From positions 15,269 through 79,268 of the forward strand of contig CAYYYP010000005.1 in the NCBI GenBank assembly GCA_964475985.1: DNA of 64,000 nucleotides, given 5' to 3'. The notes beneath the pieces were generated by a model. That model ran no database searches. It saw nothing but the letters and a program-made list of their open reading frames with translations, and was not told the DNA's origin. This DNA comes from an uncultured Oligoflexia bacterium. GTDB taxonomy: Bacteria > Bdellovibrionota > UBA1018 > CAYHWW01. Each line of letters starts with the position of its first letter. Within the stretch, counting starts at the first letter, position 1. This document shows positions 1 through 64,000 of this stretch, piece by piece. The position numbers were made by a program, and so were the translations under genes.

Positions 1-538
1 GCTCGGACTTTCCGTCCACCACCTCTTCATTAGCAAGTACGGTTTTTAGGCCCGGGCACCAGTTCACCGGCACTTCCTTTTGGTAGGCTAGGCCTTTTTC
101 GTAAAGCTTAGTGAATATAAACTGGGTCCATTTATAGTAGGAAGGATCGCAAGTCGAAATTTCCGCTGACCAATCGTAACTTAAGCCTAGGCGTTTTAAT
201 TGGGCCGTAAAATTTGCGATGGCCTTTTTTGTGGTGATAGCTGGGTGCACACCGGTTTGCAGCGCATACTGCTCAGCCGGAAGCCCAAAGGCGTCCCACC
301 CCATGGGGTGAAGGACCTGGAAACCGCGGGTGCGTTTGTACCGAGCAAGAATATCGGAGGCTGTGTAGCCTTCAACGTGGCCCACATGAAGGCCTGAGCT
401 ACTGGGATAAGGAAACATATCCAATACATAATATTTGGGCTTAGCGCTGGGAGTTTTATCTACGGCAAAGGTTTGGTTTTTTTCCCAGTACTGCTGCCAT
501 TTTTGTTCGATGCTCGCAAAAGGATAGGAGGAACTCAT
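1..538 (-). CDS. leuS: leucyl-tRNA synthetase, N-terminal part. The gene runs off the window edge. The start ATG is at 538-536 on the complement.
   Basis: Manual translation gives [24 protein letters not shown]...[29 protein letters not shown]...[17 protein letters not shown]...[21 protein letters not shown]. These are the class I HIGH-region and editing-domain motifs typical of LeuS. The frame is open to position 1. Confidence 0.85.
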
Positions 539-717
539 AGGTTTCACACCTACCTGAGGAGCTTAGCCCCTGTAAAAATAAATCTATTTTGGGCGGCCTT
601 CCGGAAGTTCCTGCCTAGGTTCATTTTTCTTCTTAAATTTACACGAGAAAAAGCCGCAATGGTTCATACCAAGCCATTTTTCATCAATTGATTTCGCTAA
701 AAAGGAACTAAAAGTTT

Positions 718-1098
718 ATGCCCCCCGTGCAGTCGTTAAGCTTCTTTGAACTCTTCTTCCTGCTCATAGCCGGGCACGCGGTAGGTGATTTTGCCCTTCA
801 AAATGAATGGGTCGCCGTGAATAAGAATCGCCACGCCCGGGATAAATTCCCGTTAGAAAAGCAGGAAAAAATGCTGGTCATTTGGCCCCATATTCTTACG
901 GCCCATGCGCTGCACCATGCATTTCTCATTTTTTTGATCACCCACAATGCAACGGTCTCCATCGCAGAGGCAGTGGTGCACTGGATTACGGATTTCGGTA
1001 AAAACGAAGACTGGTACGATTTTCATATCGATCAGTACATCCACATCGGCATGAAGCTCGTGTGGGCTTACTTACTCAAAGCGGGGTTTTTCTCCTAA
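718..1098 (+). CDS. DUF3307-like small membrane protein
   Basis: 126 aa with hydrophobic helices and an HxxGDFxLQ-type motif (AGHAVGDFALQN). I recognise the family pattern only. Confidence 0.45.
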   Translation: MPPVQSLSFFELFFLLIAGHAVGDFALQNEWVAVNKNRHARDKFPLEKQEKMLVIWPHILTAHALHHAFLIFLITHNATVSIAEAVVHWITDFGKNEDWYDFHIDQYIHIGMKLVWAYLLKAGFFS

Positions 1099-1220
1099 TG
1101 GGTAGGCAGAGCAGATTCAACCCCGGCAAATTCTTCACCTTTCCTTTTTTGCTGCATCGCAACAAAATATACCTAAGAGAGGGACTGCACCTTTACGTTG
1201 CAATCAACCGCGCATTCCAT

Positions 1221-2393
1221 ATGATCCCCTTACTTTTAAGTATTTTTCTATTCTCCACGTTAGCTCAGAGTGAATCGTTTCCAGGGCTTAACGAACCCAC
1301 CCGGCCATTAGTTTGCAGACCCATCGCGGTTTCAAATCAGTCTCTTCCCGAGCTGTGCACGCCCGAATCCTTTCGCGAAGAATTGGTGAGCTACCTTAAC
1401 CATGGTGAAATTTACTTTTTAAATGCCGTTCGTTTTCTTGATCGCGTAGAACTTGACCCCAACGTAGCCCAACCTGTGTTCCTCATCGGTAATGGAAAAA
1501 GTGTTTTGCGCATGAACCCCTATGTGCGCATCCGGGATGCCAAAGATTTACCGCAAACCCTCGCCCCAAGGCTTCGTCTCATTGAAGCGTCCAAGGAAAT
1601 CAAAGCAGAGTTTGAACGGCTTAAAACAAAGACTGAATTCACGCCGGTGAATTTAGAGATTAGCATGAAGGACTTTCTTGATTCTCCGTTCATCATGGAA
1701 AAGCGCGAGCATCATTTTGCCGATAAAATAGTTCCCGAAACTCCAAAGCCCATTCAGATGGCCCTAGCGTCCCAGCCTTATTCGCAAAGTATGATCATCC
1801 CGGCCAGTGACACCCAGGGTTTAGCGCAGTGCCGAACCACTTTGTCCCAACTCATCGATGCCAAGGAACGCCTTGAGAATAAAGTTTCGGCCATTAAAAA
1901 AGATTTGGTCACCGTGGAGACCGCCGCAGAAAAGGCTATCCGTCCCCTCCAAAGTGGCCTTGCTGAAGAAGAATTAAATCCCCGCGAGGCAGCCCAGAAA
2001 TTAAATTCAAGGGAACTGGCCTCAAGCGAAGCAAACGATTGCCGCCGTTGCGGGGATGTCGTTCAGTTTTGTCAGAAGCAAGGCACGCTCCCCGTAGTTT
2101 CTCAGGTGAGCCTTGAGAATTGCCGTTTTGCCTTACGTTTCCCCACTTGTACCCAAAGCCTCCCGGCCTCCCTTAGGTTAAAAGTTGAAGGCTGCAAAGG
2201 GACACCACCGGTTACACTGCTAACGAAATACCGTTTTGAAGAGGTTCAGACCCGCAAACAGATCGCCATGCTGGCAAAAAAAATTAGAGATACCGACGCC
2301 CAGTGTACCCACTTAGTGCCGGACGCTGAGCTTGAGTCCTCCACCGACGAGGCTGAAACCACTCCCGTGGCCGAGCAAACCGAGCCTAATTAA
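1221..2393 (+). CDS. hypothetical secreted protein, Cys-containing
   Basis: The long ORF begins at a GTG at 1062, but the ATG at 1221 gives a classic signal peptide, MIPLLLSIFLFSTLAQSES. No recognisable domain. Confidence 0.45.
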   Translation: MIPLLLSIFLFSTLAQSESFPGLNEPTRPLVCRPIAVSNQSLPELCTPESFREELVSYLNHGEIYFLNAVRFLDRVELDPNVAQPVFLIGNGKSVLRMNPYVRIRDAKDLPQTLAPRLRLIEASKEIKAEFERLKTKTEFTPVNLEISMKDFLDSPFIMEKREHHFADKIVPETPKPIQMALASQPYSQSMIIPASDTQGLAQCRTTLSQLIDAKERLENKVSAIKKDLVTVETAAEKAIRPLQSGLAEEELNPREAAQKLNSRELASSEANDCRRCGDVVQFCQKQGTLPVVSQVSLENCRFALRFPTCTQSLPASLRLKVEGCKGTPPVTLLTKYRFEEVQTRKQIAMLAKKIRDTDAQCTHLVPDAELESSTDEAETTPVAEQTEPN

Positions 2394-2455
2394 GGCCTAG
2401 TGACCCAATCTTCTTGGTGACTAAAAAGCTGATTTTGGTGTACGGTTCGCTTCAT

Positions 2456-3061
2456 ATGAAAACAGTAACCGAATTTCCCGGAGTCGTGCTTCGTCAGATT
2501 GATCAGAAAAAAAAGGATCTGCTTTCCAGCGGAACGACCGAGGAACAACTTCCTGAAGCCCTAACGGCCGCATTTAAAATTGAAGGCGATCGCCTCATGC
2601 ACCTCATGCGTGCCCTCACTCAATCTGGAGAACGCCTACCTCGCGTCAGTCGCGTACGAGTTTTCAGCATTGAAGATGAAACCAAAGCCCCCCAGGGCGC
2701 GCAAAAAGAAGGTGATCATTTCTATTTGATCGAACAAATCAATGCGCCCGAGAAAAAGCCAAGTCGTGATGACGACCGCAAAGGCGGACGCGATAAAAAA
2801 GGTGGAAAACGCTCAAAAGGACGTGATGGCGGCGGAAGAAGCGGCGAACGCAGTGGTGGCCCAGGCCAAGGTCCCGCTCGTGGCCCTAGCGCAGCAGGTC
2901 GGGAGCGTAGCGGCCCTCCAGGGCTCATCCCCATGGTTACGGGAAATGCCCCAGCCCCATTGCCTAAACCTATAACCGCTTCCGCGCCCCAATCTTCATC
3001 AAATGATTCAGCCGAAGTTCAAAATCCAGCAGCTGCTGCTTCAGAAGAGAGCGCTTCCTAA
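2456..3061 (+). CDS. hypothetical protein with an RG/RGG/K-rich low-complexity C-terminal half
   Basis: The ORF runs 2414-3061 from a TTG. The first ATG is at 2456. The C-terminal half reads GGRDKKGGKRSKGRDGGGRSGERSGGPGQGPARG and is disordered and basic. An alternative frame (2742-2975) is also open across the repeat region, so the frame through that region is less certain. Confidence 0.4.
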   Translation: MKTVTEFPGVVLRQIDQKKKDLLSSGTTEEQLPEALTAAFKIEGDRLMHLMRALTQSGERLPRVSRVRVFSIEDETKAPQGAQKEGDHFYLIEQINAPEKKPSRDDDRKGGRDKKGGKRSKGRDGGGRSGERSGGPGQGPARGPSAAGRERSGPPGLIPMVTGNAPAPLPKPITASAPQSSSNDSAEVQNPAAAASEESAS

Positions 3062-3093
3062 ACTAGGGAAAAGTTTTCTAGCGCGGATTAAAA

Positions 3094-3139
3094 TAAAAAA
3101 AGCTCATTTTGAAATTCAATCAAAATGAGCTTTTTTTTG
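3094..3139. terminator. bidirectional rho-independent terminator between convergent genes
   Basis: A perfect 12-bp stem, agctcattttga / tcaaaatgagct, around a 7-nt loop. It is flanked by an A-run upstream and a T-run (tttttttt) downstream. Confidence 0.6.
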
Positions 3140-3168
3140 CCTCTTCTTTTAAAAAAACTAATCAGAAA

Positions 3169-3891
3169 CTAAAGAGTATCCTCTTCAATTTCTTCAGAAT
3201 CATCTTCAAGAATTTCTTCGTCTTCTGGGCTTGGCGGAACATAACCCTGCGCCGGACGGATGATTCTTTTTAGAATATCCACGTGGGAAGCATCCCAAAG
3301 CTCACCACGCCTTTGGCCCTCGGGCTGAACGATCATGGCACGACCATTGGTGCCGTAGTCATTCACAAACTTACCTAACCTTCCACCTTTTCGGTCCCAG
3401 ACGATGTCGCCAGGATAACGCATTTGATCGGCGGGAACTTTCATGAGGGCAGGAACCGCCGTAACGGGACCTGCAGCGTCTTCATATTCTTCTGCTTTCA
3501 CGCCGAGCCGTGTGACATCAATCTTTTTTGGAGGTGCTTTAGGTGTCCATGCCTTCGGGGGCGGAGCAGCTACGGCTGGCTGAGCTCCGGGAGGGCCCGC
3601 GGGACGGGTTGGAGCGCCACCAAAACCTGGTCGCACAGGACCCGTGGGTTGGACAACGGCCGCTGGTTTGGTTACCGCTGGGGATTTTTTGGCTGCCACA
3701 TCTTTTCCATTTTTAGTGTCGGCGGATTTTGCCGAGGTGAGTCTGGACTTAGCCGTTTTTGAGGTGTCCTTGGCGGAAGCTTTATGGGACTTCGCGTCTA
3801 CTTTAATCGGCTTTTTAGGCGCCGATTTTCCCGTATTTTTTGCAGTTTGCTTTGTAGGCATGAAATCCTTATCCCTGCGCATTGAATGCAC
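3169..3891 (-). CDS. hypothetical protein. It has a Lys/Ala/Ser-rich histone-H1-like N-terminal tail, a Pro-rich linker, a C-terminal globular part and an acidic tail.
   Basis: 240 aa. The N-terminus reads KSAPKKPIKVDAKSHKASAKDTSKTAKSR... and the C-terminus ends EDEEILEDDSEEIEEDTL. The start could instead be MPTKQ (3861). Confidence 0.45.
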   Translation of the reverse strand: MHSMRRDKDFMPTKQTAKNTGKSAPKKPIKVDAKSHKASAKDTSKTAKSRLTSAKSADTKNGKDVAAKKSPAVTKPAAVVQPTGPVRPGFGGAPTRPAGPPGAQPAVAAPPPKAWTPKAPPKKIDVTRLGVKAEEYEDAAGPVTAVPALMKVPADQMRYPGDIVWDRKGGRLGKFVNDYGTNGRAMIVQPEGQRRGELWDASHVDILKRIIRPAQGYVPPSPEDEEILEDDSEEIEEDTL

Positions 3892-3994
3892 GTCAACTGA
3901 AAAGAATCAGGATTTTAGCTAACCCCCAGGTAAAAGCTACTGCCTTTATTTTCCCCTTCAACCGGCCGATCCCTGGAAGGTCAGGTGGGAAATC

Positions 3995-5467
3995 ATGAAC
4001 AACGACAAAGCGGCAAGCCTTAAAGAGCTTCTGAAGTCCATTCTTAACTCCTTTATGGACCTTTGCGAGTGCGACGGCGGCGCTATTTTTACTCTAAAGA
4101 CCATAGATGGCCAGCCGCACTTGGTATTTGAAGCAATGATCACCCGAAGCATTCACCTCTCCTCCGTGCCAAGCCATTTGCAAAATCTTAATTTTCACCT
4201 CAATAGTACAAGTTTAGTTTCAAAGACTGCCAGGGATCGCGCCCTTTTGAACGTACCTACGGACCAAATCAAAAAACACGTTTCAAAGACTGTCGATCAG
4301 ATTTTAAACTATGAAACTAAAAACATGCTTTCGGCACCCCTCGTCACCCCGCGGGGTGATTTGGTAGGTGTAGTTCAGCTTTTGAATAAAATCCCACCGC
4401 CGCAAAAAGCGAATGCAAATTTTGACCGCCGGGATGAAAGGTTTTGCAACATCATGGCCGGTCAGGCGGCCTTAGCCATCGAGAACAGCCTTTTACTGGT
4501 AGAGCAAGAAAACCTTCTCGACGGATTTGTGCAGGCTTGCGTAACCGCCATTGAATCAAGGGATCCGGTAACCTCAGGGCACAGTAACCGCGTTTGCAAT
4601 TACACGGTCACCCTTGCGGAGGCGGTAAACCGCGCCCATACCGGCAGCCTTAAGGATCTAAATTTTTCTCCTCAGCAAATTCGGGAGATCAGATACGCCG
4701 CCATGCTTCATGACGTTGGAAAAATTTCCGTTAAAGAGGCTGTTCTTAACAAAGAAAAAAAACTTCACGCTTGGGAATTAGAACTCATTCGTATGCGCCT
4801 GAAACTTATGCGGGCTTCACTTCTGGTAAATCCTTCCGCAAATCGCGGAATCATTACCGCGCAAAATGGCCCAATTGACGTGCAGAAAAAAATCAAAAGT
4901 TTAGAAAGTGCTTGGGAGCTTATTTCCAAAGCGAACGAACCGACAATTTTAGCGGAAAACGCATCATCCCAGCTGGAGGATTTATTATCGATCTGTGTTG
5001 AAGGATTTGATGGCGAAAATCTTTTGGCGCTGACGAATGATGAGAAATTTAGATTATCCATTCCAAAGGGGTCCCTCACAAAGGAAGAGCGCCTAGAAAT
5101 TGAACGGCATGTGACCCATACCTACGAAATCCTAAAAATGGTGCCGTGGAGCAAGGGCCTTGAAGCGGTGCCAGAAATTGCGTTTAAGCATCATGAAAAA
5201 TTAGACGGCACCGGTTACCCCCATCACTGTCCCTCACATTCCATCCCCCTTCAAAGCCGAATGCTTAGCATTTGCGATATTTACGACGCCCTAACGGCCG
5301 ATGATCGTCCCTACAAACGGGCGCTGCCCGCCGAACGAGCATTGGATATCCTATCAAACGAAGTGAAGTCGGGAAAACTTGACCAAGACCTCTTCACTTT
5401 ATTTTTAGAGGCGAAGGTTTTTGAAACCTATACATGGGCCGATAAAAAGGATCGCAAAGCCGCCTAA
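3995..5467 (+). CDS. GAF domain / HD-GYP domain c-di-GMP phosphodiesterase
   Basis: 490 aa with a GAF-like N-terminal half. It carries the HD motif AAMLHDVGKI and the GYP motif HHEKLDGTGYP. Confidence 0.8.
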   Translation: MNNDKAASLKELLKSILNSFMDLCECDGGAIFTLKTIDGQPHLVFEAMITRSIHLSSVPSHLQNLNFHLNSTSLVSKTARDRALLNVPTDQIKKHVSKTVDQILNYETKNMLSAPLVTPRGDLVGVVQLLNKIPPPQKANANFDRRDERFCNIMAGQAALAIENSLLLVEQENLLDGFVQACVTAIESRDPVTSGHSNRVCNYTVTLAEAVNRAHTGSLKDLNFSPQQIREIRYAAMLHDVGKISVKEAVLNKEKKLHAWELELIRMRLKLMRASLLVNPSANRGIITAQNGPIDVQKKIKSLESAWELISKANEPTILAENASSQLEDLLSICVEGFDGENLLALTNDEKFRLSIPKGSLTKEERLEIERHVTHTYEILKMVPWSKGLEAVPEIAFKHHEKLDGTGYPHHCPSHSIPLQSRMLSICDIYDALTADDRPYKRALPAERALDILSNEVKSGKLDQDLFTLFLEAKVFETYTWADKKDRKAA

Positions 5468-5471
5468 AAAA

Positions 5472-6419
5472 TCATTTAGGAGCTGCCGTACCAAAGGCTT
5501 CCCCAAGCTTTAAAAAAACTTCCATGCCCTTTTGCGAGTGTTCCAAAACATCGGAATCCACCGTAAGTGCGCCCGGCGCAAACAGCAACAGAACAGTAGA
5601 CGCACCAAAGGTGAAGTAGCCCTTTTCTTGTCCTCGGCTAAAGTGCCTTGAATTTTTTTTACGGTAACTTTGATGAATGCGGCCAACGCAGAGGGCGCCA
5701 ACTTCTATGTAGAGAACTTTGCCAAAACTCTTAGTTTGTAAAAGGGTCATTTCCCGTTCGTTGTCTTCAAAAATGGTGGGCCGCTTCACCATGGCAATGG
5801 GATTTACCGAGTGTAATGCGCCTTCAATGCGTTGCGACTGGATTACTTCGCCATCATCAAAAAAATGAAAGCGATGGTAATCCACGGGACAAAGCCTCGC
5901 CACAACCAGGGTACCTCCAGAAAATAATGAGAAGAGGTCCTTGCGTTCACCAAGAAGTCGTTTCAGCGATAGTTTGGTATCGCCCTTAACGGAAGCCGGT
6001 AGGTACGCGCTTGCCGTAATTTTTTCGGTGATTAAGTAACGAGCTTCGGCCGGAGCGCCAAGTCGCGCGGGCTCCTTTGGGTAGGACCGCATTCCTGGCC
6101 TAAATTTTCGAATGAAAAAATCGTTAAAGGAACTAAAGCCATTAGGCGGCACCTCATATTGTGACACGGGAATTTCAAAAGCCTCAATGAAACTCTCGAT
6201 GCGAGCGCGACTAAAACTTGAGTCGTTGTACAACCCGTACAGATGGCTCAAAGGTTTCCTACTCAAGAGGGCGCGCTCTAATATATATCCAGGCTTAGTT
6301 TGATAAAGGAATCTTACACCATCACCGCCATAAACTTTTTCCTCCCGAATCATTTGATGACTTCGGTCAAAAAAGTGGATGGCATCGGTAGGCGAAGAGA
6401 TTGCTGGGAAAAGAGGCAT
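5472..6419 (-). CDS. psd: phosphatidylserine decarboxylase proenzyme
   Basis: Motifs FSSFNDFFIRKFRP, LCPVDYHRFHFF and the C-terminal G-S-T cleavage/pyruvoyl motif (FGASTV). The chosen start is MPLF (ATG at 6419), which has an AGGA 8 nt upstream. The longer ORF to 6746 has an implausible, W-rich N-terminal extension. Confidence 0.8.
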   Translation of the reverse strand: MPLFPAISSPTDAIHFFDRSHQMIREEKVYGGDGVRFLYQTKPGYILERALLSRKPLSHLYGLYNDSSFSRARIESFIEAFEIPVSQYEVPPNGFSSFNDFFIRKFRPGMRSYPKEPARLGAPAEARYLITEKITASAYLPASVKGDTKLSLKRLLGERKDLFSLFSGGTLVVARLCPVDYHRFHFFDDGEVIQSQRIEGALHSVNPIAMVKRPTIFEDNEREMTLLQTKSFGKVLYIEVGALCVGRIHQSYRKKNSRHFSRGQEKGYFTFGASTVLLLFAPGALTVDSDVLEHSQKGMEVFLKLGEAFGTAAPK

Positions 6420-6491
6420 GAATTTAGTCCTAAGGGCTTTCAAGTTTTTACGTTGCCGAACACCGAAAGATATTTCTACACTAAAGAACGA

Positions 6492-6929
6492 ATGATCAAA
6501 TTGAACTACGCACTGCTCGCCCATGGCATCTCCATAGATAAAACCACCGGCTCCCTTACACTTTACAGTGTTCTTGAGGATATTCACATTCCTAAAGAAA
6601 GGTTGCCCATCGTCATCCCGGAAATTTTTTTCGTGGGTTCCTTTACGAAGCTTGATCCAAAACTTGAGGCCATGGACTTCAACTTGGAATACATTCTGCC
6701 AGACGGCGAGGTTCACCCCGTAAGCTCCGGTACGGCGCAATTTCACCCTCAGGCAAATAAACTGCTGTTTAACGTGCGGTTTAACGGGTTTCCCATAAAA
6801 GATATCGGCCGAAATAAATTTCGCATTACTTGGTGGTGGGGAGGCGCTCGCTCTGAAGCCAATGAAGCAAGCTTTGAACTTTTCATCGACGTCATTGCCG
6901 TGGCGGAAATCGCGCAGCTTAAAAATTAA
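6492..6929 (+). CDS. hypothetical protein
   Basis: 145 aa from the ATG at 6492 (the ORF is open from 6300). The composition looks like a natural protein (MIKLNYALLAHGISIDKTTGSLTLYSV...). No domain recognised. It is divergent from psd and converges on topA. Confidence 0.35.
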   Translation: MIKLNYALLAHGISIDKTTGSLTLYSVLEDIHIPKERLPIVIPEIFFVGSFTKLDPKLEAMDFNLEYILPDGEVHPVSSGTAQFHPQANKLLFNVRFNGFPIKDIGRNKFRITWWWGGARSEANEASFELFIDVIAVAEIAQLKN

Positions 6930-6932
6930 TTT

Positions 6933-9620
6933 TTAGGTGGGAGGAATTTCGGAAAGGGCCGCATTCATTTGGCGGCGTTTAACTTCCGCCACCAATAGCT
7001 CTGCTCCATAATCGCTGACCACTAATGCACCTTCCGATGGCCTAAACCGCAATGCGTCATGCGTAATGCATTCATCGATTAAACTTTGCACCTGGTTCAC
7101 TGTCATATCCTTAAATACACCAAAGCTTTTCAGCCCGGTTAATGGCACACCCTGCCAGCCGGAAATCTCTGCGCGTAAAAAACCACAAAGCGCTTCACCG
7201 GAGAAACGAGACCCCAAAGGAAAGGGTATAACACCCTGCTTTGGCAAACCGTTGAGTCGCGCAATAGCGCCTAAAACTACCCAGTGCTGATCCGTGAGCG
7301 TAAAGGGCGGCTTGATGGTTTTATACGCAGCTTCTCTCACCGGTTTAACGGGGGCCGGCGTGCGGGACGCACTGGCCGTTGACCCCTGAGCTTGCTTTTT
7401 GAATGAGCCAGTCGCGGCCCCCGGCAGCTCCCACTCCCCCGTTTCCCGGTTCCGGAAAACCACCACGTCTTTTTGATCAGGGTGCTGAGAGGTCCTAGTG
7501 CATTTCAGAAAGTTTCCGCCCTTTACTTTTTTAGACGGCACTTTTTCCATTTCAGATTGGCAAGCCGGACACTTAAAACTTGAGAAATCCTGATACCACG
7601 CAATGTCTTCACAACCCGGGTGGGTGCACTTCCAATATAATTTTTTGTTTTTAGAAATTCTGAGGTCAAGGGCGCCGTGCCCCTGAGTGCAGAGCGGTAA
7701 TGCGCCGGCCTTTTTCGCCTTTTTATAGCCTTTTTCAAGCAGGAGCTGGAGATTTTCCGGAAGCTCTGAGTGGGGCTTCCAAGACGTCATGCCTTCTGAT
7801 TTTTCTTCCGAAAAAAAACCTCTCGGTTTTTGTTCTGGCGGGTTTGCCGCATTGCTTAAAATTTCAGTCTTAAAATCTTCATAAAAATCTTTCAAATATT
7901 GTGACCAATCCCTTTTGCCTTCGGCAATTTCATCTAAGCTATCTTCCATCCTCGCCGTGAATTCTACATTCACGAGGCGAGAAACATTTTGCATGAGAAA
8001 TTCGTCGCATTTAAGGCCAAGGGGAGTTGGAAGAAGCAGTGACTTTTCAAGTACAACGTATTCACGCTCTTTAATGGTCTTGATGGTGGAAGCGTAAGTA
8101 CTAGGCCGCCCCACCCCCTTTGCCTCCATTAATTGAATCAGTTTAGCTTCGGAATACCGCGGCGGTGGTTGCGTTTTTCGTTCTTCATCCGAAATTTTTT
8201 CTACGGATAGATTTTGTTTTTCTTTAAGCCCTGACGGCAAGAGAACGTCTTCGTCGGCGTAATCCCAGAACTTTTGCCAACCATCAAATACCATCCGGCT
8301 TCCGAGGGCCTCAAGTAGGTAGACATCAGCGCCTATGGAAATCGTTGTTTTGGCCACCCGGCTCGCGGTTGCCTGGCAGGCCATGGTGCGCTTCCAAATC
8401 AGTTCATAAAGTTTAAGCTGATCAGCGTCTAACGTTGCGTTGGCATTGGCTGGCAAAAAATCCATTTTGCTGGGACGAATGGCTTCGTGGGCCTCTTGGG
8501 CCGCACCCTTAGCTGCAAATACATTTGGTTTATCCGGTAAATACTCAACCCCGGCAAGTTTGAGTTGGGCGCGAATGGCTTCCACCGCTTCGGCGCTCAG
8601 GGAAGGTGAGTCCGTTCGCATGTAAGTAATGTGCCCCGCCTCATAGAGGTCTTGAGCTAAACGCATACTGCGTTCAGGAGAAAATCTAAGCCTTGAAGAA
8701 GCGTATTGCTGCAAAGTACTGGTGACAAAAGGTGGCGGTGCGCGCCTTACTTGCTCTTCGTCTTTTATGGATTCGATGATGTGGGTATGAGCTTTAAGCT
8801 TAGCCAATATTTCGACAACTTCTTCGCGAGAGAATAAGCGACCGACATCCTTGGTTTTGGAATCCTTGGCATCAGAAGGGCTGCCATGACTTTCGTCGAT
8901 TTGCGGTATGGATTTAGGCACGGGGTTTTTAAGGCCTACGAACTGCGCCTCAAGTCCGCCCTGGTACAGCGCCTTAATGACCCAGTAGGTTTTAGCCTCA
9001 AATTTTAGCCTCTCGCGCTCACGCTCACACACAAAATGCAAAGCAATGGATTGGACCCGGCCAGCACTTTTTCCGCCAGTGCTGGCTTTAAGCATCGGAC
9101 TTACTTCAAAACCCACAAGCTTATCCAAGCACTGCCTTGCCCTTTGGGCTTCAATGAGGTGGTCGTTGAGAGTTCTTGGATTAGCGAGGGCTTCTTTGAG
9201 TGCCCGGGCGGTGATTTGTGTAAATTGAATCCGTTTAAAATTTTTCGGACTTAATTTGAGAAGCCTTGCGATATGCCAAGCGATGGCCTCGCCCTCTCGG
9301 TCCGGGTCCATGGCGAGTAAAATCGCACCCTCTTGTTTAGGTATGGAGGCGCACACTTGTTTTAATTTAGCTAAAGTTTTTTGGGCCCGCGCGTCACGAA
9401 GCTCGTAATCACAATGAACACCACTCTCTTCGAACTGAAATCCCCAGCGCTTAGGACCGGAGTTGGCAAGCGCCGTAAGGTGGCCGATGCTGGCCTCCAC
9501 ACTCCACTGAGTGGCATCTGGGGCATGAGCCTGCCTTCCTTCCGCTTCGCTTAATTGGGAAAGAATTTTTTTCAGCGTTTTTAATTTTCCGGGGCTTTCA
9601 ACAATGAGCAGTCGTTTCAT
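6933..9620 (-). CDS. topA: DNA topoisomerase I
   Basis: 895 aa. It starts MKRLLIVESPGKLKTLKKIL (TOPRIM) and has the type IA core plus C-terminal CxxC zinc-ribbon repeats (CTHPGC...CPAC). It also carries a roughly 150-aa C-terminal extension of unknown type. Confidence 0.9.
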   Translation of the reverse strand: MKRLLIVESPGKLKTLKKILSQLSEAEGRQAHAPDATQWSVEASIGHLTALANSGPKRWGFQFEESGVHCDYELRDARAQKTLAKLKQVCASIPKQEGAILLAMDPDREGEAIAWHIARLLKLSPKNFKRIQFTQITARALKEALANPRTLNDHLIEAQRARQCLDKLVGFEVSPMLKASTGGKSAGRVQSIALHFVCERERERLKFEAKTYWVIKALYQGGLEAQFVGLKNPVPKSIPQIDESHGSPSDAKDSKTKDVGRLFSREEVVEILAKLKAHTHIIESIKDEEQVRRAPPPFVTSTLQQYASSRLRFSPERSMRLAQDLYEAGHITYMRTDSPSLSAEAVEAIRAQLKLAGVEYLPDKPNVFAAKGAAQEAHEAIRPSKMDFLPANANATLDADQLKLYELIWKRTMACQATASRVAKTTISIGADVYLLEALGSRMVFDGWQKFWDYADEDVLLPSGLKEKQNLSVEKISDEERKTQPPPRYSEAKLIQLMEAKGVGRPSTYASTIKTIKEREYVVLEKSLLLPTPLGLKCDEFLMQNVSRLVNVEFTARMEDSLDEIAEGKRDWSQYLKDFYEDFKTEILSNAANPPEQKPRGFFSEEKSEGMTSWKPHSELPENLQLLLEKGYKKAKKAGALPLCTQGHGALDLRISKNKKLYWKCTHPGCEDIAWYQDFSSFKCPACQSEMEKVPSKKVKGGNFLKCTRTSQHPDQKDVVVFRNRETGEWELPGAATGSFKKQAQGSTASASRTPAPVKPVREAAYKTIKPPFTLTDQHWVVLGAIARLNGLPKQGVIPFPLGSRFSGEALCGFLRAEISGWQGVPLTGLKSFGVFKDMTVNQVQSLIDECITHDALRFRPSEGALVVSDYGAELLVAEVKRRQMNAALSEIPPT

Positions 9621-9665
9621 ATGTGGTTTACAAAAACATTCATACCGTGAAAGAGTCTATCCCAC

Positions 9666-10223
9666 ATGTCCATGAATCTTTTAAATTCACCCGAAAATCT
9701 TGAAAAACTCATCGCAATCGTTCCTGACTTTCCTACTAAGGGCGTTCTTTTTCGCGATATCACGCCACTCCTGGCTTCCAGCGAAGGTTTTGCCTTGGCG
9801 ATTGATGCTTTGGTTCAAGACATCGACCTTTCAGAAATTGATTGCATTGCAGGGATTGAATCCCGCGGCTTCATCCTAGCTGCAGCGCTTGCCGTGAAGT
9901 TTAATAAAGGGTTTCTGCCTATCCGGAAAAAAGGCAAACTACCTCAACCCGTGATTTCGCAAAGTTACAACTTGGAATACGGAACGGACGTCTTAGAAAT
10001 GCGTCCCTACAAACCGGTTTCCGAAGCCATTGCCAAAAAGCCACAAATTTTAGTGGTCGATGACGTCCTCGCCACGGGCGGCACAATTGCCGCAGCACTT
10101 AAGCTTTGCGAAAAGGCCGGCTACTTTGTGAAAGACATTTCCTTCCTTATCAATCTTGTGTACCTAAATACATTTCAATGGCAACAGACGCGTCCCAAAG
10201 CAGTATTCTCCTACAAAACATAA
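9666..10223 (+). CDS. apt: adenine phosphoribosyltransferase
   Basis: 185 aa with the PRTase motif VVDDVLATGGT. It is colinear with E. coli Apt over its full length. The 3' end overlaps the next gene. Confidence 0.85.
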   Translation: MSMNLLNSPENLEKLIAIVPDFPTKGVLFRDITPLLASSEGFALAIDALVQDIDLSEIDCIAGIESRGFILAAALAVKFNKGFLPIRKKGKLPQPVISQSYNLEYGTDVLEMRPYKPVSEAIAKKPQILVVDDVLATGGTIAAALKLCEKAGYFVKDISFLINLVYLNTFQWQQTRPKAVFSYKT

Positions 10224-13200
10224 ATCGCCTCCTTTGGCGGGGGTATCGTTTTGGTGGCTCTCTAAAACTTGCCGTCGTGGTCATTGTTGGACTTGCGGCA
10301 ACCTTAAGTTTTGCCACGGTTTATGAGTCCCTTCACGGAACCAAAGAAGTTCAGGCCATGGTTTATAACACTCCATGGTTCATTGCCCTGCTGACTTTGC
10401 TTGGCATCAACATCAGTTTTTCGGCGGCCCAAAGATTCCCGTGGAAAAAGCGGCTTCTAGGTTTTGTGATGGCCCACCTTGGCATCCTCATGCTGCTTTA
10501 CGGCGGTGCGCTCACTAGGCTTTATGGCCTTGATGGAACTCTTGCCCTAGAGCCGGGGGAGACCAGCAATCTCCTCACCATCGATGATCCACAAATTGAA
10601 ATCTGGGATAAAAACAAAAAAGGTTTTGTTCTAAAAGACAGTTTAAGCCTGAAGTCAAACCGAGCGCCCCTCGAGCTGACCTTGAAATCTACGGACGGCG
10701 AACACCAAGTTAAGATTCTGCAGATTTTACCGAAAGCGGTTTCTAGCGTTGAGTTTCGTGAAGTAAAAACAAAATCCGAAAATCCTCCAGCGCTCCTTCT
10801 TGAACTTTCTAGCGTTTTTATGGGCATGAATGTGCGGCAATGGTTAAGGGCCGGCGACCCCCAGTGGGGAAACGTAACCCTGGGGTTAGCGAATTTAAGT
10901 TTTGTGGCTGACTCTAAAATGCGGCCCCTTAGCGCATCTGCGAATCCCCATAACAAAATGCCAGGTCCTGGCACACGCAACGAACTTCAGATTCTTGCGA
11001 ATCCTGATCTGAGCCTTCGTTACGTTTTACGCTCTAAAAATGGCGAAAAAAAGGGCTCACTGAATGCGAGTGATTTGTCTAAGGCAAACCCCCAGTGGAT
11101 TGAAACTGGATGGCGCGACATTAAGGTCAGGATCGTAACTTTGGTACCTCATTCAGAACTCTTCCGGGAATACCGGGAGCCTTCGACAGAAGAACTCTCG
11201 AGGCAAAATGACTGGATCTCGGCACTTAAGCTTTCCTTTGACGGGGACGAAGCACGATTTGTGGAGTACCAAGACAGTCTTGAGTGGAACCAGTACCTCT
11301 TAAGATTTGGCCCTAAACTTGTGGCAATTCCCTTTTCTTTAACGCTTGAAAAATTTGAGATGGGAAAATATCCGGGGACCGATCGAGCAAAAACCTATTC
11401 GAGCTTTATTAAACTTACGGAACCCTCCCCTGAGTTTCGGGCGAAGTTAACGCCTGAGATGAAAGAAAGCATCCACATCACCATGAATGAACCTTTTGTT
11501 TACCGCGCCCTCACCTTTTACCAAGCAAGCTATCAGGAAAACGAAGGCGAGGGGGCGACCTCAATTCTTAGTGTGGGTTTAGATCCCGGGCGCCGCATAA
11601 AATACTTCGGAAGTATTCTGCTCGTGCTAGGAATTGTAGTCATGTTCTTCCAAAAAAGAGGTTTGAAATTTTTAATTCCAAAACGAATCCAAACAAAGTC
11701 TGAGTTTACAAAAACCGTAGGTGGTCTCGCTACATTTCTCCTTTTATTTAGTTTCCTTTCAAGTGCTGCCCTATGCGGGAATGTACTTGCTCAGAGTACG
11801 GCGGAGGCCCCGCCAAGTTATGCGCTAAGTCTCTCCCTTGATTCACTTAACCCGCAGCAACGCGAAGCCCTTGACCTCCTTTCTCACCTTCCCCTTCAGA
11901 ATGGGGGCCGCATCAAACCGTTAGATAGCTTTGCAAGGGATACGATTTTGTTCATCGCAGAGGGACGCCGCATCAGTACCGTTTCCGAATGGGACGCTAA
12001 ACTTTCGCCTCTTCTTTTACTTAGGGATTGGCTTTTGTATGCGCAGCTCTGGAGCAGGCGTGAATTTATCCCCGTTAAAAAAGATTCCATAAAAGAGGGA
12101 CTAGGGCTTCTTTTCAAAAAGCACCCTTACTACTCACCGGCCGAGATCTTAGGGGCCGGAAAACTTCAGGCCGTGATGGCAAATTTCGGTGAACAACAGC
12201 GTTTAGGTCATAAACTAAATACCCTGGAAAAGGACATGCAGCGGGTTCTTGAAAAGGCTCAACTTTTCCATGGCATCACTTCGGGCACACTTTGGACGGT
12301 GCTTCCGGGGGAGCCCGCTTGGTTTTCCTTGGTTGAACCCCTAGCCATGACTTCAGGCGTAGGCCCGCTTCTAGCAAAGGCATTTGAAACCCTTTCGCCA
12401 GAGGACGCTAAAACTTTAGCAGCGGTACAAATTTCACCACTGGCAAAAAACTCAAACGGTACGGATGCCACAGACGCCTCAATGCCGAGCCTTAAATCCT
12501 TGGCCGATAAATTAAATCGTGAAGTTCAATTCAATCGCTTAAGGCCGTTTCAAAAAAGTTGGATCCTTTACGGAATTGCATTTTTATTTTTACTTTTTGG
12601 CCGGATTTTTCAAGGAGGCAGATCAAACTTGATTAAGGGTTTAGGCCTTGGTGCATTCATCGCGGCCTTTGCCATGCATACCTACGGTTTTGTTTTACGC
12701 TGTTTGCTTACGGGCCATCCTCCAGTGACAAATATGTACGAGTCTACGGTTTGGGTTCCGTGGGGTGTTGCGATTTTTGCCTTAGGTATTTTTGTGGCTT
12801 ACCGAAAACATCCACGGGCACTCATGGTCCTGCTGGCGGCCTCCTTAGTTTCCATGTTTGCGCTTATTCTTTCCGATAACGTTCCGGCAGTACTTGATCC
12901 AACCATCAGGCCCTTGGAACCAGTCCTTAGGAGCAACTATTGGCTCACCATCCATGTACTTACAATTACGCTCGCCTACGCAGCGTTTGCTCTGTCCTTG
13001 GGGCTCGGCAATCTGACCTTAGGTTATTACCTTTTTAAACCTCAAGAAAATGAAACCATTTCTGTTTATACAGAATTCACCTACCGTGCGGTTCAGGTGG
13101 GCGTAGTATTATTAGCGGCCGGCACGATTTTGGGCGGAATTTGGGCTGACTACAGTTGGGGAAGATTTTGGGGATGGGATCCAAAGGAAACTTGGGCCCT

Positions 13201-13459
13201 GATTGCGCTCTTGCTTTATGTGGCCGTACTGCATGGCCGATGGGCTGGTTGGCTTAAACCCTTTGGCTTGATCCTAGGTACGGTTTGCTGCTTTTTAGGC
13301 GTGCTTATGGCTTGGTACGGCGTCAATTTTGTTCTGGGCGTAGGCCTTCATTCCTATGGTTTTGCGACCGGAGGCCTTGAATACGTTGCCGCTTTCATCA
13401 TTGTGCAAATGCTTTTTGTGGCATTGGTGGGCGTCAAACGGCATCTAAAAAAGGGGTAA
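10178..13459 (+). CDS. ccsBA: fused system-II cytochrome c synthase CcsB(ResB)-CcsA (CcsBA)
   Basis: About 1094 aa from the ATG at 10178. It has a ResB-like N-terminus, a large periplasmic region, and a C-terminal CcsA/ResC module with the Trp-rich WWD region (WADYSWGRFWGWDPKETWALIA). Confidence 0.75.
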   Translation: MATDASQSSILLQNINRLLWRGYRFGGSLKLAVVVIVGLAATLSFATVYESLHGTKEVQAMVYNTPWFIALLTLLGINISFSAAQRFPWKKRLLGFVMAHLGILMLLYGGALTRLYGLDGTLALEPGETSNLLTIDDPQIEIWDKNKKGFVLKDSLSLKSNRAPLELTLKSTDGEHQVKILQILPKAVSSVEFREVKTKSENPPALLLELSSVFMGMNVRQWLRAGDPQWGNVTLGLANLSFVADSKMRPLSASANPHNKMPGPGTRNELQILANPDLSLRYVLRSKNGEKKGSLNASDLSKANPQWIETGWRDIKVRIVTLVPHSELFREYREPSTEELSRQNDWISALKLSFDGDEARFVEYQDSLEWNQYLLRFGPKLVAIPFSLTLEKFEMGKYPGTDRAKTYSSFIKLTEPSPEFRAKLTPEMKESIHITMNEPFVYRALTFYQASYQENEGEGATSILSVGLDPGRRIKYFGSILLVLGIVVMFFQKRGLKFLIPKRIQTKSEFTKTVGGLATFLLLFSFLSSAALCGNVLAQSTAEAPPSYALSLSLDSLNPQQREALDLLSHLPLQNGGRIKPLDSFARDTILFIAEGRRISTVSEWDAKLSPLLLLRDWLLYAQLWSRREFIPVKKDSIKEGLGLLFKKHPYYSPAEILGAGKLQAVMANFGEQQRLGHKLNTLEKDMQRVLEKAQLFHGITSGTLWTVLPGEPAWFSLVEPLAMTSGVGPLLAKAFETLSPEDAKTLAAVQISPLAKNSNGTDATDASMPSLKSLADKLNREVQFNRLRPFQKSWILYGIAFLFLLFGRIFQGGRSNLIKGLGLGAFIAAFAMHTYGFVLRCLLTGHPPVTNMYESTVWVPWGVAIFALGIFVAYRKHPRALMVLLAASLVSMFALILSDNVPAVLDPTIRPLEPVLRSNYWLTIHVLTITLAYAAFALSLGLGNLTLGYYLFKPQENETISVYTEFTYRAVQVGVVLLAAGTILGGIWADYSWGRFWGWDPKETWALIALLLYVAVLHGRWAGWLKPFGLILGTVCCFLGVLMAWYGVNFVLGVGLHSYGFATGGLEYVAAFIIVQMLFVALVGVKRHLKKG

Positions 13460-13463
13460 AAAA

Positions 13464-14393
13464 ATGGGGTCAAATTCAAGCAGGGAAATTATCACTACAC
13501 GTGTTTTAAATTTTCCGAAGGAAACTGTTTTTAAGGCGTGGGCCGATCCCGTGCACCTTGCTCACTGGTGGGGACCGGAAGGCTTTAAAAATATTTTTCA
13601 TGAATTTGATTTTCGTCCGGGCGGCAAATGGCGTTTCGTCATGCAAGGTCCCGATGGACGTAATTACGACAACGAAAGTGAATTCTTAGAAACTTCGAAT
13701 GGCGAACGAATTGTATTTAGGCACCTTTCCGATCCAAAATTCACGGTGACGGCAAATTTTGAGGAACTTAACGAAAAGCGCTCGAAACTCACCTGGACCA
13801 TGCTCTTTGATTCAGCCAAAGTTTGCGAAAGTTTGAAGTCCATCGTGATTCCCGCCAATGAACAGAACATGGTGCGACTTGAGGCCGAGCTTAATAAAAT
13901 GGCTTCCGGCGCGGTCTTTAGTTTATCGCGCAAACTGAGTGCCCCACGGGAACTTGTTTTTGATGCCTGCACAAATCCTGATCGTATGCAGCAGTGGTGG
14001 GGACCTAAAGGTGTCAACGTCGTCGCATCTAAGATGGATTTCAGAGCTGGAGGTTCATACCTTTACGGAATGAGCACGCCAGATGGCAAAACCATCTGGG
14101 GTAAGTTCGCCTACCGAGAAATTGAAAAGCCTGCTCGTCTGCTTTTTGTAAACAGTTTTTCGGATGAAAATGGTGGAGTGACTCGGCATCCGTTTGCAGA
14201 AAATTGGCCGCTCGAGCTGCTGAGTACATTTATGTTTTATAAGCAGGGCGATGAAACGGCATTTACCATTCGGTGGGAACCCTTAAATCCGACGGCTACG
14301 GAATTCAAAGCTTTCGCCGATGGCCATGCCTCCATGCACCAGGGTTGGAGTGGAACTTTGGATGAACTTACTCAGTATTTAAAGAAAGTTTAA
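13464..14393 (+). CDS. tandem SRPBCC (AHSA1/activator-of-Hsp90-ATPase-like) domain protein
   Basis: 309 aa with two repeats that are similar to each other (VHLAHWWGPEGF... / ...RMQQWWGPKGV...). This matches the AHSA1/SRPBCC fold pattern. Confidence 0.55.
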   Translation: MGSNSSREIITTRVLNFPKETVFKAWADPVHLAHWWGPEGFKNIFHEFDFRPGGKWRFVMQGPDGRNYDNESEFLETSNGERIVFRHLSDPKFTVTANFEELNEKRSKLTWTMLFDSAKVCESLKSIVIPANEQNMVRLEAELNKMASGAVFSLSRKLSAPRELVFDACTNPDRMQQWWGPKGVNVVASKMDFRAGGSYLYGMSTPDGKTIWGKFAYREIEKPARLLFVNSFSDENGGVTRHPFAENWPLELLSTFMFYKQGDETAFTIRWEPLNPTATEFKAFADGHASMHQGWSGTLDELTQYLKKV

Positions 14394-14519
14394 GGACTAG
14401 GCGATTTTTACCTGGCGCTTATCCACACCTAAACATCCTCAAGCTGCCTTGACGCATCCGTTACCACGAAGGGAGCAAGCGTTAACTTCACTAACTATTA
14501 TTTACCGTGAAAACTGCCC

Positions 14520-15110
14520 CTAGAGTCCGAGTTCTGCCGCAATTTTTTTTCTTACGGATTCCGCCATCCAGTTTTGTGCGCCCGTTGCCCAAACTAGTTT
14601 GAGATTAGAACTCACTAAAAGATTCGTGGGCAGGACTCTGACGCCAAGCTTTTGGCCGGTAATGTTTCCTGGATCAAGAACGTGATAAAAAGGCAACACT
14701 CCGACCTGCTGCTCCACCTTGGCCAGAGCCGCAAGCGGGTTTTCATCAAGGTTAACGGCTATGACCCTAAGCTTAGGAAATTTTCTGGCCAGCTCAATCA
14801 TGGAGGCAAGTTCGCTTTGGCAAGCCGGGCACCAGCTCGCCCAGAAGGTCATAAGCAAGGTTTGACCTGCGAAATCCTTAAGGTGTACCTGCGAGCCCAT
14901 GGGCTTACCCAGCAAGTCGCGCAACGCAGCATTGCTATTGGTGTGACCATTTTCATTGCCGTCCTCAGCTGATTGGCTTCGCAAAACTTGAAATCCAAGG
15001 CTTTCATCAAGAATGCTGCCTTCCGGCACCCGAATTCCGGATGAGCGCCAGACGAGTTGGAATAGAATGAGAGCCAGAATTCCGTAGCTGATTAGACGTC
15101 CAATTGACAA
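14520..15110 (-). CDS. TlpA/ResA-like periplasmic thiol:disulfide oxidoreductase
   Basis: 196 aa with an N-terminal transmembrane anchor and the thioredoxin motif WASWCPAC. It starts at a TTG at 15110, with a GGAGG 9-10 nt upstream. It lies near ccsBA. Confidence 0.7.
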   Translation of the reverse strand: MSIGRLISYGILALILFQLVWRSSGIRVPEGSILDESLGFQVLRSQSAEDGNENGHTNSNAALRDLLGKPMGSQVHLKDFAGQTLLMTFWASWCPACQSELASMIELARKFPKLRVIAVNLDENPLAALAKVEQQVGVLPFYHVLDPGNITGQKLGVRVLPTNLLVSSNLKLVWATGAQNWMAESVRKKIAAELGL

Positions 15111-15139
15111 AGAAAACCCCCTCCACTAGCCCTGTTAGT

Positions 15140-15772
15140 ATGTCTACTTTAACTCAGAATTCAACTCGACCCCAGGGTTCCTTTTCTATGCCCGTAACTT
15201 CAACCCAAAGTTTTATTCTCACGACTCTGGCAGCGACCGGGCTATTGGTCTTAAGCGCCCATTTGAAAGTCGCGATCCCGGGCACTCCTGTACCTTTAAC
15301 CTTTCAAACTTTGGTGGTGTCCCTTATGGCCTTCACCATGGGGCCCGTGGCCGCACTCGCGGCACTTTCGCTTTACCTTGCGGGAGGTTTAGTCGGACTT
15401 CCATTTTTTGCGCCTGGAGTTTCAGTTTTTGCCATTGGTATAAACGCCTTCTTAAGGCCCACCTTTGGTTATTTGATTGGCTTCTTCCCCATGGTGCTGG
15501 CTTCGTCATATTTAGCGAACCTTTTCAAAAAGATCGTTGCCGGCCAAACCTCTTCAACTCAACCTTCTTTATTGAGTTCAGTAGCCCTCCTCTCAACGGC
15601 GGCGCTGTTGGGTAGTTTCCTTTGTTTTGCCTGCGGAGTGATCTGGCTTAAGCTGCTTATGGGCGATTGGCAGATGGCCTTCACTTTGGGCTTTCTGCCC
15701 TTTCTGCTGGGAGATGTGGTGAAGTCGGTATTGGCCGGTCTCATCGCCGCGCCCCTCAGAAGAAATTCTTGA
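15140..15772 (+). CDS. bioY: biotin transporter BioY
   Basis: Contains the BioY signature region AIPGTPVPLTFQTLVVSLMAFTMGP and multiple transmembrane helices. The start is uncertain (15140 or 15188). Confidence 0.65.
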   Translation: MSTLTQNSTRPQGSFSMPVTSTQSFILTTLAATGLLVLSAHLKVAIPGTPVPLTFQTLVVSLMAFTMGPVAALAALSLYLAGGLVGLPFFAPGVSVFAIGINAFLRPTFGYLIGFFPMVLASSYLANLFKKIVAGQTSSTQPSLLSSVALLSTAALLGSFLCFACGVIWLKLLMGDWQMAFTLGFLPFLLGDVVKSVLAGLIAAPLRRNS

Positions 15773-15835
15773 GTTTTTTACACGTATTCAGTAGTAAAGG
15801 TCTGACAAAGTTTTATTTTTAGTGAGAGGACTTTC

Positions 15836-16120
15836 ATGGCAACCCATAAATCAGCAGTAAAAAGAGCGAAACAAAACGAGAAAAAACGCGAACGTAACTC
15901 TGGCCTTCGCGCCACGACCCGTACGGCGCTTAAAAAGGCCCGTACGTCCGTAGAAGCAGCAAAAACCTCCGATGAAGCAAAACAAGCGCTTCAATTGGGT
16001 GAACGTCTTTTGCGTAAAGCTACCTCCAAGGGTGTAATCCCCGCGGGTCGCGTAAACCGTTTGGTGAGTCGTTTGGCCTCTGCCATCAGCCGCCGTTTTT
16101 CCAGCACAGCCGCTAAGTAA
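15836..16120 (+). CDS. rpsT: 30S ribosomal protein S20
   Basis: 94 aa, MATHKSAVKRAKQNEKKRERN... Basic and helical. It is colinear with S20. Confidence 0.85.
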   Translation: MATHKSAVKRAKQNEKKRERNSGLRATTRTALKKARTSVEAAKTSDEAKQALQLGERLLRKATSKGVIPAGRVNRLVSRLASAISRRFSSTAAK

Positions 16121-16185
16121 TCTACTTTTAGACACTTCATTTTTTGTCGAGTCTTTGAGAGATCAAAGGCTCGACAAAAAGTAGT
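16120..16185. terminator. bidirectional terminator hairpin between rpsT and holA
   Basis: Inverted repeat ttttgtcgag...ctcgacaaaa with flanking T-runs and A-runs. Confidence 0.5.
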
Positions 16186-17107
16186 CTACACTTCTGGGGG
16201 CTGGTTCCCCTGAGGATTTCAACCTTTCATCCAATAACAAAAGGTTTCTTAGAATTTTCTGCTTTTGATTTGGGGCAGTTTCAGAGCTTCGATTTTTCAA
16301 AGACCATAACAGAGCCCCCACAAAACCCAAGGCCTGTTCTTGGCTTTCAATCAAACGGGCCGATAAAATAAGTGCTCTAACTTTTTTATTTTCAAGTACC
16401 GCCCGGCAAAGATCAAAAATGGAAGTTTGCGCTCCGTTGAAAACGACGGAAACCAAAGCATCCTTCGTTGCTACTAAAGAAGGGCTTAGAAAAAGCTCCA
16501 ATTTTTGGAGCTCCATCACAACCTGACTCAGGGTTTCAAACTCAAAACTTGAAAACCATTCCAGTAAGCTTGGTTCAAATTCCAAGGATGTTTGCGAAAC
16601 CAAATATCTAATCCACCTACTGCGCTCAAAATCCTTCGGTGACGTACAGTCCCAGAGCGCGTTGGCTTTTTTCAGCATTTGCGAAAGTTTTCGGCGCTGA
16701 TCCAATACCGCTGATTCAAAAATAAATATCGCAGGTTCCTGCGCGATTTCTTCAGAACTTAATCGGCTCAAGGTGTTGATACGTTTCGTAAGATCCGTCA
16801 AAAAACCTTGGGACTCCCCCAGCACCAAGGAATTCCTGATAAAGACTAACTTAGGCCCTGCTGAATTCCTGGCAGAAAAAAGGTCCACGCAAGCGACCTC
16901 ATCCAAAATTTCTACCCAAGTTTTTTCCTTGGCATCGAAAGTATTTAACGCGGTCAGGGAGGCATTTTTTTCAATTCCATGAAGTTTTAAAATCTGCTCT
17001 AAAAGTTCATTTCGACGGACCGATTCGTTGCCAAAAAGCCCGTAAACCAGGGTTTTGGTAAGCTTAGCGCGCTGAGGGTCCGGATGCTCCGTCTTTGCTG
17101 CCTTCAA
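16163..17107 (-). CDS. holA: DNA polymerase III delta subunit
   Basis: 314 aa with the N-terminal pattern LVYGLFGNESVRRNELLEQIL. It sits immediately downstream of lptE, as in the conserved lptE-holA pair. Confidence 0.6.
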   Translation of the reverse strand: MKAAKTEHPDPQRAKLTKTLVYGLFGNESVRRNELLEQILKLHGIEKNASLTALNTFDAKEKTWVEILDEVACVDLFSARNSAGPKLVFIRNSLVLGESQGFLTDLTKRINTLSRLSSEEIAQEPAIFIFESAVLDQRRKLSQMLKKANALWDCTSPKDFERSRWIRYLVSQTSLEFEPSLLEWFSSFEFETLSQVVMELQKLELFLSPSLVATKDALVSVVFNGAQTSIFDLCRAVLENKKVRALILSARLIESQEQALGFVGALLWSLKNRSSETAPNQKQKILRNLLLLDERLKSSGEPAPRSVDYFLSSL

Positions 17108-17745
17108 AAAGCCTCCATCATGGTGTCGTAGGAGTCAGCCGCAATGAGCAGGGAAATGTCGTGCAGAGCATTTTGAAACCTGCTCTCGTTAATGAGGACT
17201 GAAGTATTTCCTAAATCACCTGCGATATTATTTCCCGGATAGAGGCGGGACCTAGAAAATCCTTTTCCCCAAAGTACGGCGCCGTCCCGTCGTTTCAGAT
17301 AAAGCGTTACCCCAGCGGTGGCTTGATACTCAGATGCCACGATGAAGTTTGAAGGAAGTGGGGCCGTACCGGTCGGCGAGTTTTGATTGAGTTGGGTTGC
17401 GCCGGAGACGCTGGTTACACTGCTCTGGGCTAAGTCAATGCTGCCGGTCAAAACGGCATCCGCATCTTCCACCCGGTCGGTGAGCTGAACCCTGCCCTGC
17501 TTTGCGTATTCCTGAAGTAATGCGCTAGTAAAGGGCACTTCAAGGCCAGCCTTAAGCGTGTTGTTTTTCAAAGGGTAGATATAAAGTTTATTAATTTTTT
17601 CCCGTGACCAAATATTTTCGGGCGAACGTAGATGGTAACCGCATCCCGTTACGCCACTTAAAAACAAAATTAAAAAACCAAGGGGTAGCGCCCTACGAGA
17701 GAGAAATCCTAAGGGCTTTGATAACTTTTTCCAATTTACGATCAT
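17104..17745 (-). CDS. lptE: LPS-assembly lipoprotein LptE
   Basis: Lipobox LSGVTGC followed by GYHLRSP (the LptE CG[FWY]HLRG signature). The start chosen is the ATG at 17745, which overlaps the upstream gene's 3' end. The ORF is open to 17847. Confidence 0.65.
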   Translation of the reverse strand: MIVNWKKLSKPLGFLSRRALPLGFLILFLSGVTGCGYHLRSPENIWSREKINKLYIYPLKNNTLKAGLEVPFTSALLQEYAKQGRVQLTDRVEDADAVLTGSIDLAQSSVTSVSGATQLNQNSPTGTAPLPSNFIVASEYQATAGVTLYLKRRDGAVLWGKGFSRSRLYPGNNIAGDLGNTSVLINESRFQNALHDISLLIAADSYDTMMEAF

Positions 17746-18736
17746 CCAAACGAGCCTTATCACGATACTGATTCTCCAACTCCTTGAGAGCTTCAAGGGC
17801 TTTCTGCTGTGGGTCCTTGTGGGCCGACTTGGACATGAGATTATCAAAAATATTCGTAATGGCTACAATCCTTGCAAGGTCATAAATGGCAAGGCCCTTC
17901 ATTCCCTTAGGAAAGCCCGTCCCATCCAAAAATTCATGGTGCTGTGCCACGATCATAAGCACTTCAGAGGGGATCTCCCGAGCATTTCGGTTCATTCCTT
18001 CGAGGAGATCACGCCCAATATTGGGGTGCTCCAGCCATTCTGGGTCATCTTCCTGAATGAGCCCCTCGGCTTTAACGCTCAAGGCTGTTTTGCCAATGTC
18101 GTGCAGGAGACCGCCAATGGCTAAATGTTCCAAAATAACCTGGCTAGTGTAACCAAGACGCAATCCAACAAAAATGCTCGTAACCGATACATTCACGGCA
18201 TGATCGATGGCACCTTTACCAAACTTATGAAGGGAGGCAACATTGTTGATGACAAAAGGCTTATCCAAAAATGCGGTGACCAGCTCTCGCGAGCGCTGAA
18301 GGGAGAACTTAATGGCCTCCTGTTTGGCGTGGGCTTCAAAAAGTGAAAACACACTTTTTCGCAAATCCAACACCGCGCCACGAATCGGCGCTTCCGCTTC
18401 AGGAACTTCGGCAGGTCGACTCACTTTCTTTACCCCGGCCAAAATTTCTTCAGGCGTTTGTTTTTTCAGGTCTTTGATATCGTTATTCTCAGCCCAAAGG
18501 AGAAATTCCAATTTACGTTCTTCGGGAATAAATACGGTGCGGACTTGGTTGAATAAAAGTTTATCAAACTCGGCCGGACTCAACTCATCGCCTTGGGACT
18601 TATACTTTACTAGTTTATGCCGTAAGCACAGAAAAAGATCGCCCGGCAGAGGCTGGGACGCAAGGAGTCGCAAAGTTGGCCAGGAAAGCTGACACGAAAT
18701 CTTTGTTTCTTCAGATTCTTTTTTTTTTGGCATCAT
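17693..18736 (-). CDS. HD-GYP domain c-di-GMP phosphodiesterase with an N-terminal domain of unknown function
   Basis: 347 aa with GGLLHDIGK and HHEFLDGTGFP motifs. It begins 13 bp downstream of the pelG-fusion stop on the same strand. Confidence 0.8.
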   Translation of the reverse strand: MMPKKKESEETKISCQLSWPTLRLLASQPLPGDLFLCLRHKLVKYKSQGDELSPAEFDKLLFNQVRTVFIPEERKLEFLLWAENNDIKDLKKQTPEEILAGVKKVSRPAEVPEAEAPIRGAVLDLRKSVFSLFEAHAKQEAIKFSLQRSRELVTAFLDKPFVINNVASLHKFGKGAIDHAVNVSVTSIFVGLRLGYTSQVILEHLAIGGLLHDIGKTALSVKAEGLIQEDDPEWLEHPNIGRDLLEGMNRNAREIPSEVLMIVAQHHEFLDGTGFPKGMKGLAIYDLARIVAITNIFDNLMSKSAHKDPQQKALEALKELENQYRDKARLDDRKLEKVIKALRISLS

Positions 18737-18749
18737 TCTCCCACCTTCT

Positions 18750-21131
18750 TTAATTTTTAAAAAAACTTCCGTCTAAGGCCCGGCCGGTGACTAACCCTAA
18801 AAATCCGTGCTTTTTCAAAGCTTCCAGCGCTTTTGCAGTTTGTCCTCGCCCCGTTAAATATTCTACGCCTAAAATGAGCTTCCGAGGCAAAGACTGCGAT
18901 TGCAGTTTTTTGACGCAGGACAGTACCTCTATCTGTGGCCGCCAAGGGTTATCCTGCCAGTTTGATCCGAAATAAAATGTTGATTCCAGAGCCAGAAGAT
19001 CAAAACTTTCTAAAAATTTTTTCTGGACCTCAAACTCTTTGAAGGCCGCTAGTTCAAGGAAAAGGCAGGGCGCATTCTGAATTGCTAAAAGAGCGGGTTC
19101 ACTCCCCCAGATGGATTTCATTTTTGCCCGCAGATCAATCACCAACTCAGCCATTTGGGTTGCGCGCAATGCTTGCTCAGCCTTGGGAAAGCGGCCATAG
19201 GCGTCGATCAAATCTAAGTACACACCGTTGAATCCTGCATCGTGGATTTTCCGTAAGTAATCATAAAGCACCGCGCGCCACTGCGGATCCCAAAATTTAA
19301 GCAGGTGATTTTTTTTAAACCGTTTGTTTTCTGAAACCAGAAGGCCCCTTTGCTTTATGCCTTGAAAGTACCAGCGATACTCCTCCGCTTCCCCAACGCT
19401 GAGGTAGGCTAGACTCCGGTGGGGATCACTCGGCGCGGTGGCCGAAAGGGTTTTTAGAAGATTTTTATTGGGTTCAAGCAAACTGATATCAAGCACGTAA
19501 AGCGTGGTTTGCCGCGCCGGCCGGTTTGAAAGGCCAGTAGGATCACCTTGAAGCTGATATATCCATTTTTCTATTTTAGGAAGTACGGCAGCTGTGTCTA
19601 GGGGACGGGCCGTTACCGGACTTGAAAATAGGGGCAAGGCAATCAGCGCCCAGATGAAGGAACTTTTTAGACTTCTATTTCGCGAAAAGAATTTATGTTT
19701 TGATTTCTTTGCGGAAGCAAGCGGTTGACGCTGAAAAATTAGAGAGTGCAATCGTCCCAGGACGTTATTTAGGTCCGTTAGGGAAACCGTAAGGCAAACC
19801 AGTGCCGCAAAGGCATAACCCATTCCAAAATATTTTCCGTAGTTGCCGCCAATGAATTTTAAGGAGAGCAGCGTGCCCCCGAGGTTGAGCAAAAACAATA
19901 TCAGATAATTTTTAAGCGCCATGAAGGGTAGGTCGAAATACAAAATGAGTAAGTTTGTAATGAGTGCAAAGGCATGAAACATGCTCCCAAGAAGCCCAAA
20001 TCGAAATACAATCAAAGTTACGGCCGGCAGTTTAAAGTACTGGGTGATGGTGGCAGACGCGGAATAAGCTAGGGCCGTGATTAAAATCTGAAATAAGAAG
20101 AGCCATTTGAATTCGGTGCGTAAACCCTGCACCATACGTTGCCTCGCATCTTCAAGCATCGCCAAGGGTGCCTTTTCATGAATCAAGCCAAAATATTCGC
20201 GGTAACGCATGTAAAATTTCACTTCAATCTGCACTAGAAATAATGCCATGGCGGGCACGACAAAAAGATATCCTAAAAAAATTCCGGCATCGTAGGAGGT
20301 TGACTTAAATAAGCCGTAGGCAACTTTTTCGCGGGTATGGGAATTGGTCCAAAAAAGAATTTTGTCGCACCACACCCCCAGGGAATAAAAGAAACCCACA
20401 GCACTTAAGACCCACCTCGTTTTCCAAAATTCTAAAAAACTTTCGCTGTGGGCTACCTTCGGTGAAAGGGACGGAGAATGCGGGGATGTTTGGAATTCCA
20501 ATTGGACTTTGCGAATGAGAATACCGTCGATCAATAAGTTGCCTAAAATAAAGCTTGTGAGTAGCCAGTTCAGCCCACTTATTCCGAGCTTACCGCCCAT
20601 CCAGACAGCCGAAATACTTAAGGCAGCACCGGCGATAAAACCCCAAACGATGGATAAATAATCCTTAAGGGCGCCTAAGAAAATCATGCAAACCCATTGA
20701 CCCATCAGCACCGCAATGACGATGCCGCATAAAACTAAGCTCAAACCAGGAATTTTAAGCAAATAAAAAAAGATCAGTCCGAGGGCTAAACCTACTGCCG
20801 TCGTTCGCCAAAATACCCGTTTAAAAAAACTCCCAATGCCTTCAATATTTTTAAAATAAAGGGCGTCGGCAATAAAGCGGGTGATGACCATTTCAACCAC
20901 GCCAAACAAAACGAGTGAAAAAGCGTAGGAGTAATTCAGAATTACGCGGAAAACTTCCCCGGATTTAGGTTCAGGAAAACGTTTAGCCAAAGAAGAAATC
21001 ACGGCAATGGTAAGAATTGCCATGAGCCAAGGACCGGAAGAAACTACTACGGAACCTAGGAGGCCTTGAGTCCTTTGAAACCAATTTCCGTGTTTGATGG
21101 CCCGGTGGAGGCGAAAGCCTATTCCTGCCAT
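18750..21131 (-). CDS. pelG: PelG-like polysaccharide exporter (MOP/MATE-like multi-TM protein) fused to a C-terminal GH114-like (PelA-hydrolase-type) TIM-barrel domain
   Basis: The start MAGIGFRLHRAIK is PelG-like and is followed by about 12 hydrophobic helices. Next comes a basic segment plus an extra hydrophobic helix (KSKHKFFSRNRSLKSSFIWALIALPLFSSPVTA). The following roughly 290 aa carry GH114/DUF297-like motifs (LAYLSVGEAEEYRWYF; WDPQWRAVLYDYLRKIHDAGFNGVYLDLIDAY). It is a single uninterrupted ORF. Confidence 0.6.
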   Translation of the reverse strand: MAGIGFRLHRAIKHGNWFQRTQGLLGSVVVSSGPWLMAILTIAVISSLAKRFPEPKSGEVFRVILNYSYAFSLVLFGVVEMVITRFIADALYFKNIEGIGSFFKRVFWRTTAVGLALGLIFFYLLKIPGLSLVLCGIVIAVLMGQWVCMIFLGALKDYLSIVWGFIAGAALSISAVWMGGKLGISGLNWLLTSFILGNLLIDGILIRKVQLEFQTSPHSPSLSPKVAHSESFLEFWKTRWVLSAVGFFYSLGVWCDKILFWTNSHTREKVAYGLFKSTSYDAGIFLGYLFVVPAMALFLVQIEVKFYMRYREYFGLIHEKAPLAMLEDARQRMVQGLRTEFKWLFLFQILITALAYSASATITQYFKLPAVTLIVFRFGLLGSMFHAFALITNLLILYFDLPFMALKNYLILFLLNLGGTLLSLKFIGGNYGKYFGMGYAFAALVCLTVSLTDLNNVLGRLHSLIFQRQPLASAKKSKHKFFSRNRSLKSSFIWALIALPLFSSPVTARPLDTAAVLPKIEKWIYQLQGDPTGLSNRPARQTTLYVLDISLLEPNKNLLKTLSATAPSDPHRSLAYLSVGEAEEYRWYFQGIKQRGLLVSENKRFKKNHLLKFWDPQWRAVLYDYLRKIHDAGFNGVYLDLIDAYGRFPKAEQALRATQMAELVIDLRAKMKSIWGSEPALLAIQNAPCLFLELAAFKEFEVQKKFLESFDLLALESTFYFGSNWQDNPWRPQIEVLSCVKKLQSQSLPRKLILGVEYLTGRGQTAKALEALKKHGFLGLVTGRALDGSFFKN

Positions 21132-22756
21132 GGTAAACTCTCTTGATTTATCCCACTGATATCGACACCACAAATAAGTTCGTTATAAAACTTGTCATAC
21201 TGCTCAAAAAGTTCCTTTTCGTGGTAAAAATGGCCAGCCCTAAGCATTCCGGCCTGGGAGCACTCTTCCCAAAATAGATCTTCCATCATAAGGCGCATTA
21301 TGGATTGAGCAATCCCTAAGCCATCGCCTAAGGGAACGATAAGTCCGCTGGGTCCTAAAATACGATCGGCTTCCGATAACCCTAAAATCATTTCCCGGCA
21401 CGCACCCACATCGGTCGCCACTACCGGTACACCGGCCGATGAAGCCTCCAGAATTACCAGGGGCTGAGACTCTGAGATGCTGGTGAGCACCAAAACATCG
21501 GCGGTCTGCAAAACTTCCGTGGCAGGGAGTAGACCTTCGAATTTTATGAGCTGAGAAAGGCCAAGGATTTGCACCATTTCTTCGCACTCTTTTACATAAT
21601 CCTTCTCTTCATTGTGGGGTCCGACGATGCGGCAAAAAAATGAAATCGGTTCCGCTTGGCTGACTTGCAAATCAAAAAGTAACTTTATGGACTTGATAAG
21701 TAGTTTGATATCCTTAATGGAAACCACTCGGCCTAAGAAAAGAATTTCGAAGGGTCGTTTTTCGGCGCGTTTTTTTGGCCAAAGTGGATGCCGAGTTCTT
21801 ATGCCTTGGTAACGATTGTGTACGCCATTAGGAACCACAAAACACTTTTTGGGATCGGCGCCATCAAATACTTGCCGTTTACGATTGCCTCCGTGCAAAG
21901 TAACCACGCGCGAAGCACCGGCGTAGGCTAAAGCACTCAAGTTCCTAAAGACATTGATCCACCAGCTACGAAAATGTTTCAAAGGCTCAAAGGGAAGTTG
22001 CAGCAGAAGGCCAGGATCATAAAGCCAATTGGCTTCCCCCAATTCAATGGCGCGCTCATGAGCATAGATACCATGTTCCGTAACCATAAAGGGTGAAGCG
22101 TGCTGCATTGCCGCCAATATACCGCAAAGCCCCGCATATCCCGTACACATGGAATGGTACACTTTGGCGTTGGGGTAACTTAAATTGATGAGCCGCAGAA
22201 GCGGAATTTGGATGGCGCGCCAGGAATAAAAAAAGTCAAGAAAGGGCAAACCTTGTTTCATGGGGGATACCCGCTCGTATTCATCAACGATGACGTCCCA
22301 GGCGTCCTCGCTTTGCAAATGCCTGAGTACACTTTCCGAGGACATGCTTTTGGCAAACTTTTTAAGTTTAAATAAATCCTGTTTATTAAATTTAGCGTGT
22401 TGCAAATCCTCGGGACTTTGAAAAATATCAAATCCATCGTGAACGGAATTACCCTGGATCAGCGTCTGAAATTCCTGGAAGGAGGCCATGGCGGCTTGCA
22501 GATTCTTGGCGTTCAAGGCGCCGGTATCGGACGAAAATTCGTCAAACAGAAATACCTCCCTTAAGTGCAACACATTAGCCGGCAATTCGTACTGCATTGG
22601 CGGCAATTGATCGGAGCGTGAACCCAGGTAGAGAATTTCAAATGTGAGATGCGGCAAACCTTTGATCAAGGCGTGGGTCCAACTGGCCACTCCGCCGTAA
22701 ACGTAGGGGTAAGTGCCCTCTAGTATTAAGCAGACATCAGCCACGGGCCACCTCAT
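21119..22756 (-). CDS. pelF: PelF-like GT4 glycosyltransferase
   Basis: 545 aa. The N-terminus VADVCLILEGTYPYVYGGVASW is the PelF-specific DUF3492-like start. The C-terminal half is a GT4 fold. Confidence 0.75.
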   Translation of the reverse strand: MRWPVADVCLILEGTYPYVYGGVASWTHALIKGLPHLTFEILYLGSRSDQLPPMQYELPANVLHLREVFLFDEFSSDTGALNAKNLQAAMASFQEFQTLIQGNSVHDGFDIFQSPEDLQHAKFNKQDLFKLKKFAKSMSSESVLRHLQSEDAWDVIVDEYERVSPMKQGLPFLDFFYSWRAIQIPLLRLINLSYPNAKVYHSMCTGYAGLCGILAAMQHASPFMVTEHGIYAHERAIELGEANWLYDPGLLLQLPFEPLKHFRSWWINVFRNLSALAYAGASRVVTLHGGNRKRQVFDGADPKKCFVVPNGVHNRYQGIRTRHPLWPKKRAEKRPFEILFLGRVVSIKDIKLLIKSIKLLFDLQVSQAEPISFFCRIVGPHNEEKDYVKECEEMVQILGLSQLIKFEGLLPATEVLQTADVLVLTSISESQPLVILEASSAGVPVVATDVGACREMILGLSEADRILGPSGLIVPLGDGLGIAQSIMRLMMEDLFWEECSQAGMLRAGHFYHEKELFEQYDKFYNELICGVDISGINQESLPWQE

Positions 22757-23969
22757 GACTTGACCAGTGGTTCAAGCAGGCGGCAGCCCTTACGAATAGG
22801 GGTCCAGAGAGGCCTATTTCGTCAAAGACCCATTTTGAAAAATGAAGGACCTCAGATGATTTAGGACGATCTAAGTTCAAGATCGCAAGAATGGTCTGGG
22901 CCATTTCAAGATTTTTTACCGTCGTAGCGTTTCGTAACAATGAGAAAAGAATTTCAAACGGAATTCTTCGTCCCGAAATATTCTTATTTTGTAAACTTCC
23001 TTGCAGTAGCCTTAGGAGTTGAAGCTGTAATTCCGGTTTGAGTTCTTGCTCAAGTAAATTCATTAACACGTCCCGGAAGAGCCACGCCTGCACCCGCAGA
23101 AAATCCATTAATAGATTTGCCTTTGCGGTATCCGGATGCATGCCTAGGGCGAGCACTTCTTTCCAGTACTTGAGGGACCACTTCACCGGTTTTAAGAAAT
23201 TAAGGATTAGCCTTAGGAAATGTTCATCAAAATCAAAAATTTTTATGGGTTCATAAGCCTGCTGCGTTACGGAAAGGGCAATCTCCCGAGCCAAAATCTC
23301 ACGATAGCGGCTCAAAATTTGGTTGGTTTTGTCCGGCAGGCTGCTTAGAGACATGCTTTTCAACTCAGCGTGAAAAATTTCCACCTGATTGCTCCGCGCA
23401 CCACAGATGAGCAACTCTTGGCAAAGCCCTTCCACCGCCTCCTCCATAAAGCCTGCTTTAAAAAACTGAAACCGTTCCAGAATCAGACGCTGAATTCCCG
23501 GGTCCTTTAAAAGATAGGGACGTTTTGCGAGATGATGGAAAAAAACCGCTAAGAATTCTACCCCACCCCCTTTGCATGATTCATAAAATCTCAGGACCGA
23601 TTCCGGCTGCAACGCCCTAATTCCAAAAAAAGACTTTAAGATATTAAGGCTTAAAAAACTTGTGGGTTGGACTCCGGGAAGCGCTAGTGCCGAAATTAAA
23701 GCGCTAAACCACCCTTCGCATTCCCTAAGCCCTAAAGTGCCTAGGTTCACCAGAGCTTGCATCACCTCAATCATCGCCCCCTGAACCACGAGGGTTTCCC
23801 GGGAAAAAATTTTCCCGTACTCCTGAGTCGGAAAGGCCTTAGGATTTTCGGGCAACCTTAACCAGGCGATTCGCCTTACCAGCTCATCCGGATCCTGGAG
23901 TAATTTTGTTAGCTCCGAAGTTTCAAGAATCGCTTGGTCTTGCCATAAAAAATTCAAATCCCTATTCAT
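22737..23969 (-). CDS. hypothetical soluble helical protein inside the pel-like operon
   Basis: 410 aa with no obvious transmembrane segment and no recognised domain. It is Leu-rich and helical. It overlaps neighbours by 4 to 20 bp, which is operon-style packing. Confidence 0.4.
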   Translation of the reverse strand: MNRDLNFLWQDQAILETSELTKLLQDPDELVRRIAWLRLPENPKAFPTQEYGKIFSRETLVVQGAMIEVMQALVNLGTLGLRECEGWFSALISALALPGVQPTSFLSLNILKSFFGIRALQPESVLRFYESCKGGGVEFLAVFFHHLAKRPYLLKDPGIQRLILERFQFFKAGFMEEAVEGLCQELLICGARSNQVEIFHAELKSMSLSSLPDKTNQILSRYREILAREIALSVTQQAYEPIKIFDFDEHFLRLILNFLKPVKWSLKYWKEVLALGMHPDTAKANLLMDFLRVQAWLFRDVLMNLLEQELKPELQLQLLRLLQGSLQNKNISGRRIPFEILFSLLRNATTVKNLEMAQTILAILNLDRPKSSEVLHFSKWVFDEIGLSGPLFVRAAACLNHWSSHEVARG

Positions 23970-24757
23970 TTAAAGTTTTGCTCCAGCCAAAAGAGAACCT
24001 GCTCGCGAATTTCATCGGGCAATTTATCGCTGCCGCCACAACGACGCACCAGCTCCTGGCAGCATCGTTTTACCCCCGGAAAGTCCGATTGCATAAAATA
24101 GGCTTCCGCTTTCCAAAACCAGCCATTAAACCAATCCGGCGCAAAAACCATGGCCTGGTCAAAACAGAAAATCGCCTTTTCCAAAAGATTTTCCTGAAGG
24201 TGTATTTTTCCCAACTGTCGCCAGTAATAGGTATTATCCGGATTGCTCTCCACTGCCGCCTGCATGAGTTTTCTCCCAATTTGAATGTGGGAGTACGTTA
24301 CTTCTGGATCCATAAGTCCCGTGCGGTAAGCGATCATCAGTGATTCGATTAAGTTGTAAAGCTCCTGCGGCGAGGGCTTAGCGACGTCAGGGTAGGAGCT
24401 TAAAAGTTTCACCTCGTTTAACCAACGCTTTTCAAAATAAGCTAAGGCCTGCGTCGCTAAATAACAAATTTCATAATCTGGATCGCGCTGGGCCACTCGC
24501 AAGAGTATGACGCTATCCCGAGAGAATCGCCTCTTTAAGCGTCCAATGACTTCACGCTTCACACTTTTACTGCCTCCGCGAATGAGATCACTTAGGGATT
24601 GCAGCGACATGTTTTCTGAACTTAAGGCATCTTTAGCGAAAATCTCGGAATAACTTTTAGCCAATAGTTCGAGGGATCGTTCCTGAAAAAAACGCTCATC
24701 GGCCGCTTGGGTATCATAAAATTCCTGGAGTGCCCGGCCGCGGATGTTTAAGCTCAC
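23966..24757 (-). CDS. TPR-like repeat protein, possibly a PelE analogue lacking transmembrane helices
   Basis: 263 aa with TPR-like helical repeats (YYWRQLGKIHLQENLLEKAIFCFDQAMVFAPDWFNGWFWKAEAYF). No hydrophobic anchor. Confidence 0.45.
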   Translation of the reverse strand: MSLNIRGRALQEFYDTQAADERFFQERSLELLAKSYSEIFAKDALSSENMSLQSLSDLIRGGSKSVKREVIGRLKRRFSRDSVILLRVAQRDPDYEICYLATQALAYFEKRWLNEVKLLSSYPDVAKPSPQELYNLIESLMIAYRTGLMDPEVTYSHIQIGRKLMQAAVESNPDNTYYWRQLGKIHLQENLLEKAIFCFDQAMVFAPDWFNGWFWKAEAYFMQSDFPGVKRCCQELVRRCGGSDKLPDEIREQVLFWLEQNFK

Positions 24758-26310
24758 GATGGAGTTATCCCAGTAAGACCATTTTTATTGATATAACTCT
24801 TCCACGATAAATTTTTATCCTCACTCTTCACGGACTCTGGGTTCACCTCGATTCGCTTCATACCAAGCGCCGGCAAACCAGTAATAAATTGCCTTAAACG
24901 CGCATATTCATGCGTAACTGATTCATCCAACGCACGTAAAGTTGCTCCGTCTACACCTCGGGCAAATAACTTAAAGGAAGCATCCTTCGGATCACTATAA
25001 AACGTGGCTTGCCCCGCGAGACTTAAGTGCGCGATGCCGTCGCTTAAGGCCCGAGAAAACGCTTTTCGAAATACGATTTCACGTGCCTCTAAAAAATCGA
25101 CATCGGGCCACTCCGGGGTCCATTCCAAAAGACTCAAATTGATTTTTGTTTTTTTTGCGAGCAACCAATCTTCTTCGGCCCGTACATCTAAAACCCTTGT
25201 GGAAAAACATTGGCCGATAAAGTCCCAAAAATCATCCTCCTGATTTTGGGTTAAGCCCTGGCTCTTGCGGAGGGCCACGCCAAACCACCGAGAAAGTTCG
25301 CGCAATGCCGCAAAGTTAGAACTTTTATAATTCATGAACTGAAAGCTGTGGAACAGGATGACCCCTAAAATATTTTGGGAATCATCCATAAGCGGAACGA
25401 CCACGGGGTACCGTGCACGACTCCCCTTAGAAGATCCGGCTGCGTTCTCCCCGGCGTAGAGCTGAAATGTAAATACATCCCGGTTAGAAATTGCGTATCC
25501 AATCTCACTAATCTCCGAAAATTCCTTCCGAGGAATTTCCTTAGGAAATCGTTTTTGATCCGCCACAACGGGCGCCAAGCGCTTGAGCCCCGGATGTTCA
25601 AAACGATAGATCGCAAAATCCTCCTCGCTAAAATATTCCGAGAGAAACCGGTAAAAACGTACGCCTAAAAGTTCGGTTGAGATATTAAAGGATTCTCGGC
25701 CAAAACGAAAAATTTCAAGTGCGCTCTGCACTCTGGCCGCAAGCCTTCGTTCCATGTTCTGGCTTTCGGCAGTGAGACGTTGTCGCACCACTGCAGATTC
25801 CCCTAAGTTGTGAAGTAATTTTTGGTTTTCATCTTCAATGCCCTTAGTTTTCCGCCGAAAAGCATCTCCCACTACGCCAAAGGCAAAGCAGGTTAAGAGA
25901 AACGAAAGCGGAAACTTAAAGTAATTTGCGGAAAATACGCTCTCAACCTCAAGCACATCGAGCCTACTGGCTTCGTAAAAAAAATAAAACCCACCGTAGA
26001 CCACTCCCAAAAGCAGGGCAGGTTTTAGACCAGCAAGTACCGAGAGGATGCCCAGGCAAAAAAGATAAGGGTGTGGGTTCACGTCAATATAGGCCGGATT
26101 TCCGCCATTCAGTAATCCTAAAATCAGTCCGGGAAGCAGTCCCACCAGAAAGGCCGAAAGGGAATGGGTCATGGTCGGGAAATATTTTTGAATCTTAAAA
26201 CCACCAGCTAAAAATCCCCTTGGCGACGTGGACTCCTGCAAATCCTCCAGTGGGTTCCGTGGCGGAACCGGGGGCGTTGGCGTTGAAGAGCTGGGATGTG
26301 TAGAATCCAT
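24754..26310 (-). CDS. pelD: PelD-like c-di-GMP receptor (N-terminal transmembrane helices + GAF-like + degenerate GGDEF)
   Basis: There are four hydrophobic helices in the N-terminal 150 aa, followed by a soluble region of about 350 aa. Its position between PelB and PelE/F-like genes matches pel gene order. The start may instead be MTHSL (26172). Confidence 0.5.
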   Translation of the reverse strand: MDSTHPSSSTPTPPVPPRNPLEDLQESTSPRGFLAGGFKIQKYFPTMTHSLSAFLVGLLPGLILGLLNGGNPAYIDVNPHPYLFCLGILSVLAGLKPALLLGVVYGGFYFFYEASRLDVLEVESVFSANYFKFPLSFLLTCFAFGVVGDAFRRKTKGIEDENQKLLHNLGESAVVRQRLTAESQNMERRLAARVQSALEIFRFGRESFNISTELLGVRFYRFLSEYFSEEDFAIYRFEHPGLKRLAPVVADQKRFPKEIPRKEFSEISEIGYAISNRDVFTFQLYAGENAAGSSKGSRARYPVVVPLMDDSQNILGVILFHSFQFMNYKSSNFAALRELSRWFGVALRKSQGLTQNQEDDFWDFIGQCFSTRVLDVRAEEDWLLAKKTKINLSLLEWTPEWPDVDFLEAREIVFRKAFSRALSDGIAHLSLAGQATFYSDPKDASFKLFARGVDGATLRALDESVTHEYARLRQFITGLPALGMKRIEVNPESVKSEDKNLSWKSYINKNGLTGITPS

Positions 26311-28972
26311 AACTCAAATGTAAACTCATCGTACCTAAAACAAAATCACCAAGGTCAAATTCCAAATATTCTGTGGTATTTCCCGCAACTTCCCGTTGAG
26401 GCCCGTTCTCAAAATTTTTGCCCCATCCGCCAGAGATCTTAGGGCCGCTCGCAAAATAACCAGACTGACGCAAAGCGCCGTTAGTTGCATTGCGACACAA
26501 GCTGTCCCATGCACAGAAAATTTCAAATGAAATAAAGCCACCGCCAAATGCCATCCGTTGAAGCATCAGGTTTTCCAGGGACTCACCGCTAGCCAATCGA
26601 CCGTTGCCTACCCATCTCAACCACTGTGCCCAGGGACCCACCGAGAATCCTAATGTGTTTTCAGGTTTCCCAAAGGAAATTCTTGAACTGGACTCCAAGC
26701 CAAAGCCCTGAGCAAAAGCAAAATGATCTTCAGAATTATTTACGTGGGTGAATCGAACGCGTGCCCCTTGAACAAAAAGTATCCAAGGATGCAAAATGAC
26801 TTCCCCATAACCCTCAAGGGTAGACTCCGAGGCTCCGGCGCCCACGAGTGAACGAGAAATATTTAAGGGGGCAGAGAGGTTTGCCTCTAACATACCGTAA
26901 CGTAGTGCTCCGTAGGCGGCCATTAACCTGGTCTCAAGTCTTGGCCTGAATCCACGCCAATCGCCGAGCTCGGTGAGTCGCACACCCGCGCGCATTTCCC
27001 AAGCAAGCGTAGGGCTCATCGTGTAGCTCACAAAAGCTTCCGGAGAAATGAGATGAAGGTGGTTGTCCCAAAATGACTCCTGACTCACGATGACCCCTAA
27101 CCGCCAAGCAGTCTGTTTTAGCGGTGTATGAAAAATCAGGTTTTTTTCCGTCGTAGAAAATTCATCTAAAAACACGCCATTAAATTCAAAACCAAAGTAA
27201 TGCGATTGCGGCAATGCCAGTTCATTTACCAAAATCGCTTCCGCCGTTTTTGTACCCTCAGCGGCTTGAAGTTCAACGGATTTTGCGGCCACTTCATTTC
27301 TTTTTGCGAGATCAATTTCTTGCAAACGGGAAACGACGTCAACCAAAGTTAGTCGTTCGGCAGGTAACCGTTTTTCTATCTCTGCTTCAAGCCGCGGCAA
27401 TTGTGGTCCGATTAGCCTGGCCTCCGTATCGGTTAGCCCACCAGCCTCATACTTTGCGATGAAACCGATGGCCGTAAGTACCGGTGCATTTGAGAAAGTA
27501 AAATTTTTAAGCTGGCCCTGAAATTCAAGCAGACCAGAAGCCTCTCCACTCCAAAGGTACCTTAAAAAAAGCTGTTCAAGCACGTGGGTTTTTAATTTGG
27601 TAAGCCCTGGCCTGGCTTCAAGTTTTCGCCAAAGCTCCATGTATGACTTTCTTGCTTCCTCATTTTTTTGCTGAGCCTCAAGGCTAGCCACCAGGAGTCG
27701 GTAGTCCTTCCAAAGTTCTTCCCCGCTCAAAATCCCCGCGGATTGGGCTAAGGCGTTAGGGAAGGGAGTTAAAAGTTCTAAGAACTTAAGTAGGAAATAG
27801 GACCGTTGCTTCAGTCGCTTCATTGCGGCTTTTGGATCTTCACCCGCAACTAAGGCTTGCATGATTTGTTCAGCAAGTTGTGGGTCATGGAAATCTAATG
27901 CTGCTTGGGCAAAGCTTCGCCATGTTTCCCGCGAAATCTTTAAATCCCCGATCAAGTTATCATCAAAAAGAAATTCCCTAAGGGCTTGCCGAGCGACCCG
28001 CGCTCCATCGGCTCCGATACCGGCTTGCACGTGCAGGGCATCAAGTTTGAGCTGCAAAAAGTCAATTCCGCGCTGAGTAAGCAGAGCCTGGTGTGTAAGC
28101 GCTAGTTGAAAAAGCGAGTAAGCTTCGCCCTTAAGCGCAGGAAATTTAGCGGCATCAAAGGCAATATCCAGAAATGCGTGGATCTCGGCATTCCATTCAC
28201 GTACGGAAATTTTTTGGCAATAGTTCAAGTAGTCCAGCAGGGCACGGCGCAGCTGTGAGAAGTCACTTAAGTTCGTGTCTCGAAAGTTTCGTTCAGCGCG
28301 GCTTACCCAATAATTTAGTCGGAAAATCGTAATTCCGTAGGCCTTAACGCTTTTGTCATCACCCAGAATTTCAAACGCACGCTTAAAGTTTCCTTGGCTT
28401 GCAAGGGTACGAAGCCACCGGTTGAAATCATCAAGGGGTAAAAGACTTTGGCGCCAAATTTTTTCATAAACCCGCAGCGCATCGGGCGCCGATTGCAGCC
28501 ACTCATAATCATGGGCTAACCGCAGATAACGGGCGGGCCCTGACTGCGGAGCCGTCACCACCTCTTCCCCCCTGAGATTTTGCACGTGCGGTAACGGAAT
28601 TTTATTATCCCATAGATATTCCTCAACTCGGGCGGCTTCCAGCGCCCGGCCCTGCCACCTCAGTTGCCGCAACAGACGCTCCCAATAGTTTTTATTGTTA
28701 GGCCTGAGTTTCGTAAGGTCATAAAGAATTTTTATGGCCTCTGAAACATTGCCTTCCACTTCCAGCACATCCACCATTTGCCTTAACGCCACGGCATCTG
28801 GCATTTTCGTAAGCATAGCCCGCCGGAGAATCGGCTCGGCAAGTTCTGGCTGAAAGCTTTGAAAACGCAAGGCCGCTAACTCGGTGTCACTTGGCATGGT
28901 AAAAAACAGACTCAGCGCACCCATGCTAAAAAAAGCCAAAATTAAACTAGGATCCATGAAATTTCGTTTCAC
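26195..28972 (-). CDS. pelB: PelB-like TPR scaffold with a C-terminal outer-membrane beta-barrel
   Basis: 925 aa with an N-terminal signal/anchor and many TPR-like helices. The C-terminal roughly 300 aa show alternating hydrophobic beta-strand character and end ...GIFSWWF (a terminal aromatic). Confidence 0.55.
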   Translation of the reverse strand: MKRNFMDPSLILAFFSMGALSLFFTMPSDTELAALRFQSFQPELAEPILRRAMLTKMPDAVALRQMVDVLEVEGNVSEAIKILYDLTKLRPNNKNYWERLLRQLRWQGRALEAARVEEYLWDNKIPLPHVQNLRGEEVVTAPQSGPARYLRLAHDYEWLQSAPDALRVYEKIWRQSLLPLDDFNRWLRTLASQGNFKRAFEILGDDKSVKAYGITIFRLNYWVSRAERNFRDTNLSDFSQLRRALLDYLNYCQKISVREWNAEIHAFLDIAFDAAKFPALKGEAYSLFQLALTHQALLTQRGIDFLQLKLDALHVQAGIGADGARVARQALREFLFDDNLIGDLKISRETWRSFAQAALDFHDPQLAEQIMQALVAGEDPKAAMKRLKQRSYFLLKFLELLTPFPNALAQSAGILSGEELWKDYRLLVASLEAQQKNEEARKSYMELWRKLEARPGLTKLKTHVLEQLFLRYLWSGEASGLLEFQGQLKNFTFSNAPVLTAIGFIAKYEAGGLTDTEARLIGPQLPRLEAEIEKRLPAERLTLVDVVSRLQEIDLAKRNEVAAKSVELQAAEGTKTAEAILVNELALPQSHYFGFEFNGVFLDEFSTTEKNLIFHTPLKQTAWRLGVIVSQESFWDNHLHLISPEAFVSYTMSPTLAWEMRAGVRLTELGDWRGFRPRLETRLMAAYGALRYGMLEANLSAPLNISRSLVGAGASESTLEGYGEVILHPWILFVQGARVRFTHVNNSEDHFAFAQGFGLESSSRISFGKPENTLGFSVGPWAQWLRWVGNGRLASGESLENLMLQRMAFGGGFISFEIFCAWDSLCRNATNGALRQSGYFASGPKISGGWGKNFENGPQREVAGNTTEYLEFDLGDFVLGTMSLHLSYGFYTSQLFNANAPGSATEPTGGFAGVHVAKGIFSWWF

Positions 28973-31077
28973 AGGCGTCGCACCTCGATGGTTTGCGGCA
29001 CGGACTTTACCTCAAAATCCAAAGCGAGGATTCGTTTATCCTTAGACCGCACTTTACCTCCTACTACCGTAACCCCTTCAAGCGAAGTGTCTCTCGCCTC
29101 AAGAATTAAGGGACCTCGTGCCCAAGCCGCTAATTTCACCCGTATACCTTTCTTTGTCGGCAGCACATCAAAGGCGTCCACAACTCCCCCAACACTTTGC
29201 AACGCAAATGGAAGGGAGGAATTCATAAACCGGCAATGCGGACTTCGGTAGATTTGAACTTTAAGGTTTTGTCGATGCGGCATGGGATGCAAGTAAGTTT
29301 TATTTTTAATCCGAACAGATCCCATGAAATCCTTGGACGACACACAGAAGCCTGGGTCCTCCAGTCGAAAATCCGCCACGTTACCCACATTGCGAATCTC
29401 CAGAGTGTTGGGTTTACCCAACTCATGGTAAAAATCAGTCTCTAAAAATCCCTCGACGGCGCGTATATAAGTGGTCGGCGGCACCAGGGCAATCTCCTCG
29501 GAGTGAGCTTTAAACCAACGAATGATATTTTTTAATGCCAGGAGGGATTGCGGTCTTTCACCTGAGTAAAAATGAAAATACGCATTGGCCGGTTTCAATG
29601 TGAAACCCAAGGGTGAGTTAAGGCCGGTATTTTCATAGGTTTGAATGACACTTTCAAATCCGCGGTAATTTTTTGTAAACCCATCAGTGTAAATGAAGTC
29701 ATTGGCGTTTCCAGAAAACACCTGGAAGCCCGAGGCCCAAGGCCTCCCAAGTGGCGCCAAAAAAGCCAAGGAAGGAAACACCGTATCAAATCTAGAATCA
29801 CCGCCGTTTAAGTTATAAAGTCCGGCGGCCTTCGTCATTCTCATTGCCCGCTCCCCCGGAACGCAGCCGCCCGACCAGTAAATCGTTTCAACCTCAGATT
29901 CTTTTTTTTGCAAAAGCTTCGCAATGGCGCTGCGGGATTTGAGGATCTCTATCTCAAGGTCTATTTTCTCGCGCGAACCATCATCAAAACTGGTCGTACC
30001 CCTCATCCAATTCAGAGGATGAAAAAAAGTATGCGTAGCAAACTCTACATTTTTTAAATTTCCAAAACTTTTTACAATGGACTCTGTTCGTTCATTCCCC
30101 AGGTGCCGGCTTAAGACTTCGCTTGCGATAAAGGAGACGCCAAAGGGAATGTCAGGATTTCTCAGGAGAATTTCATCCCGGATCACTTCGCCGGAGAGGG
30201 GCTCTGGTTGTTTTTCAAAATGCGCTTCCGAGGAAAAACCATCACCATCGGTGTGTAAAAAAGCAATCCTGCGACCGTTCAGAACCGAAACGTCAGGAAC
30301 GATCATTTCTTTCGGTAAACCTAAAGCCCGTTGCAAAAATAATATGGGGTTTACAACCCATTGCCGCCTTTCTGAGCCTACGTCACTGAAGAGGCCGAAG
30401 TTCCCGTAGGCCCAAGAGAAGTTTTTTGCGGAGTGCGCGATCTGACTGAATAAAATCGATTCCTGGGCGCCCTTAGGCGAACCCATGGCGAGAAGCGTCT
30501 CGCCCGCATGGGCCCTAACTCTTAAAGTAACAAAGTCGTCCACCCACTCCGGGGACTTTCTCTCAAAATCTAAAACGGCCGCCTGATTTTTAATCACCTT
30601 CAAACCAAAGGGTTTGGTTTCAAAGTGCTGATACTCCGCCCCCCATCGCAAAAAGAATTCGTTTAGATTTGCGGCCGGGATCTGTGATAAAAAACCAAAG
30701 CTTCCAAAGGCGATCCACTTAAGTCTGGTCTGCGCTAAAGAATTGAGCCAACGGAAAAGTTTTTGATGATTGACCAGACTTTCCGAAAAAAAAAGGGTCG
30801 CTACGGCGCGAACTTTATTGTCCTGAATCAATTCCGAAGCAGGTGGCAACGTCTGGGTATCAATGTCGATGAGGCGGGTGCGCATCCCCAGCAACTGCAG
30901 AGGGAACTCTAGGGCAAGGCTCGCGGGGTTATCCGAAATACTGCCCGATTCCTTAGAGGACCAGAGGCAGATCACTTCCCTTGGAAAAGGAAGAGACGCT
31001 GAAAAGGCAAACCGCGGAAAAAAATCTACCAAAATCAAACAAATGAAAAAGATTTTTATTTGATTTTTTTTCCCCAT
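28969..31077 (-). CDS. pelA: PelA-like polysaccharide deacetylase (CE4) lacking the N-terminal GH114 hydrolase module
   Basis: 702 aa with a signal peptide. It has CE4-like motif 1 (AFLHTDGDGF) and motif 2 (ATHTFFHP). This length fits the reductase-like, CE4 and jelly-roll parts of PelA without the hydrolase domain. Confidence 0.55.
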   Translation of the reverse strand: MGKKNQIKIFFICLILVDFFPRFAFSASLPFPREVICLWSSKESGSISDNPASLALEFPLQLLGMRTRLIDIDTQTLPPASELIQDNKVRAVATLFFSESLVNHQKLFRWLNSLAQTRLKWIAFGSFGFLSQIPAANLNEFFLRWGAEYQHFETKPFGLKVIKNQAAVLDFERKSPEWVDDFVTLRVRAHAGETLLAMGSPKGAQESILFSQIAHSAKNFSWAYGNFGLFSDVGSERRQWVVNPILFLQRALGLPKEMIVPDVSVLNGRRIAFLHTDGDGFSSEAHFEKQPEPLSGEVIRDEILLRNPDIPFGVSFIASEVLSRHLGNERTESIVKSFGNLKNVEFATHTFFHPLNWMRGTTSFDDGSREKIDLEIEILKSRSAIAKLLQKKESEVETIYWSGGCVPGERAMRMTKAAGLYNLNGGDSRFDTVFPSLAFLAPLGRPWASGFQVFSGNANDFIYTDGFTKNYRGFESVIQTYENTGLNSPLGFTLKPANAYFHFYSGERPQSLLALKNIIRWFKAHSEEIALVPPTTYIRAVEGFLETDFYHELGKPNTLEIRNVGNVADFRLEDPGFCVSSKDFMGSVRIKNKTYLHPMPHRQNLKVQIYRSPHCRFMNSSLPFALQSVGGVVDAFDVLPTKKGIRVKLAAWARGPLILEARDTSLEGVTVVGGKVRSKDKRILALDFEVKSVPQTIEVRRL

Positions 31078-31149
31078 GCCTTTGTAGTCTACAGGTTTTT
31101 TTTCTTTCTTCCATTCTTGCGTTCTTTGGGACTAGGCTATGACTTCATC

Positions 31150-31455
31150 ATGAAGGACCTCTCCCAAATTTTAAAAGACATCATGGGCCGCAATGAAACG
31201 TTCAAACGCAAAGAGCGTGAGTACAGTCTGCTTAACCAATGGGATAAAGTGGTGGGCGCTAGGCTTGCGCAGCATACTAAACCGCTTTATGTCACCCAAG
31301 AGGGAGTCCTGCTGGTAGCTACGGAGAGTTCCATTTGGAGTCATCAACTGAAATTTTTGGAGCGCCAAATCATTGAGCGGGTCAAAAAAGATGATCCTCA
31401 GTCCCGGGTAGTATCCATTCGTTTCATCGTAAAAACTGACCTCCAAAGCCTTTAG
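31150..31455 (+). CDS. DUF721/DciA-like small protein
   Basis: 101 aa from the ATG at 31150. The pattern WDKVVGARLAQHTKPLYVTQEGVLLVATESSIWSHQLKFLERQIIERVKK fits the DUF721 family. Confidence 0.4.
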   Translation: MKDLSQILKDIMGRNETFKRKEREYSLLNQWDKVVGARLAQHTKPLYVTQEGVLLVATESSIWSHQLKFLERQIIERVKKDDPQSRVVSIRFIVKTDLQSL

Positions 31456-31562
31456 TTGAGTAAGGCCACTTTGACACAGGGCTGATTTCCATAGGGAATC
31501 CTTTACCCATGCGCCACAGACTTGGTGAAGAGTTCATATTCCTTTACAATAAGAAGTGTTGA

Positions 31563-31598
31563 GGGGAGTTGGCTCCCCGGGGGTATTCGGGGGTATTC
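31563..31598 (+). promoter_or_regulatory. hairpin plus 10-bp tandem direct repeat overlapping the RBS of the 31599 lipoprotein gene
   Basis: GGGGAGttggCTCCCC is a 6-bp-stem hairpin (31563-31578). It is followed by 2 x GGGGGTATTC (31579-31598), which abut the ATG. Confidence 0.3.
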
Positions 31599-32765
31599 AT
31601 GACAAAGGGTTCAAGGTCCGTTCAATTCGGTTTTTTCGCGATCCTAGGGATCGTTCTGATGGGCCTTTCTGGCTGCAAACCACAATACATAAAAATGCTA
31701 GGTAAAGGTGGAAATGGCGGTGCTGGTGGCCCGTCCGCCGGCAGCACTAGTTTAGTTGCGGCCGAAGTGCTTCCCTCTCCCACTTCGGTTTCGACAAGGG
31801 CTGCTGTCCTTTCCATGAGCGGTGTTCCGCTGGCGCCCCAGGTCATGCAAATTGGCGGAGAACATCTCGACGCGGTCACTCAGATCACCATTGGTTCGGA
31901 AATCTGCACCATCTTTGATGCTACCCAAACTGCTGAAAAAGTGACCTGCATTGTTCCAGGCTCTTCTATACTTAACGCCATGCGCACTACCTCAGTTTCG
32001 GTACCGGTTACCCTTTACAATGCCCGTAGGACTGCAGTTACGGCGGGAAACTTCATCTATACAACTTTTCCGGACGACTGCATTTACGCCAACGTCATGC
32101 ATCAACTTTTAGACCGCGCTCCCACTACTTCAGAAATCGTACTGGCGGGGGATGGAGCCGATCCCTTAAACCGTATGGTTTCAAAAATATATACCCTCTT
32201 CTCATCTCCCGAATACAAAACGCACGCCGTAAAATCCCAATTTGTTATCCCACCCCTTTTCGAACAGCCCACCGCGATGGAATTCCAAGGCATCATTGAT
32301 GCAGTGCCAGCACCTTATTCGAACTTTAGACTTCGCAAAGAAATTCTGAAATCTTCCCGTTGGCAGCGGTTATTGGGAGAGCATACAGCTAACTCTTTTG
32401 AAGCATCCCGGGTGATCGGCAATTCCATTTTTTTAAGGGACACCTCTGATTTGGATCCCATTTATACAATTATCCTAAATAACCTTAATTACGACGCTTC
32501 ACTACCTTTCCAGGGAGCCAGCGATACGGAGTATTTCATAAATAACTTCGCCAGTAGACCCGCCTACCATTCCTCCATGGTGGACCTTTTGTGGAGCAAG
32601 TTTTTTGGCTCCGATTACAACGCACTTCGCGAAACTCACCGCGCCAACTTGACCAGCACATTAGTGGACGCCGGAACCAATCGTGGCACTCAGGAAGAAT
32701 CAACGATGGTGAGTATTTTAATCACGAACGATTATTCAAGGTACCGCAACTGCTCTGTTCTCTAA
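31599..32765 (+). CDS. hypothetical lipoprotein with an Ig-like (IPT/TIG-like) region
   Basis: ATG at 31599. The lipobox is LMGLSGC. A Gly-rich linker follows. Confidence 0.5.
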   Translation: MTKGSRSVQFGFFAILGIVLMGLSGCKPQYIKMLGKGGNGGAGGPSAGSTSLVAAEVLPSPTSVSTRAAVLSMSGVPLAPQVMQIGGEHLDAVTQITIGSEICTIFDATQTAEKVTCIVPGSSILNAMRTTSVSVPVTLYNARRTAVTAGNFIYTTFPDDCIYANVMHQLLDRAPTTSEIVLAGDGADPLNRMVSKIYTLFSSPEYKTHAVKSQFVIPPLFEQPTAMEFQGIIDAVPAPYSNFRLRKEILKSSRWQRLLGEHTANSFEASRVIGNSIFLRDTSDLDPIYTIILNNLNYDASLPFQGASDTEYFINNFASRPAYHSSMVDLLWSKFFGSDYNALRETHRANLTSTLVDAGTNRGTQEESTMVSILITNDYSRYRNCSVL

Positions 32766-32769
32766 CCCT

Positions 32770-33279
32770 TTAAGCCGCCTCACCCCGAAGCAGACGCAAA
32801 ATCCAAATAAAAACCATACCGGCCAGAATGCTGAGAAGAAAAATAAACACTGGCCAAAGATTTAAGAGTTCACGTTTCGGTTTTACCGAAGTTGCAGGCA
32901 CTTCAATGGGAGCGCTGACTCGAGACGCACCCGCCTGAGTTTTAGGCTGCCAAGACTGAGCCTCCAAAGAATTTGTAATGGTCTTTGATTCTTCTCCCGC
33001 GGCCGTTCCTTCGGGATCTAACGCCTTTTCCCTTCGATTTTCTAACGCCTGCACTAAGATGTTTTTTTCAATATTAAAATGCCTGTAAATTTCCTCAAAG
33101 GAATCCACGGAAAACCAGTACCCATTAGACGGGCAAAGCTCGTCTTTGGGATTCATATAACTGCCCAGTAGCATTTCCTTCACCTGAGACTCATAAAAAG
33201 GTCCCTGAATATCGGCACTGTACTGATTCCATTTGCGCAGCAGCCAAAGCTCAGACTTTTCGGTTGGCGCAGAATTCAT
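32770..33279 (-). CDS. hypothetical C-terminally membrane-anchored protein
   Basis: 169 aa. The C-terminus carries a hydrophobic helix, LWPVFIFLLSILAGMVFIWIL. Confidence 0.35.
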   Translation of the reverse strand: MNSAPTEKSELWLLRKWNQYSADIQGPFYESQVKEMLLGSYMNPKDELCPSNGYWFSVDSFEEIYRHFNIEKNILVQALENRREKALDPEGTAAGEESKTITNSLEAQSWQPKTQAGASRVSAPIEVPATSVKPKRELLNLWPVFIFLLSILAGMVFIWILRLLRGEAA

Positions 33280-33281
33280 GA

Positions 33282-34556
33282 TTACCGCGGCACACTCGTA
33301 AGTAAGGTTTTGATGTCAGAATCGGAGAAACGAACCCCCGCGCCAACAAACGCATTGCGGGTTTGCCGATAAAGTAAATCATCACCCCCGCCCCAAAGGT
33401 AAAAGGGCCTGAACACATGAACTTCTAAGCCAAGATTAAATTGAGGGGGCCTGCCTGGCTGGAAATTATAAACTTCAGAAATCAATTTGATCTTTTTTTC
33501 CAGCAATCCTACATAATCCACGGCCACGCCGCCCGAACTTTCAAAGAGACCGGCGCGTATGACAAAGTCACCAAATAATTTCGCAAACTGAAGGTTAAAG
33601 GTCACTTGAGTTTGTTGTTGAAGCGTCGTGTCCGTTACGTTGGTAGTGGAACCATTGCTTGTGGTCTCAAGCCTAGTGCGGGAAATGAAACCCTGGGGAC
33701 TGCTGGTAATGCCCAATAAATAATATTTATCATAGGTGGGCTGAATCCAGGCAGAAACAGAGGTTTTAGCGCCCCCGGTTGAAGTCATAGCGCCACTACG
33801 GGCGTCCAATAGGATACTTAGTTTATCTGCCTTGCTTAAAAATTTATTTACGCCAGAAATCGCCGTATTTAAACGATCCACGGTTTCCGAATCATTCAAT
33901 AGTTTACCGATGGTACCTTCACCCCGGGCGACTTTTGAAGTCGCAACCCTTAGGTCATCGGCGATCTCATTTAATTTTTCCGTCAGATCACCCAGGCGGT
34001 TTAAGCCCGCAAGGCCTGCGGAGAAGTCTTCGATATTTTCCGCAATGCGGTCAAGTCGTGTGGACCCGTCTTCATCCTCACCCTTCATGGCGTCTTTCAG
34101 CACATGGGTGATCTCCGATAGATTATCTACGACCTTTCCCACTTTTTCCGTAAGGTCTTCAATGTTGGTACCGCCCGCACTTTCGGAAAGGTATCCACCC
34201 TCTTCAAGCACCGGCTGATCTTCGGTGCCAGGGGTTAAAGCTAAAAATTTATCTCCTAAAAAACCGATGCTCTTTACGGAAACCGCCGCATTAGCCTTGA
34301 TGCTAACTTCGCCGCCAATGATCAAAGTCACCCGTGCTTGTTTATCCAGCAGCTCAATATTTTCAATTTGACCTACGTCAAGCCCTGCCATCTTAATTTT
34401 GCTTTTGGTAAGCAGACCCGTGGCATCATGAATTTTAGCGTAATAACGTTTAACCCCCGCAAATGCGAAACGGTTCTGAGTGATGCGGGTCGTCATATAA
34501 ATGAGCGATGCGATGGCACAGAAAACAAAAAGCCCGGCCTTAAATGCTGACGTCAT
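33282..34556 (-). CDS. mlaD: MlaD/MCE-domain protein with a long helical C-terminal extension
   Basis: An N-terminal transmembrane helix is followed by an MCE domain (KMAGLDVGQIENIELLD...VSIKANAAVSVKSIGFLGDKFLALTPG). It is 424 aa in total. Confidence 0.65.
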   Translation of the reverse strand: MTSAFKAGLFVFCAIASLIYMTTRITQNRFAFAGVKRYYAKIHDATGLLTKSKIKMAGLDVGQIENIELLDKQARVTLIIGGEVSIKANAAVSVKSIGFLGDKFLALTPGTEDQPVLEEGGYLSESAGGTNIEDLTEKVGKVVDNLSEITHVLKDAMKGEDEDGSTRLDRIAENIEDFSAGLAGLNRLGDLTEKLNEIADDLRVATSKVARGEGTIGKLLNDSETVDRLNTAISGVNKFLSKADKLSILLDARSGAMTSTGGAKTSVSAWIQPTYDKYYLLGITSSPQGFISRTRLETTSNGSTTNVTDTTLQQQTQVTFNLQFAKLFGDFVIRAGLFESSGGVAVDYVGLLEKKIKLISEVYNFQPGRPPQFNLGLEVHVFRPFYLWGGGDDLLYRQTRNAFVGAGVRFSDSDIKTLLTSVPR

Positions 34557-35380
34557 ATCGTTGCCTCAGGTGCGTGGCGAGCGACGTGGCTTCGCTCTGC
34601 GTCTAAAAAACTTTTCACCATGGGGTGATCACAATTTTGAAATTCATGGGGAGTCCCAAAAAACACGATTTCGCCTCGATGTAAGAAAGCCAGTTGATCT
34701 GCACAATTCACCGCAGAGAACATATCATGACTGATCACCACTGATGTCAAACCAAAACGCCGATTTGTTTGCACAATAAGCTCATCAACCGTATTTCTGG
34801 TAACCGGATCAAGCCCCGTAGTAGGCTCATCATAAAGGATGATTCGTGGTTCCAGAATAATTGCCCTGGCCAGGGCCACCCGCCGTTTCATCCCGCCAGA
34901 AATTTCCCGCGGAAACTTATCTCCGACTTTTTCGATATCAAGCCCTACGGCACTGAGTTTTTCGGCAACCTTGGCGTGCATTTCATCTCTAGAGAGCTTG
35001 GTGTGTTCAACCAGCGGGAAGCTCACATTGCCAAAAACTGTAAAATCATCGAAAAGGGCAGAACTTTGAAATAACATCCCAAAGTTTTTCCGAATTTCAT
35101 TCATATGCCTGGGATCCGTGCCCACCATGGGTTCACCGTTGATAAAAATCTCGCCAGAATCAGGGATTAAAAGCCCAAGCACGTGTTTGAGTAATACGGA
35201 CTTTCCTGAACCGGAAGAACCGAGAAGAAAAGTAACTTTGCCTTCCCATGCTGTAAAGTTCACTCCCTTTAGAATCTCATCTCGGCCCTTTCGAAAACTT
35301 TTTCTTAAGTTTCTGATCTCAATAGCCGGAACGTTTGGCCCGCCTGGGGACACTTTCTGATTTAAATTTTTCAACATCAA
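34553..35380 (-). CDS. mlaF: ABC transporter ATP-binding protein, MlaF-like
   Basis: Walker A GSSGSGKS, signature LSGGMKRRVALARA and Walker B ILYDEPTTGLD. Confidence 0.75.
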   Translation of the reverse strand: MMLKNLNQKVSPGGPNVPAIEIRNLRKSFRKGRDEILKGVNFTAWEGKVTFLLGSSGSGKSVLLKHVLGLLIPDSGEIFINGEPMVGTDPRHMNEIRKNFGMLFQSSALFDDFTVFGNVSFPLVEHTKLSRDEMHAKVAEKLSAVGLDIEKVGDKFPREISGGMKRRVALARAIILEPRIILYDEPTTGLDPVTRNTVDELIVQTNRRFGLTSVVISHDMFSAVNCADQLAFLHRGEIVFFGTPHEFQNCDHPMVKSFLDAERSHVARHAPEATI

Positions 35381-35390
35381 ATCATAATCC

Positions 35391-36185
35391 TTAATAGAGC
35401 AGTGCTCGAATGATGAGGGTTATAAAATAGTCACTCACTAAGACTAAAACTAAGGTTACCACTACCGCGACATTGGTGGATTTTCCCACGGCTTCCGCGC
35501 CACCTTCCGTCGTGTATCCCATATAGGTTCCAATTAACGAAAAAATCACGCCAAAGCAGGAAGCTTTAATGAGGCCCTGCAGGACATCCCTGACTTCGAT
35601 GAAGTCCTGAAAATGTGAGAAGAAAAGCACCGGGTCGATATTCAAAAGATGAACGGAAGTAAAATAAGCACCCACGCACCCCACAAAAATAAAAAGGGCA
35701 CAAAGCAGGGGCATGGCCACTAGACTTGCGACGACTCGCGGCACCACTAGGTACTGAATGGAATTCACGGCCATGACATCCATGGCATCAATCTGTTCGG
35801 AGACTCGCATGCTTCCAAGTTGCGCAGCCATGGCAGCACCGGCCCTGCCCGTAACCACAATTGCGGTAAAGACCGGACCTAATTCGCGACTCATGGCAAG
35901 GGCAACACTGGGGCCCACTAACGCATCAGCGCTGATGACCTTAAATCCAAAGTAAACCTGTACCGCAAACACCATTCCACTGAAAACTGCGGTGAGACAG
36001 ACGATAAACGAGGACTCGTAGGCAACAAAAATAAACTGATGCAAAAAAAGTTTAAATCGATAAGGCGGTCTTACGGCCCAACGCACCGTCTGGAGCAAAA
36101 AAAGAAAGATGTTGCCGGCCTCTTGAATAAAATCAATGAAAGCCTGTCCAACGTTTTCGGTCATAGATCTCAGCCAACTCGCCAT
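35391..36185 (-). CDS. mlaE: ABC transporter permease, MlaE-like
   Basis: 264 aa polytopic membrane protein, adjacent to mlaF and mlaD. Confidence 0.7.
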   Translation of the reverse strand: MASWLRSMTENVGQAFIDFIQEAGNIFLFLLQTVRWAVRPPYRFKLFLHQFIFVAYESSFIVCLTAVFSGMVFAVQVYFGFKVISADALVGPSVALAMSRELGPVFTAIVVTGRAGAAMAAQLGSMRVSEQIDAMDVMAVNSIQYLVVPRVVASLVAMPLLCALFIFVGCVGAYFTSVHLLNIDPVLFFSHFQDFIEVRDVLQGLIKASCFGVIFSLIGTYMGYTTEGGAEAVGKSTNVAVVVTLVLVLVSDYFITLIIRALLY

Positions 36186-36191
36186 ATAAAT

Positions 36192-37370
36192 TTAACGATA
36201 GACGCGCGGCACGCGATTGGAAAGGGAAGTCAGAACTTCATAGATAATTGTTTGGGCACGGCTTGCGAATTCGAGTCCCTGCTCGGCCGTGATCCCCAGC
36301 AAAGTAATGCTGCTTGGGATAATCTTGGATTTCACCCCAAGACTCACTAAATCCATGCTCACGCGCCCCAAGACTCGCGCTTTGGTTAAAGTCCGTGGTC
36401 GCTCCCCCAGTCCCACGTAGATTTCTTGGTTAGAGAGCTGTCTAAAAAATCCATCGGCATAACCCACAGAAAGCAGGGCTTGGTTTAATCTTTTTTTGAC
36501 TTCAAATGTTGCGTCGTACCCCACTAAATCTCCGGGCAGAAGGGTCCGCACCTTCCGCACAAAAACTCGCCATTCTAAAACCGGCTTTAGGCCCGCTTGA
36601 AAGCCTTTCCGTTTCAAGCCGTGACTTTCCCACTGCGGCGCGTACCCGTACAAAGCAATCCCAGGCCTTACGGCATTACAAATCTCATTCAGTTTAAGCT
36701 TTTTACTTAGAGGAAGGCCCCCCGTAGCAAAGGCGTGAATCAAAAATGACGACGCCTTCTGCCGCACTTTTAGCCCTGAAATCAATACCAGCTCTTTAAA
36801 AAGTCTTGCTTGCTCAAATGCATGCCGGTCCAATTTTTCCGCCGCCGAGAAATGGGTCAATAGACCTCCGAAAAAATCCCACTCTATTTTGGGAAGAATT
36901 TCTAAATAGTCCTTGGCATCAATACCTAGACGCTCGAGCCCGGTATTGAGTTTCAAATGTGGCCTTACGAAAGAGCCACTTGATTTTATTTTAGCCTGCC
37001 AGGCCAGGACATCTTTGGGATCATGAAGAACGGGTGTGATATCGTATTTTTCACAGAACTCAAGCCCGCGGGTGGCTTGCGTCCAAGTCTCTGAAAACAC
37101 AAGAACCGGAAATTTTTTATGATGCATTCGCAACTCAACGGCTTCCTGAAGGTTTGCGACCCCAAAGCCCCAAAGTCCTAGTGAAGCGGGAAGGCCTGCT
37201 AAAACCTTTACCGTCTCTTGGATCCCGTGCCCGTACGCATTCGCTTTCACCATGGCGATGATCCGTTGTCCGCCCGACACGGTAGACACGGTCTGAAAAT
37301 TCTTTCTTAAATGAGACCTATGAACAAACGCGACGGAATTGCGGTGGGGGTAAGGAGGGTTTGTTTTCAT
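36192..37370 (-). CDS. alr: alanine racemase
   Basis: PLP-site motif AMVKANAYGHG. The protein is 392 aa and the C-terminal domain is colinear with Alr. Confidence 0.85.
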   Translation of the reverse strand: MKTNPPYPHRNSVAFVHRSHLRKNFQTVSTVSGGQRIIAMVKANAYGHGIQETVKVLAGLPASLGLWGFGVANLQEAVELRMHHKKFPVLVFSETWTQATRGLEFCEKYDITPVLHDPKDVLAWQAKIKSSGSFVRPHLKLNTGLERLGIDAKDYLEILPKIEWDFFGGLLTHFSAAEKLDRHAFEQARLFKELVLISGLKVRQKASSFLIHAFATGGLPLSKKLKLNEICNAVRPGIALYGYAPQWESHGLKRKGFQAGLKPVLEWRVFVRKVRTLLPGDLVGYDATFEVKKRLNQALLSVGYADGFFRQLSNQEIYVGLGERPRTLTKARVLGRVSMDLVSLGVKSKIIPSSITLLGITAEQGLEFASRAQTIIYEVLTSLSNRVPRVYR

Positions 37371-37461
37371 AGGTTTTTACGACTCAGATTCAGGTTAATC
37401 CGAGGCCAAAGCTCTGTAAACACTCGTTTCCCTCGGAGCTTTTTCAGAGTAATGAATCCCC

Positions 37462-39129
37462 ATGCGCATAGAGACGGATTTTTTAGTGGTGGGCTCAGGA
37501 ATCGCTGGCCTTAGTTTTGCCCTAAAGGCAGCCAAGCACGGACATGTGGCCATCATCTGCAAAACCTCAAGTGATGAAGGGGCTACGGCCTGGGCTCAAG
37601 GTGGGATTGCCGCCGTATTTTCTCCCGAAGATAGTTATGACTCCCATATGAATGACACCCTTTCGGCCGGCGCCGGCCTCTGTGATGAAGCCATCGTAGA
37701 AATTACGGTAAAAGAGGGTCCGGCCCGCGTGCAAGAACTCATTGATCTTGGCGTGAGTTTTACAAAAAATCCAGATGGCCAAACCTTTGATCTCACTCGG
37801 GAGGGGGGTCATCATGCGAGGCGCATTCTGCATTCCCACGATTTTACCGGAAAAACGATTTTGCAAACGCTGCTCGCCAAAGCCAAAGCGGAACCTCAGA
37901 TCAAATTTTATGAAAATCACGTCGCCATTGATTTAATTACGGACAAGTCGGCAAAATCCTCTAAGTCCCTTCGGCCTAAGCCCCAGGTAAAAAACCTTAA
38001 GGATAAAAGTGATCGCACGAGATGTTTAGGAGTTTACGCATTGGAGTGCCCTCAAGGGAATTCCTTTGCCCACGGAGCCATTCATACTTTCGCGGCAAGC
38101 GTCACCGTTCTGGCCTCAGGTGGCGCCGGAAAAGTTTACCTTTATACAACCAATCCCGACACTGCGACGGGTGACGGAATTTCCATGGCCGCAAGGGCAG
38201 GCGCCCGCGTTGCTAATTTGGAGTTTATGCAATTTCACCCCACTTGCCTTTACCATCCTACGGCAAAATCTTTTCTGATCAGTGAAGCCCTGCGGGGAGA
38301 GGGGGCTGAACTCATAAACGCCAAGGGCGAAGAGTTCATGAAAAAGCACCATGAGATGGGAAGCCTTGCGCCAAGGGACATCGTAGCTCGCGCCATTGAC
38401 TTAGAAATGAAACGTTCGGGTTCAGAATGCGTTTACCTCGATATGAGCCGAGTCGCAAAAAAACTGGGGCCGGAAGCAGTAAAACAGCGATTCCCAAGCA
38501 TCTATGAAAAATGTTTAAGTTTTGGAATTGATTTGACCAGAGCGCCGATTCCCGTCGTCCCGGCCGCCCACTATCATTGCGGCGGTGTGCTCACCAACGA
38601 ATGGGGAGAGACCAGCATACATCATCTCTTTGCCATTGGCGAAGTGGCCTGCACGGGCCTCCATGGGGCAAATCGTTTAGCCAGCAATTCTTTGTTGGAA
38701 GGAGTGGTATTTGCGCACCGGGCAGCCGAACGACTCAAACAAAAAATCCCGCAGATGAAGACTCCACTTTCTGCCGTGCCGCTTCCGGAATGGGACGCAG
38801 GCCTTGCGATGCCCATGGAAGAACGTATTGACATCCACCATACCTGGAAAGAAATCCGAACTCTGATGTGGGACTACGTAGGGATTGTGCGCACGGGCCG
38901 CCGCCTTGAAAAGGCCAAAGAAAGGCTTGAGCTCATTGGGCATGAGATCAACGAGTATTATTGGAATTTCCTTTTGAATCGTGAACTCATTGAGCTTCGA
39001 AACCTGGTAACGCTCGCAAACCTCATGGTGGAAAGCGCAATTTTGCGAAAAGAAAGTCGCGGACTTCATTTCACTTTGGATCATCCTGAACGTGACGATG
39101 AATATTTCCGCCGGAATACCGTTCTTTAG
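37462..39129 (+). CDS. nadB: L-aspartate oxidase
   Basis: FAD motif DFLVVGSGIAGLSFA, WAQGGIAAV and HPTCLYH. The protein is 555 aa. Confidence 0.75.
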   Translation: MRIETDFLVVGSGIAGLSFALKAAKHGHVAIICKTSSDEGATAWAQGGIAAVFSPEDSYDSHMNDTLSAGAGLCDEAIVEITVKEGPARVQELIDLGVSFTKNPDGQTFDLTREGGHHARRILHSHDFTGKTILQTLLAKAKAEPQIKFYENHVAIDLITDKSAKSSKSLRPKPQVKNLKDKSDRTRCLGVYALECPQGNSFAHGAIHTFAASVTVLASGGAGKVYLYTTNPDTATGDGISMAARAGARVANLEFMQFHPTCLYHPTAKSFLISEALRGEGAELINAKGEEFMKKHHEMGSLAPRDIVARAIDLEMKRSGSECVYLDMSRVAKKLGPEAVKQRFPSIYEKCLSFGIDLTRAPIPVVPAAHYHCGGVLTNEWGETSIHHLFAIGEVACTGLHGANRLASNSLLEGVVFAHRAAERLKQKIPQMKTPLSAVPLPEWDAGLAMPMEERIDIHHTWKEIRTLMWDYVGIVRTGRRLEKAKERLELIGHEINEYYWNFLLNRELIELRNLVTLANLMVESAILRKESRGLHFTLDHPERDDEYFRRNTVL

Positions 39130-39191
39130 TTTTTACCCGAGGACGTTTGATTTTTTAACCATACGCCCTCGGATGATTCTGCCCGTAAGAA

Positions 39192-39971
39192 TTAGAGCTT
39201 CTGCACCAATGCCAATACCTTCTTCCGGATCTGATCCGCACCTTTGAGTTCCAAGGTCAGTTCAGAGATACCTAAGGTATAGGCGGCAGCGCCCTGCTTT
39301 CTCTGAGGCATGTTTTGAATTTCCGATTTGAGCTGTTCAACTTCCTTAGCCAAGGCCTGAACTTTGGTGTCCTGAGATTTGCTTATTAAACCTGTATCAC
39401 CCAGTTTTTTTAGCAAATCAATGTGCACTGTCGTTAAGATTAAGGGGCCTATTTTAGCGGCATCTTTTTGGATCACGCTAATGGTCACTTTTTTAAGATT
39501 GTTTAGGTTTTGTTTGGAAAAATGGGATGTGGGAATCGCATCATAAAGATCCCTGAAGCCTTGGAATAAAATCATCGCTTCGCAATATTCCAAGTCACTG
39601 ATGGCTCGCAATGCCCTTTCCTGATCGGGAACCGGCAAAGAACTCAGGTCGCTATTTTGAAAAATGGCAAGCGCCTCACTGGAACTTGCGGGAATTCCTG
39701 GGTAGTTTTTGAGATGACCTAAAGTATCCTCAAACGCCTTCACGCCAAGGGGCCGTTTGCTTTTCTCGGCCTTCATCAGATTCTTCTTAAAAGTATCACA
39801 AACATCTCGCATTTCCCGGCTCTGATCCCGTAAACGCTCAATGTCCATCACCACTTTGGATGGGCCCGCTGCCGCCTGAGCCAGTGGCGTCGTGATTAAA
39901 GACCCGCCCAGGGCCGCTGCCAACGCTCCTAATGCCATTACGAACGAAAATATATTTTTACGATTTTTCAT
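39192..39971 (-). CDS. hypothetical secreted protein
   Basis: Signal peptide MKNRKNIFSFVMALGALAAALGG. The rest is helical. Confidence 0.45.
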   Translation of the reverse strand: MKNRKNIFSFVMALGALAAALGGSLITTPLAQAAAGPSKVVMDIERLRDQSREMRDVCDTFKKNLMKAEKSKRPLGVKAFEDTLGHLKNYPGIPASSSEALAIFQNSDLSSLPVPDQERALRAISDLEYCEAMILFQGFRDLYDAIPTSHFSKQNLNNLKKVTISVIQKDAAKIGPLILTTVHIDLLKKLGDTGLISKSQDTKVQALAKEVEQLKSEIQNMPQRKQGAAAYTLGISELTLELKGADQIRKKVLALVQKL

Positions 39972-39990
39972 CTTTCCTCACTTTAATTTC

Positions 39991-40596
39991 TTAGGGATTC
40001 AACTTCAGTTCAACTTTTCCTTCACGATTTGCGATCACGAGCGCACTGGAATGATCAAGGAGGTGGGAGTCGTATCGCAATAGAAAAAATTTAGCCCAAG
40101 GGTTTTTGAGCGGAAAAAGCGTACGCAAGACCGCATCGGATTCAGAAAGTTCCTTGGCAAAACCCGCCACCGGGTAAGCACTCCAGCCGAGGGTTTTATT
40201 GAGGAGATCGGCCTTTTCAAAATCCGTCATGTAAAGGGCCACCACGACCACGCTCCCTCTGCGGACTTCCCGCTCCAAATCCTCGATGGATTTGCTCTGC
40301 GGGAACGCTTTTGAATGATCCTGCCAGGCGGTGCGCAGATCATCTAAATCTTTTTGATTTACAGTCATCGCGCCGGCCCAGAAGAGCAATTCCCCTTCGA
40401 TGTAAATATTCTTTTGCACAATTTTCTTTTCTTGCGCCGAAACATAGGCATCCAGGCTTGATGAGCGCTGAGCGCAGCCCGATGCGGCGAGCACGCCCAT
40501 CCAAAGTGCCAATATCAGCTGAGACCTCTTTAAACTTTTGTTTAAAATATTTTGGAAACTCAAGTTTGCACGCCCTTCTTCACGGATTTTTACCAC
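39991..40596 (-). CDS. hypothetical lipoprotein
   Basis: Lipobox LAASGC after a basic n-region. The protein is 201 aa. Confidence 0.45.
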   Translation of the reverse strand: MVKIREEGRANLSFQNILNKSLKRSQLILALWMGVLAASGCAQRSSSLDAYVSAQEKKIVQKNIYIEGELLFWAGAMTVNQKDLDDLRTAWQDHSKAFPQSKSIEDLEREVRRGSVVVVALYMTDFEKADLLNKTLGWSAYPVAGFAKELSESDAVLRTLFPLKNPWAKFFLLRYDSHLLDHSSALVIANREGKVELKLNP

Positions 40597-41161
40597 TCTG
40601 GATTTCTGAGATACGGACCAAGGATTCCAATTCTACGCCGATTTTCGCCATGGATTCCCGCCCTCCTTGTTCGCGATCCAAAACACAAACCGCATGTCGA
40701 ACAACGAACCCTGCCTCTTTCAAAATCTCGATGCTTTTTACGCTAGAGCCTCCGGTAGTAACGACATCCTCTACCAAAAGAATAGGTTTAGTTTTTTCCT
40801 TAGCTAAGTTTGCGATCCCCTCAATCCAAAGGGAGGTGCCGTGTTTTTTTGGCTCCTTGCGCAGTATGAGAGCCGGCACCGTGGTTTGAAAATCCCGCAT
40901 GGCATAGAGGCTAAGCCCCGTCGTCAACGGATCGGCGCCTAAGGTTGGGCCCGCCACCGCTAGAAATCCTTCGGGCCAACCCCATTTTTTGGTTTTCTCA
41001 GCGATGAGTTTCAAAGTGACATCGAGCCCTTCTGGCCAAAGGGTGACGTTCTTCATGTCGACGTAATAAGAACTTTCCTGACCGGAAGTTAAAATGAATT
41101 TTCCTTCTTTATAGGCACGCTCTCGAATTAATTGCGTGAGCCGTAACTTTAGGTCACTCAT
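40580..41161 (-). CDS. pyrE: orotate phosphoribosyltransferase
   Basis: 193 aa with PRTase motif LLVEDVVTTGGS. It is colinear with PyrE. Confidence 0.85.
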   Translation of the reverse strand: MSDLKLRLTQLIRERAYKEGKFILTSGQESSYYVDMKNVTLWPEGLDVTLKLIAEKTKKWGWPEGFLAVAGPTLGADPLTTGLSLYAMRDFQTTVPALILRKEPKKHGTSLWIEGIANLAKEKTKPILLVEDVVTTGGSSVKSIEILKEAGFVVRHAVCVLDREQGGRESMAKIGVELESLVRISEIQSGKNP

Positions 41162-41162
41162 C

Positions 41163-42065
41163 TTAAATTAAACCTCCACCGCTTTGTTCCATCCAATTGC
41201 GCACATCCCGGAAAACTTGATCTTTCTTAATTTCATGGTGCGCCTCATGATAAAAGCCAGGATACTTCTGCACCGTAAACTGCTTTTTAGAAGAGACTTT
41301 CCCTAATTGGTCTTCAATGAAGCTTAAGGCTTTTTCGGCATCCACCAACTCATCCGCCATCGGCACGAGAAACAATACCGGTATGGGAATCACGGCGTCT
41401 TTGTAGACATCTTCATGGGCTTTCAAAAGTTCGAAATAAAGCCGAGGGGTGCATTTATTATGGACGAGCCGGTCCTTCACATAATCCGCCACCACCCGCG
41501 AATCATGGGAAATATAGGAAGGATTAATTTCATTTGAGAGTTGTAGCCGATCCAGCGTTCGTACCAGTACTTTAGCGGCTAAGGTTTTCCATTTCGGCAC
41601 CGCTAAACGAATGCCCAAAAAAGGGGAGGAAAGTACCGCGGCCTTAAGTTCCGGGAATTGCCCCGCGAACTTCTGCAAAAATCTAAGTCCGATCAGGCTG
41701 CCCATGCTGTGGGCATAGAGAAATACATTTTGCTTTTTTCCCTTCGAGGACTCTTTCATCCATCTTAGGACCCGGCCAACGTCAGATAAAAAATCATCAA
41801 AGGAATCTACATGTCCACGAATCCCGCTGGAGCGCCCGTGACCTCGCAGATCAAAGGCCACGATCCGATTAAAGCTCGAACCTAACCCCTCAATCACAGA
41901 ATCATAGCGGCTCGAGTGTTCGCCCATGCCATGTATGATCAGAAGCTCGCGGGAAGTATCCCCAGGCAAAGAACCTAAGGAGCCGGCCCAAGTCTGGGTA
42001 AAAATTTTTGGGTCTCCAGCTGACTCCAGTAAAAAAGTTTCAGGGAGAGGTTTTGAGATAGTCAT
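41163..42065 (-). CDS. alpha/beta hydrolase, lysophospholipase/monoacylglycerol-lipase-like
   Basis: HGMGEHSSRY and the nucleophile elbow HSMGS. The start is the ATG at 42065 (MTISKP), with a GGAGG upstream. Confidence 0.7.
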   Translation of the reverse strand: MTISKPLPETFLLESAGDPKIFTQTWAGSLGSLPGDTSRELLIIHGMGEHSSRYDSVIEGLGSSFNRIVAFDLRGHGRSSGIRGHVDSFDDFLSDVGRVLRWMKESSKGKKQNVFLYAHSMGSLIGLRFLQKFAGQFPELKAAVLSSPFLGIRLAVPKWKTLAAKVLVRTLDRLQLSNEINPSYISHDSRVVADYVKDRLVHNKCTPRLYFELLKAHEDVYKDAVIPIPVLFLVPMADELVDAEKALSFIEDQLGKVSSKKQFTVQKYPGFYHEAHHEIKKDQVFRDVRNWMEQSGGGLI

Positions 42066-42936
42066 CAATTGCCTTTTTCGCCTCCGGGGAAAGCTTTGTA
42101 AACCGGAATGAGAAGCCCCTTCCGTCTTCAAGGATCCGAACGATCTCACCCTCAGCCACAAAACCCTTAAATTCGTCGGCATCGGTGGACTTTGCTGCAC
42201 CAGGGCCATTGGGACTAACGTTAAGTTTTATTTTTTCTCCCAGTTCTCCAGGGATGCGATCCGTCAGTACCTGCATACCTCCCATGGAAATATCCCGGCA
42301 CATCGCAATGACTAAATCTTTCTCATTGTGGATGAAAAGTTTGGCCACTAACGGCTTGCGTGGGCTTCTGCGACGTTCCGCTTTTTTGCCGCTCGGCACG
42401 GGAGGCGGCGCTTGCGTATTTTTTTTTGTGGGACGCATGGATTCCAATGCATCCGCAAGTTCGTCTACTTCCTTAAGTGGCTTCCAATTGCTAAACCCTT
42501 GGCGCCAAACAAAATCGGTTTCAGCGATGTTTTGGCTTTGCAAACTCTGCTGAAGCTCTGCTTGCGAAAATGGCCCAAACTGGGTGTCATGAGCATATAT
42601 AAACCAAGCATGCACGGGCGTGTCCGGAGTTTTGGCCGTAGGCGTTTTCGGACTTTGATTTTTTTTCGCTTTTTCAACGGCTAACCTAGCCTGAATTTTT
42701 TCTAAGGATGATTTGCCGGGCGCCTGGGGAACCAACGCAAGAAATTCAGGGACGTCCAAGATACGCTTCCAATCACTCCAACCTTCTTGCCAAAGAAAGT
42801 TACCTACGGAACATTCCTTCCGCGAAATGCGCTCAAAAACTTCCTTTTCGGTGAGCGGGCCCTGGGCTTTGCCTTCTAGGGCCAAGAAGTAGCGTCGTAT
42901 TTTGCCATCAAACAAAAGTGCCGAGGTGTTTTCCAT
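42040..42936 (-). CDS. c-di-GMP effector candidate with two GYF-like DUF4339 domains and a C-terminal PilZ domain
   Basis: Two repeats, FLWQEGWSDWKRILDVPEF and FVWRQGFSNWKPLKEVDEL (DUF4339 pattern). The C-terminus has RRSPRKP...DISMGGMQV (the PilZ RxxxR and D/NxSxGG motifs). Confidence 0.6.
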   Translation of the reverse strand: MENTSALLFDGKIRRYFLALEGKAQGPLTEKEVFERISRKECSVGNFLWQEGWSDWKRILDVPEFLALVPQAPGKSSLEKIQARLAVEKAKKNQSPKTPTAKTPDTPVHAWFIYAHDTQFGPFSQAELQQSLQSQNIAETDFVWRQGFSNWKPLKEVDELADALESMRPTKKNTQAPPPVPSGKKAERRRSPRKPLVAKLFIHNEKDLVIAMCRDISMGGMQVLTDRIPGELGEKIKLNVSPNGPGAAKSTDADEFKGFVAEGEIVRILEDGRGFSFRFTKLSPEAKKAIDDYLKTSP

Positions 42937-43013
42937 AGCTCCATGATGCCGGCAAATAGAATCCTCCGTAAAGTGGGGATTTCAGAATTCATGAATTAGC
43001 GACCCTCAACGAA

Positions 43014-43988
43014 TTAGGGAATCGTAAGCCTTGCGCCGCCCTGAACGATGACGGTCATTTCATCTTGTCGAACATTGCTGTTACTCGGCGTACCCACCGC
43101 CGCTGCGGAATCGGCCCGGTCGAAGGAAGTAAGCACATTTACGAAGGGACCAATGGAAACACTTCGATTCAGGCGAAAGCGCGCTTCAGAATCAATTTCC
43201 AATCGATCAACGTCCGTTCCGTTGAACAAGGCGCCTTCTCCTCTAAAATTCATACCAAATAAATGTTCGTACTGAACATCGACGCGAATCCTTTGGCAGG
43301 CCACCAATGCTTCTGCACCAACTAAGGGCTGAAAAACCCCATTTGGCGTAGCATCCCGGGTCTGTTGAGTACCTAAGCTAAATCCGCCCTGTGCAAAAAT
43401 ATGCAACTGACATTTTGAATCGCCCAGTGGCCGAATTACCCCAATGAGGGCCGTCGGCCGCCAACCGAAACGATTACGCAGCGAGCCATTACTGGCAAAC
43501 TGCGCTTCCATATCTAAGGGGGATACCGCCGCCCAAAAATTTTGATGCCTATCTAACGCCCAACGGAAACGGAACGTACGAAAATTAAAACTAGCGTAGC
43601 GTAGGCCATTACCAATGCCAGTCATGATGCGCCAATCTACCATGAACTCGACGCCATCGGCGGCAGCAAGCCTTACGCCTAAGGACGCCCCAAGGTCACT
43701 TGCAGCGTTGCCGGTCAAGGTTTGACCAGAACCGTTCAAAGGAAAAACTCCGGCCCAGCCCACGCCTAATCTTGGCGAAATACCAACACTGTTAATGAAC
43801 CGACTCTGGGGAACCACTAGGTCTACATTAGGAACTTCTGGTGGCCGAGTCGTAGGCACCGGAGTTTCTTCGCCTGGTTGGCCTTGGGGAGCTGGCTGGC
43901 CAAAACTCTGGGTTCCCAAAAGTAAAACCAAACTCACCAAAATTAAACTTTTTACGCTGATTACCCTCTTTTTTAGCCGTAGAGACAT
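43014..43988 (-). CDS. hypothetical secreted protein, possibly an outer-membrane beta-barrel
   Basis: Signal peptide LILVSLVLLLGTQSFGQ. The body is Gly/aromatic-rich with alternating strand character. Confidence 0.4.
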   Translation of the reverse strand: MSLRLKKRVISVKSLILVSLVLLLGTQSFGQPAPQGQPGEETPVPTTRPPEVPNVDLVVPQSRFINSVGISPRLGVGWAGVFPLNGSGQTLTGNAASDLGASLGVRLAAADGVEFMVDWRIMTGIGNGLRYASFNFRTFRFRWALDRHQNFWAAVSPLDMEAQFASNGSLRNRFGWRPTALIGVIRPLGDSKCQLHIFAQGGFSLGTQQTRDATPNGVFQPLVGAEALVACQRIRVDVQYEHLFGMNFRGEGALFNGTDVDRLEIDSEARFRLNRSVSIGPFVNVLTSFDRADSAAAVGTPSNSNVRQDEMTVIVQGGARLTIP

Positions 43989-44058
43989 GCTTTACTCCCC
44001 TCGCCTCTTTTGACATGCCACCCCATGGATTGCAAGGGCCGCCGCCAGTCTTAGCACC

Positions 44059-45153
44059 CTAAGCCTTAACCGCAATGACTACGGTGTTTAAATCCCCCAG
44101 GTTCTCCGCGGTTTTTACGACAAATCCTGCGGCCTCAAAACGCCTGCGCGCAAGGGCCGGCGTCCACAGACTTTTGTGCTGGTTGCTCATATCCCAGAGA
44201 TGCGCCGTAGACTGAGACCAACCGTACACGCACTGAATGCAACTTTGTTCATCTAAGATGCCGTGATGCTCCACTTCACGGGTAAGATAATTAGGTAAAT
44301 TAAAATAATTTATGCTAGCCGCAGTGGCTTCTAACCACCTTTCACCGAGGTGGAGGACGGCTTGTTTCGCATCGGGAATTCGCACTTTAACCACGGCGCC
44401 GGGCTTTAGGACTTCAAGCCAGCGGGTCAGCATCTGTTTTATGGGCGTACCGGCCGGAATGTGTTCAAGTACATGGTTGGAGTAAATTTCGGAAACCTCA
44501 CCGTGAGCGAAACGGCCTAAACTAATAATATTGTCCTTGATGTCTTGGATGCCGGCCCAGTCAACCCGGAGGTACCCTTCGTGAAATTCATCACCTGCCC
44601 CTAAGTTTAGCCGTACATTTTTATTGGTGTACTGCTCTCGTTTTTTTTGCCTACGATCGCCTGAATCAAAGATGAATTTACGTAAGTTTCCGCTCCTTTT
44701 GCGAAACTTTTTACGACCGTCCCAAATTTTTTGCTCCAAATGACAAGCCCACATTTTCATGAACTTGGCAAAAGTGAACTGACTATCGGGGATTACACTA
44801 ACCTGCCTAAAGCAGCGGTGCGCCTCCCCTTTGGGTAAGGAAAACTCGCCCTCGTCCTCTAAAACAAACCCCGTCGCATGAGCTACGCTTTTAAGTCTGG
44901 CCAAAGTCCACCCTGAATAGACGGGATTTCCTAGGGCATGATTGATGGGACCGTATAAAAGCACTTCTAAATCCTCATCATTTAAAATTTCGTTTTTGAT
45001 CCTCTCTTTTAACGCCTGCAGATCTAGGAAGAGTAATGGGATTTTCTGGGGCGTATTTCTTGAATTGAAATAAACCTTAAGCCTGGTTTTTAAAAACCAA
45101 GGGTATATTTCGTGGTTTTTAAGCTCATGCAATTGCTGGACGTTTACGCGCAT
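44059..45153 (-). CDS. two-domain protein with a C-terminal class I SAM-dependent methyltransferase fold
   Basis: A Gly-rich motif I, VRLNLGAGDEFHEGYLRVD, with acidic and hydrophobic motifs downstream. The N-terminal roughly 190 aa are unknown. Confidence 0.45.
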   Translation of the reverse strand: MRVNVQQLHELKNHEIYPWFLKTRLKVYFNSRNTPQKIPLLFLDLQALKERIKNEILNDEDLEVLLYGPINHALGNPVYSGWTLARLKSVAHATGFVLEDEGEFSLPKGEAHRCFRQVSVIPDSQFTFAKFMKMWACHLEQKIWDGRKKFRKRSGNLRKFIFDSGDRRQKKREQYTNKNVRLNLGAGDEFHEGYLRVDWAGIQDIKDNIISLGRFAHGEVSEIYSNHVLEHIPAGTPIKQMLTRWLEVLKPGAVVKVRIPDAKQAVLHLGERWLEATAASINYFNLPNYLTREVEHHGILDEQSCIQCVYGWSQSTAHLWDMSNQHKSLWTPALARRRFEAAGFVVKTAENLGDLNTVVIAVKA

Positions 45154-45304
45154 GTCCAGAACCTAGACAGGGGCTCAGAAGTTGTACATTGAATTTACCG
45201 TTGGCAGAGTACCCATCGTCCTTAAAAAAACCTTAAATGCCCTCCCGTCCTCAAAAGCGCCATGGCATGGCCCTTGCCTTAAGCAAAGATTGAAGGTGCC
45301 CGCC

Positions 45305-46486
45305 ATGTTAAACATGCTCAATAATTTATCCCCTACAAGAAGTGCCGTGGTCCCCTGGGCCAAAGCCTGGTTACTGCTTACTTTAGCTTGTGCATTTACC
45401 GGCTGCGGCAAAGATGAGTTCGTAAAACAAGTTTACGAAACTAATAGTTCATCCCTAGGCGCCCAAGCGATCCCCGCGAAAACGGACATCCTTTTCGTAG
45501 TGGACAACTCGGCTTCCTTTACGACGGCCTATACAACCTTTCGAAACCAATTGAGTTCATTCGTAAATGGCTTAGTTTCTCAGGGCTGGGATTACCATAT
45601 GGCAAGCATCCCGACTCATTCCTACGATGGCGCGCAGATCAGGCTGCAACAGATACTTACGGACCCTTACCTAAATACTCCCCGCCTCGCTTCCGGTACA
45701 CCCAACCTAGGCTATACGGCTAATGGTGCCGTAACTGATCCAAGTCTTCTCATCACCAATCCTTCAAGCTTTCTTTTTCAATTCCCGGTGGTAACTAACT
45801 CAGCTTCCCTCGACTATGTTTTTCAGAACATCGATGCGGCCCTTTACGATTCCGCAAACCGTAACTCCCATTTCATTAGGAATGATTCCCTGGTCGTCAT
45901 CATCGTAATTTCAAATGGCAATGATTCTTCCGGTGATACCGTGAGCGCTTGGGCTAACCGCCTGACCTTGCGGGTCGATGCCCAAGGAAGAGGCCAACGG
46001 ATTAAATTTATCCCCCTAGTCTCCGGCAATTATGTTCCCCCGGCCTCCGGCGCATGCTGGGGTGAGGGTGCCCAGGCGGGCCTTCGCTACTTAAATATGG
46101 CAAATATTTTTAACCCTAACATCGCGTTTGATTTTTGTGGCGCAAGTTCCCAGGGGATCGAAAGCCTCATTGCTGGCCTGAATGCCCAATTACAGGCCGT
46201 GAAAAGAAATTTCGTAACACGCGCGATTTTCATTCCTTACGCTCCCGTAGCGTCTAGCATCGAAATCACAAAACTTACGCCTAACGGACGTGGTGGATAC
46301 ACCGAACAATCCATTCCTAAAAATGACGCTCGCAACGGTTGGACTTACGAAGGTTACCGCGCAAACGAGTACACCATCATCGATCCATTTCCGGCCAATC
46401 AAAGTACCGGTTACATGATTGAGCTCCATGGTACGGCCCAGCTTTCCGGAGACCAGACCTTCCGTATCAGCTACAGCCGTCAATAA
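45305..46486 (+). CDS. lipoprotein with a von Willebrand factor A-like domain
   Basis: ATG at 45305. The lipobox is LACAFTGC. A MIDAS-like DILFVVDNSASF follows. Confidence 0.5.
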   Translation: MLNMLNNLSPTRSAVVPWAKAWLLLTLACAFTGCGKDEFVKQVYETNSSSLGAQAIPAKTDILFVVDNSASFTTAYTTFRNQLSSFVNGLVSQGWDYHMASIPTHSYDGAQIRLQQILTDPYLNTPRLASGTPNLGYTANGAVTDPSLLITNPSSFLFQFPVVTNSASLDYVFQNIDAALYDSANRNSHFIRNDSLVVIIVISNGNDSSGDTVSAWANRLTLRVDAQGRGQRIKFIPLVSGNYVPPASGACWGEGAQAGLRYLNMANIFNPNIAFDFCGASSQGIESLIAGLNAQLQAVKRNFVTRAIFIPYAPVASSIEITKLTPNGRGGYTEQSIPKNDARNGWTYEGYRANEYTIIDPFPANQSTGYMIELHGTAQLSGDQTFRISYSRQ

Positions 46487-46529
46487 TTTTCATTCAATAA
46501 TTTTTATATCTGCATTATCCTGAATAGAT

Positions 46530-47642
46530 ATGAGTCATAATGCCCTGATCGCCGTTGGCCTTTATGTCACCCTAATCGGTTTGCTGCTGATTCCCCAACT
46601 CGTGGGCGAAGATCCGGTGGAGCAGAAAACCCGAACGTTACCAAAAGCCATCACGAGGCTTTTCCCCCCGTCGGCCAGATGGGAGGCGCGCAGGCAGGCA
46701 CTTTTCCTCCTTGCCGTGTTTCTCGTTTCGATTGGGGTAGGCGAATTGGCATTGATGATCTCTCATCGCTGGCAAACAAAAATTCTTTCGCAAAATTTCT
46801 TAGCTCAATTTCGTATCGAAACTCCGGCCAGCCAGCTTGCTTTGACGATTGAGGAACCCACCGAAAAATTGTCTGAAACCACACCAGAAGGGCTAGAATT
46901 TAGACCCGCATCTGAAACCGTGCTTTGGGATCCGCTCAGTTTCTTAAGTTCCCTTGCCTATTTTGAGGAGTTTTCCCCGTCGGAAAAAATTTGGTTTTCC
47001 GAGCGCTTACCAAAACTATCCCTGCCCGATCTAAAACTTGAACCAAGACAAGCGGCGGTGGGCAGAGTTCCCCTGGAACTGCATATGGACCCCAGCGAAA
47101 AACTAGAAGACCTAAAGGCCGCCAAATTATTTCTCTCAAGACCCATCAGCCCGAAACTTTATCAAACCGAAGAAAAGCCGGTCTACGCCATTACCCCGTT
47201 AGCAAAAGCTAAGTTCATTGCGACCCTTAAAGCGCGCGATGAAAGGTGGGCGGCTTGGCTCATAAAAACTACGATGACGCTGCTGATCTGGTCGCTTCTG
47301 CCCCTCACTCTAGCGTTGTTAAATTTCCTCTATCTAAAGCGCTCCCATGACCTCTGCCGTAAAATCGAGGAATTTAAAAATCTTCACCAGCGTGGAATTC
47401 CCTGGCAGGCTTTGCCCGAAGCAAAACTAAAACTACAAAGCTTTTGGCTAAACTTTCGGCACGGGCCCCATACTTATCGCTGTAAAATAAAAGTAAGCTC
47501 ACCTCCGGCATTAGGTAAAGCCACTAAGGAAGTGGGATTAGTGTATTACCGCGGAACGGAAAAACAACCTAAAGGCCGTTTTCTAAGGACTGAGAACTTA
47601 CAAGTTTTTATACCCGATGCAGCCATTGCCGACTTGCACTAG
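46530..47642 (+). CDS. hypothetical membrane protein
   Basis: 370 aa with about three hydrophobic helices. No domain recognised. Confidence 0.4.
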   Translation: MSHNALIAVGLYVTLIGLLLIPQLVGEDPVEQKTRTLPKAITRLFPPSARWEARRQALFLLAVFLVSIGVGELALMISHRWQTKILSQNFLAQFRIETPASQLALTIEEPTEKLSETTPEGLEFRPASETVLWDPLSFLSSLAYFEEFSPSEKIWFSERLPKLSLPDLKLEPRQAAVGRVPLELHMDPSEKLEDLKAAKLFLSRPISPKLYQTEEKPVYAITPLAKAKFIATLKARDERWAAWLIKTTMTLLIWSLLPLTLALLNFLYLKRSHDLCRKIEEFKNLHQRGIPWQALPEAKLKLQSFWLNFRHGPHTYRCKIKVSSPPALGKATKEVGLVYYRGTEKQPKGRFLRTENLQVFIPDAAIADLH

Positions 47643-47646
47643 AAGA

Positions 47647-48321
47647 CTAGTCGATAATATTTGTAATTTTCGGGGCCAATGAAAACTCAGCTCCCGTAAA
47701 CCTTTTGATCTCATCTAAGCTTACATCCTTGGCTTTTTCCTTAAGAACCAAACCTTCCGCGGTGACATCAAACACGGCATATTCCGTAACGATCATATGC
47801 ACACATCGTTTTCCCGTAAGCGGAAGGGTGCACTTTTTCAAAATCTTGCTGCTCCCATCTTTGGCAATATGTTGCATGGCCACGATGACCCGTTTGGCTC
47901 CAGCCACCAAGTCCATGGCGCCCCCCATTCCTTTAATGAGTTTGCCCGGCACCATCCAATTCGCGAGATTTCCTTCTTGATCTACTTCCATGGCGCCAAG
48001 GACCGTTAAATCCACGTGACCGCCGCGGATCATAGCAAAGGAATCAGCGCTACTGAAATAGGCCGCCCCCGGCAGCGCGGTAACCGTTTGTTTTCCGGCG
48101 TTGATGAGGTCTGCATCAACCTTGTCTTCGGTAGGAAAGGGACCTAATCCAAGTAGCCCATTTTCTGACTGAAGAATGACCTTCACACCATCAGGAATGT
48201 AATTGGCCACGAGCGTTGGCATTCCGATGCCGAGATTCACATAAAATCCGTCCCGCAATTCTCTAGCGATACGTTGACAGATTTGTTCGCGACTTAAACC
48301 TTTGGGAATTTGCGTTTCCAT
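47647..48321 (-). CDS. scoB: 3-oxoacid CoA-transferase subunit B
   Basis: ATG at 48321 (METQIP). The catalytic-Glu region is [10 protein letters not shown]. It is colinear with AtoA/ScoB. Confidence 0.8.
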
Positions 48322-48343
48322 ATTCGCCCTCAGCTTTCTTTGG

Positions 48344-49042
48344 TTAACGGGTTGACACGGTTCTTTGCTCAATCCGTTTTTCAAATTTTTCACCTTGAAA
48401 AATTCGTTGGACGTAAATTCCCGGTGTGTGGATTTGGTCGGGATCAAGTTCTCCCACCTCCACAAGTTGTTCTACTTCCGCGATGGTGATTTTACCGGCC
48501 GTTGCTACCATGGGATTAAAGTTTCGTGCCGTCTTCCGGTAAATCAGATTCCCAAGTTTATCGCCTTTCCAGGCTTTAACGATGGCGAAATCTCCTAAAA
48601 TACCCCGCTCAAGAATATATTCACGATCGCCAAATTTTTTTGACTCCTTGCCTTCCGCCACCACCGTGCCTACGCCCGTGGCGGTAAAAAAAGCCGGAAT
48701 TCCGGCGCCACCGGCACGTATGCGTTCCGCCAAAGTCCCTTGGGGTACTAACTCCACCTCAAGTTCACCCGAAAGCAATTGATGCTCAAAAGTTTTGTTT
48801 TCCCCTACATAACTTGAGACCATTTTTTTTATTTGATGATTTCGCAATAAAAGACCTAAACCAAAATCATCGACTCCGCAGTTATTGCTCACCACCGTAA
48901 GACCATTGATATTGCGTTTAGCCAGGGCAGCAATGGAATTTTCCGGGATGCCACACAAACCAAAACCGCCCACCACCAAGACTGCGCCCGAAGGGATATC
49001 GGCTACGGCACTCACTGCATCCTTTACGATTTCACAAGCCAT
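48344..49042 (-). CDS. scoA: 3-oxoacid CoA-transferase subunit A
   Basis: 232 aa with [10 protein letters not shown]. It is colinear with AtoD/ScoA. Confidence 0.8.
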
Positions 49043-49056
49043 GCTGACCCCCTTTT

Positions 49057-50241
49057 TTAATCCATCGACTCCAGCGTCAGCGCCGTTGCTTCACCACCAC
49101 CAATGCAAATGGCCGCAAGCCCACGCCTTTGCTTCAAAGTCCTTAATGCGTGGGTGAGCGTCACCACAAGCCTTGCGCCGCTGGCTCCGATGGGATGGCC
49201 CAAACTTACACCTGAACCAAATACATTTAATTTATCGTGTGGAATCTTAAGTTCACGCATGGAAGCCATGGCCACAAGGGCAAACGCCTCATTCACTTCC
49301 CATAAATCAACTTCCGTTTCCGCCCATCCGGCCTTCTGCAAAACCTTCCGACTAGCCTCAATGGGCGCCGTGGTGAACCATTCGGGCGCTTGGGCGTGAC
49401 TCGCGTAGGCCGTGATCTTAGCCAAGGGTTTTAAATTATATTTTTTTACTGCGCGTTCAGAAGCTAACAACACGGCGGCCGCCCCATCATTGATGGTACT
49501 CGCGTTGGCTGCGGTAACCGTACCGTCTTTACTGAAGGCGGGCGAGAGTTTCGGCATCTTATCAAACTGCGCTTTAGCCGGGCCTTCATCCTGAGAGAAT
49601 ACGACAGGATCGCCTTTCTTTTGTGGAATGGAAATCGGCGTAATTTCATTTTTGAAATAACCTTTTTCAATGGCGGCCTGGGCGCGCTTAAAACTTTCCA
49701 CGGCATAAGCATCTTGAGCTTCGCGTGAAAATCCCATCTCCTTTGCGCAAAGCTCTGCTGCATTGCCCATATGAAAATCGTTGTAAACATCCCAAAGCCC
49801 ATCTTTAATCATACCGTCAACCAGCACGGCTTGACCCATTTTGAATCCTTGGCGTGAACCTGGCAAATAATGCGGAACCTGGGACATGTTTTCCATTCCT
49901 CCCGCCATAACAATTTCCGCCTCGCCGGTTTCAATGGATTGAGCACCAAGCATGATGGCCTTCATTCCACTTCCACAAACTTTATTTATGGTCGTGCACG
50001 GAACGTGCGCCGGAAGACCCGCAAAAATAGCCGCCTGTCTTGCGGGAGCTTGCCCCAACCCCGCCGGCAGAACACAACCCATATAAACCTGTCCCACGTC
50101 CTCCCCCGGAATTTTTGCGTCTTGAAGTGCCGACTTCAAAGCGGCCGCGCCAAGCTTTGGCGCAGAAATATTCGCCAACCCACCTAAAAAACTTCCCACT
50201 GGCGTGCGCCGCGCAGCAACAATGTAAACGGATTGAATCAT
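49057..50241 (-). CDS. acetyl-CoA C-acetyltransferase (thiolase II)
   Basis: 394 aa with thiolase signatures ([38 protein letters not shown]). Confidence 0.9.
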
Positions 50242-50324
50242 CTGAAAACTCCTTTGAAAAATGGGTGAGACTTAGTTGTCTGGAATGCAAATACGCTTGT
50301 CAAGATTTGAAAGTCCTACGCGGG

Positions 50325-50340
50325 CGATCTTCAAAGATCG
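50325..50340. promoter_or_regulatory. candidate operator palindrome in the thiolase / acidic-protein divergent intergenic region
   Basis: cgatctt-ca-aagatcg has perfect 7-bp inverted arms. It lies in the 180-bp intergenic region between the thiolase (minus strand) and the 50421 gene (plus strand). Confidence 0.3.
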
Positions 50341-50420
50341 TCAATAAATTCAAAGAATACATCCAAGAGCATCCTGCAAGACATTGACCTGTGGTGCGGG
50401 CTGTGTGACTCTTTAATTAC

Positions 50421-51245
50421 ATGGAACGTCGCAAAGACACCGAACTTCGTGGGGAAAGACTTCCTCGAGAATATCTTGACATCATATCAAGTGTATTTAC
50501 AAAAAATTTTTCCCCGAGGCTCCGTGGGCGCGGCAAAGAGCGCGAAGCCTTTGTAGTGTTCGGAGAAATTTATCCCGACGAAGTTTTAGTGGCCATCTCG
50601 CTTAAGAATCCTGGCAATCTGCGCATGACGACCTGTTATGCATCCATGGATTACCCGCCAGCGTCCCTAATGGGAGAAAGTGGTTCATCTCAGTTGATGG
50701 CCAAATCAACTTCCGAGGCCGTGCAAATGACGGTAAACACTTGCGTTGACGTCCTTGGTAGTTTTTTTCAAAGTTTTTTTGATGAGGACCGCCCCATTGA
50801 TTTTGAAACCGACCGCGGCACCGACTGGGGCGCAGTTGAGATCGATAAAACTACAAAAGTATATGTGCGCATCAATCGAGATAACTTGGAGCTAGAAGCG
50901 GCGTCGGATGAATTTATTGCCCAACATGAAGCCATGGAAGATCGCGCCATGCAGGTGCTAGGGGATGACCTGGCCCCTCAGGATGGCGAAATGCTAGAAG
51001 AGCCTGAGGCCGATGACGCCGATATAGAAGATAACGACGATCAAGATGTTTCGGGCGATTTCCTTGAAGAATCCGACGACGAAGTCGAAGACGAAGAGCC
51101 TTCGGATGAAGATGAAGATGAAGATGAAGATGAAGATTACGAAGAACCTTTGGCGAAAAAAGAACCTGAGAAAAAGACCACTGGCCCAGGTGTGAGCAAA
51201 GATTCGCCATCTCAAGCAAAAGCCAAAAAGCGAACCCTGAACTAA
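50421..51245 (+). CDS. hypothetical protein with an extremely acidic Asp/Glu-rich C-terminal half
   Basis: 274 aa. The C-terminus reads EPSDEDEDEDEDEDYEEP and is encoded in part by a (GATGAA)5 repeat at 51105-51134. Confidence 0.4.
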   Translation: MERRKDTELRGERLPREYLDIISSVFTKNFSPRLRGRGKEREAFVVFGEIYPDEVLVAISLKNPGNLRMTTCYASMDYPPASLMGESGSSQLMAKSTSEAVQMTVNTCVDVLGSFFQSFFDEDRPIDFETDRGTDWGAVEIDKTTKVYVRINRDNLELEAASDEFIAQHEAMEDRAMQVLGDDLAPQDGEMLEEPEADDADIEDNDDQDVSGDFLEESDDEVEDEEPSDEDEDEDEDEDYEEPLAKKEPEKKTTGPGVSKDSPSQAKAKKRTLN

Positions 51246-51293
51246 TAAAATTTACGGAAGTTCCTAGCGAATAAACCTGGCTCGGAGCTGATC

Positions 51294-51992
51294 TCAGCCG
51301 AAGCCAAAATCATCATCATCGTCAAATTCCGAGCGCTTAGCGGTGTCTATGATTTCCTCAACTCCGCCGGTATCCGTCTCGGATTCGAAATCTTCAGTGG
51401 CAGCCGATGTATCTTCAAACTCAAGCTCACCAACGACCTTGGCAAATTCTTTTTCACTCGCAAGATCGACACGAATGGTCTCAATATACTTATCCGGATA
51501 TTTGGACACGAGTTCCTCAATATAAATATCCAGGCGCTTTTCCTTAAGAATAGATTCTTTCTTTTTAATGCGCTTCCAGTTCTTAATGTAATGCAATCTG
51601 CAATAACGCAGAGTGCTCATGGGCAAATCGCAGCCTTCTTCGCGACAAATAGCGATGGAGGAAGTATAACTCGAACGACTTGGAGCCCGCGGAGTTTTTA
51701 AAGCCGGTTTTGAAACGGAATTATGATCATGTTTTGATAAATGGGAAGCATTTGAATTCATGGCTGCGCCTTGGGTTCCTTTGGATACTGACTTTCCTTT
51801 AGATGCCGCCTCAGCCTTAGATTTCAAATTTTTAGAAGTCTTGATCTTGAGATCCACGTTTGAATCTTTTGATTTTGAGCTTTTTGAAGTGTCTTTAGAA
51901 GATTTTAGGTTCTTAAGGGTTTGTTTCACTTTTTCTGCCGATGTCCTACTTTTTGCGAATTTTCCAGCTTTTGTATTTTGGTGATTACGCAT
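51294..51992 (-). CDS. hypothetical protein. It has a Lys/Ser-rich N-terminal tail, a Cys/His cluster, and an acidic C-terminus.
   Basis: 232 aa. The N-terminus reads KSSKDTSKSSKSKDS... It has CREEGCDLPMSTLRYCRLHY and ends DDDDDFGFG. Confidence 0.4.
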   Translation of the reverse strand: MRNHQNTKAGKFAKSRTSAEKVKQTLKNLKSSKDTSKSSKSKDSNVDLKIKTSKNLKSKAEAASKGKSVSKGTQGAAMNSNASHLSKHDHNSVSKPALKTPRAPSRSSYTSSIAICREEGCDLPMSTLRYCRLHYIKNWKRIKKKESILKEKRLDIYIEELVSKYPDKYIETIRVDLASEKEFAKVVGELEFEDTSAATEDFESETDTGGVEEIIDTAKRSEFDDDDDFGFG

Positions 51993-52075
51993 TTTGACAA
52001 CCCCTTAACTTTTTTTACCGCCACTTCAAACTAACCTTTTTTGGATTTAGGTTTCAGCTACACTAAAGTCAAGAA

Positions 52076-53071
52076 ATGAAATCCCCTATGTCCGAGAAAC
52101 CAACCGCTAAACGCCGCCCAAACCTAAAATTTATAGACCTTCACTTACACGGAGCGTTTGGCTGTGATTTTAGCCAACCAGATTCCAGAGGGCAGGTATT
52201 TCAAACTCTAGAAAAGCTTTATGAAAGTGGAGTCACGGCTTTTTGCCCGACTCTAATTTCATCTGATCAGTACGTCTTTTCCGCAGCCCTTAAGTTTTGG
52301 GGAAACTTTCTTCGGGAGTTTCGGGTAGGCTACCCAAATGCCTCAAAGTCAGCTTCAGCAAAACGCCTAAGCGTGCCCTTAGGATTACATTTAGAAGGTC
52401 CATTTTTAAGCCCTAAAAAAGCTGGCGCCCACCCCCAGGTTTTTTTGGAGGCCCCAAGCTTAAGTTTGCTCAAAAAATTTAAACGAGAAAGCCTGGATTC
52501 GCTTCGTATCTTAACTTTGGCGCCAGAACTCAAGAACGCACTTCAAGTCATCGCTTGGGCGGCAAAATCAAATATTCGGGTGCAACTTGGCCATTCCTGC
52601 GCCACCACGTCCCAGGCCCTAGCGGGTTTGCGCTCGGGAGCGACTGGCTTTACCCACCTTTTTAACGCCATGGATTTTCATCATCGCAATGCGGGACTAG
52701 TGGGAGCGTTTCTCTTTGCCGCCACCCGGGCAAACAAAATCGGTGCAGAAATTATTTGTGACGGACTCCATGTTGATCCCTTCCTTGCTTTCGGTTTGCT
52801 CCAAAAATATTCCCCCATTTTATATCCGGTAAGTGATGCCTGTTCACTTGCGGGCCATGGCAGTCATGAAGCCACTTTGGGGTCGCTGAAAGTTCACCGC
52901 AATGTAAGCAACCAAAACTTAGCCTTTGCCGATCGTCAGGGAAAGCTCCTCGCCGGCTCCGCCGTATTGTTGCCCGAGCATCCTAAGCTTTTAGCTGCCG
53001 CCATCGATTGTTCGGTAAAAGAGGTGGAACGGTTTTTTAAGCTTTCCAAAAGTTTGTTGCCATCGGCTTAA
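52076..53071 (+). CDS. amidohydrolase, N-acetylglucosamine-6-phosphate deacetylase-like
   Basis: A metal-binding N-terminus, IDLHLHGAFGCDF (the NagA HxH+G pattern). At 331 aa it is shorter than typical NagA. Confidence 0.5.
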   Translation: MKSPMSEKPTAKRRPNLKFIDLHLHGAFGCDFSQPDSRGQVFQTLEKLYESGVTAFCPTLISSDQYVFSAALKFWGNFLREFRVGYPNASKSASAKRLSVPLGLHLEGPFLSPKKAGAHPQVFLEAPSLSLLKKFKRESLDSLRILTLAPELKNALQVIAWAAKSNIRVQLGHSCATTSQALAGLRSGATGFTHLFNAMDFHHRNAGLVGAFLFAATRANKIGAEIICDGLHVDPFLAFGLLQKYSPILYPVSDACSLAGHGSHEATLGSLKVHRNVSNQNLAFADRQGKLLAGSAVLLPEHPKLLAAAIDCSVKEVERFFKLSKSLLPSA

Positions 53072-53193
53072 AGAATCGACGGTGCCCGTCACAAAACCTT
53101 AATAATTCGCCGTGACTCCCGCACCTCATAAATTAAATAAGTTTATATAAACTCCGTTCCAAATTTTGTCACTGCGTGTTAAGTCCGGCAACT

Positions 53194-53961
53194 ATGGGAT
53201 CTTTTTTTGATTCTAAAAGTATTAAGCCTTCGGTCATTTTACTCAGCAGTTTTTTTTGCAATTTCGTATTGGCGCAAGATCTACCCGGAAACCCGTTGCT
53301 GCGAAGCTGTACTTCCGCGCCAACCCCACTCACTGGTTTAGCCTCTCCTTGGAACGCCATTTCACCAGAACGCCACCCTTTGCACGAAGGCACTACTTTT
53401 CCGCAGATTTTCCTCCCGAATGAGCTGAATTTTAGCCATTTCGGCAGCCGTGCAGGCCGAACCAACTTACAGGAAACCCTCAGATTCATTTCCTTTGATC
53501 ATGTCCACGACTCATCCTTTTCCATCGTACATAACATTGCCGGAACGTCGGTAAGTCCTGCGCTTTACCTCACGGTAAGGTCCTTCATCAGCAGTTCTCT
53601 CAACATTTTTTTGATTCAATGTCCGGTACGAGAGACCCCTGGGGCTGGCAATTGCCAACGCATTCAACGAATCTTCCTGCAGACTTCTCCAACGCTTGAG
53701 CCCATAAGCATTGAAGTCGCGGCGTCCGTCTCGGCCATGGCCATTGATTTCTGCTGGACGGGACATGGCACCACGGTGTCGGCGGGCTTTTTGCCAGGGC
53801 CTAGGTTCAATGAGGCCTATATTCTAAATGCCGATCAGAAGCGTAGACATGTGGGAAGGCTTGCCACCCGCATAGTAGAACGCGTAGTGGGCGCCGTCCT
53901 CAGCCGCTTCCAAAATACGCCACCTAGTGCAGCGCCAAACCCGGCCGGGACCCCGCCATGA
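53194..53961 (+). CDS. hypothetical secreted protein
   Basis: The signal-like sequence is MGSFFDSKSIKPSVILLSSFFCNFVLAQD. Its stop overlaps the next start (ATGA). Confidence 0.4.
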   Translation: MGSFFDSKSIKPSVILLSSFFCNFVLAQDLPGNPLLRSCTSAPTPLTGLASPWNAISPERHPLHEGTTFPQIFLPNELNFSHFGSRAGRTNLQETLRFISFDHVHDSSFSIVHNIAGTSVSPALYLTVRSFISSSLNIFLIQCPVRETPGAGNCQRIQRIFLQTSPTLEPISIEVAASVSAMAIDFCWTGHGTTVSAGFLPGPRFNEAYILNADQKRRHVGRLATRIVERVVGAVLSRFQNTPPSAAPNPAGTPP

Positions 53962-55175
53962 AAAAATTAAAATCCGCCTGCGTTTTATTACTATTTTTTA
54001 TTTGTGCTGGTCTAGATGCATGGGCGCAAGCGCCCGACCTACCGATACCTGAAGCGTTTCTTATTGTGGTGCAACCTAGGCCTATTTTGATGGCGCGTTA
54101 CAGCGATAATCCCTTTCCTTTCCTGGGCCACACCGCCATTCTCGCTCACAACACCGAGGACCCAAACCAGGATAAGGTTTACGAGTATTTGCCCGAAAAT
54201 ACTGAAGCACTTTTTGATCACGGGCTTTTGCGAGGGTTTCGCACCCTGCTTGACCGAGACTTTCCCGCGCACTGGAAAGAATCATCACCCGCAAGTTTTC
54301 TCGCGAGCCATGAACTTAGGGGCCCTGAACTCAGTTTTTATCGCATTCAAATTGGAGACGTAGGAATTCAAGACGACCCGTCTGAGCGGCGCGCTTTTTT
54401 TGCGGAACTCGGATCTCTATGTGCTCACCCCCGGCCAGAAAATTTCCGGTTTACGCAGAACAACAATAATATTGGTTTATCAAATTTTCTGATCCGCCAT
54501 ACTAGCGATCGGGCGCTTATCAATATTCGCGGTCCCTTAGCCCAGGTTCAATACGGACCTCGTCGCCTCACGCGACGGCATGTTTTGGAAGCGGCCTTTG
54601 CCAATGCCCTACGATATTCATCAAACCAAACCATTCCCATTTATGCCGGAATTCTCAGGTCCGACCCCAGGGCGCAAAGGGACTCTACTTCCTTTTTCTC
54701 CTTCCCAACTACTCAAGACCTACGGGATCAAATTCTTCGCGCCGAAAGGCTGGCGTTTGCCCCCCTTCTACGGGCGGGCCAGGGCAATGCCAGAGATTTC
54801 CTGCCAACCTATTATCAAAGCGAATCGGCCAGCGTTCGCGCCTGGACGGAATTTTCATTTTTTGCATCGGAAACTAGTCTTAGAATCATTCGCAGGGCCC
54901 AAGGATTTACCAACCCCTCCAGTAGGCTTCCGGAGGTTGGTAGTCCCGTTAGTTTTGGCGGATTACAAACTTTAGGTCAGTTGCTTGAGGTGAATCTCCT
55001 CCAAGAACTACGCTCGCCCCTTCCGCTCCCCGTAGAACAAACGTTTTTTTCGTCCCCTTGGCTTGAGCAAGTGTTACGTGAGCAAGGGGCAATCCACTCC
55101 ATAACCCTAGATGAAGCGGAAAATCTAAGGTCAGGGTTTGATATCGACGCCTTAATGCCCGCAGGCTTTCTCTAA
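53958..55175 (+). CDS. hypothetical secreted protein
   Basis: Signal peptide MKKLKSACVLLLFFICAGLDAWAQA. The protein is 405 aa. Confidence 0.4.
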   Translation: MKKLKSACVLLLFFICAGLDAWAQAPDLPIPEAFLIVVQPRPILMARYSDNPFPFLGHTAILAHNTEDPNQDKVYEYLPENTEALFDHGLLRGFRTLLDRDFPAHWKESSPASFLASHELRGPELSFYRIQIGDVGIQDDPSERRAFFAELGSLCAHPRPENFRFTQNNNNIGLSNFLIRHTSDRALINIRGPLAQVQYGPRRLTRRHVLEAAFANALRYSSNQTIPIYAGILRSDPRAQRDSTSFFSFPTTQDLRDQILRAERLAFAPLLRAGQGNARDFLPTYYQSESASVRAWTEFSFFASETSLRIIRRAQGFTNPSSRLPEVGSPVSFGGLQTLGQLLEVNLLQELRSPLPLPVEQTFFSSPWLEQVLREQGAIHSITLDEAENLRSGFDIDALMPAGFL

Positions 55176-55496
55176 ATCTTTTTGATGATCACGGTAACAT
55201 TCCGAGTACTCAGCCTGGGTAAACTGCGCATTTCTTAAATTTTTACAGTGTTTGCGAACGCTCGCTTGGCAGGCTGGAGTGATACGTTCTAAATATTTTA
55301 CATTTGGAGCGTTAGTGTTGCCGCAAGCAGCGCCAATGATTTTGATAAGTTTTAAACATTCCTGGAATTTGGGGTTATCCGAAGTTAGATTTTTACAACT
55401 TTTATCGTAGTTTAACGACGCTTCTTGGCAAGCTGGGCTGAGGGCCGCAGAGGAAATCTGAACGCCGATCGTGAGGGCCAGAAGAATCATAACCAT
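55152..55496 (-). CDS. small secreted Cys-rich protein with an internal two-fold duplication
   Basis: The signal-like sequence is MVMILLALTIGVQISSAALS. Two roughly 38-aa modules follow, each with 4 Cys (C-x10-C-x12-C-x10-C and C-x7-C-x15-C-x11-C). The DNA also shows the duplicated unit. Confidence 0.4.
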   Translation of the reverse strand: MVMILLALTIGVQISSAALSPACQEASLNYDKSCKNLTSDNPKFQECLKLIKIIGAACGNTNAPNVKYLERITPACQASVRKHCKNLRNAQFTQAEYSECYRDHQKDLEKACGH

Positions 55497-55627
55497 TTTC
55501 TTTAGAAATGTTTGAGCACCATATATGAGATTAGCCATACTCAAATGTTAAACTAAAACCCGGCTCAAGCATAAGCTCTGAATAAACTTGACTTATACAC
55601 TCAACTCATGATGAAAAGCGCAATTCT

Positions 55628-56299
55628 ATGCGCATCTCACTTCATGCTATTCAGACTGAACCCCATAAGTTCACTTTTGATACCATCACCAATACCGCTC
55701 ACCGCGAAACTCACTCGGAAGATGGCCACCGGCAAAATCACGAACTCAATCCCCATTGGTTAGCCCAGCTCATTTCCCAAATTGAAGCTGCGGAAAAAGG
55801 GGATGACGCCAAAAAAGATCAAACAGGCCCCGTAAAAGCCCACCTGGAAGTTCAAATTGTAAAACAAGAAGGATTTTGGGTTTTAGACGGAACCTTCTCC
55901 GGACAAATTCACCTTCTTTGCGCTCGCTGTGCCGAAGTTTTTGCCCAATCTCTAACGTTTAGCTTTCGCACGCTTCTTTCCCGAGGTTCGGAAGACTCCT
56001 CTGGCCTAGGATTAGGAAGTGCCCCCGGAGGCGCCCACACTTTAGGGGCCAGGGAGCAAGCAGAAGGTGAAGAGCTTCGTGAGGTCGACATCGAGTTTTT
56101 GGATGATGAATGGCTTGAGATGAATCACATCCTACGTGAGCAGATCTATTTAAAAATTCCTTTTCAACCGCTTTGTGATGAGGCATGTAAAGGACTTTGC
56201 GTGACGTGTGGGCAGAATAAAAACAAGTCTCCCTGTCAATGTCACCGGCTGAAGGTAGGTTCCTTAGGCTTAGCCCTGAAAGAAACCCTCAAGTTTTAG
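55628..56299 (+). CDS. yceD: DUF177 protein YceD (large-subunit rRNA accumulation protein)
   Basis: The C-terminal CxxC...CxGLCxxCGxNxNxxxCxC pattern (CDEACKGLCVTCGQNKNKSPCQC). It sits immediately upstream of rpmF. Confidence 0.75.
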   Translation: MRISLHAIQTEPHKFTFDTITNTAHRETHSEDGHRQNHELNPHWLAQLISQIEAAEKGDDAKKDQTGPVKAHLEVQIVKQEGFWVLDGTFSGQIHLLCARCAEVFAQSLTFSFRTLLSRGSEDSSGLGLGSAPGGAHTLGAREQAEGEELREVDIEFLDDEWLEMNHILREQIYLKIPFQPLCDEACKGLCVTCGQNKNKSPCQCHRLKVGSLGLALKETLKF

Positions 56300-56370
56300 T
56301 TCGGGCAAAAAGTTTTAAAAGTTCGATAGGTTTTATAAGTAGTATTTTTTTAAGTAATGAGGAGTAACCC

Positions 56371-56568
56371 ATGGCAGTTCCTAAGAAAAAAGTTTCCCCC
56401 AGCCGTCGTAATACACGTAGACAATTCTACGAACTCAAACCTGAAGGTTATATCTCTTGCCCTAACTGTCTTGAGCTCAAACGACCACATCGTATTTGTA
56501 AAGCTTGCGGCAACTACAATGGCAGGCAAGTGATCACCGTTGCTTCAGCTGAAAAGTCTGAAAATTAA
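56371..56568 (+). CDS. rpmF: 50S ribosomal protein L32
   Basis: MAVPKKKVSPSRRNTRRQ... with a zinc-ribbon CPNC...CKAC. There is a GAGGAG RBS upstream. Confidence 0.9.
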   Translation: MAVPKKKVSPSRRNTRRQFYELKPEGYISCPNCLELKRPHRICKACGNYNGRQVITVASAEKSEN

Positions 56569-56586
56569 TTTAAATCTAAATCATTT

Positions 56587-57588
56587 TTGATGAAACTTAG
56601 AGAGCTCTTAGACAAGAACCGTCGGGGCGAAAAATTAGCTCTCCTATTTCCAGGGCAAGGTTCCCAAGTCCTAGGGATGGGCAAAGATTTTTATACTGAC
56701 TTTCATATCGCCCGAGTGGTGTTTGAAGAAGCTAGCGATGTCTTGGGATTCAATGTCAAAAAGTTATGTTTTGATGGTCCGTTCGAAGACCTGACGCTCA
56801 CCGAAAACCTGCAACCATCTTTAGTAACGGTAGAGATCGCCATTTGGCGCTGCTTAAAACACGAATTTGCGCCAAATATTTCATTTTATGCCGGTCATTC
56901 CTTAGGTGAATATTCGGCGTTGGTGGCCGCAGAAAGCTTAAGTTTGGCGGATGCCTTAAGGCTAACCAATTTGCGCGGAAAGGCCATGCAGCAGGCTGTG
57001 CCGCCGGGAGATGGCGCCATGGCAGCATTACTAGGGCTAGATCTCGCACAAGAAAAGCTAGTGGAGCAACTCTGCGCAACCATTTCCCAAAATGAAAAAG
57101 AACTCTTGGTCTCCGTTGCGAACTACAATGCTCCCGGGCAGATCGTAGTAGCGGGACGCGCCAATGGCATTAAGCAGCTATTGGCTGAAATCAAATTAAT
57201 TCCGGAAATCAGCCGAACAAAATCCATAATGCTTCCCGTGAGCGCTCCCTTCCACTGTGAACTCATGGAGCCCGCAAAAAAAGCTTTAGAAAATCCTGTA
57301 GCAGAAGTTGCATTTTTTGCGCCAAATGCTCCGGTATTACAGAACGTTACCGCAAAACCCACGAACCGGGTTTCTGAATTAAGCATGGGCTTACTTAAGC
57401 AAATAACGGCACCGGTGCTGTGGCGCCAAACCCTTGAGTGTTTAAAAAATGAAAAAGTAAGTTTTGCTTTGGAAGTCGGGCCGGGCCAGGTTTTGAGTGG
57501 TTTACTTAAGCGGTCAGCCCCAGAGATTTCTTGTGTGAGCGTCAACTCCATGAAAGTGTTTTGCCAAGATGGAAGATCAGAAAACTAG
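56587..57588 (+). CDS. fabD: malonyl CoA-ACP transacylase
   Basis: LLFPGQGSQ and the active-site GHSLGEYSA. Confidence 0.9.
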   Translation: MMKLRELLDKNRRGEKLALLFPGQGSQVLGMGKDFYTDFHIARVVFEEASDVLGFNVKKLCFDGPFEDLTLTENLQPSLVTVEIAIWRCLKHEFAPNISFYAGHSLGEYSALVAAESLSLADALRLTNLRGKAMQQAVPPGDGAMAALLGLDLAQEKLVEQLCATISQNEKELLVSVANYNAPGQIVVAGRANGIKQLLAEIKLIPEISRTKSIMLPVSAPFHCELMEPAKKALENPVAEVAFFAPNAPVLQNVTAKPTNRVSELSMGLLKQITAPVLWRQTLECLKNEKVSFALEVGPGQVLSGLLKRSAPEISCVSVNSMKVFCQDGRSEN

Positions 57589-58384
57589 ACAGGCCCTCGT
57601 CACCGGCGGCTCCCGAGGTATCGGAAAAGCCATCGTTTTATCTCTAGCAAGCCAAGGTTTTGATGTGGCGTTTACCTATCGTTCTAGGGAAGCCGAAGCC
57701 GCCCAAACCGTGCTGGAAGCAAAGGCCCTGGCCATGGGCACTTGTACCACCAAAGTGAGCATTCAGGGTCAATCCTCAACCACGCGCGAAAGCCCGCAGA
57801 TCAAAGCTTATCCCTGCGATCTCATTCAAACGGATGCCATAGATGCAGCGCTGGAACCCATTCAGCGGGACTTTCCTAATATTAGCGCAGTTATAAATAA
57901 TGCAGGTTTAGTATCCGATGGTCTAAGCCTTCGTTATAAACTATCGGAGTGGGAAAAAGTCTTTGCGGCCAATGTCACTGGAGCTTTTTTAGTAAGTCAG
58001 TACTTTTTACGTGCCATGCTTAAGGCACGTGAGGGGCAAATTATTTTTATTGGTAGTATCGTAGGATCAACCGGCAATCCTGGACAAGTGGCTTACTCAG
58101 CTTCGAAGGCGGCACTTACGGGAATGGCAAAAAGCTTAGCCCTCGAAACGGCTTCTCGGAACATCCGCGTAAATGTCATATCGCCTGGCTTCATAAAAAC
58201 AGAACTTACAGAAGTGTTAACGGAAGAACTTAAAAGTAAGATCATGGATCAAATTCCCATGAAAAAATGGGGAACCGGAGAAGACATTGCAGGATGCGTT
58301 GAATTCTTATTAAGTGCAAAAGCCCAGTACATTACGGGCCAGGTGTTGCATATCAACGGCGGAATGTTTACCGGATCCATTTAA
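57569..58384 (+). CDS. fabG: 3-oxoacyl-ACP reductase
   Basis: ALVTGGSRGIGKAI, the catalytic YSASKAAL and NAG. It carries a roughly 20-aa insertion (MGTCTTKVSIQGQSSTTRESPQ) relative to canonical FabG. Confidence 0.85.
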   Translation: MEDQKTRQALVTGGSRGIGKAIVLSLASQGFDVAFTYRSREAEAAQTVLEAKALAMGTCTTKVSIQGQSSTTRESPQIKAYPCDLIQTDAIDAALEPIQRDFPNISAVINNAGLVSDGLSLRYKLSEWEKVFAANVTGAFLVSQYFLRAMLKAREGQIIFIGSIVGSTGNPGQVAYSASKAALTGMAKSLALETASRNIRVNVISPGFIKTELTEVLTEELKSKIMDQIPMKKWGTGEDIAGCVEFLLSAKAQYITGQVLHINGGMFTGSI

Positions 58385-58487
58385 GAGCGAGTAATAGCTT
58401 ATGATTTTCTTCACAAGTGCAGACTTGCTCTAACGCTTCTTTTGAGGAAGAAATAAGGGAAGTTAAAATCTTTTGAAAGGGATACCT

Positions 58488-58760
58488 ATGACTATGGCTG
58501 GAGCTACTACCGCAGGAAATACCGAAGAACGTGTAAGAAATATTATCTGTGATCAACTCGCCGTTGAGCCAGAAAAAGTAACCACCACTGCAAGTTTCAT
58601 TGATGATCTAGGCGCCGATAGCCTAGACATTGTTGAGCTCGTGATGACCATGGAAGAAGAATTTGACATGGAAATTCCCGACGAAGAGGCAGAAAAACTT
58701 CGTACCGTTGGCGATGTTGTTCGATACATCACAACAAAGGCCCCAGCCGTTTCGTCATAA
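58488..58760 (+). CDS. acpP: acyl carrier protein
   Basis: The DSLD phosphopantetheine-site motif ([13 protein letters not shown]). It has a roughly 10-aa N-terminal extension, [10 protein letters not shown], before the conserved EERVRNII. Confidence 0.85.
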
Positions 58761-58768
58761 ACAACCCA

Positions 58769-60040
58769 ATGACAAAACGTATCGTAGTTACGGGCATCGG
58801 TTTGGTGACGCCCCTGGGCCTCAATCGCGAAACGACTTGGGGAAATATTATTGAAGGTAAGTCAGCGGGTGGGCCCATCACGAGGTTTGACGCCAAAAAC
58901 CTTCCGGTTCGTATTGCGGCGGAGGTGAAGGGCTTTCAGCCAGAGCTCTTCATGCCGGCAAAAGAGGTGAGGCGCCATGGGCTATTTACACAATACTCCC
59001 TTGCGGCAACCCACGAGGCATTGCTTGACGCAGGCTTTCCTACGCGGCTGGACGATGATCTAGGTGCCCGAACGGGCGTTACCGTTTCTTCCGGCATGGG
59101 AGGCCTTCCGGAAATTCAGTACTGGGACCGCGAACTTCAGGCCGAAGATGCCAAACCCAGAATCAGAAAAGTCACCTCGCCATTTTTTGTGCCGATGATC
59201 ATTCCAAATCTTGCGGCCGGGCAAATTAGCATCAGTGCGAATTGTCATGGACCCAATATATGTATTGTCACGGCCTGCGCCACCTCGGCCCATTCCATTG
59301 GCGAGGCCGCCCGTTACATTAAAGATGGTTATGCCGACGTCATGATTGCCGGCGGAACCGAAGCCGTGATTTCCGAACTGGGCATTTGCGGATTCGCTTC
59401 AATGAAAGCCTTAAGCACGAGAAATGACGACCCGGCCACTGCATCCAGACCCTACGATAAAAAGCGCGACGGTTTTTTGATGGGCGAAGGTGCCGCGGTT
59501 TTAATTTTAGAATCTGAAGAACACGCCCTAAAACGAGGGTGCAAAAAAATTTACGGCGAGGTTGCAGGTTACGGATTAAACGGCGACGCGCACCATGTTA
59601 CGGCGCCCTCCCCCGCAGGCGAAGGTGCTGAGGCCTGTATGCGCATGGCACTGCGAAACGCAAATATGGATCCTTCTGAAATACATTATGTGAACAGTCA
59701 CGGGACTTCCACAACCTTGGGTGATCTACAAGAAGTGCAGGCCATTTCACGAGTTTTTGCCGAAACAAAAAACTCCTTGCATGTGAGCTCCACCAAAAGC
59801 ATGACCGGGCATTTGTTAGGGGCGGCGGGAGCTTTTGAATTTGCCGTTTGTTTGCTCGCCATTCGCGACGGGATCGCTCCCCCCACCATCAATTTGGACG
59901 AACCGGATGATGTGATACAGGCCACGGGGCTTTGCCTTACTCCAAAACGGCCCGTCAAAAAGACAATCCACGCGGCTCTTAGTAATTCCTTTGGTTTTGG
60001 TGGAACCAACGCTTGTCTGATTGCTAAAAAATACGTTTAG
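58769..60040 (+). CDS. fabF: 3-oxoacyl-ACP synthase II
   Basis: 423 aa. The catalytic Cys is in TACATSAHSIG, with HGTSTTLGD and GHLLGAAG. Confidence 0.9.
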   Translation: MTKRIVVTGIGLVTPLGLNRETTWGNIIEGKSAGGPITRFDAKNLPVRIAAEVKGFQPELFMPAKEVRRHGLFTQYSLAATHEALLDAGFPTRLDDDLGARTGVTVSSGMGGLPEIQYWDRELQAEDAKPRIRKVTSPFFVPMIIPNLAAGQISISANCHGPNICIVTACATSAHSIGEAARYIKDGYADVMIAGGTEAVISELGICGFASMKALSTRNDDPATASRPYDKKRDGFLMGEGAAVLILESEEHALKRGCKKIYGEVAGYGLNGDAHHVTAPSPAGEGAEACMRMALRNANMDPSEIHYVNSHGTSTTLGDLQEVQAISRVFAETKNSLHVSSTKSMTGHLLGAAGAFEFAVCLLAIRDGIAPPTINLDEPDDVIQATGLCLTPKRPVKKTIHAALSNSFGFGGTNACLIAKKYV

Positions 60041-60060
60041 TTTTTGAGGGGAAGCCTAAT

Positions 60061-60498
60061 ATGGCCCGTGCACTTTTTATTGGATCCGATCATGCAGGCT
60101 ACGAACTCAAACAGAGTTTGATGCATCACCTATCTAAACAATATTTCATTCAAGACCTAGGGTGCTTCTCAAAAGACTCGGTAGATTATCCAGACTACGC
60201 CCATAAAGTTGCGGAGCTAGTGGCCGAAACCCCCGATGCCGTAGGTATCCTGATCTGCGGCTCAGGCATTGGTATGAGTATCGTTGCCAATAAAGTCCGG
60301 GGTGTGAGGGCTGCGTGCTGTGAATCACTGCAAACTGCCGTACTGAGCCGACAACATAACAATGCAAACATTATTTGTTTAGGAGAGCGCATCATTTCGG
60401 AGACCTTAGCGCTTGAAATGGTGAAGGCCTGGCTCACGACTTCATTTGAGGGTGGGCGACACGAGAAGCGTATCAAAAAAATTCAGGAACTGGAGTAA
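60061..60498 (+). CDS. rpiB: ribose-5-phosphate isomerase B
   Basis: 145 aa with GSDHAGYELK and ICGSGIGMSIVANK. Confidence 0.85.
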   Translation: MARALFIGSDHAGYELKQSLMHHLSKQYFIQDLGCFSKDSVDYPDYAHKVAELVAETPDAVGILICGSGIGMSIVANKVRGVRAACCESLQTAVLSRQHNNANIICLGERIISETLALEMVKAWLTTSFEGGRHEKRIKKIQELE

Positions 60499-60501
60499 TC
60501 A

Positions 60502-61803
60502 ATGACAAACTCAAGCTCGCATAAAACCCATGGCGATCAGCCCCACGGCAGCAAAAATCACGGTCACCGTATTTTAGATAAAGAAATCTCGCATTGGGTA
60601 AACAAAGAGGAGCAGCGTCAAAGGGAAGGGCTCGAGCTCATTGCTTCAGAAAATTATGTCTCGGACTCCGTTCTGGCCGCCCAGGGCAGTGTACTTACGA
60701 ATAAGTATGCGGAAGGTTATCCCGGTAAACGGTATTATGGCGGCTGCGAATTCGTGGACGAAGTTGAGTCCTTGGCCTTGGCCCGAGTGAAACGGCTTTT
60801 TGGTGCGGAAGCCGCCAATGTGCAACCCCACAGCGGCTCTCAAGCAAACATGGCGGTTTACCTTTCCTTCATGAAACCGGGCGACAAAATGTTAGGTATG
60901 AACCTAAGCCATGGTGGCCACCTTACCCATGGGAGTGGTGTGAACTTTTCTGGAAAACTTTTCCAGACCGCTTTTTACGGCGTGCAGCCAGAAACCGGCC
61001 TTATTGATTACGATCAACTCAGGGATATTGCGATCAAGGAGAAACCCCAGGCCTTGGTGGCTGGCGCTTCGGCCTATCCGCGCATTATCGACTTTCATAA
61101 GTTCAAATCCATTGCCAAGGAGGTCGGGGCTAAACTCGTAGTGGATATGGCCCACATTGCAGGCCTGGTTGCCGCGGGCTTTCACCCCTCCCCTGTGGGT
61201 CATGCTGACTTTGTCACCAGCACGACCCATAAGACCCTTCGTGGGCCTCGAGGTGGGCTTATCCTTTGTGGTAATGAAAACCTAAAGTCCATCAACAGCC
61301 TTATTTTTCCTGGCATTCAGGGCGGCCCCCTAATGCACGTCATCGCGGCTAAGGCCGTCTCCTTTGGCGAAGCACTTCAACCTGAGTTCAAAATTTACTG
61401 CCAACAAATTTTATTGAATTCAAGGGCCCTTGCCGATGTGCTTTTGGAACATGATTATCGGTTAGTCTCGGGAGGCACCGACAATCACTTAGTATTGGTG
61501 GACCTGCGAAACAAGGGCCTAACAGGCAAAGAAGCCGAAGAAGCGCTTGGCAAGGCTGGAATTACCGTAAATAAGAACGCCGTTCCGTTTGATACCCAAA
61601 GCCCTTTTATTACGAGCGGGATTCGCATTGGCGTACCGGCCATTACCACTCGAGGGTTTAAAGAAGCTCAGACGAAACAAGTGGCCACGTGGATTCATCA
61701 AGCACTTTCGCACCATAAAGAAGATGGTTATTTGAACAAGCTTCGTCAGGACGTTCGGGAGTTCAGTACGGAGTATCCGCTTTTTAATGGACGCTCAAGT
61801 TAG
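60502..61803 (+). CDS. glyA: serine hydroxymethyltransferase
   Basis: [11 protein letters not shown], the PLP-Lys region [14 protein letters not shown]. It has a roughly 20-aa His-rich N-terminal extension. Confidence 0.9.
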
Positions 61804-61828
61804 AGAATGTTAGACCCCGGCTTCTTTT

Positions 61829-62425
61829 ATGGATCAGACTCAGCTTAGTAGAAAACATGCTCGGGAATTAGCGTTCCAATTTCTTTTCAGTCAATCTCCT
61901 TTGAAGCAGGATCTGCCCAAGGAAGCCCCCAAGGGGGAAAATGCGTCTGAGAATGAAGCGGAAGTTTACAGCAAAGGTGCTTTTCTCACGTCCAAGAAAG
62001 CCCGTGGGTTAGGCTTGGCAAAAAATTCAGAGGCACCCAAAACTCCCGAAGCAATCCAGGACCAGGCGTTTTCCGATTTTGTTTCATTTTGCGAAAACTT
62101 CAGTCCGTCTTGTTTTAAAGAGCTGCGAGTGGAAGCACACGAAGAGATGAGAAATTATGCCATTGAAATCGTAAAGGGTGTTCTCACGGGGCAAACGCAT
62201 TTGGATCAGGAGATTTCAAAGGTTTCAAAAAACTGGCGGATTGAACGTATGCCGCGGGTCGATTTAGCCTTACTAAGGCTTGCCACATTTGAAATTTTTT
62301 ATCGGCCGGAGATTCCTAAAAGTGTCACCATCAACGAGGCGGTTGAGCTCGCCAAAAGATTTGGGACCGAAGGCAGCGCTAGTTTTGTAAACGGGATTTT
62401 AGATCAGTTTCAAAAGGTAGAATAA
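61829..62425 (+). CDS. nusB: transcription antitermination factor NusB, with a roughly 60-aa low-complexity insertion
   Basis: An N-terminal ARELAFQFLFS and a C-terminal NusB core (RMPRVDLALLRLATFEIFY...INEAVELAKRFGTEGSASFVNGILD). Confidence 0.7.
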   Translation: MDQTQLSRKHARELAFQFLFSQSPLKQDLPKEAPKGENASENEAEVYSKGAFLTSKKARGLGLAKNSEAPKTPEAIQDQAFSDFVSFCENFSPSCFKELRVEAHEEMRNYAIEIVKGVLTGQTHLDQEISKVSKNWRIERMPRVDLALLRLATFEIFYRPEIPKSVTINEAVELAKRFGTEGSASFVNGILDQFQKVE

Positions 62426-62462
62426 ACTTCGCACTTGAAATCTTGTCTGCCATGATGGGCGC

Positions 62463-62933
62463 ATGGCTTCAACCACTCAGAAAACACCTAACCCACCAAC
62501 CGCCATCAAAAAAACTGAAGGGACGGAAACCCTCTCCCTAAATGAACTCTGGTTATGGGAACGCCCGAGCTATATTTTGGCGTTTATCTCCGAAACGCCA
62601 TCGGCCGAGCCCGTGAGCCCCCAAATGATCCTCGATCACCGATTAAACGGTGCCATCTCTAAATGGCGTTCCGCCGCTACCCCGGGCGGGCAATGGACAT
62701 ACTTACCGATTTTTCGGGACGAACGGGCCCGTCACCTCCTTATTTTTGGCATGGCCGGCAAAGGGGACCGAGTAGAGTCTGCCGACATTGATAAAGTGCG
62801 TCAGACCCTTCTAAAATTAAAAGTAAATGAAATCGCTTTGGTTTGTTCCGACCCGAAAATGGAAGGACAGATGGGGCGAGATTTACGCCGCGCTCTAAAG
62901 GGAGTCTCCGTTTTTGAAACCAAACCATTCTGA
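62463..62933 (+). CDS. hypothetical protein
   Basis: 156 aa ORF. No domain recognised. Confidence 0.35.
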   Translation: MASTTQKTPNPPTAIKKTEGTETLSLNELWLWERPSYILAFISETPSAEPVSPQMILDHRLNGAISKWRSAATPGGQWTYLPIFRDERARHLLIFGMAGKGDRVESADIDKVRQTLLKLKVNEIALVCSDPKMEGQMGRDLRRALKGVSVFETKPF

Positions 62934-63381
62934 CCTCATGGCCTTTGCGGAAGCACTTCGAAAAGATTCTTTTACGGCATTGTTTCAAACTCAAAACGTA
63001 TCCTTTGCGGCGCCGCTACATCCGTTGTTTTTGGAGAATCATTTTTTAGCTCCGGTGCTTGAGAAAAATCTGACGGCGGCGTTGCAACCTGCTCATCCCA
63101 TGGCCCACGTGGCCGCCGCCCCCCAGAAACCTTCCGTAAAAAAAGCGGTCGCCGAACCGGTAGCAGCCCTGGCGCTCCTAGCCGCGCAGCCTAGGGCAGA
63201 GTTGCACACCAAACGCTTTCAAGAATTATTGGAAGAGTACAACCAAACTTCACGAAAAAAACTCACCACGAGCTTTCGTGCAAGCCAACAAATGCAGGTG
63301 CAGAACCCCGAGCTCGTGCAGCGCATCGAACTTCCGGAAATTCCGGGAAAGATCCTGCGGCCCCTTGCCAGCCGCGCTTAA
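62914..63381 (+). CDS. hypothetical protein
   Basis: 155 aa ORF, Ala/Pro-rich in the middle. No domain recognised. Confidence 0.3.
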   Translation: MKPNHSDLMAFAEALRKDSFTALFQTQNVSFAAPLHPLFLENHFLAPVLEKNLTAALQPAHPMAHVAAAPQKPSVKKAVAEPVAALALLAAQPRAELHTKRFQELLEEYNQTSRKKLTTSFRASQQMQVQNPELVQRIELPEIPGKILRPLASRA

Positions 63382-63401
63382 ATTGGGTGAGTTAGCCGGT
63401 A

Positions 63402-64000
63402 ATGGCAACTTCCCAAAACTCAAAGCTCTTAGAAATTACCGATCCCTTTGATGGAAAAGTCCTAGGTGAAATACCTTGGGCCGAAGACCGCGAAATTGAA
63501 ACTGCGCTTGAGCGTGCGCAAGCGGCTTTTCTTGTTTGGAAACATTCAACCGCCTATGACCGAAGCCTACTTTTAAAATGCATGGCCGAAGAACTAAATA
63601 ATAATCGTTTAGATACAGAAAATGGAATCATTGACTTGATTTGCCGGGAGGCTGGTAAACCTCTTACTTTTGCGACCATCGAGACCGATCGCGCCCTGGG
63701 AGTTCTAGAATGGGCGCGGGCCGAAGCTTTGCGTTTTTCCGGGGAAACCCTAAGGCTTGACACTACGAAAACCGGACGGGAGGGTTTTGGCATCGTTCAG
63801 AGGTTTCCCAGGGGAGTCATTTTAGGAATTACCCCATTTAATTTTCCCCTAAACCTTTTGATTCACAAAGTGGCGCCGGCCCTTGCATCCGGAAATTGCA
63901 TTTTAGTAAAGCCCTCGCCCTTTACGCCACTGACGGCAAAAAAAATGGAAGGATTTTTTCTTACCGCTTTGGAAAAGGCCGAGGCCCAGGGGTTTAGTGA
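63402..64000 (+). CDS. aldehyde dehydrogenase family protein, N-terminal part (runs off the window edge)
   Basis: The ATG at 63402 is open to the end of the window. The translation, ...GILGITPFNFPLNLLIHKVAPALASGNCILVKPSP, is the ALDH NAD-binding region pattern. Confidence 0.7.
   Translation, partial: MATSQNSKLLEITDPFDGKVLGEIPWAEDREIETALERAQAAFLVWKHSTAYDRSLLLKCMAEELNNNRLDTENGIIDLICREAGKPLTFATIETDRALGVLEWARAEALRFSGETLRLDTTKTGREGFGIVQRFPRGVILGITPFNFPLNLLIHKVAPALASGNCILVKPSPFTPLTAKKMEGFFLTALEKAEAQGFS

Follow-up and report, generated by a model that had tools for sequence, protein, structure and literature searches.

The Pel-type operon in the 64,000-nucleotide stretch of DNA analysed here (the window) carries two overlapping genes between pelD and pelF. 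The first encodes E263, a 263-aa homologue of PelE that lacks the membrane anchor, and the second X410, a soluble protein of 410 aa that appears, from its position and from the sequence of its C-terminal part, to be a shortened and diverged orthologue of a pel-associated family of HEAT-repeat proteins. Pel itself is a widespread polysaccharide of the biofilm matrix. It is proposed that the operon represents a HEAT-type sub-type of pel loci, in which both helical-repeat proteins have become reduced and would serve as soluble scaffolds of the synthase, with the probability of the proposal as a whole put at roughly 0.6.

The operon and its neighbouring genes

The genes make up a complete minus-strand Pel-type exopolysaccharide operon in the order pelA(deacetylase)-pelB-pelD-pelE'-X-pelF-pelG::GH114, after which comes an HD-GYP gene (Table 1). 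The adjacent PelF (GT4 with DUF3492) and PelG by which a Pel synthase-dependent exopolysaccharide system is recognised are both found, and their profile matches agree with the original prediction, which had named these two as neighbours of the pair. Also found are PelA, PelD with a transmembrane region, a GAF domain and a degenerate GGDEF domain, and PelB, the last recognised from sub-threshold TPR matches and position. No ORF of at least 80 aa that might encode the lipoprotein PelC lies between pelB and pelD or elsewhere within the operon, and no Rfam families were found in the window. The genes topA, holA, mlaD-like, nadB and ccsB flank the operon and point to a chromosomal location in a diderm bacterium.

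Table 1. Position of the pel operon genes and of one protein domain within the window
Feature	Coordinates	Strand	Basis
PelA-like, 702 aa, signal-like N-terminus	28969..31077	-	PDB phmmer match to PelA 9cgy_A
PelB-like, 925 aa, N-terminal TPR and long C-terminal region	26195..28972	-	position, related genes
PelD-like: transmembrane region, GAF, GGDEF-like domain	24754..26310	-	hydropathy and profile matches
E263, PelE homologue, 263 aa, GTG start	23966..24757	-	intact ORF
X410, all-helical soluble protein, 410 aa, ATG start	22737..23969	-	intact ORF
X410 C-terminal domain (aa 245-403)	22761..23237	-	similarity to HEAT-family C-termini
PelF, GT4 glycosyltransferase, 545 aa	21119..22756	-	NF038011 428.5 bits, DUF3492 246 bits
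PelG with extra TM segment and C-terminal GH114 (PelA-hydrolase-like), 807 aa	18750..21173	-	PF16933, PF03537
HD-GYP-type protein, 347 aa	17693..18736	-	HD_5 69.6 bits

The PelA-like protein aligns over residues 235-547 to residues 440-757 of PelA 9cgy_A (phmmer against PDB, E 2.2e-40) and, judging from this alignment, is the deacetylase part of PelA only. It has a hydrophobic segment at residues 9-27 by hydropathy, and gave no match in a Pfam scan. A split PelA is also known from the Gram-positive pel operons, with PelA_DA in the operon of Bacillus cereus and PelA_H encoded by an accessory gene (PMC7112168). The window likewise has the deacetylase and a GH114-type hydrolase apart, but here the hydrolase forms the C-terminal end of the PelG protein, preceded by an additional hydrophobic segment. 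PF16933 is matched by residues 15-480 of this fusion (324.7 bits), and residues 536-801 match PF03537 (53.6 bits).

The 925-aa protein is a putative PelB, a naming that comes from its position and from similar genes in four other loci (L001, L004, L012 and L013), with matches to TPR_14 and TPR_19 that are both under the Pfam cut-offs. In the PelD-like protein hydropathy shows three hydrophobic segments, and the match to GAF_3 is weak. When searched alone against PDB sequences the protein gave nothing useful, whereas a profile built from it and five orthologues matched the PelD GAF domain (4euv, E 6e-6) and GGDEF domains (6zxm, E 2.9e-9). Its gene probably starts at Met47 (26172), giving 472 aa, and the gene call in a second strain, L008, is also of 472 aa. 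At the far end of the operon the HD-GYP gene begins 13 bp past the end of pelG, and the NosR-family RR/PDE model covers the HD part alone of its product, which is possibly to be counted as a candidate c-di-GMP phosphodiesterase.

The pelD-like gene and E263 share 4 bp (GTGA), E263 and X410 share a further 4 bp (ATGA), and X410 and pelF share 20 bp, so the overlaps of 4 to 20 bp that had been predicted are indeed present, and they lend support to the suggested translational coupling of the pair to the pel genes. Both ORFs are present in L008, an independent assembly (Logan SRR14932552, of a strain also found in SRR14932553) with 98.8% identity and 0 indels, and as this second assembly carries the same two indel-free ORFs the truncations are not assembly errors. 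Compared with L008 the pN/pS of the pair is ~0.1 (six synonymous and two non-synonymous changes in E263, four and two in X410), an estimate made from 6 to 8 substitutions per gene in one strain pair that resembles that of the flanking pel genes. E263 and X410 look like real coding sequence, and 410 codons without a stop are far above chance expectation in DNA of 47% GC.

E263 and the PelE slot

Both proteins had been described as free of membrane segments, and as judged from hydropathy alone this is the case, with Kyte-Doolittle 19-residue maxima of 0.74 for E263 and 1.35 for X410, against 2.15 for the PelD-like protein and 2.48 for PelG. E263 consists of a HEAT-like stretch (~55-112) followed by a TPR domain, with TPR_2 matched at residues 177-208 (33.7 bits, Pfam cut-off 27), and the profile of its family matches TPR structures. 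There is no model of PelE in either Pfam or NCBIfam, and a word-based search with E263 through 5.8 billion proteins returned the query itself only. Homology is found among the proteins that fill the PelE slot of other pel loci, with residues 6-257 of E263 aligned to residues 91-339 of the 344-aa PelE-slot protein of L006 (L006_344, BLASTP 2e-28). The phmmer matches reach PelE-slot proteins in both locus types, including those of L060 (5.5e-15), in which the order is pelD-pelE-pelF, and L014 (1.5e-13), and on these matches the TPR protein can be taken as the equivalent of PelE, as was first suggested.

It is apparent from the alignment that ~90 N-terminal residues of the homologues, which make up the membrane hairpin, are missing from E263. 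A hydrophobic N-terminus occurs in 48 of 50 PelE-slot proteins (median KD-19 2.38). One of the two exceptions was checked and runs off the end of its contig, the other probably stems from an ORF that was called too long, and both look like artefacts, leaving no truly hairpin-free protein among the 50.

E263 resembles PelE of the Pseudomonas aeruginosa PelDEFG synthase complex in its place after pelD and upstream of pelF and in its cytoplasmic TPR domain, and it is homologous to the PelE-slot proteins of 50 other pel loci. It differs from PelE in having no N-terminal transmembrane helices, by both hydropathy and alignment, and in being separated from pelF by the gene for X410. It is by way of the PelE-slot proteins, and not of the PelE sequence of P. 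aeruginosa, that E263 is recognised as a PelE homologue which has lost its membrane hairpin. Within the inner-membrane complex PelE is described as a module predicted to mediate protein interactions (PMC12345266; PMC8461298). The original prediction had assigned both proteins to the PelE position and needs correction on this point, with E263 alone being the PelE homologue and X410 occupying a second slot, that of a HEAT protein.

X410 and the HEAT-repeat proteins beside pelF

The lack of any recognisable domain in X410 was confirmed, as neither Pfam nor NCBIfam gave a match at E <= 0.1, HEAT models included. A word-based search of 5.8 billion proteins returned the query itself only, as did a full phmmer search of 1.84 billion representatives, and phmmer with X410 and the 251-aa protein of L001 (L001_251) found no match among the 820 ORFs of 100 aa or more on the plus strand of 80 pel loci. 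The protein is all-helical without a hydrophobic segment, and its single-sequence AF2 model resembles ARM/HEAT solenoids at low confidence (two such models were made, with pLDDT of 60.5 and 50.3, and that of E263 was left unused).

The slot between pelE and pelF is also filled elsewhere. A HEAT_2-positive protein of 648-673 aa is encoded immediately before pelF in L002-L006, L012 and L013, a cut ORF of 658 aa in the slot of L011 matches the same HEAT family, and the HEAT_2 scores of nine long members scanned with Pfam range from 33 to 173 bits. The nearest neighbours of the window by PelF are L001, L004 and L006, and the closest pel loci in which the interval from pelE to pelF is complete carry a HEAT_2 protein of 630-700 aa, with the exception of L001, where the slot is filled by the 251-aa protein and a reduced pair (196 aa and 251 aa) stands in an otherwise complete operon. 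Loci of this HEAT type, in which pelE and pelF are separated by the gene for a HEAT_2 protein of 630-700 aa, make up 13 of the 45 classified metagenomic pel loci, a frequency of ~30% that applies to the related pel loci sampled. Scans with a three-sequence HEAT alignment recovered the source contig only from genome contigs and nothing from metagenomes, and since these direct scans were unproductive the family was surveyed from the PelF side. The synteny survey, having begun at PelF, is biased and shows that HEAT genes lie beside pelF rather than that they are restricted to pel loci. A receiver-only response regulator is found upstream of pelD in 9 of 11 full-length HEAT-type loci, compared to 0 of 20 loci without the HEAT gene; within the window operon there is no receiver gene and no ORF between pelB and pelD. 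The HEAT proteins are annotated by NCBI as 'hypothetical protein', for example MBK24380.1 (Halobacteriovorax sp.) and MBI4404441.1 (Deltaproteobacteria bacterium), and a search of the literature found no paper tying HEAT repeats to Pel.

The C-terminal ~155 residues of X410 are similar to the C-terminus of the HEAT family, with hhalign scores of 48.2 and 43.0 (probability 60-80%) and an alignment of ~150 residues that runs collinearly to the C-terminus of either protein. The score of 43.0 compares with 16.4 ± 2.2 for shuffled sequences, of which 0 of 100 reach it (z = 12), and with 23.7 for the reversed sequence, and X410 is the only one of the 38 window ORFs of at least 250 aa to score, the next-best reaching 20.9. 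BLASTP aligns the C-terminal part of X410 to residues 514-654 of L006_670 (E 3e-5), and hmmsearch between X410 and the family gives 15.5 bits; in absolute terms the similarity is weak and would fail a database-wide E-value. The motifs W-x-L-x-x-W-(K/R), ILAIL and A-x-x-x-L-x-x-W are common to the C-terminus of X410 and to L003, L004 and L006, and L001_251 matches the same C-terminal region of the family with a score of 35.6, against 15.1 ± 2.2 for its shuffles. Family-wide conservation is lowest in this region, which speaks against an earlier idea of the C-terminal domain as the conserved functional core of the family, and the match argues instead for shared ancestry with the subgroup of L003, L004 and L006.

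In comparison with the 630-700-aa HEAT_2 proteins, X410 is alike in its slot, downstream of pelE and on the upstream side of pelF, in its close junction with pelF, in being all-helical without transmembrane segments and in its C-terminal ~155 residues. It differs in being ~250 residues shorter, in having no detectable HEAT_2 repeats, in that residues 1-249 find no match in the family by hhalign, and in that a receiver gene upstream of pelD is absent from its operon. Given the shared slot and the C-terminal similarity, X410 is not a component unique to the window locus, and can be taken as one of the accessory proteins of pel loci, reduced in this case, whose family recurs at this slot and has as yet no name. 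The suggestion that the 410-aa protein is a candidate new component would sit badly with homologues that lacked synteny with pel genes or that belonged to a known unrelated family, and neither of these was seen.

Possible roles of the pair in the Pel synthase

The explanation favoured here is that some pel loci form a sub-type in which the gene for an additional alpha-solenoid protein of the cytoplasm stands between pelE and pelF. In most members this is a HEAT-repeat protein of 630-700 aa, together with a receiver-only regulator before pelD. In the lineage of the window E263 would have retained the cytoplasmic HEAT-like and TPR part with the membrane hairpin gone, and the HEAT protein would have been cut to 410 aa, recognisable only in its C-terminal ~155 residues, with the receiver gene also gone. 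Coupled translation may keep the synthesis of E263 and X410 matched to that of PelD and PelF. In P. aeruginosa PelF is held at the membrane by PelD, PelE and PelG, as summarised in PMC8461298 (citing Whitfield 2020). A probable role for X410 is that of a scaffold for the PelDEFG synthase in the cytoplasm, and E263 and X410 together may be soluble scaffolds that keep the soluble PelF at the membrane-embedded PelD and PelG.

X410 might instead be an unrelated, lineage-specific orphan, either formed de novo or brought in by horizontal transfer, that took the place of the ancestral HEAT gene, with its C-terminal likeness due to a Leu-rich helical composition and the constraints of the overlap with pelF. 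This is considered unlikely, for while the absence of homologues from the searches of 5.8 billion and 1.84 billion proteins, the N-terminal 60% that is unlike the HEAT family, the lack of a HEAT match in Pfam and a similarity confined to the least conserved region of the family would all suit an orphan, the score of X410 is far over those of the shuffles, the reversed sequence and the 37 other large window ORFs. The alignment of both C-termini also continues well past the 20-bp overlap, the 251-aa protein that fills this slot in L001 is an intermediate with a match to the same C-terminal region, and the GC content is even across the operon. It is very unlikely that E263 and X410 are decaying remnants under relaxed selection, in a Pel machine that works without them or does not work at all. 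Intact frames that are free of indels in the second strain, start and stop overlaps that have been kept, a pN/pS on a par with the neighbouring pel genes, the intact state of the remaining pel genes and the parallel reduced pair in L001 all speak against decay, even though both proteins are shorter than their homologues, X410 is extremely diverged and the associated receiver gene is missing.

A regulatory rather than a structural role is a further alternative. Instead of belonging to the synthase as a subunit, the pair would then be an accessory that acts on PelD, for instance as an anti-activator or as an adaptor for c-di-GMP or a phospho-relay. The link of the receiver-only regulator to HEAT-type loci and the HD-GYP gene after pelG in the window are in keeping with such a role, which is nonetheless doubtful as the window operon is without a receiver gene, the pair is translationally coupled between structural genes and neither protein has a sequence sign of ligand binding. 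It overlaps the scaffold explanation, since scaffold proteins may have regulatory functions as well. Possible too, and put forward tentatively, is that the receiver-only regulator and the ~650-aa HEAT protein constitute an undescribed module of the Pel synthase, found in roughly 30% of the sampled related pel loci, one that would probably couple phospho-signalling to the recruitment or activity of PelF. The window would then hold a minimal derivative of the module, in which the receiver and the HEAT array were lost together, the C-terminal domain alone was kept and PelE would work without its anchor. If this reading of the module is true, the transmembrane hairpin of PelE would be dispensable for Pel synthesis when this partner is present.

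How PelDEFG is assembled and how PelD activates PelF is an open question (PMC8461298). The window locus is a variant of the known Pel system whose HEAT-slot protein is so far unnamed, and with its anchorless PelE and 410-aa HEAT protein it amounts to a natural "deletion series" that hints at which parts may be dispensable. As small soluble proteins, E263 and X410 would also be convenient for interaction and structural studies. If the HEAT subunit does work with the synthase, then many environmental bacteria would not be fully covered by the canonical seven-gene model, and regulation by a second input in addition to c-di-GMP would be likely.

Operon layout and gene assignments

The pel genes of the window form a tightly packed series of ORFs on the minus strand (31077-17693), GC around the operon is uniform (46-49%) and the window is otherwise ordinary chromosome, with topA, holA, a MlaD-like gene, nadB and a CcsB-domain gene. 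The CcsB (cytochrome c biogenesis) match of a 1117-aa ORF is confined to its residues 852-1085.

Features of the pel operon and neighbouring genes, in window coordinates
Feature	Coordinates	Strand	Length (aa)	Match
A702, PelA-like	31077-28969	-	702	
B925, PelB position	28972-26195	-	925	
D518, PelD-like	26310-24754	-	518	
E263	24757-23966	-	263	
X410	23969-22737	-	410	
F545, PelF	22756-21119	-	545	NF038011, 428 bits
G807, PelG	21173-18750	-	807	PF16933
HD347, HD-GYP-type	18736-17693	-	347	
Second HD-GYP-type gene	3995-5467	+		
1117-aa ORF	10106-13459	+	1117	CcsB

A702 matches the PelA structure 9cgy_A (E 2e-40) over the deacetylase region only, residues 235-547 aligning with 440-757, and the hydrolase domain is missing; G807 is a PelG extended by a further hydrophobic segment and, at its C-terminus, by a GH114 domain of the PelA-hydrolase type. 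GH114 is a gene of its own 3' of pelG in three related pel loci fetched from other assemblies for comparison (L002, L004, L010; all L numbers denote such loci) and is fused to PelG in the window. Separate deacetylase and hydrolase parts of PelA are already known from Gram-positive bacteria (PMC7112168). B925 lies in the PelB position and its N-terminal TPR matches are sub-threshold. No pelC-sized ORF was found anywhere in the operon, pelD following pelB directly (26195-31077). Three hydrophobic segments occur in D518, and the profile obtained from it together with five orthologues matches the GAF domain of PelD (4euv, E 6e-6) as well as GGDEF domains. Its longest ORF overlaps pelB by 116 bp; the true start is probably Met47 (26172), which abolishes the overlap and yields 472 aa, the length called for its counterpart in L008.

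Both HD-GYP-type genes are HD_5 or NosR-family phosphodiesterase-like, that of HD347 begins 13 bp past pelG, and an HD_5 gene also adjoins the pel operon of L001. Together this hints at a local turnover of c-di-GMP.

E263 and the PelE slot

E263 and X410, which lie between the PelD-like gene and pelF, are joined to their neighbours as originally predicted, with 4-bp overlaps at the D/E (GTGA) and E/X (ATGA) junctions and a 20-bp overlap at X/F. The description of both as lacking a transmembrane segment also stands, there being no hydrophobic stretch in either (peak Kyte-Doolittle 19-residue means of 0.74 for E263 and 1.35 for X410, against 2.15 for D518 and 2.48 for G807); one TPR_2 repeat of E263 passes the Pfam threshold, and X410, said to have no recognisable domain, has no Pfam or NCBIfam match. 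Over 6.6 kb the region is matched at 98.8% identity and with zero indels by an independent assembly, L008 (Logan SRR14932552), in which the same ORFs occur; pN/pS is ~0.1 in all five genes compared, although the count for X410 is small (4 synonymous and 2 non-synonymous changes). This strain, 98.8-99.4% identical over pelB-pelF, is present in two public runs (L008, SRR14932552; L009, SRR14932553) and would be useful for a population-level analysis of selection.

A word-based database search with E263 returned E263 itself as the sole match, and its homologues were obtained from loci fetched through PelF. By BLASTP, residues 6-257 align with residues 91-339 of the 344-aa PelE-slot protein of L006 (2e-28) and E263 matches a 196-aa protein of L001 (7e-13), whilst phmmer finds the PelE-slot proteins of L060 (5.5e-15), which has the canonical pelD-pelE-pelF order, and of L014 (1.5e-13), which has an extra gene. 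The first ~90 residues of the relatives hold two to four hydrophobic segments, and in a multiple alignment E263 starts at the point where they exit the membrane. Across 50 PelE-slot proteins, the hydropathy maximum within the first 120 residues has a median of 2.38. Two of the 50 gave low values, and both appear to be artefacts, not anchorless proteins: one ORF is cut by a contig end, with hydrophobic segments encoded in frame upstream, and the other, a 451-aa call, scores three such segments at full length, its low value probably reflecting an over-long N-terminus. The profile of the PelE-slot family contains a HEAT/alphaRep-like stretch between hairpin and TPR (9sah_A, E 4e-14), which is found in L003, L004, L006, L012 and L013 and corresponds to residues ~55-112 of E263. 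The PelE-slot protein of L025 weakly matches NblB.

The literature places PelE in the PelDEFG inner-membrane complex, where it is predicted to serve as a protein-interaction module (PMC12345266; PMC8461298), and compared with this E263 retains the module without the anchor. It is our main reading, at a probability of about 0.85, that E263 is an anchorless PelE. Of the original prediction that both proteins occupy the PelE position, the part concerning E263 is borne out, but X410 sits in a separate slot between pelE and pelF.

X410 and a recurrent HEAT-repeat family

The nearest PelF proteins are 38-44% identical to that of the window, and in several of their loci (L002/L003, L004/L005, L006, L012 and L013, the last from Halobacteriovorax sp.) a 648-673-aa protein is encoded between the PelE-slot gene and pelF. 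Directly upstream of pelF, L011 has a 658-aa ORF that is truncated where its contig ends, and L010 just a cut 192-aa fragment. These long proteins contain HEAT_2 repeats (33-173 bits in nine members scanned), their family profile matches alphaRep structures (E 1.7e-51), and NCBI labels them "hypothetical protein" (MBK24380.1, MBI4404441.1). A PelF alignment served to retrieve 80 metagenomic pel loci; in this PelF-centred survey the HEAT gene lies upstream of pelF in 13 and pelE immediately precedes pelF in 32. Locus type is mostly common to PelF nearest neighbours, which for the window are L001, L004 and L006. A second reduced pair, in an otherwise complete operon with the same 702-aa PelA-like gene, is encoded in L001 (8666-10008): its PelE-like protein, of 196 aa, has a single hydrophobic segment and lacks the TPR end, and a 251-aa X-like protein follows. 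A full-text literature search found no paper that brings together PelF, PelG and HEAT repeats, and nothing relevant on PelD with HEAT repeats or PelF with armadillo repeats; an operon-classification study of pel loci mentions no such gene (PMC7112194).

By sequence X410 is an orphan, the query alone being found among 5.8 billion clusters and by full phmmer over 1.84 billion representatives, and its residues 1-249 have no match to the HEAT family. Residues 250-402 align with residues 514-654 of the 670-aa L006 protein (BLASTP, 30% identity, pairwise E 3e-5), and hhalign pairs the same C-terminal regions with scores of 48.2 against three family members and 43.0 against six, compared with 16.4 ± 2.2 (maximum 22.8) for 100 shuffles and 23.7 for reversed X410. 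Across 38 window ORFs of at least 250 aa X410 is the sole outlier (43.0; next 20.9; median 16.3), a 19-member HMM aligns its residues 245-403 at 15.5 bits with model positions 496-650, and the 251-aa L001 protein matches the same region (35.6 against 15.1 ± 2.2 for shuffles). X410 has in common with the L003/L004/L006 subgroup the motifs W-x-L-x-x-W-(K/R), ILAIL, F-x-x-W and a terminal A-x-x-x-L-x-x-W. Across the family the C-terminal region shows the least conservation, so the similarity is taken as a sign of descent shared with the nearest subgroup rather than of a core conserved throughout. Through weak profile similarity and position, with structure models of low confidence, it is likely that X410 descends from a HEAT-family gene. 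The idea of a new Pel component survives insofar as the slot recurs beside pelF, but X410 would be a reduced member of a recurrent family. On this reading the Pel locus of the window combines a PelE that has lost its anchor with a reduced member of a recurrent accessory family that has no name.

The receiver gene and a possible scaffold

A receiver-only response regulator is encoded directly upstream of pelD in nine of the 11 HEAT-type loci with enough sequence (L014, L017, L018, L022, L028, L056, L061, L066, L087) and in none of 20 loci without the HEAT gene. Further receiver genes occur at L004:2616-2984, L012:5204-5644 and L013:5279-5656; PF00072 scored 64-70 bits in two of three receivers tested and a sub-threshold 23.8 bits in the third. 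As the receiver is missing from the window and L001, the two loci with short X proteins, the HEAT array and receiver seem to be gained and lost jointly.

In P. aeruginosa a membrane complex of PelD, PelE and PelG recruits the soluble glycosyltransferase PelF, according to a passage in PMC8461298 that cites Whitfield et al. 2020. In the HEAT-type sub-family an additional cytoplasmic solenoid may join in this recruitment, placed probably between the PelE repeat domain and PelF, and the full-length HEAT protein may relay the receiver's state. In the reduced module of the window E263 and X410 would be soluble repeat proteins, synthesised in step with PelD and PelF, that would need contacts with PelD and PelG to reach the membrane. 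Position, coupling and fold give such a scaffold role roughly even odds. The HEAT-plus-receiver module as a whole is the more interesting object, and the window contains a degenerate example of it.
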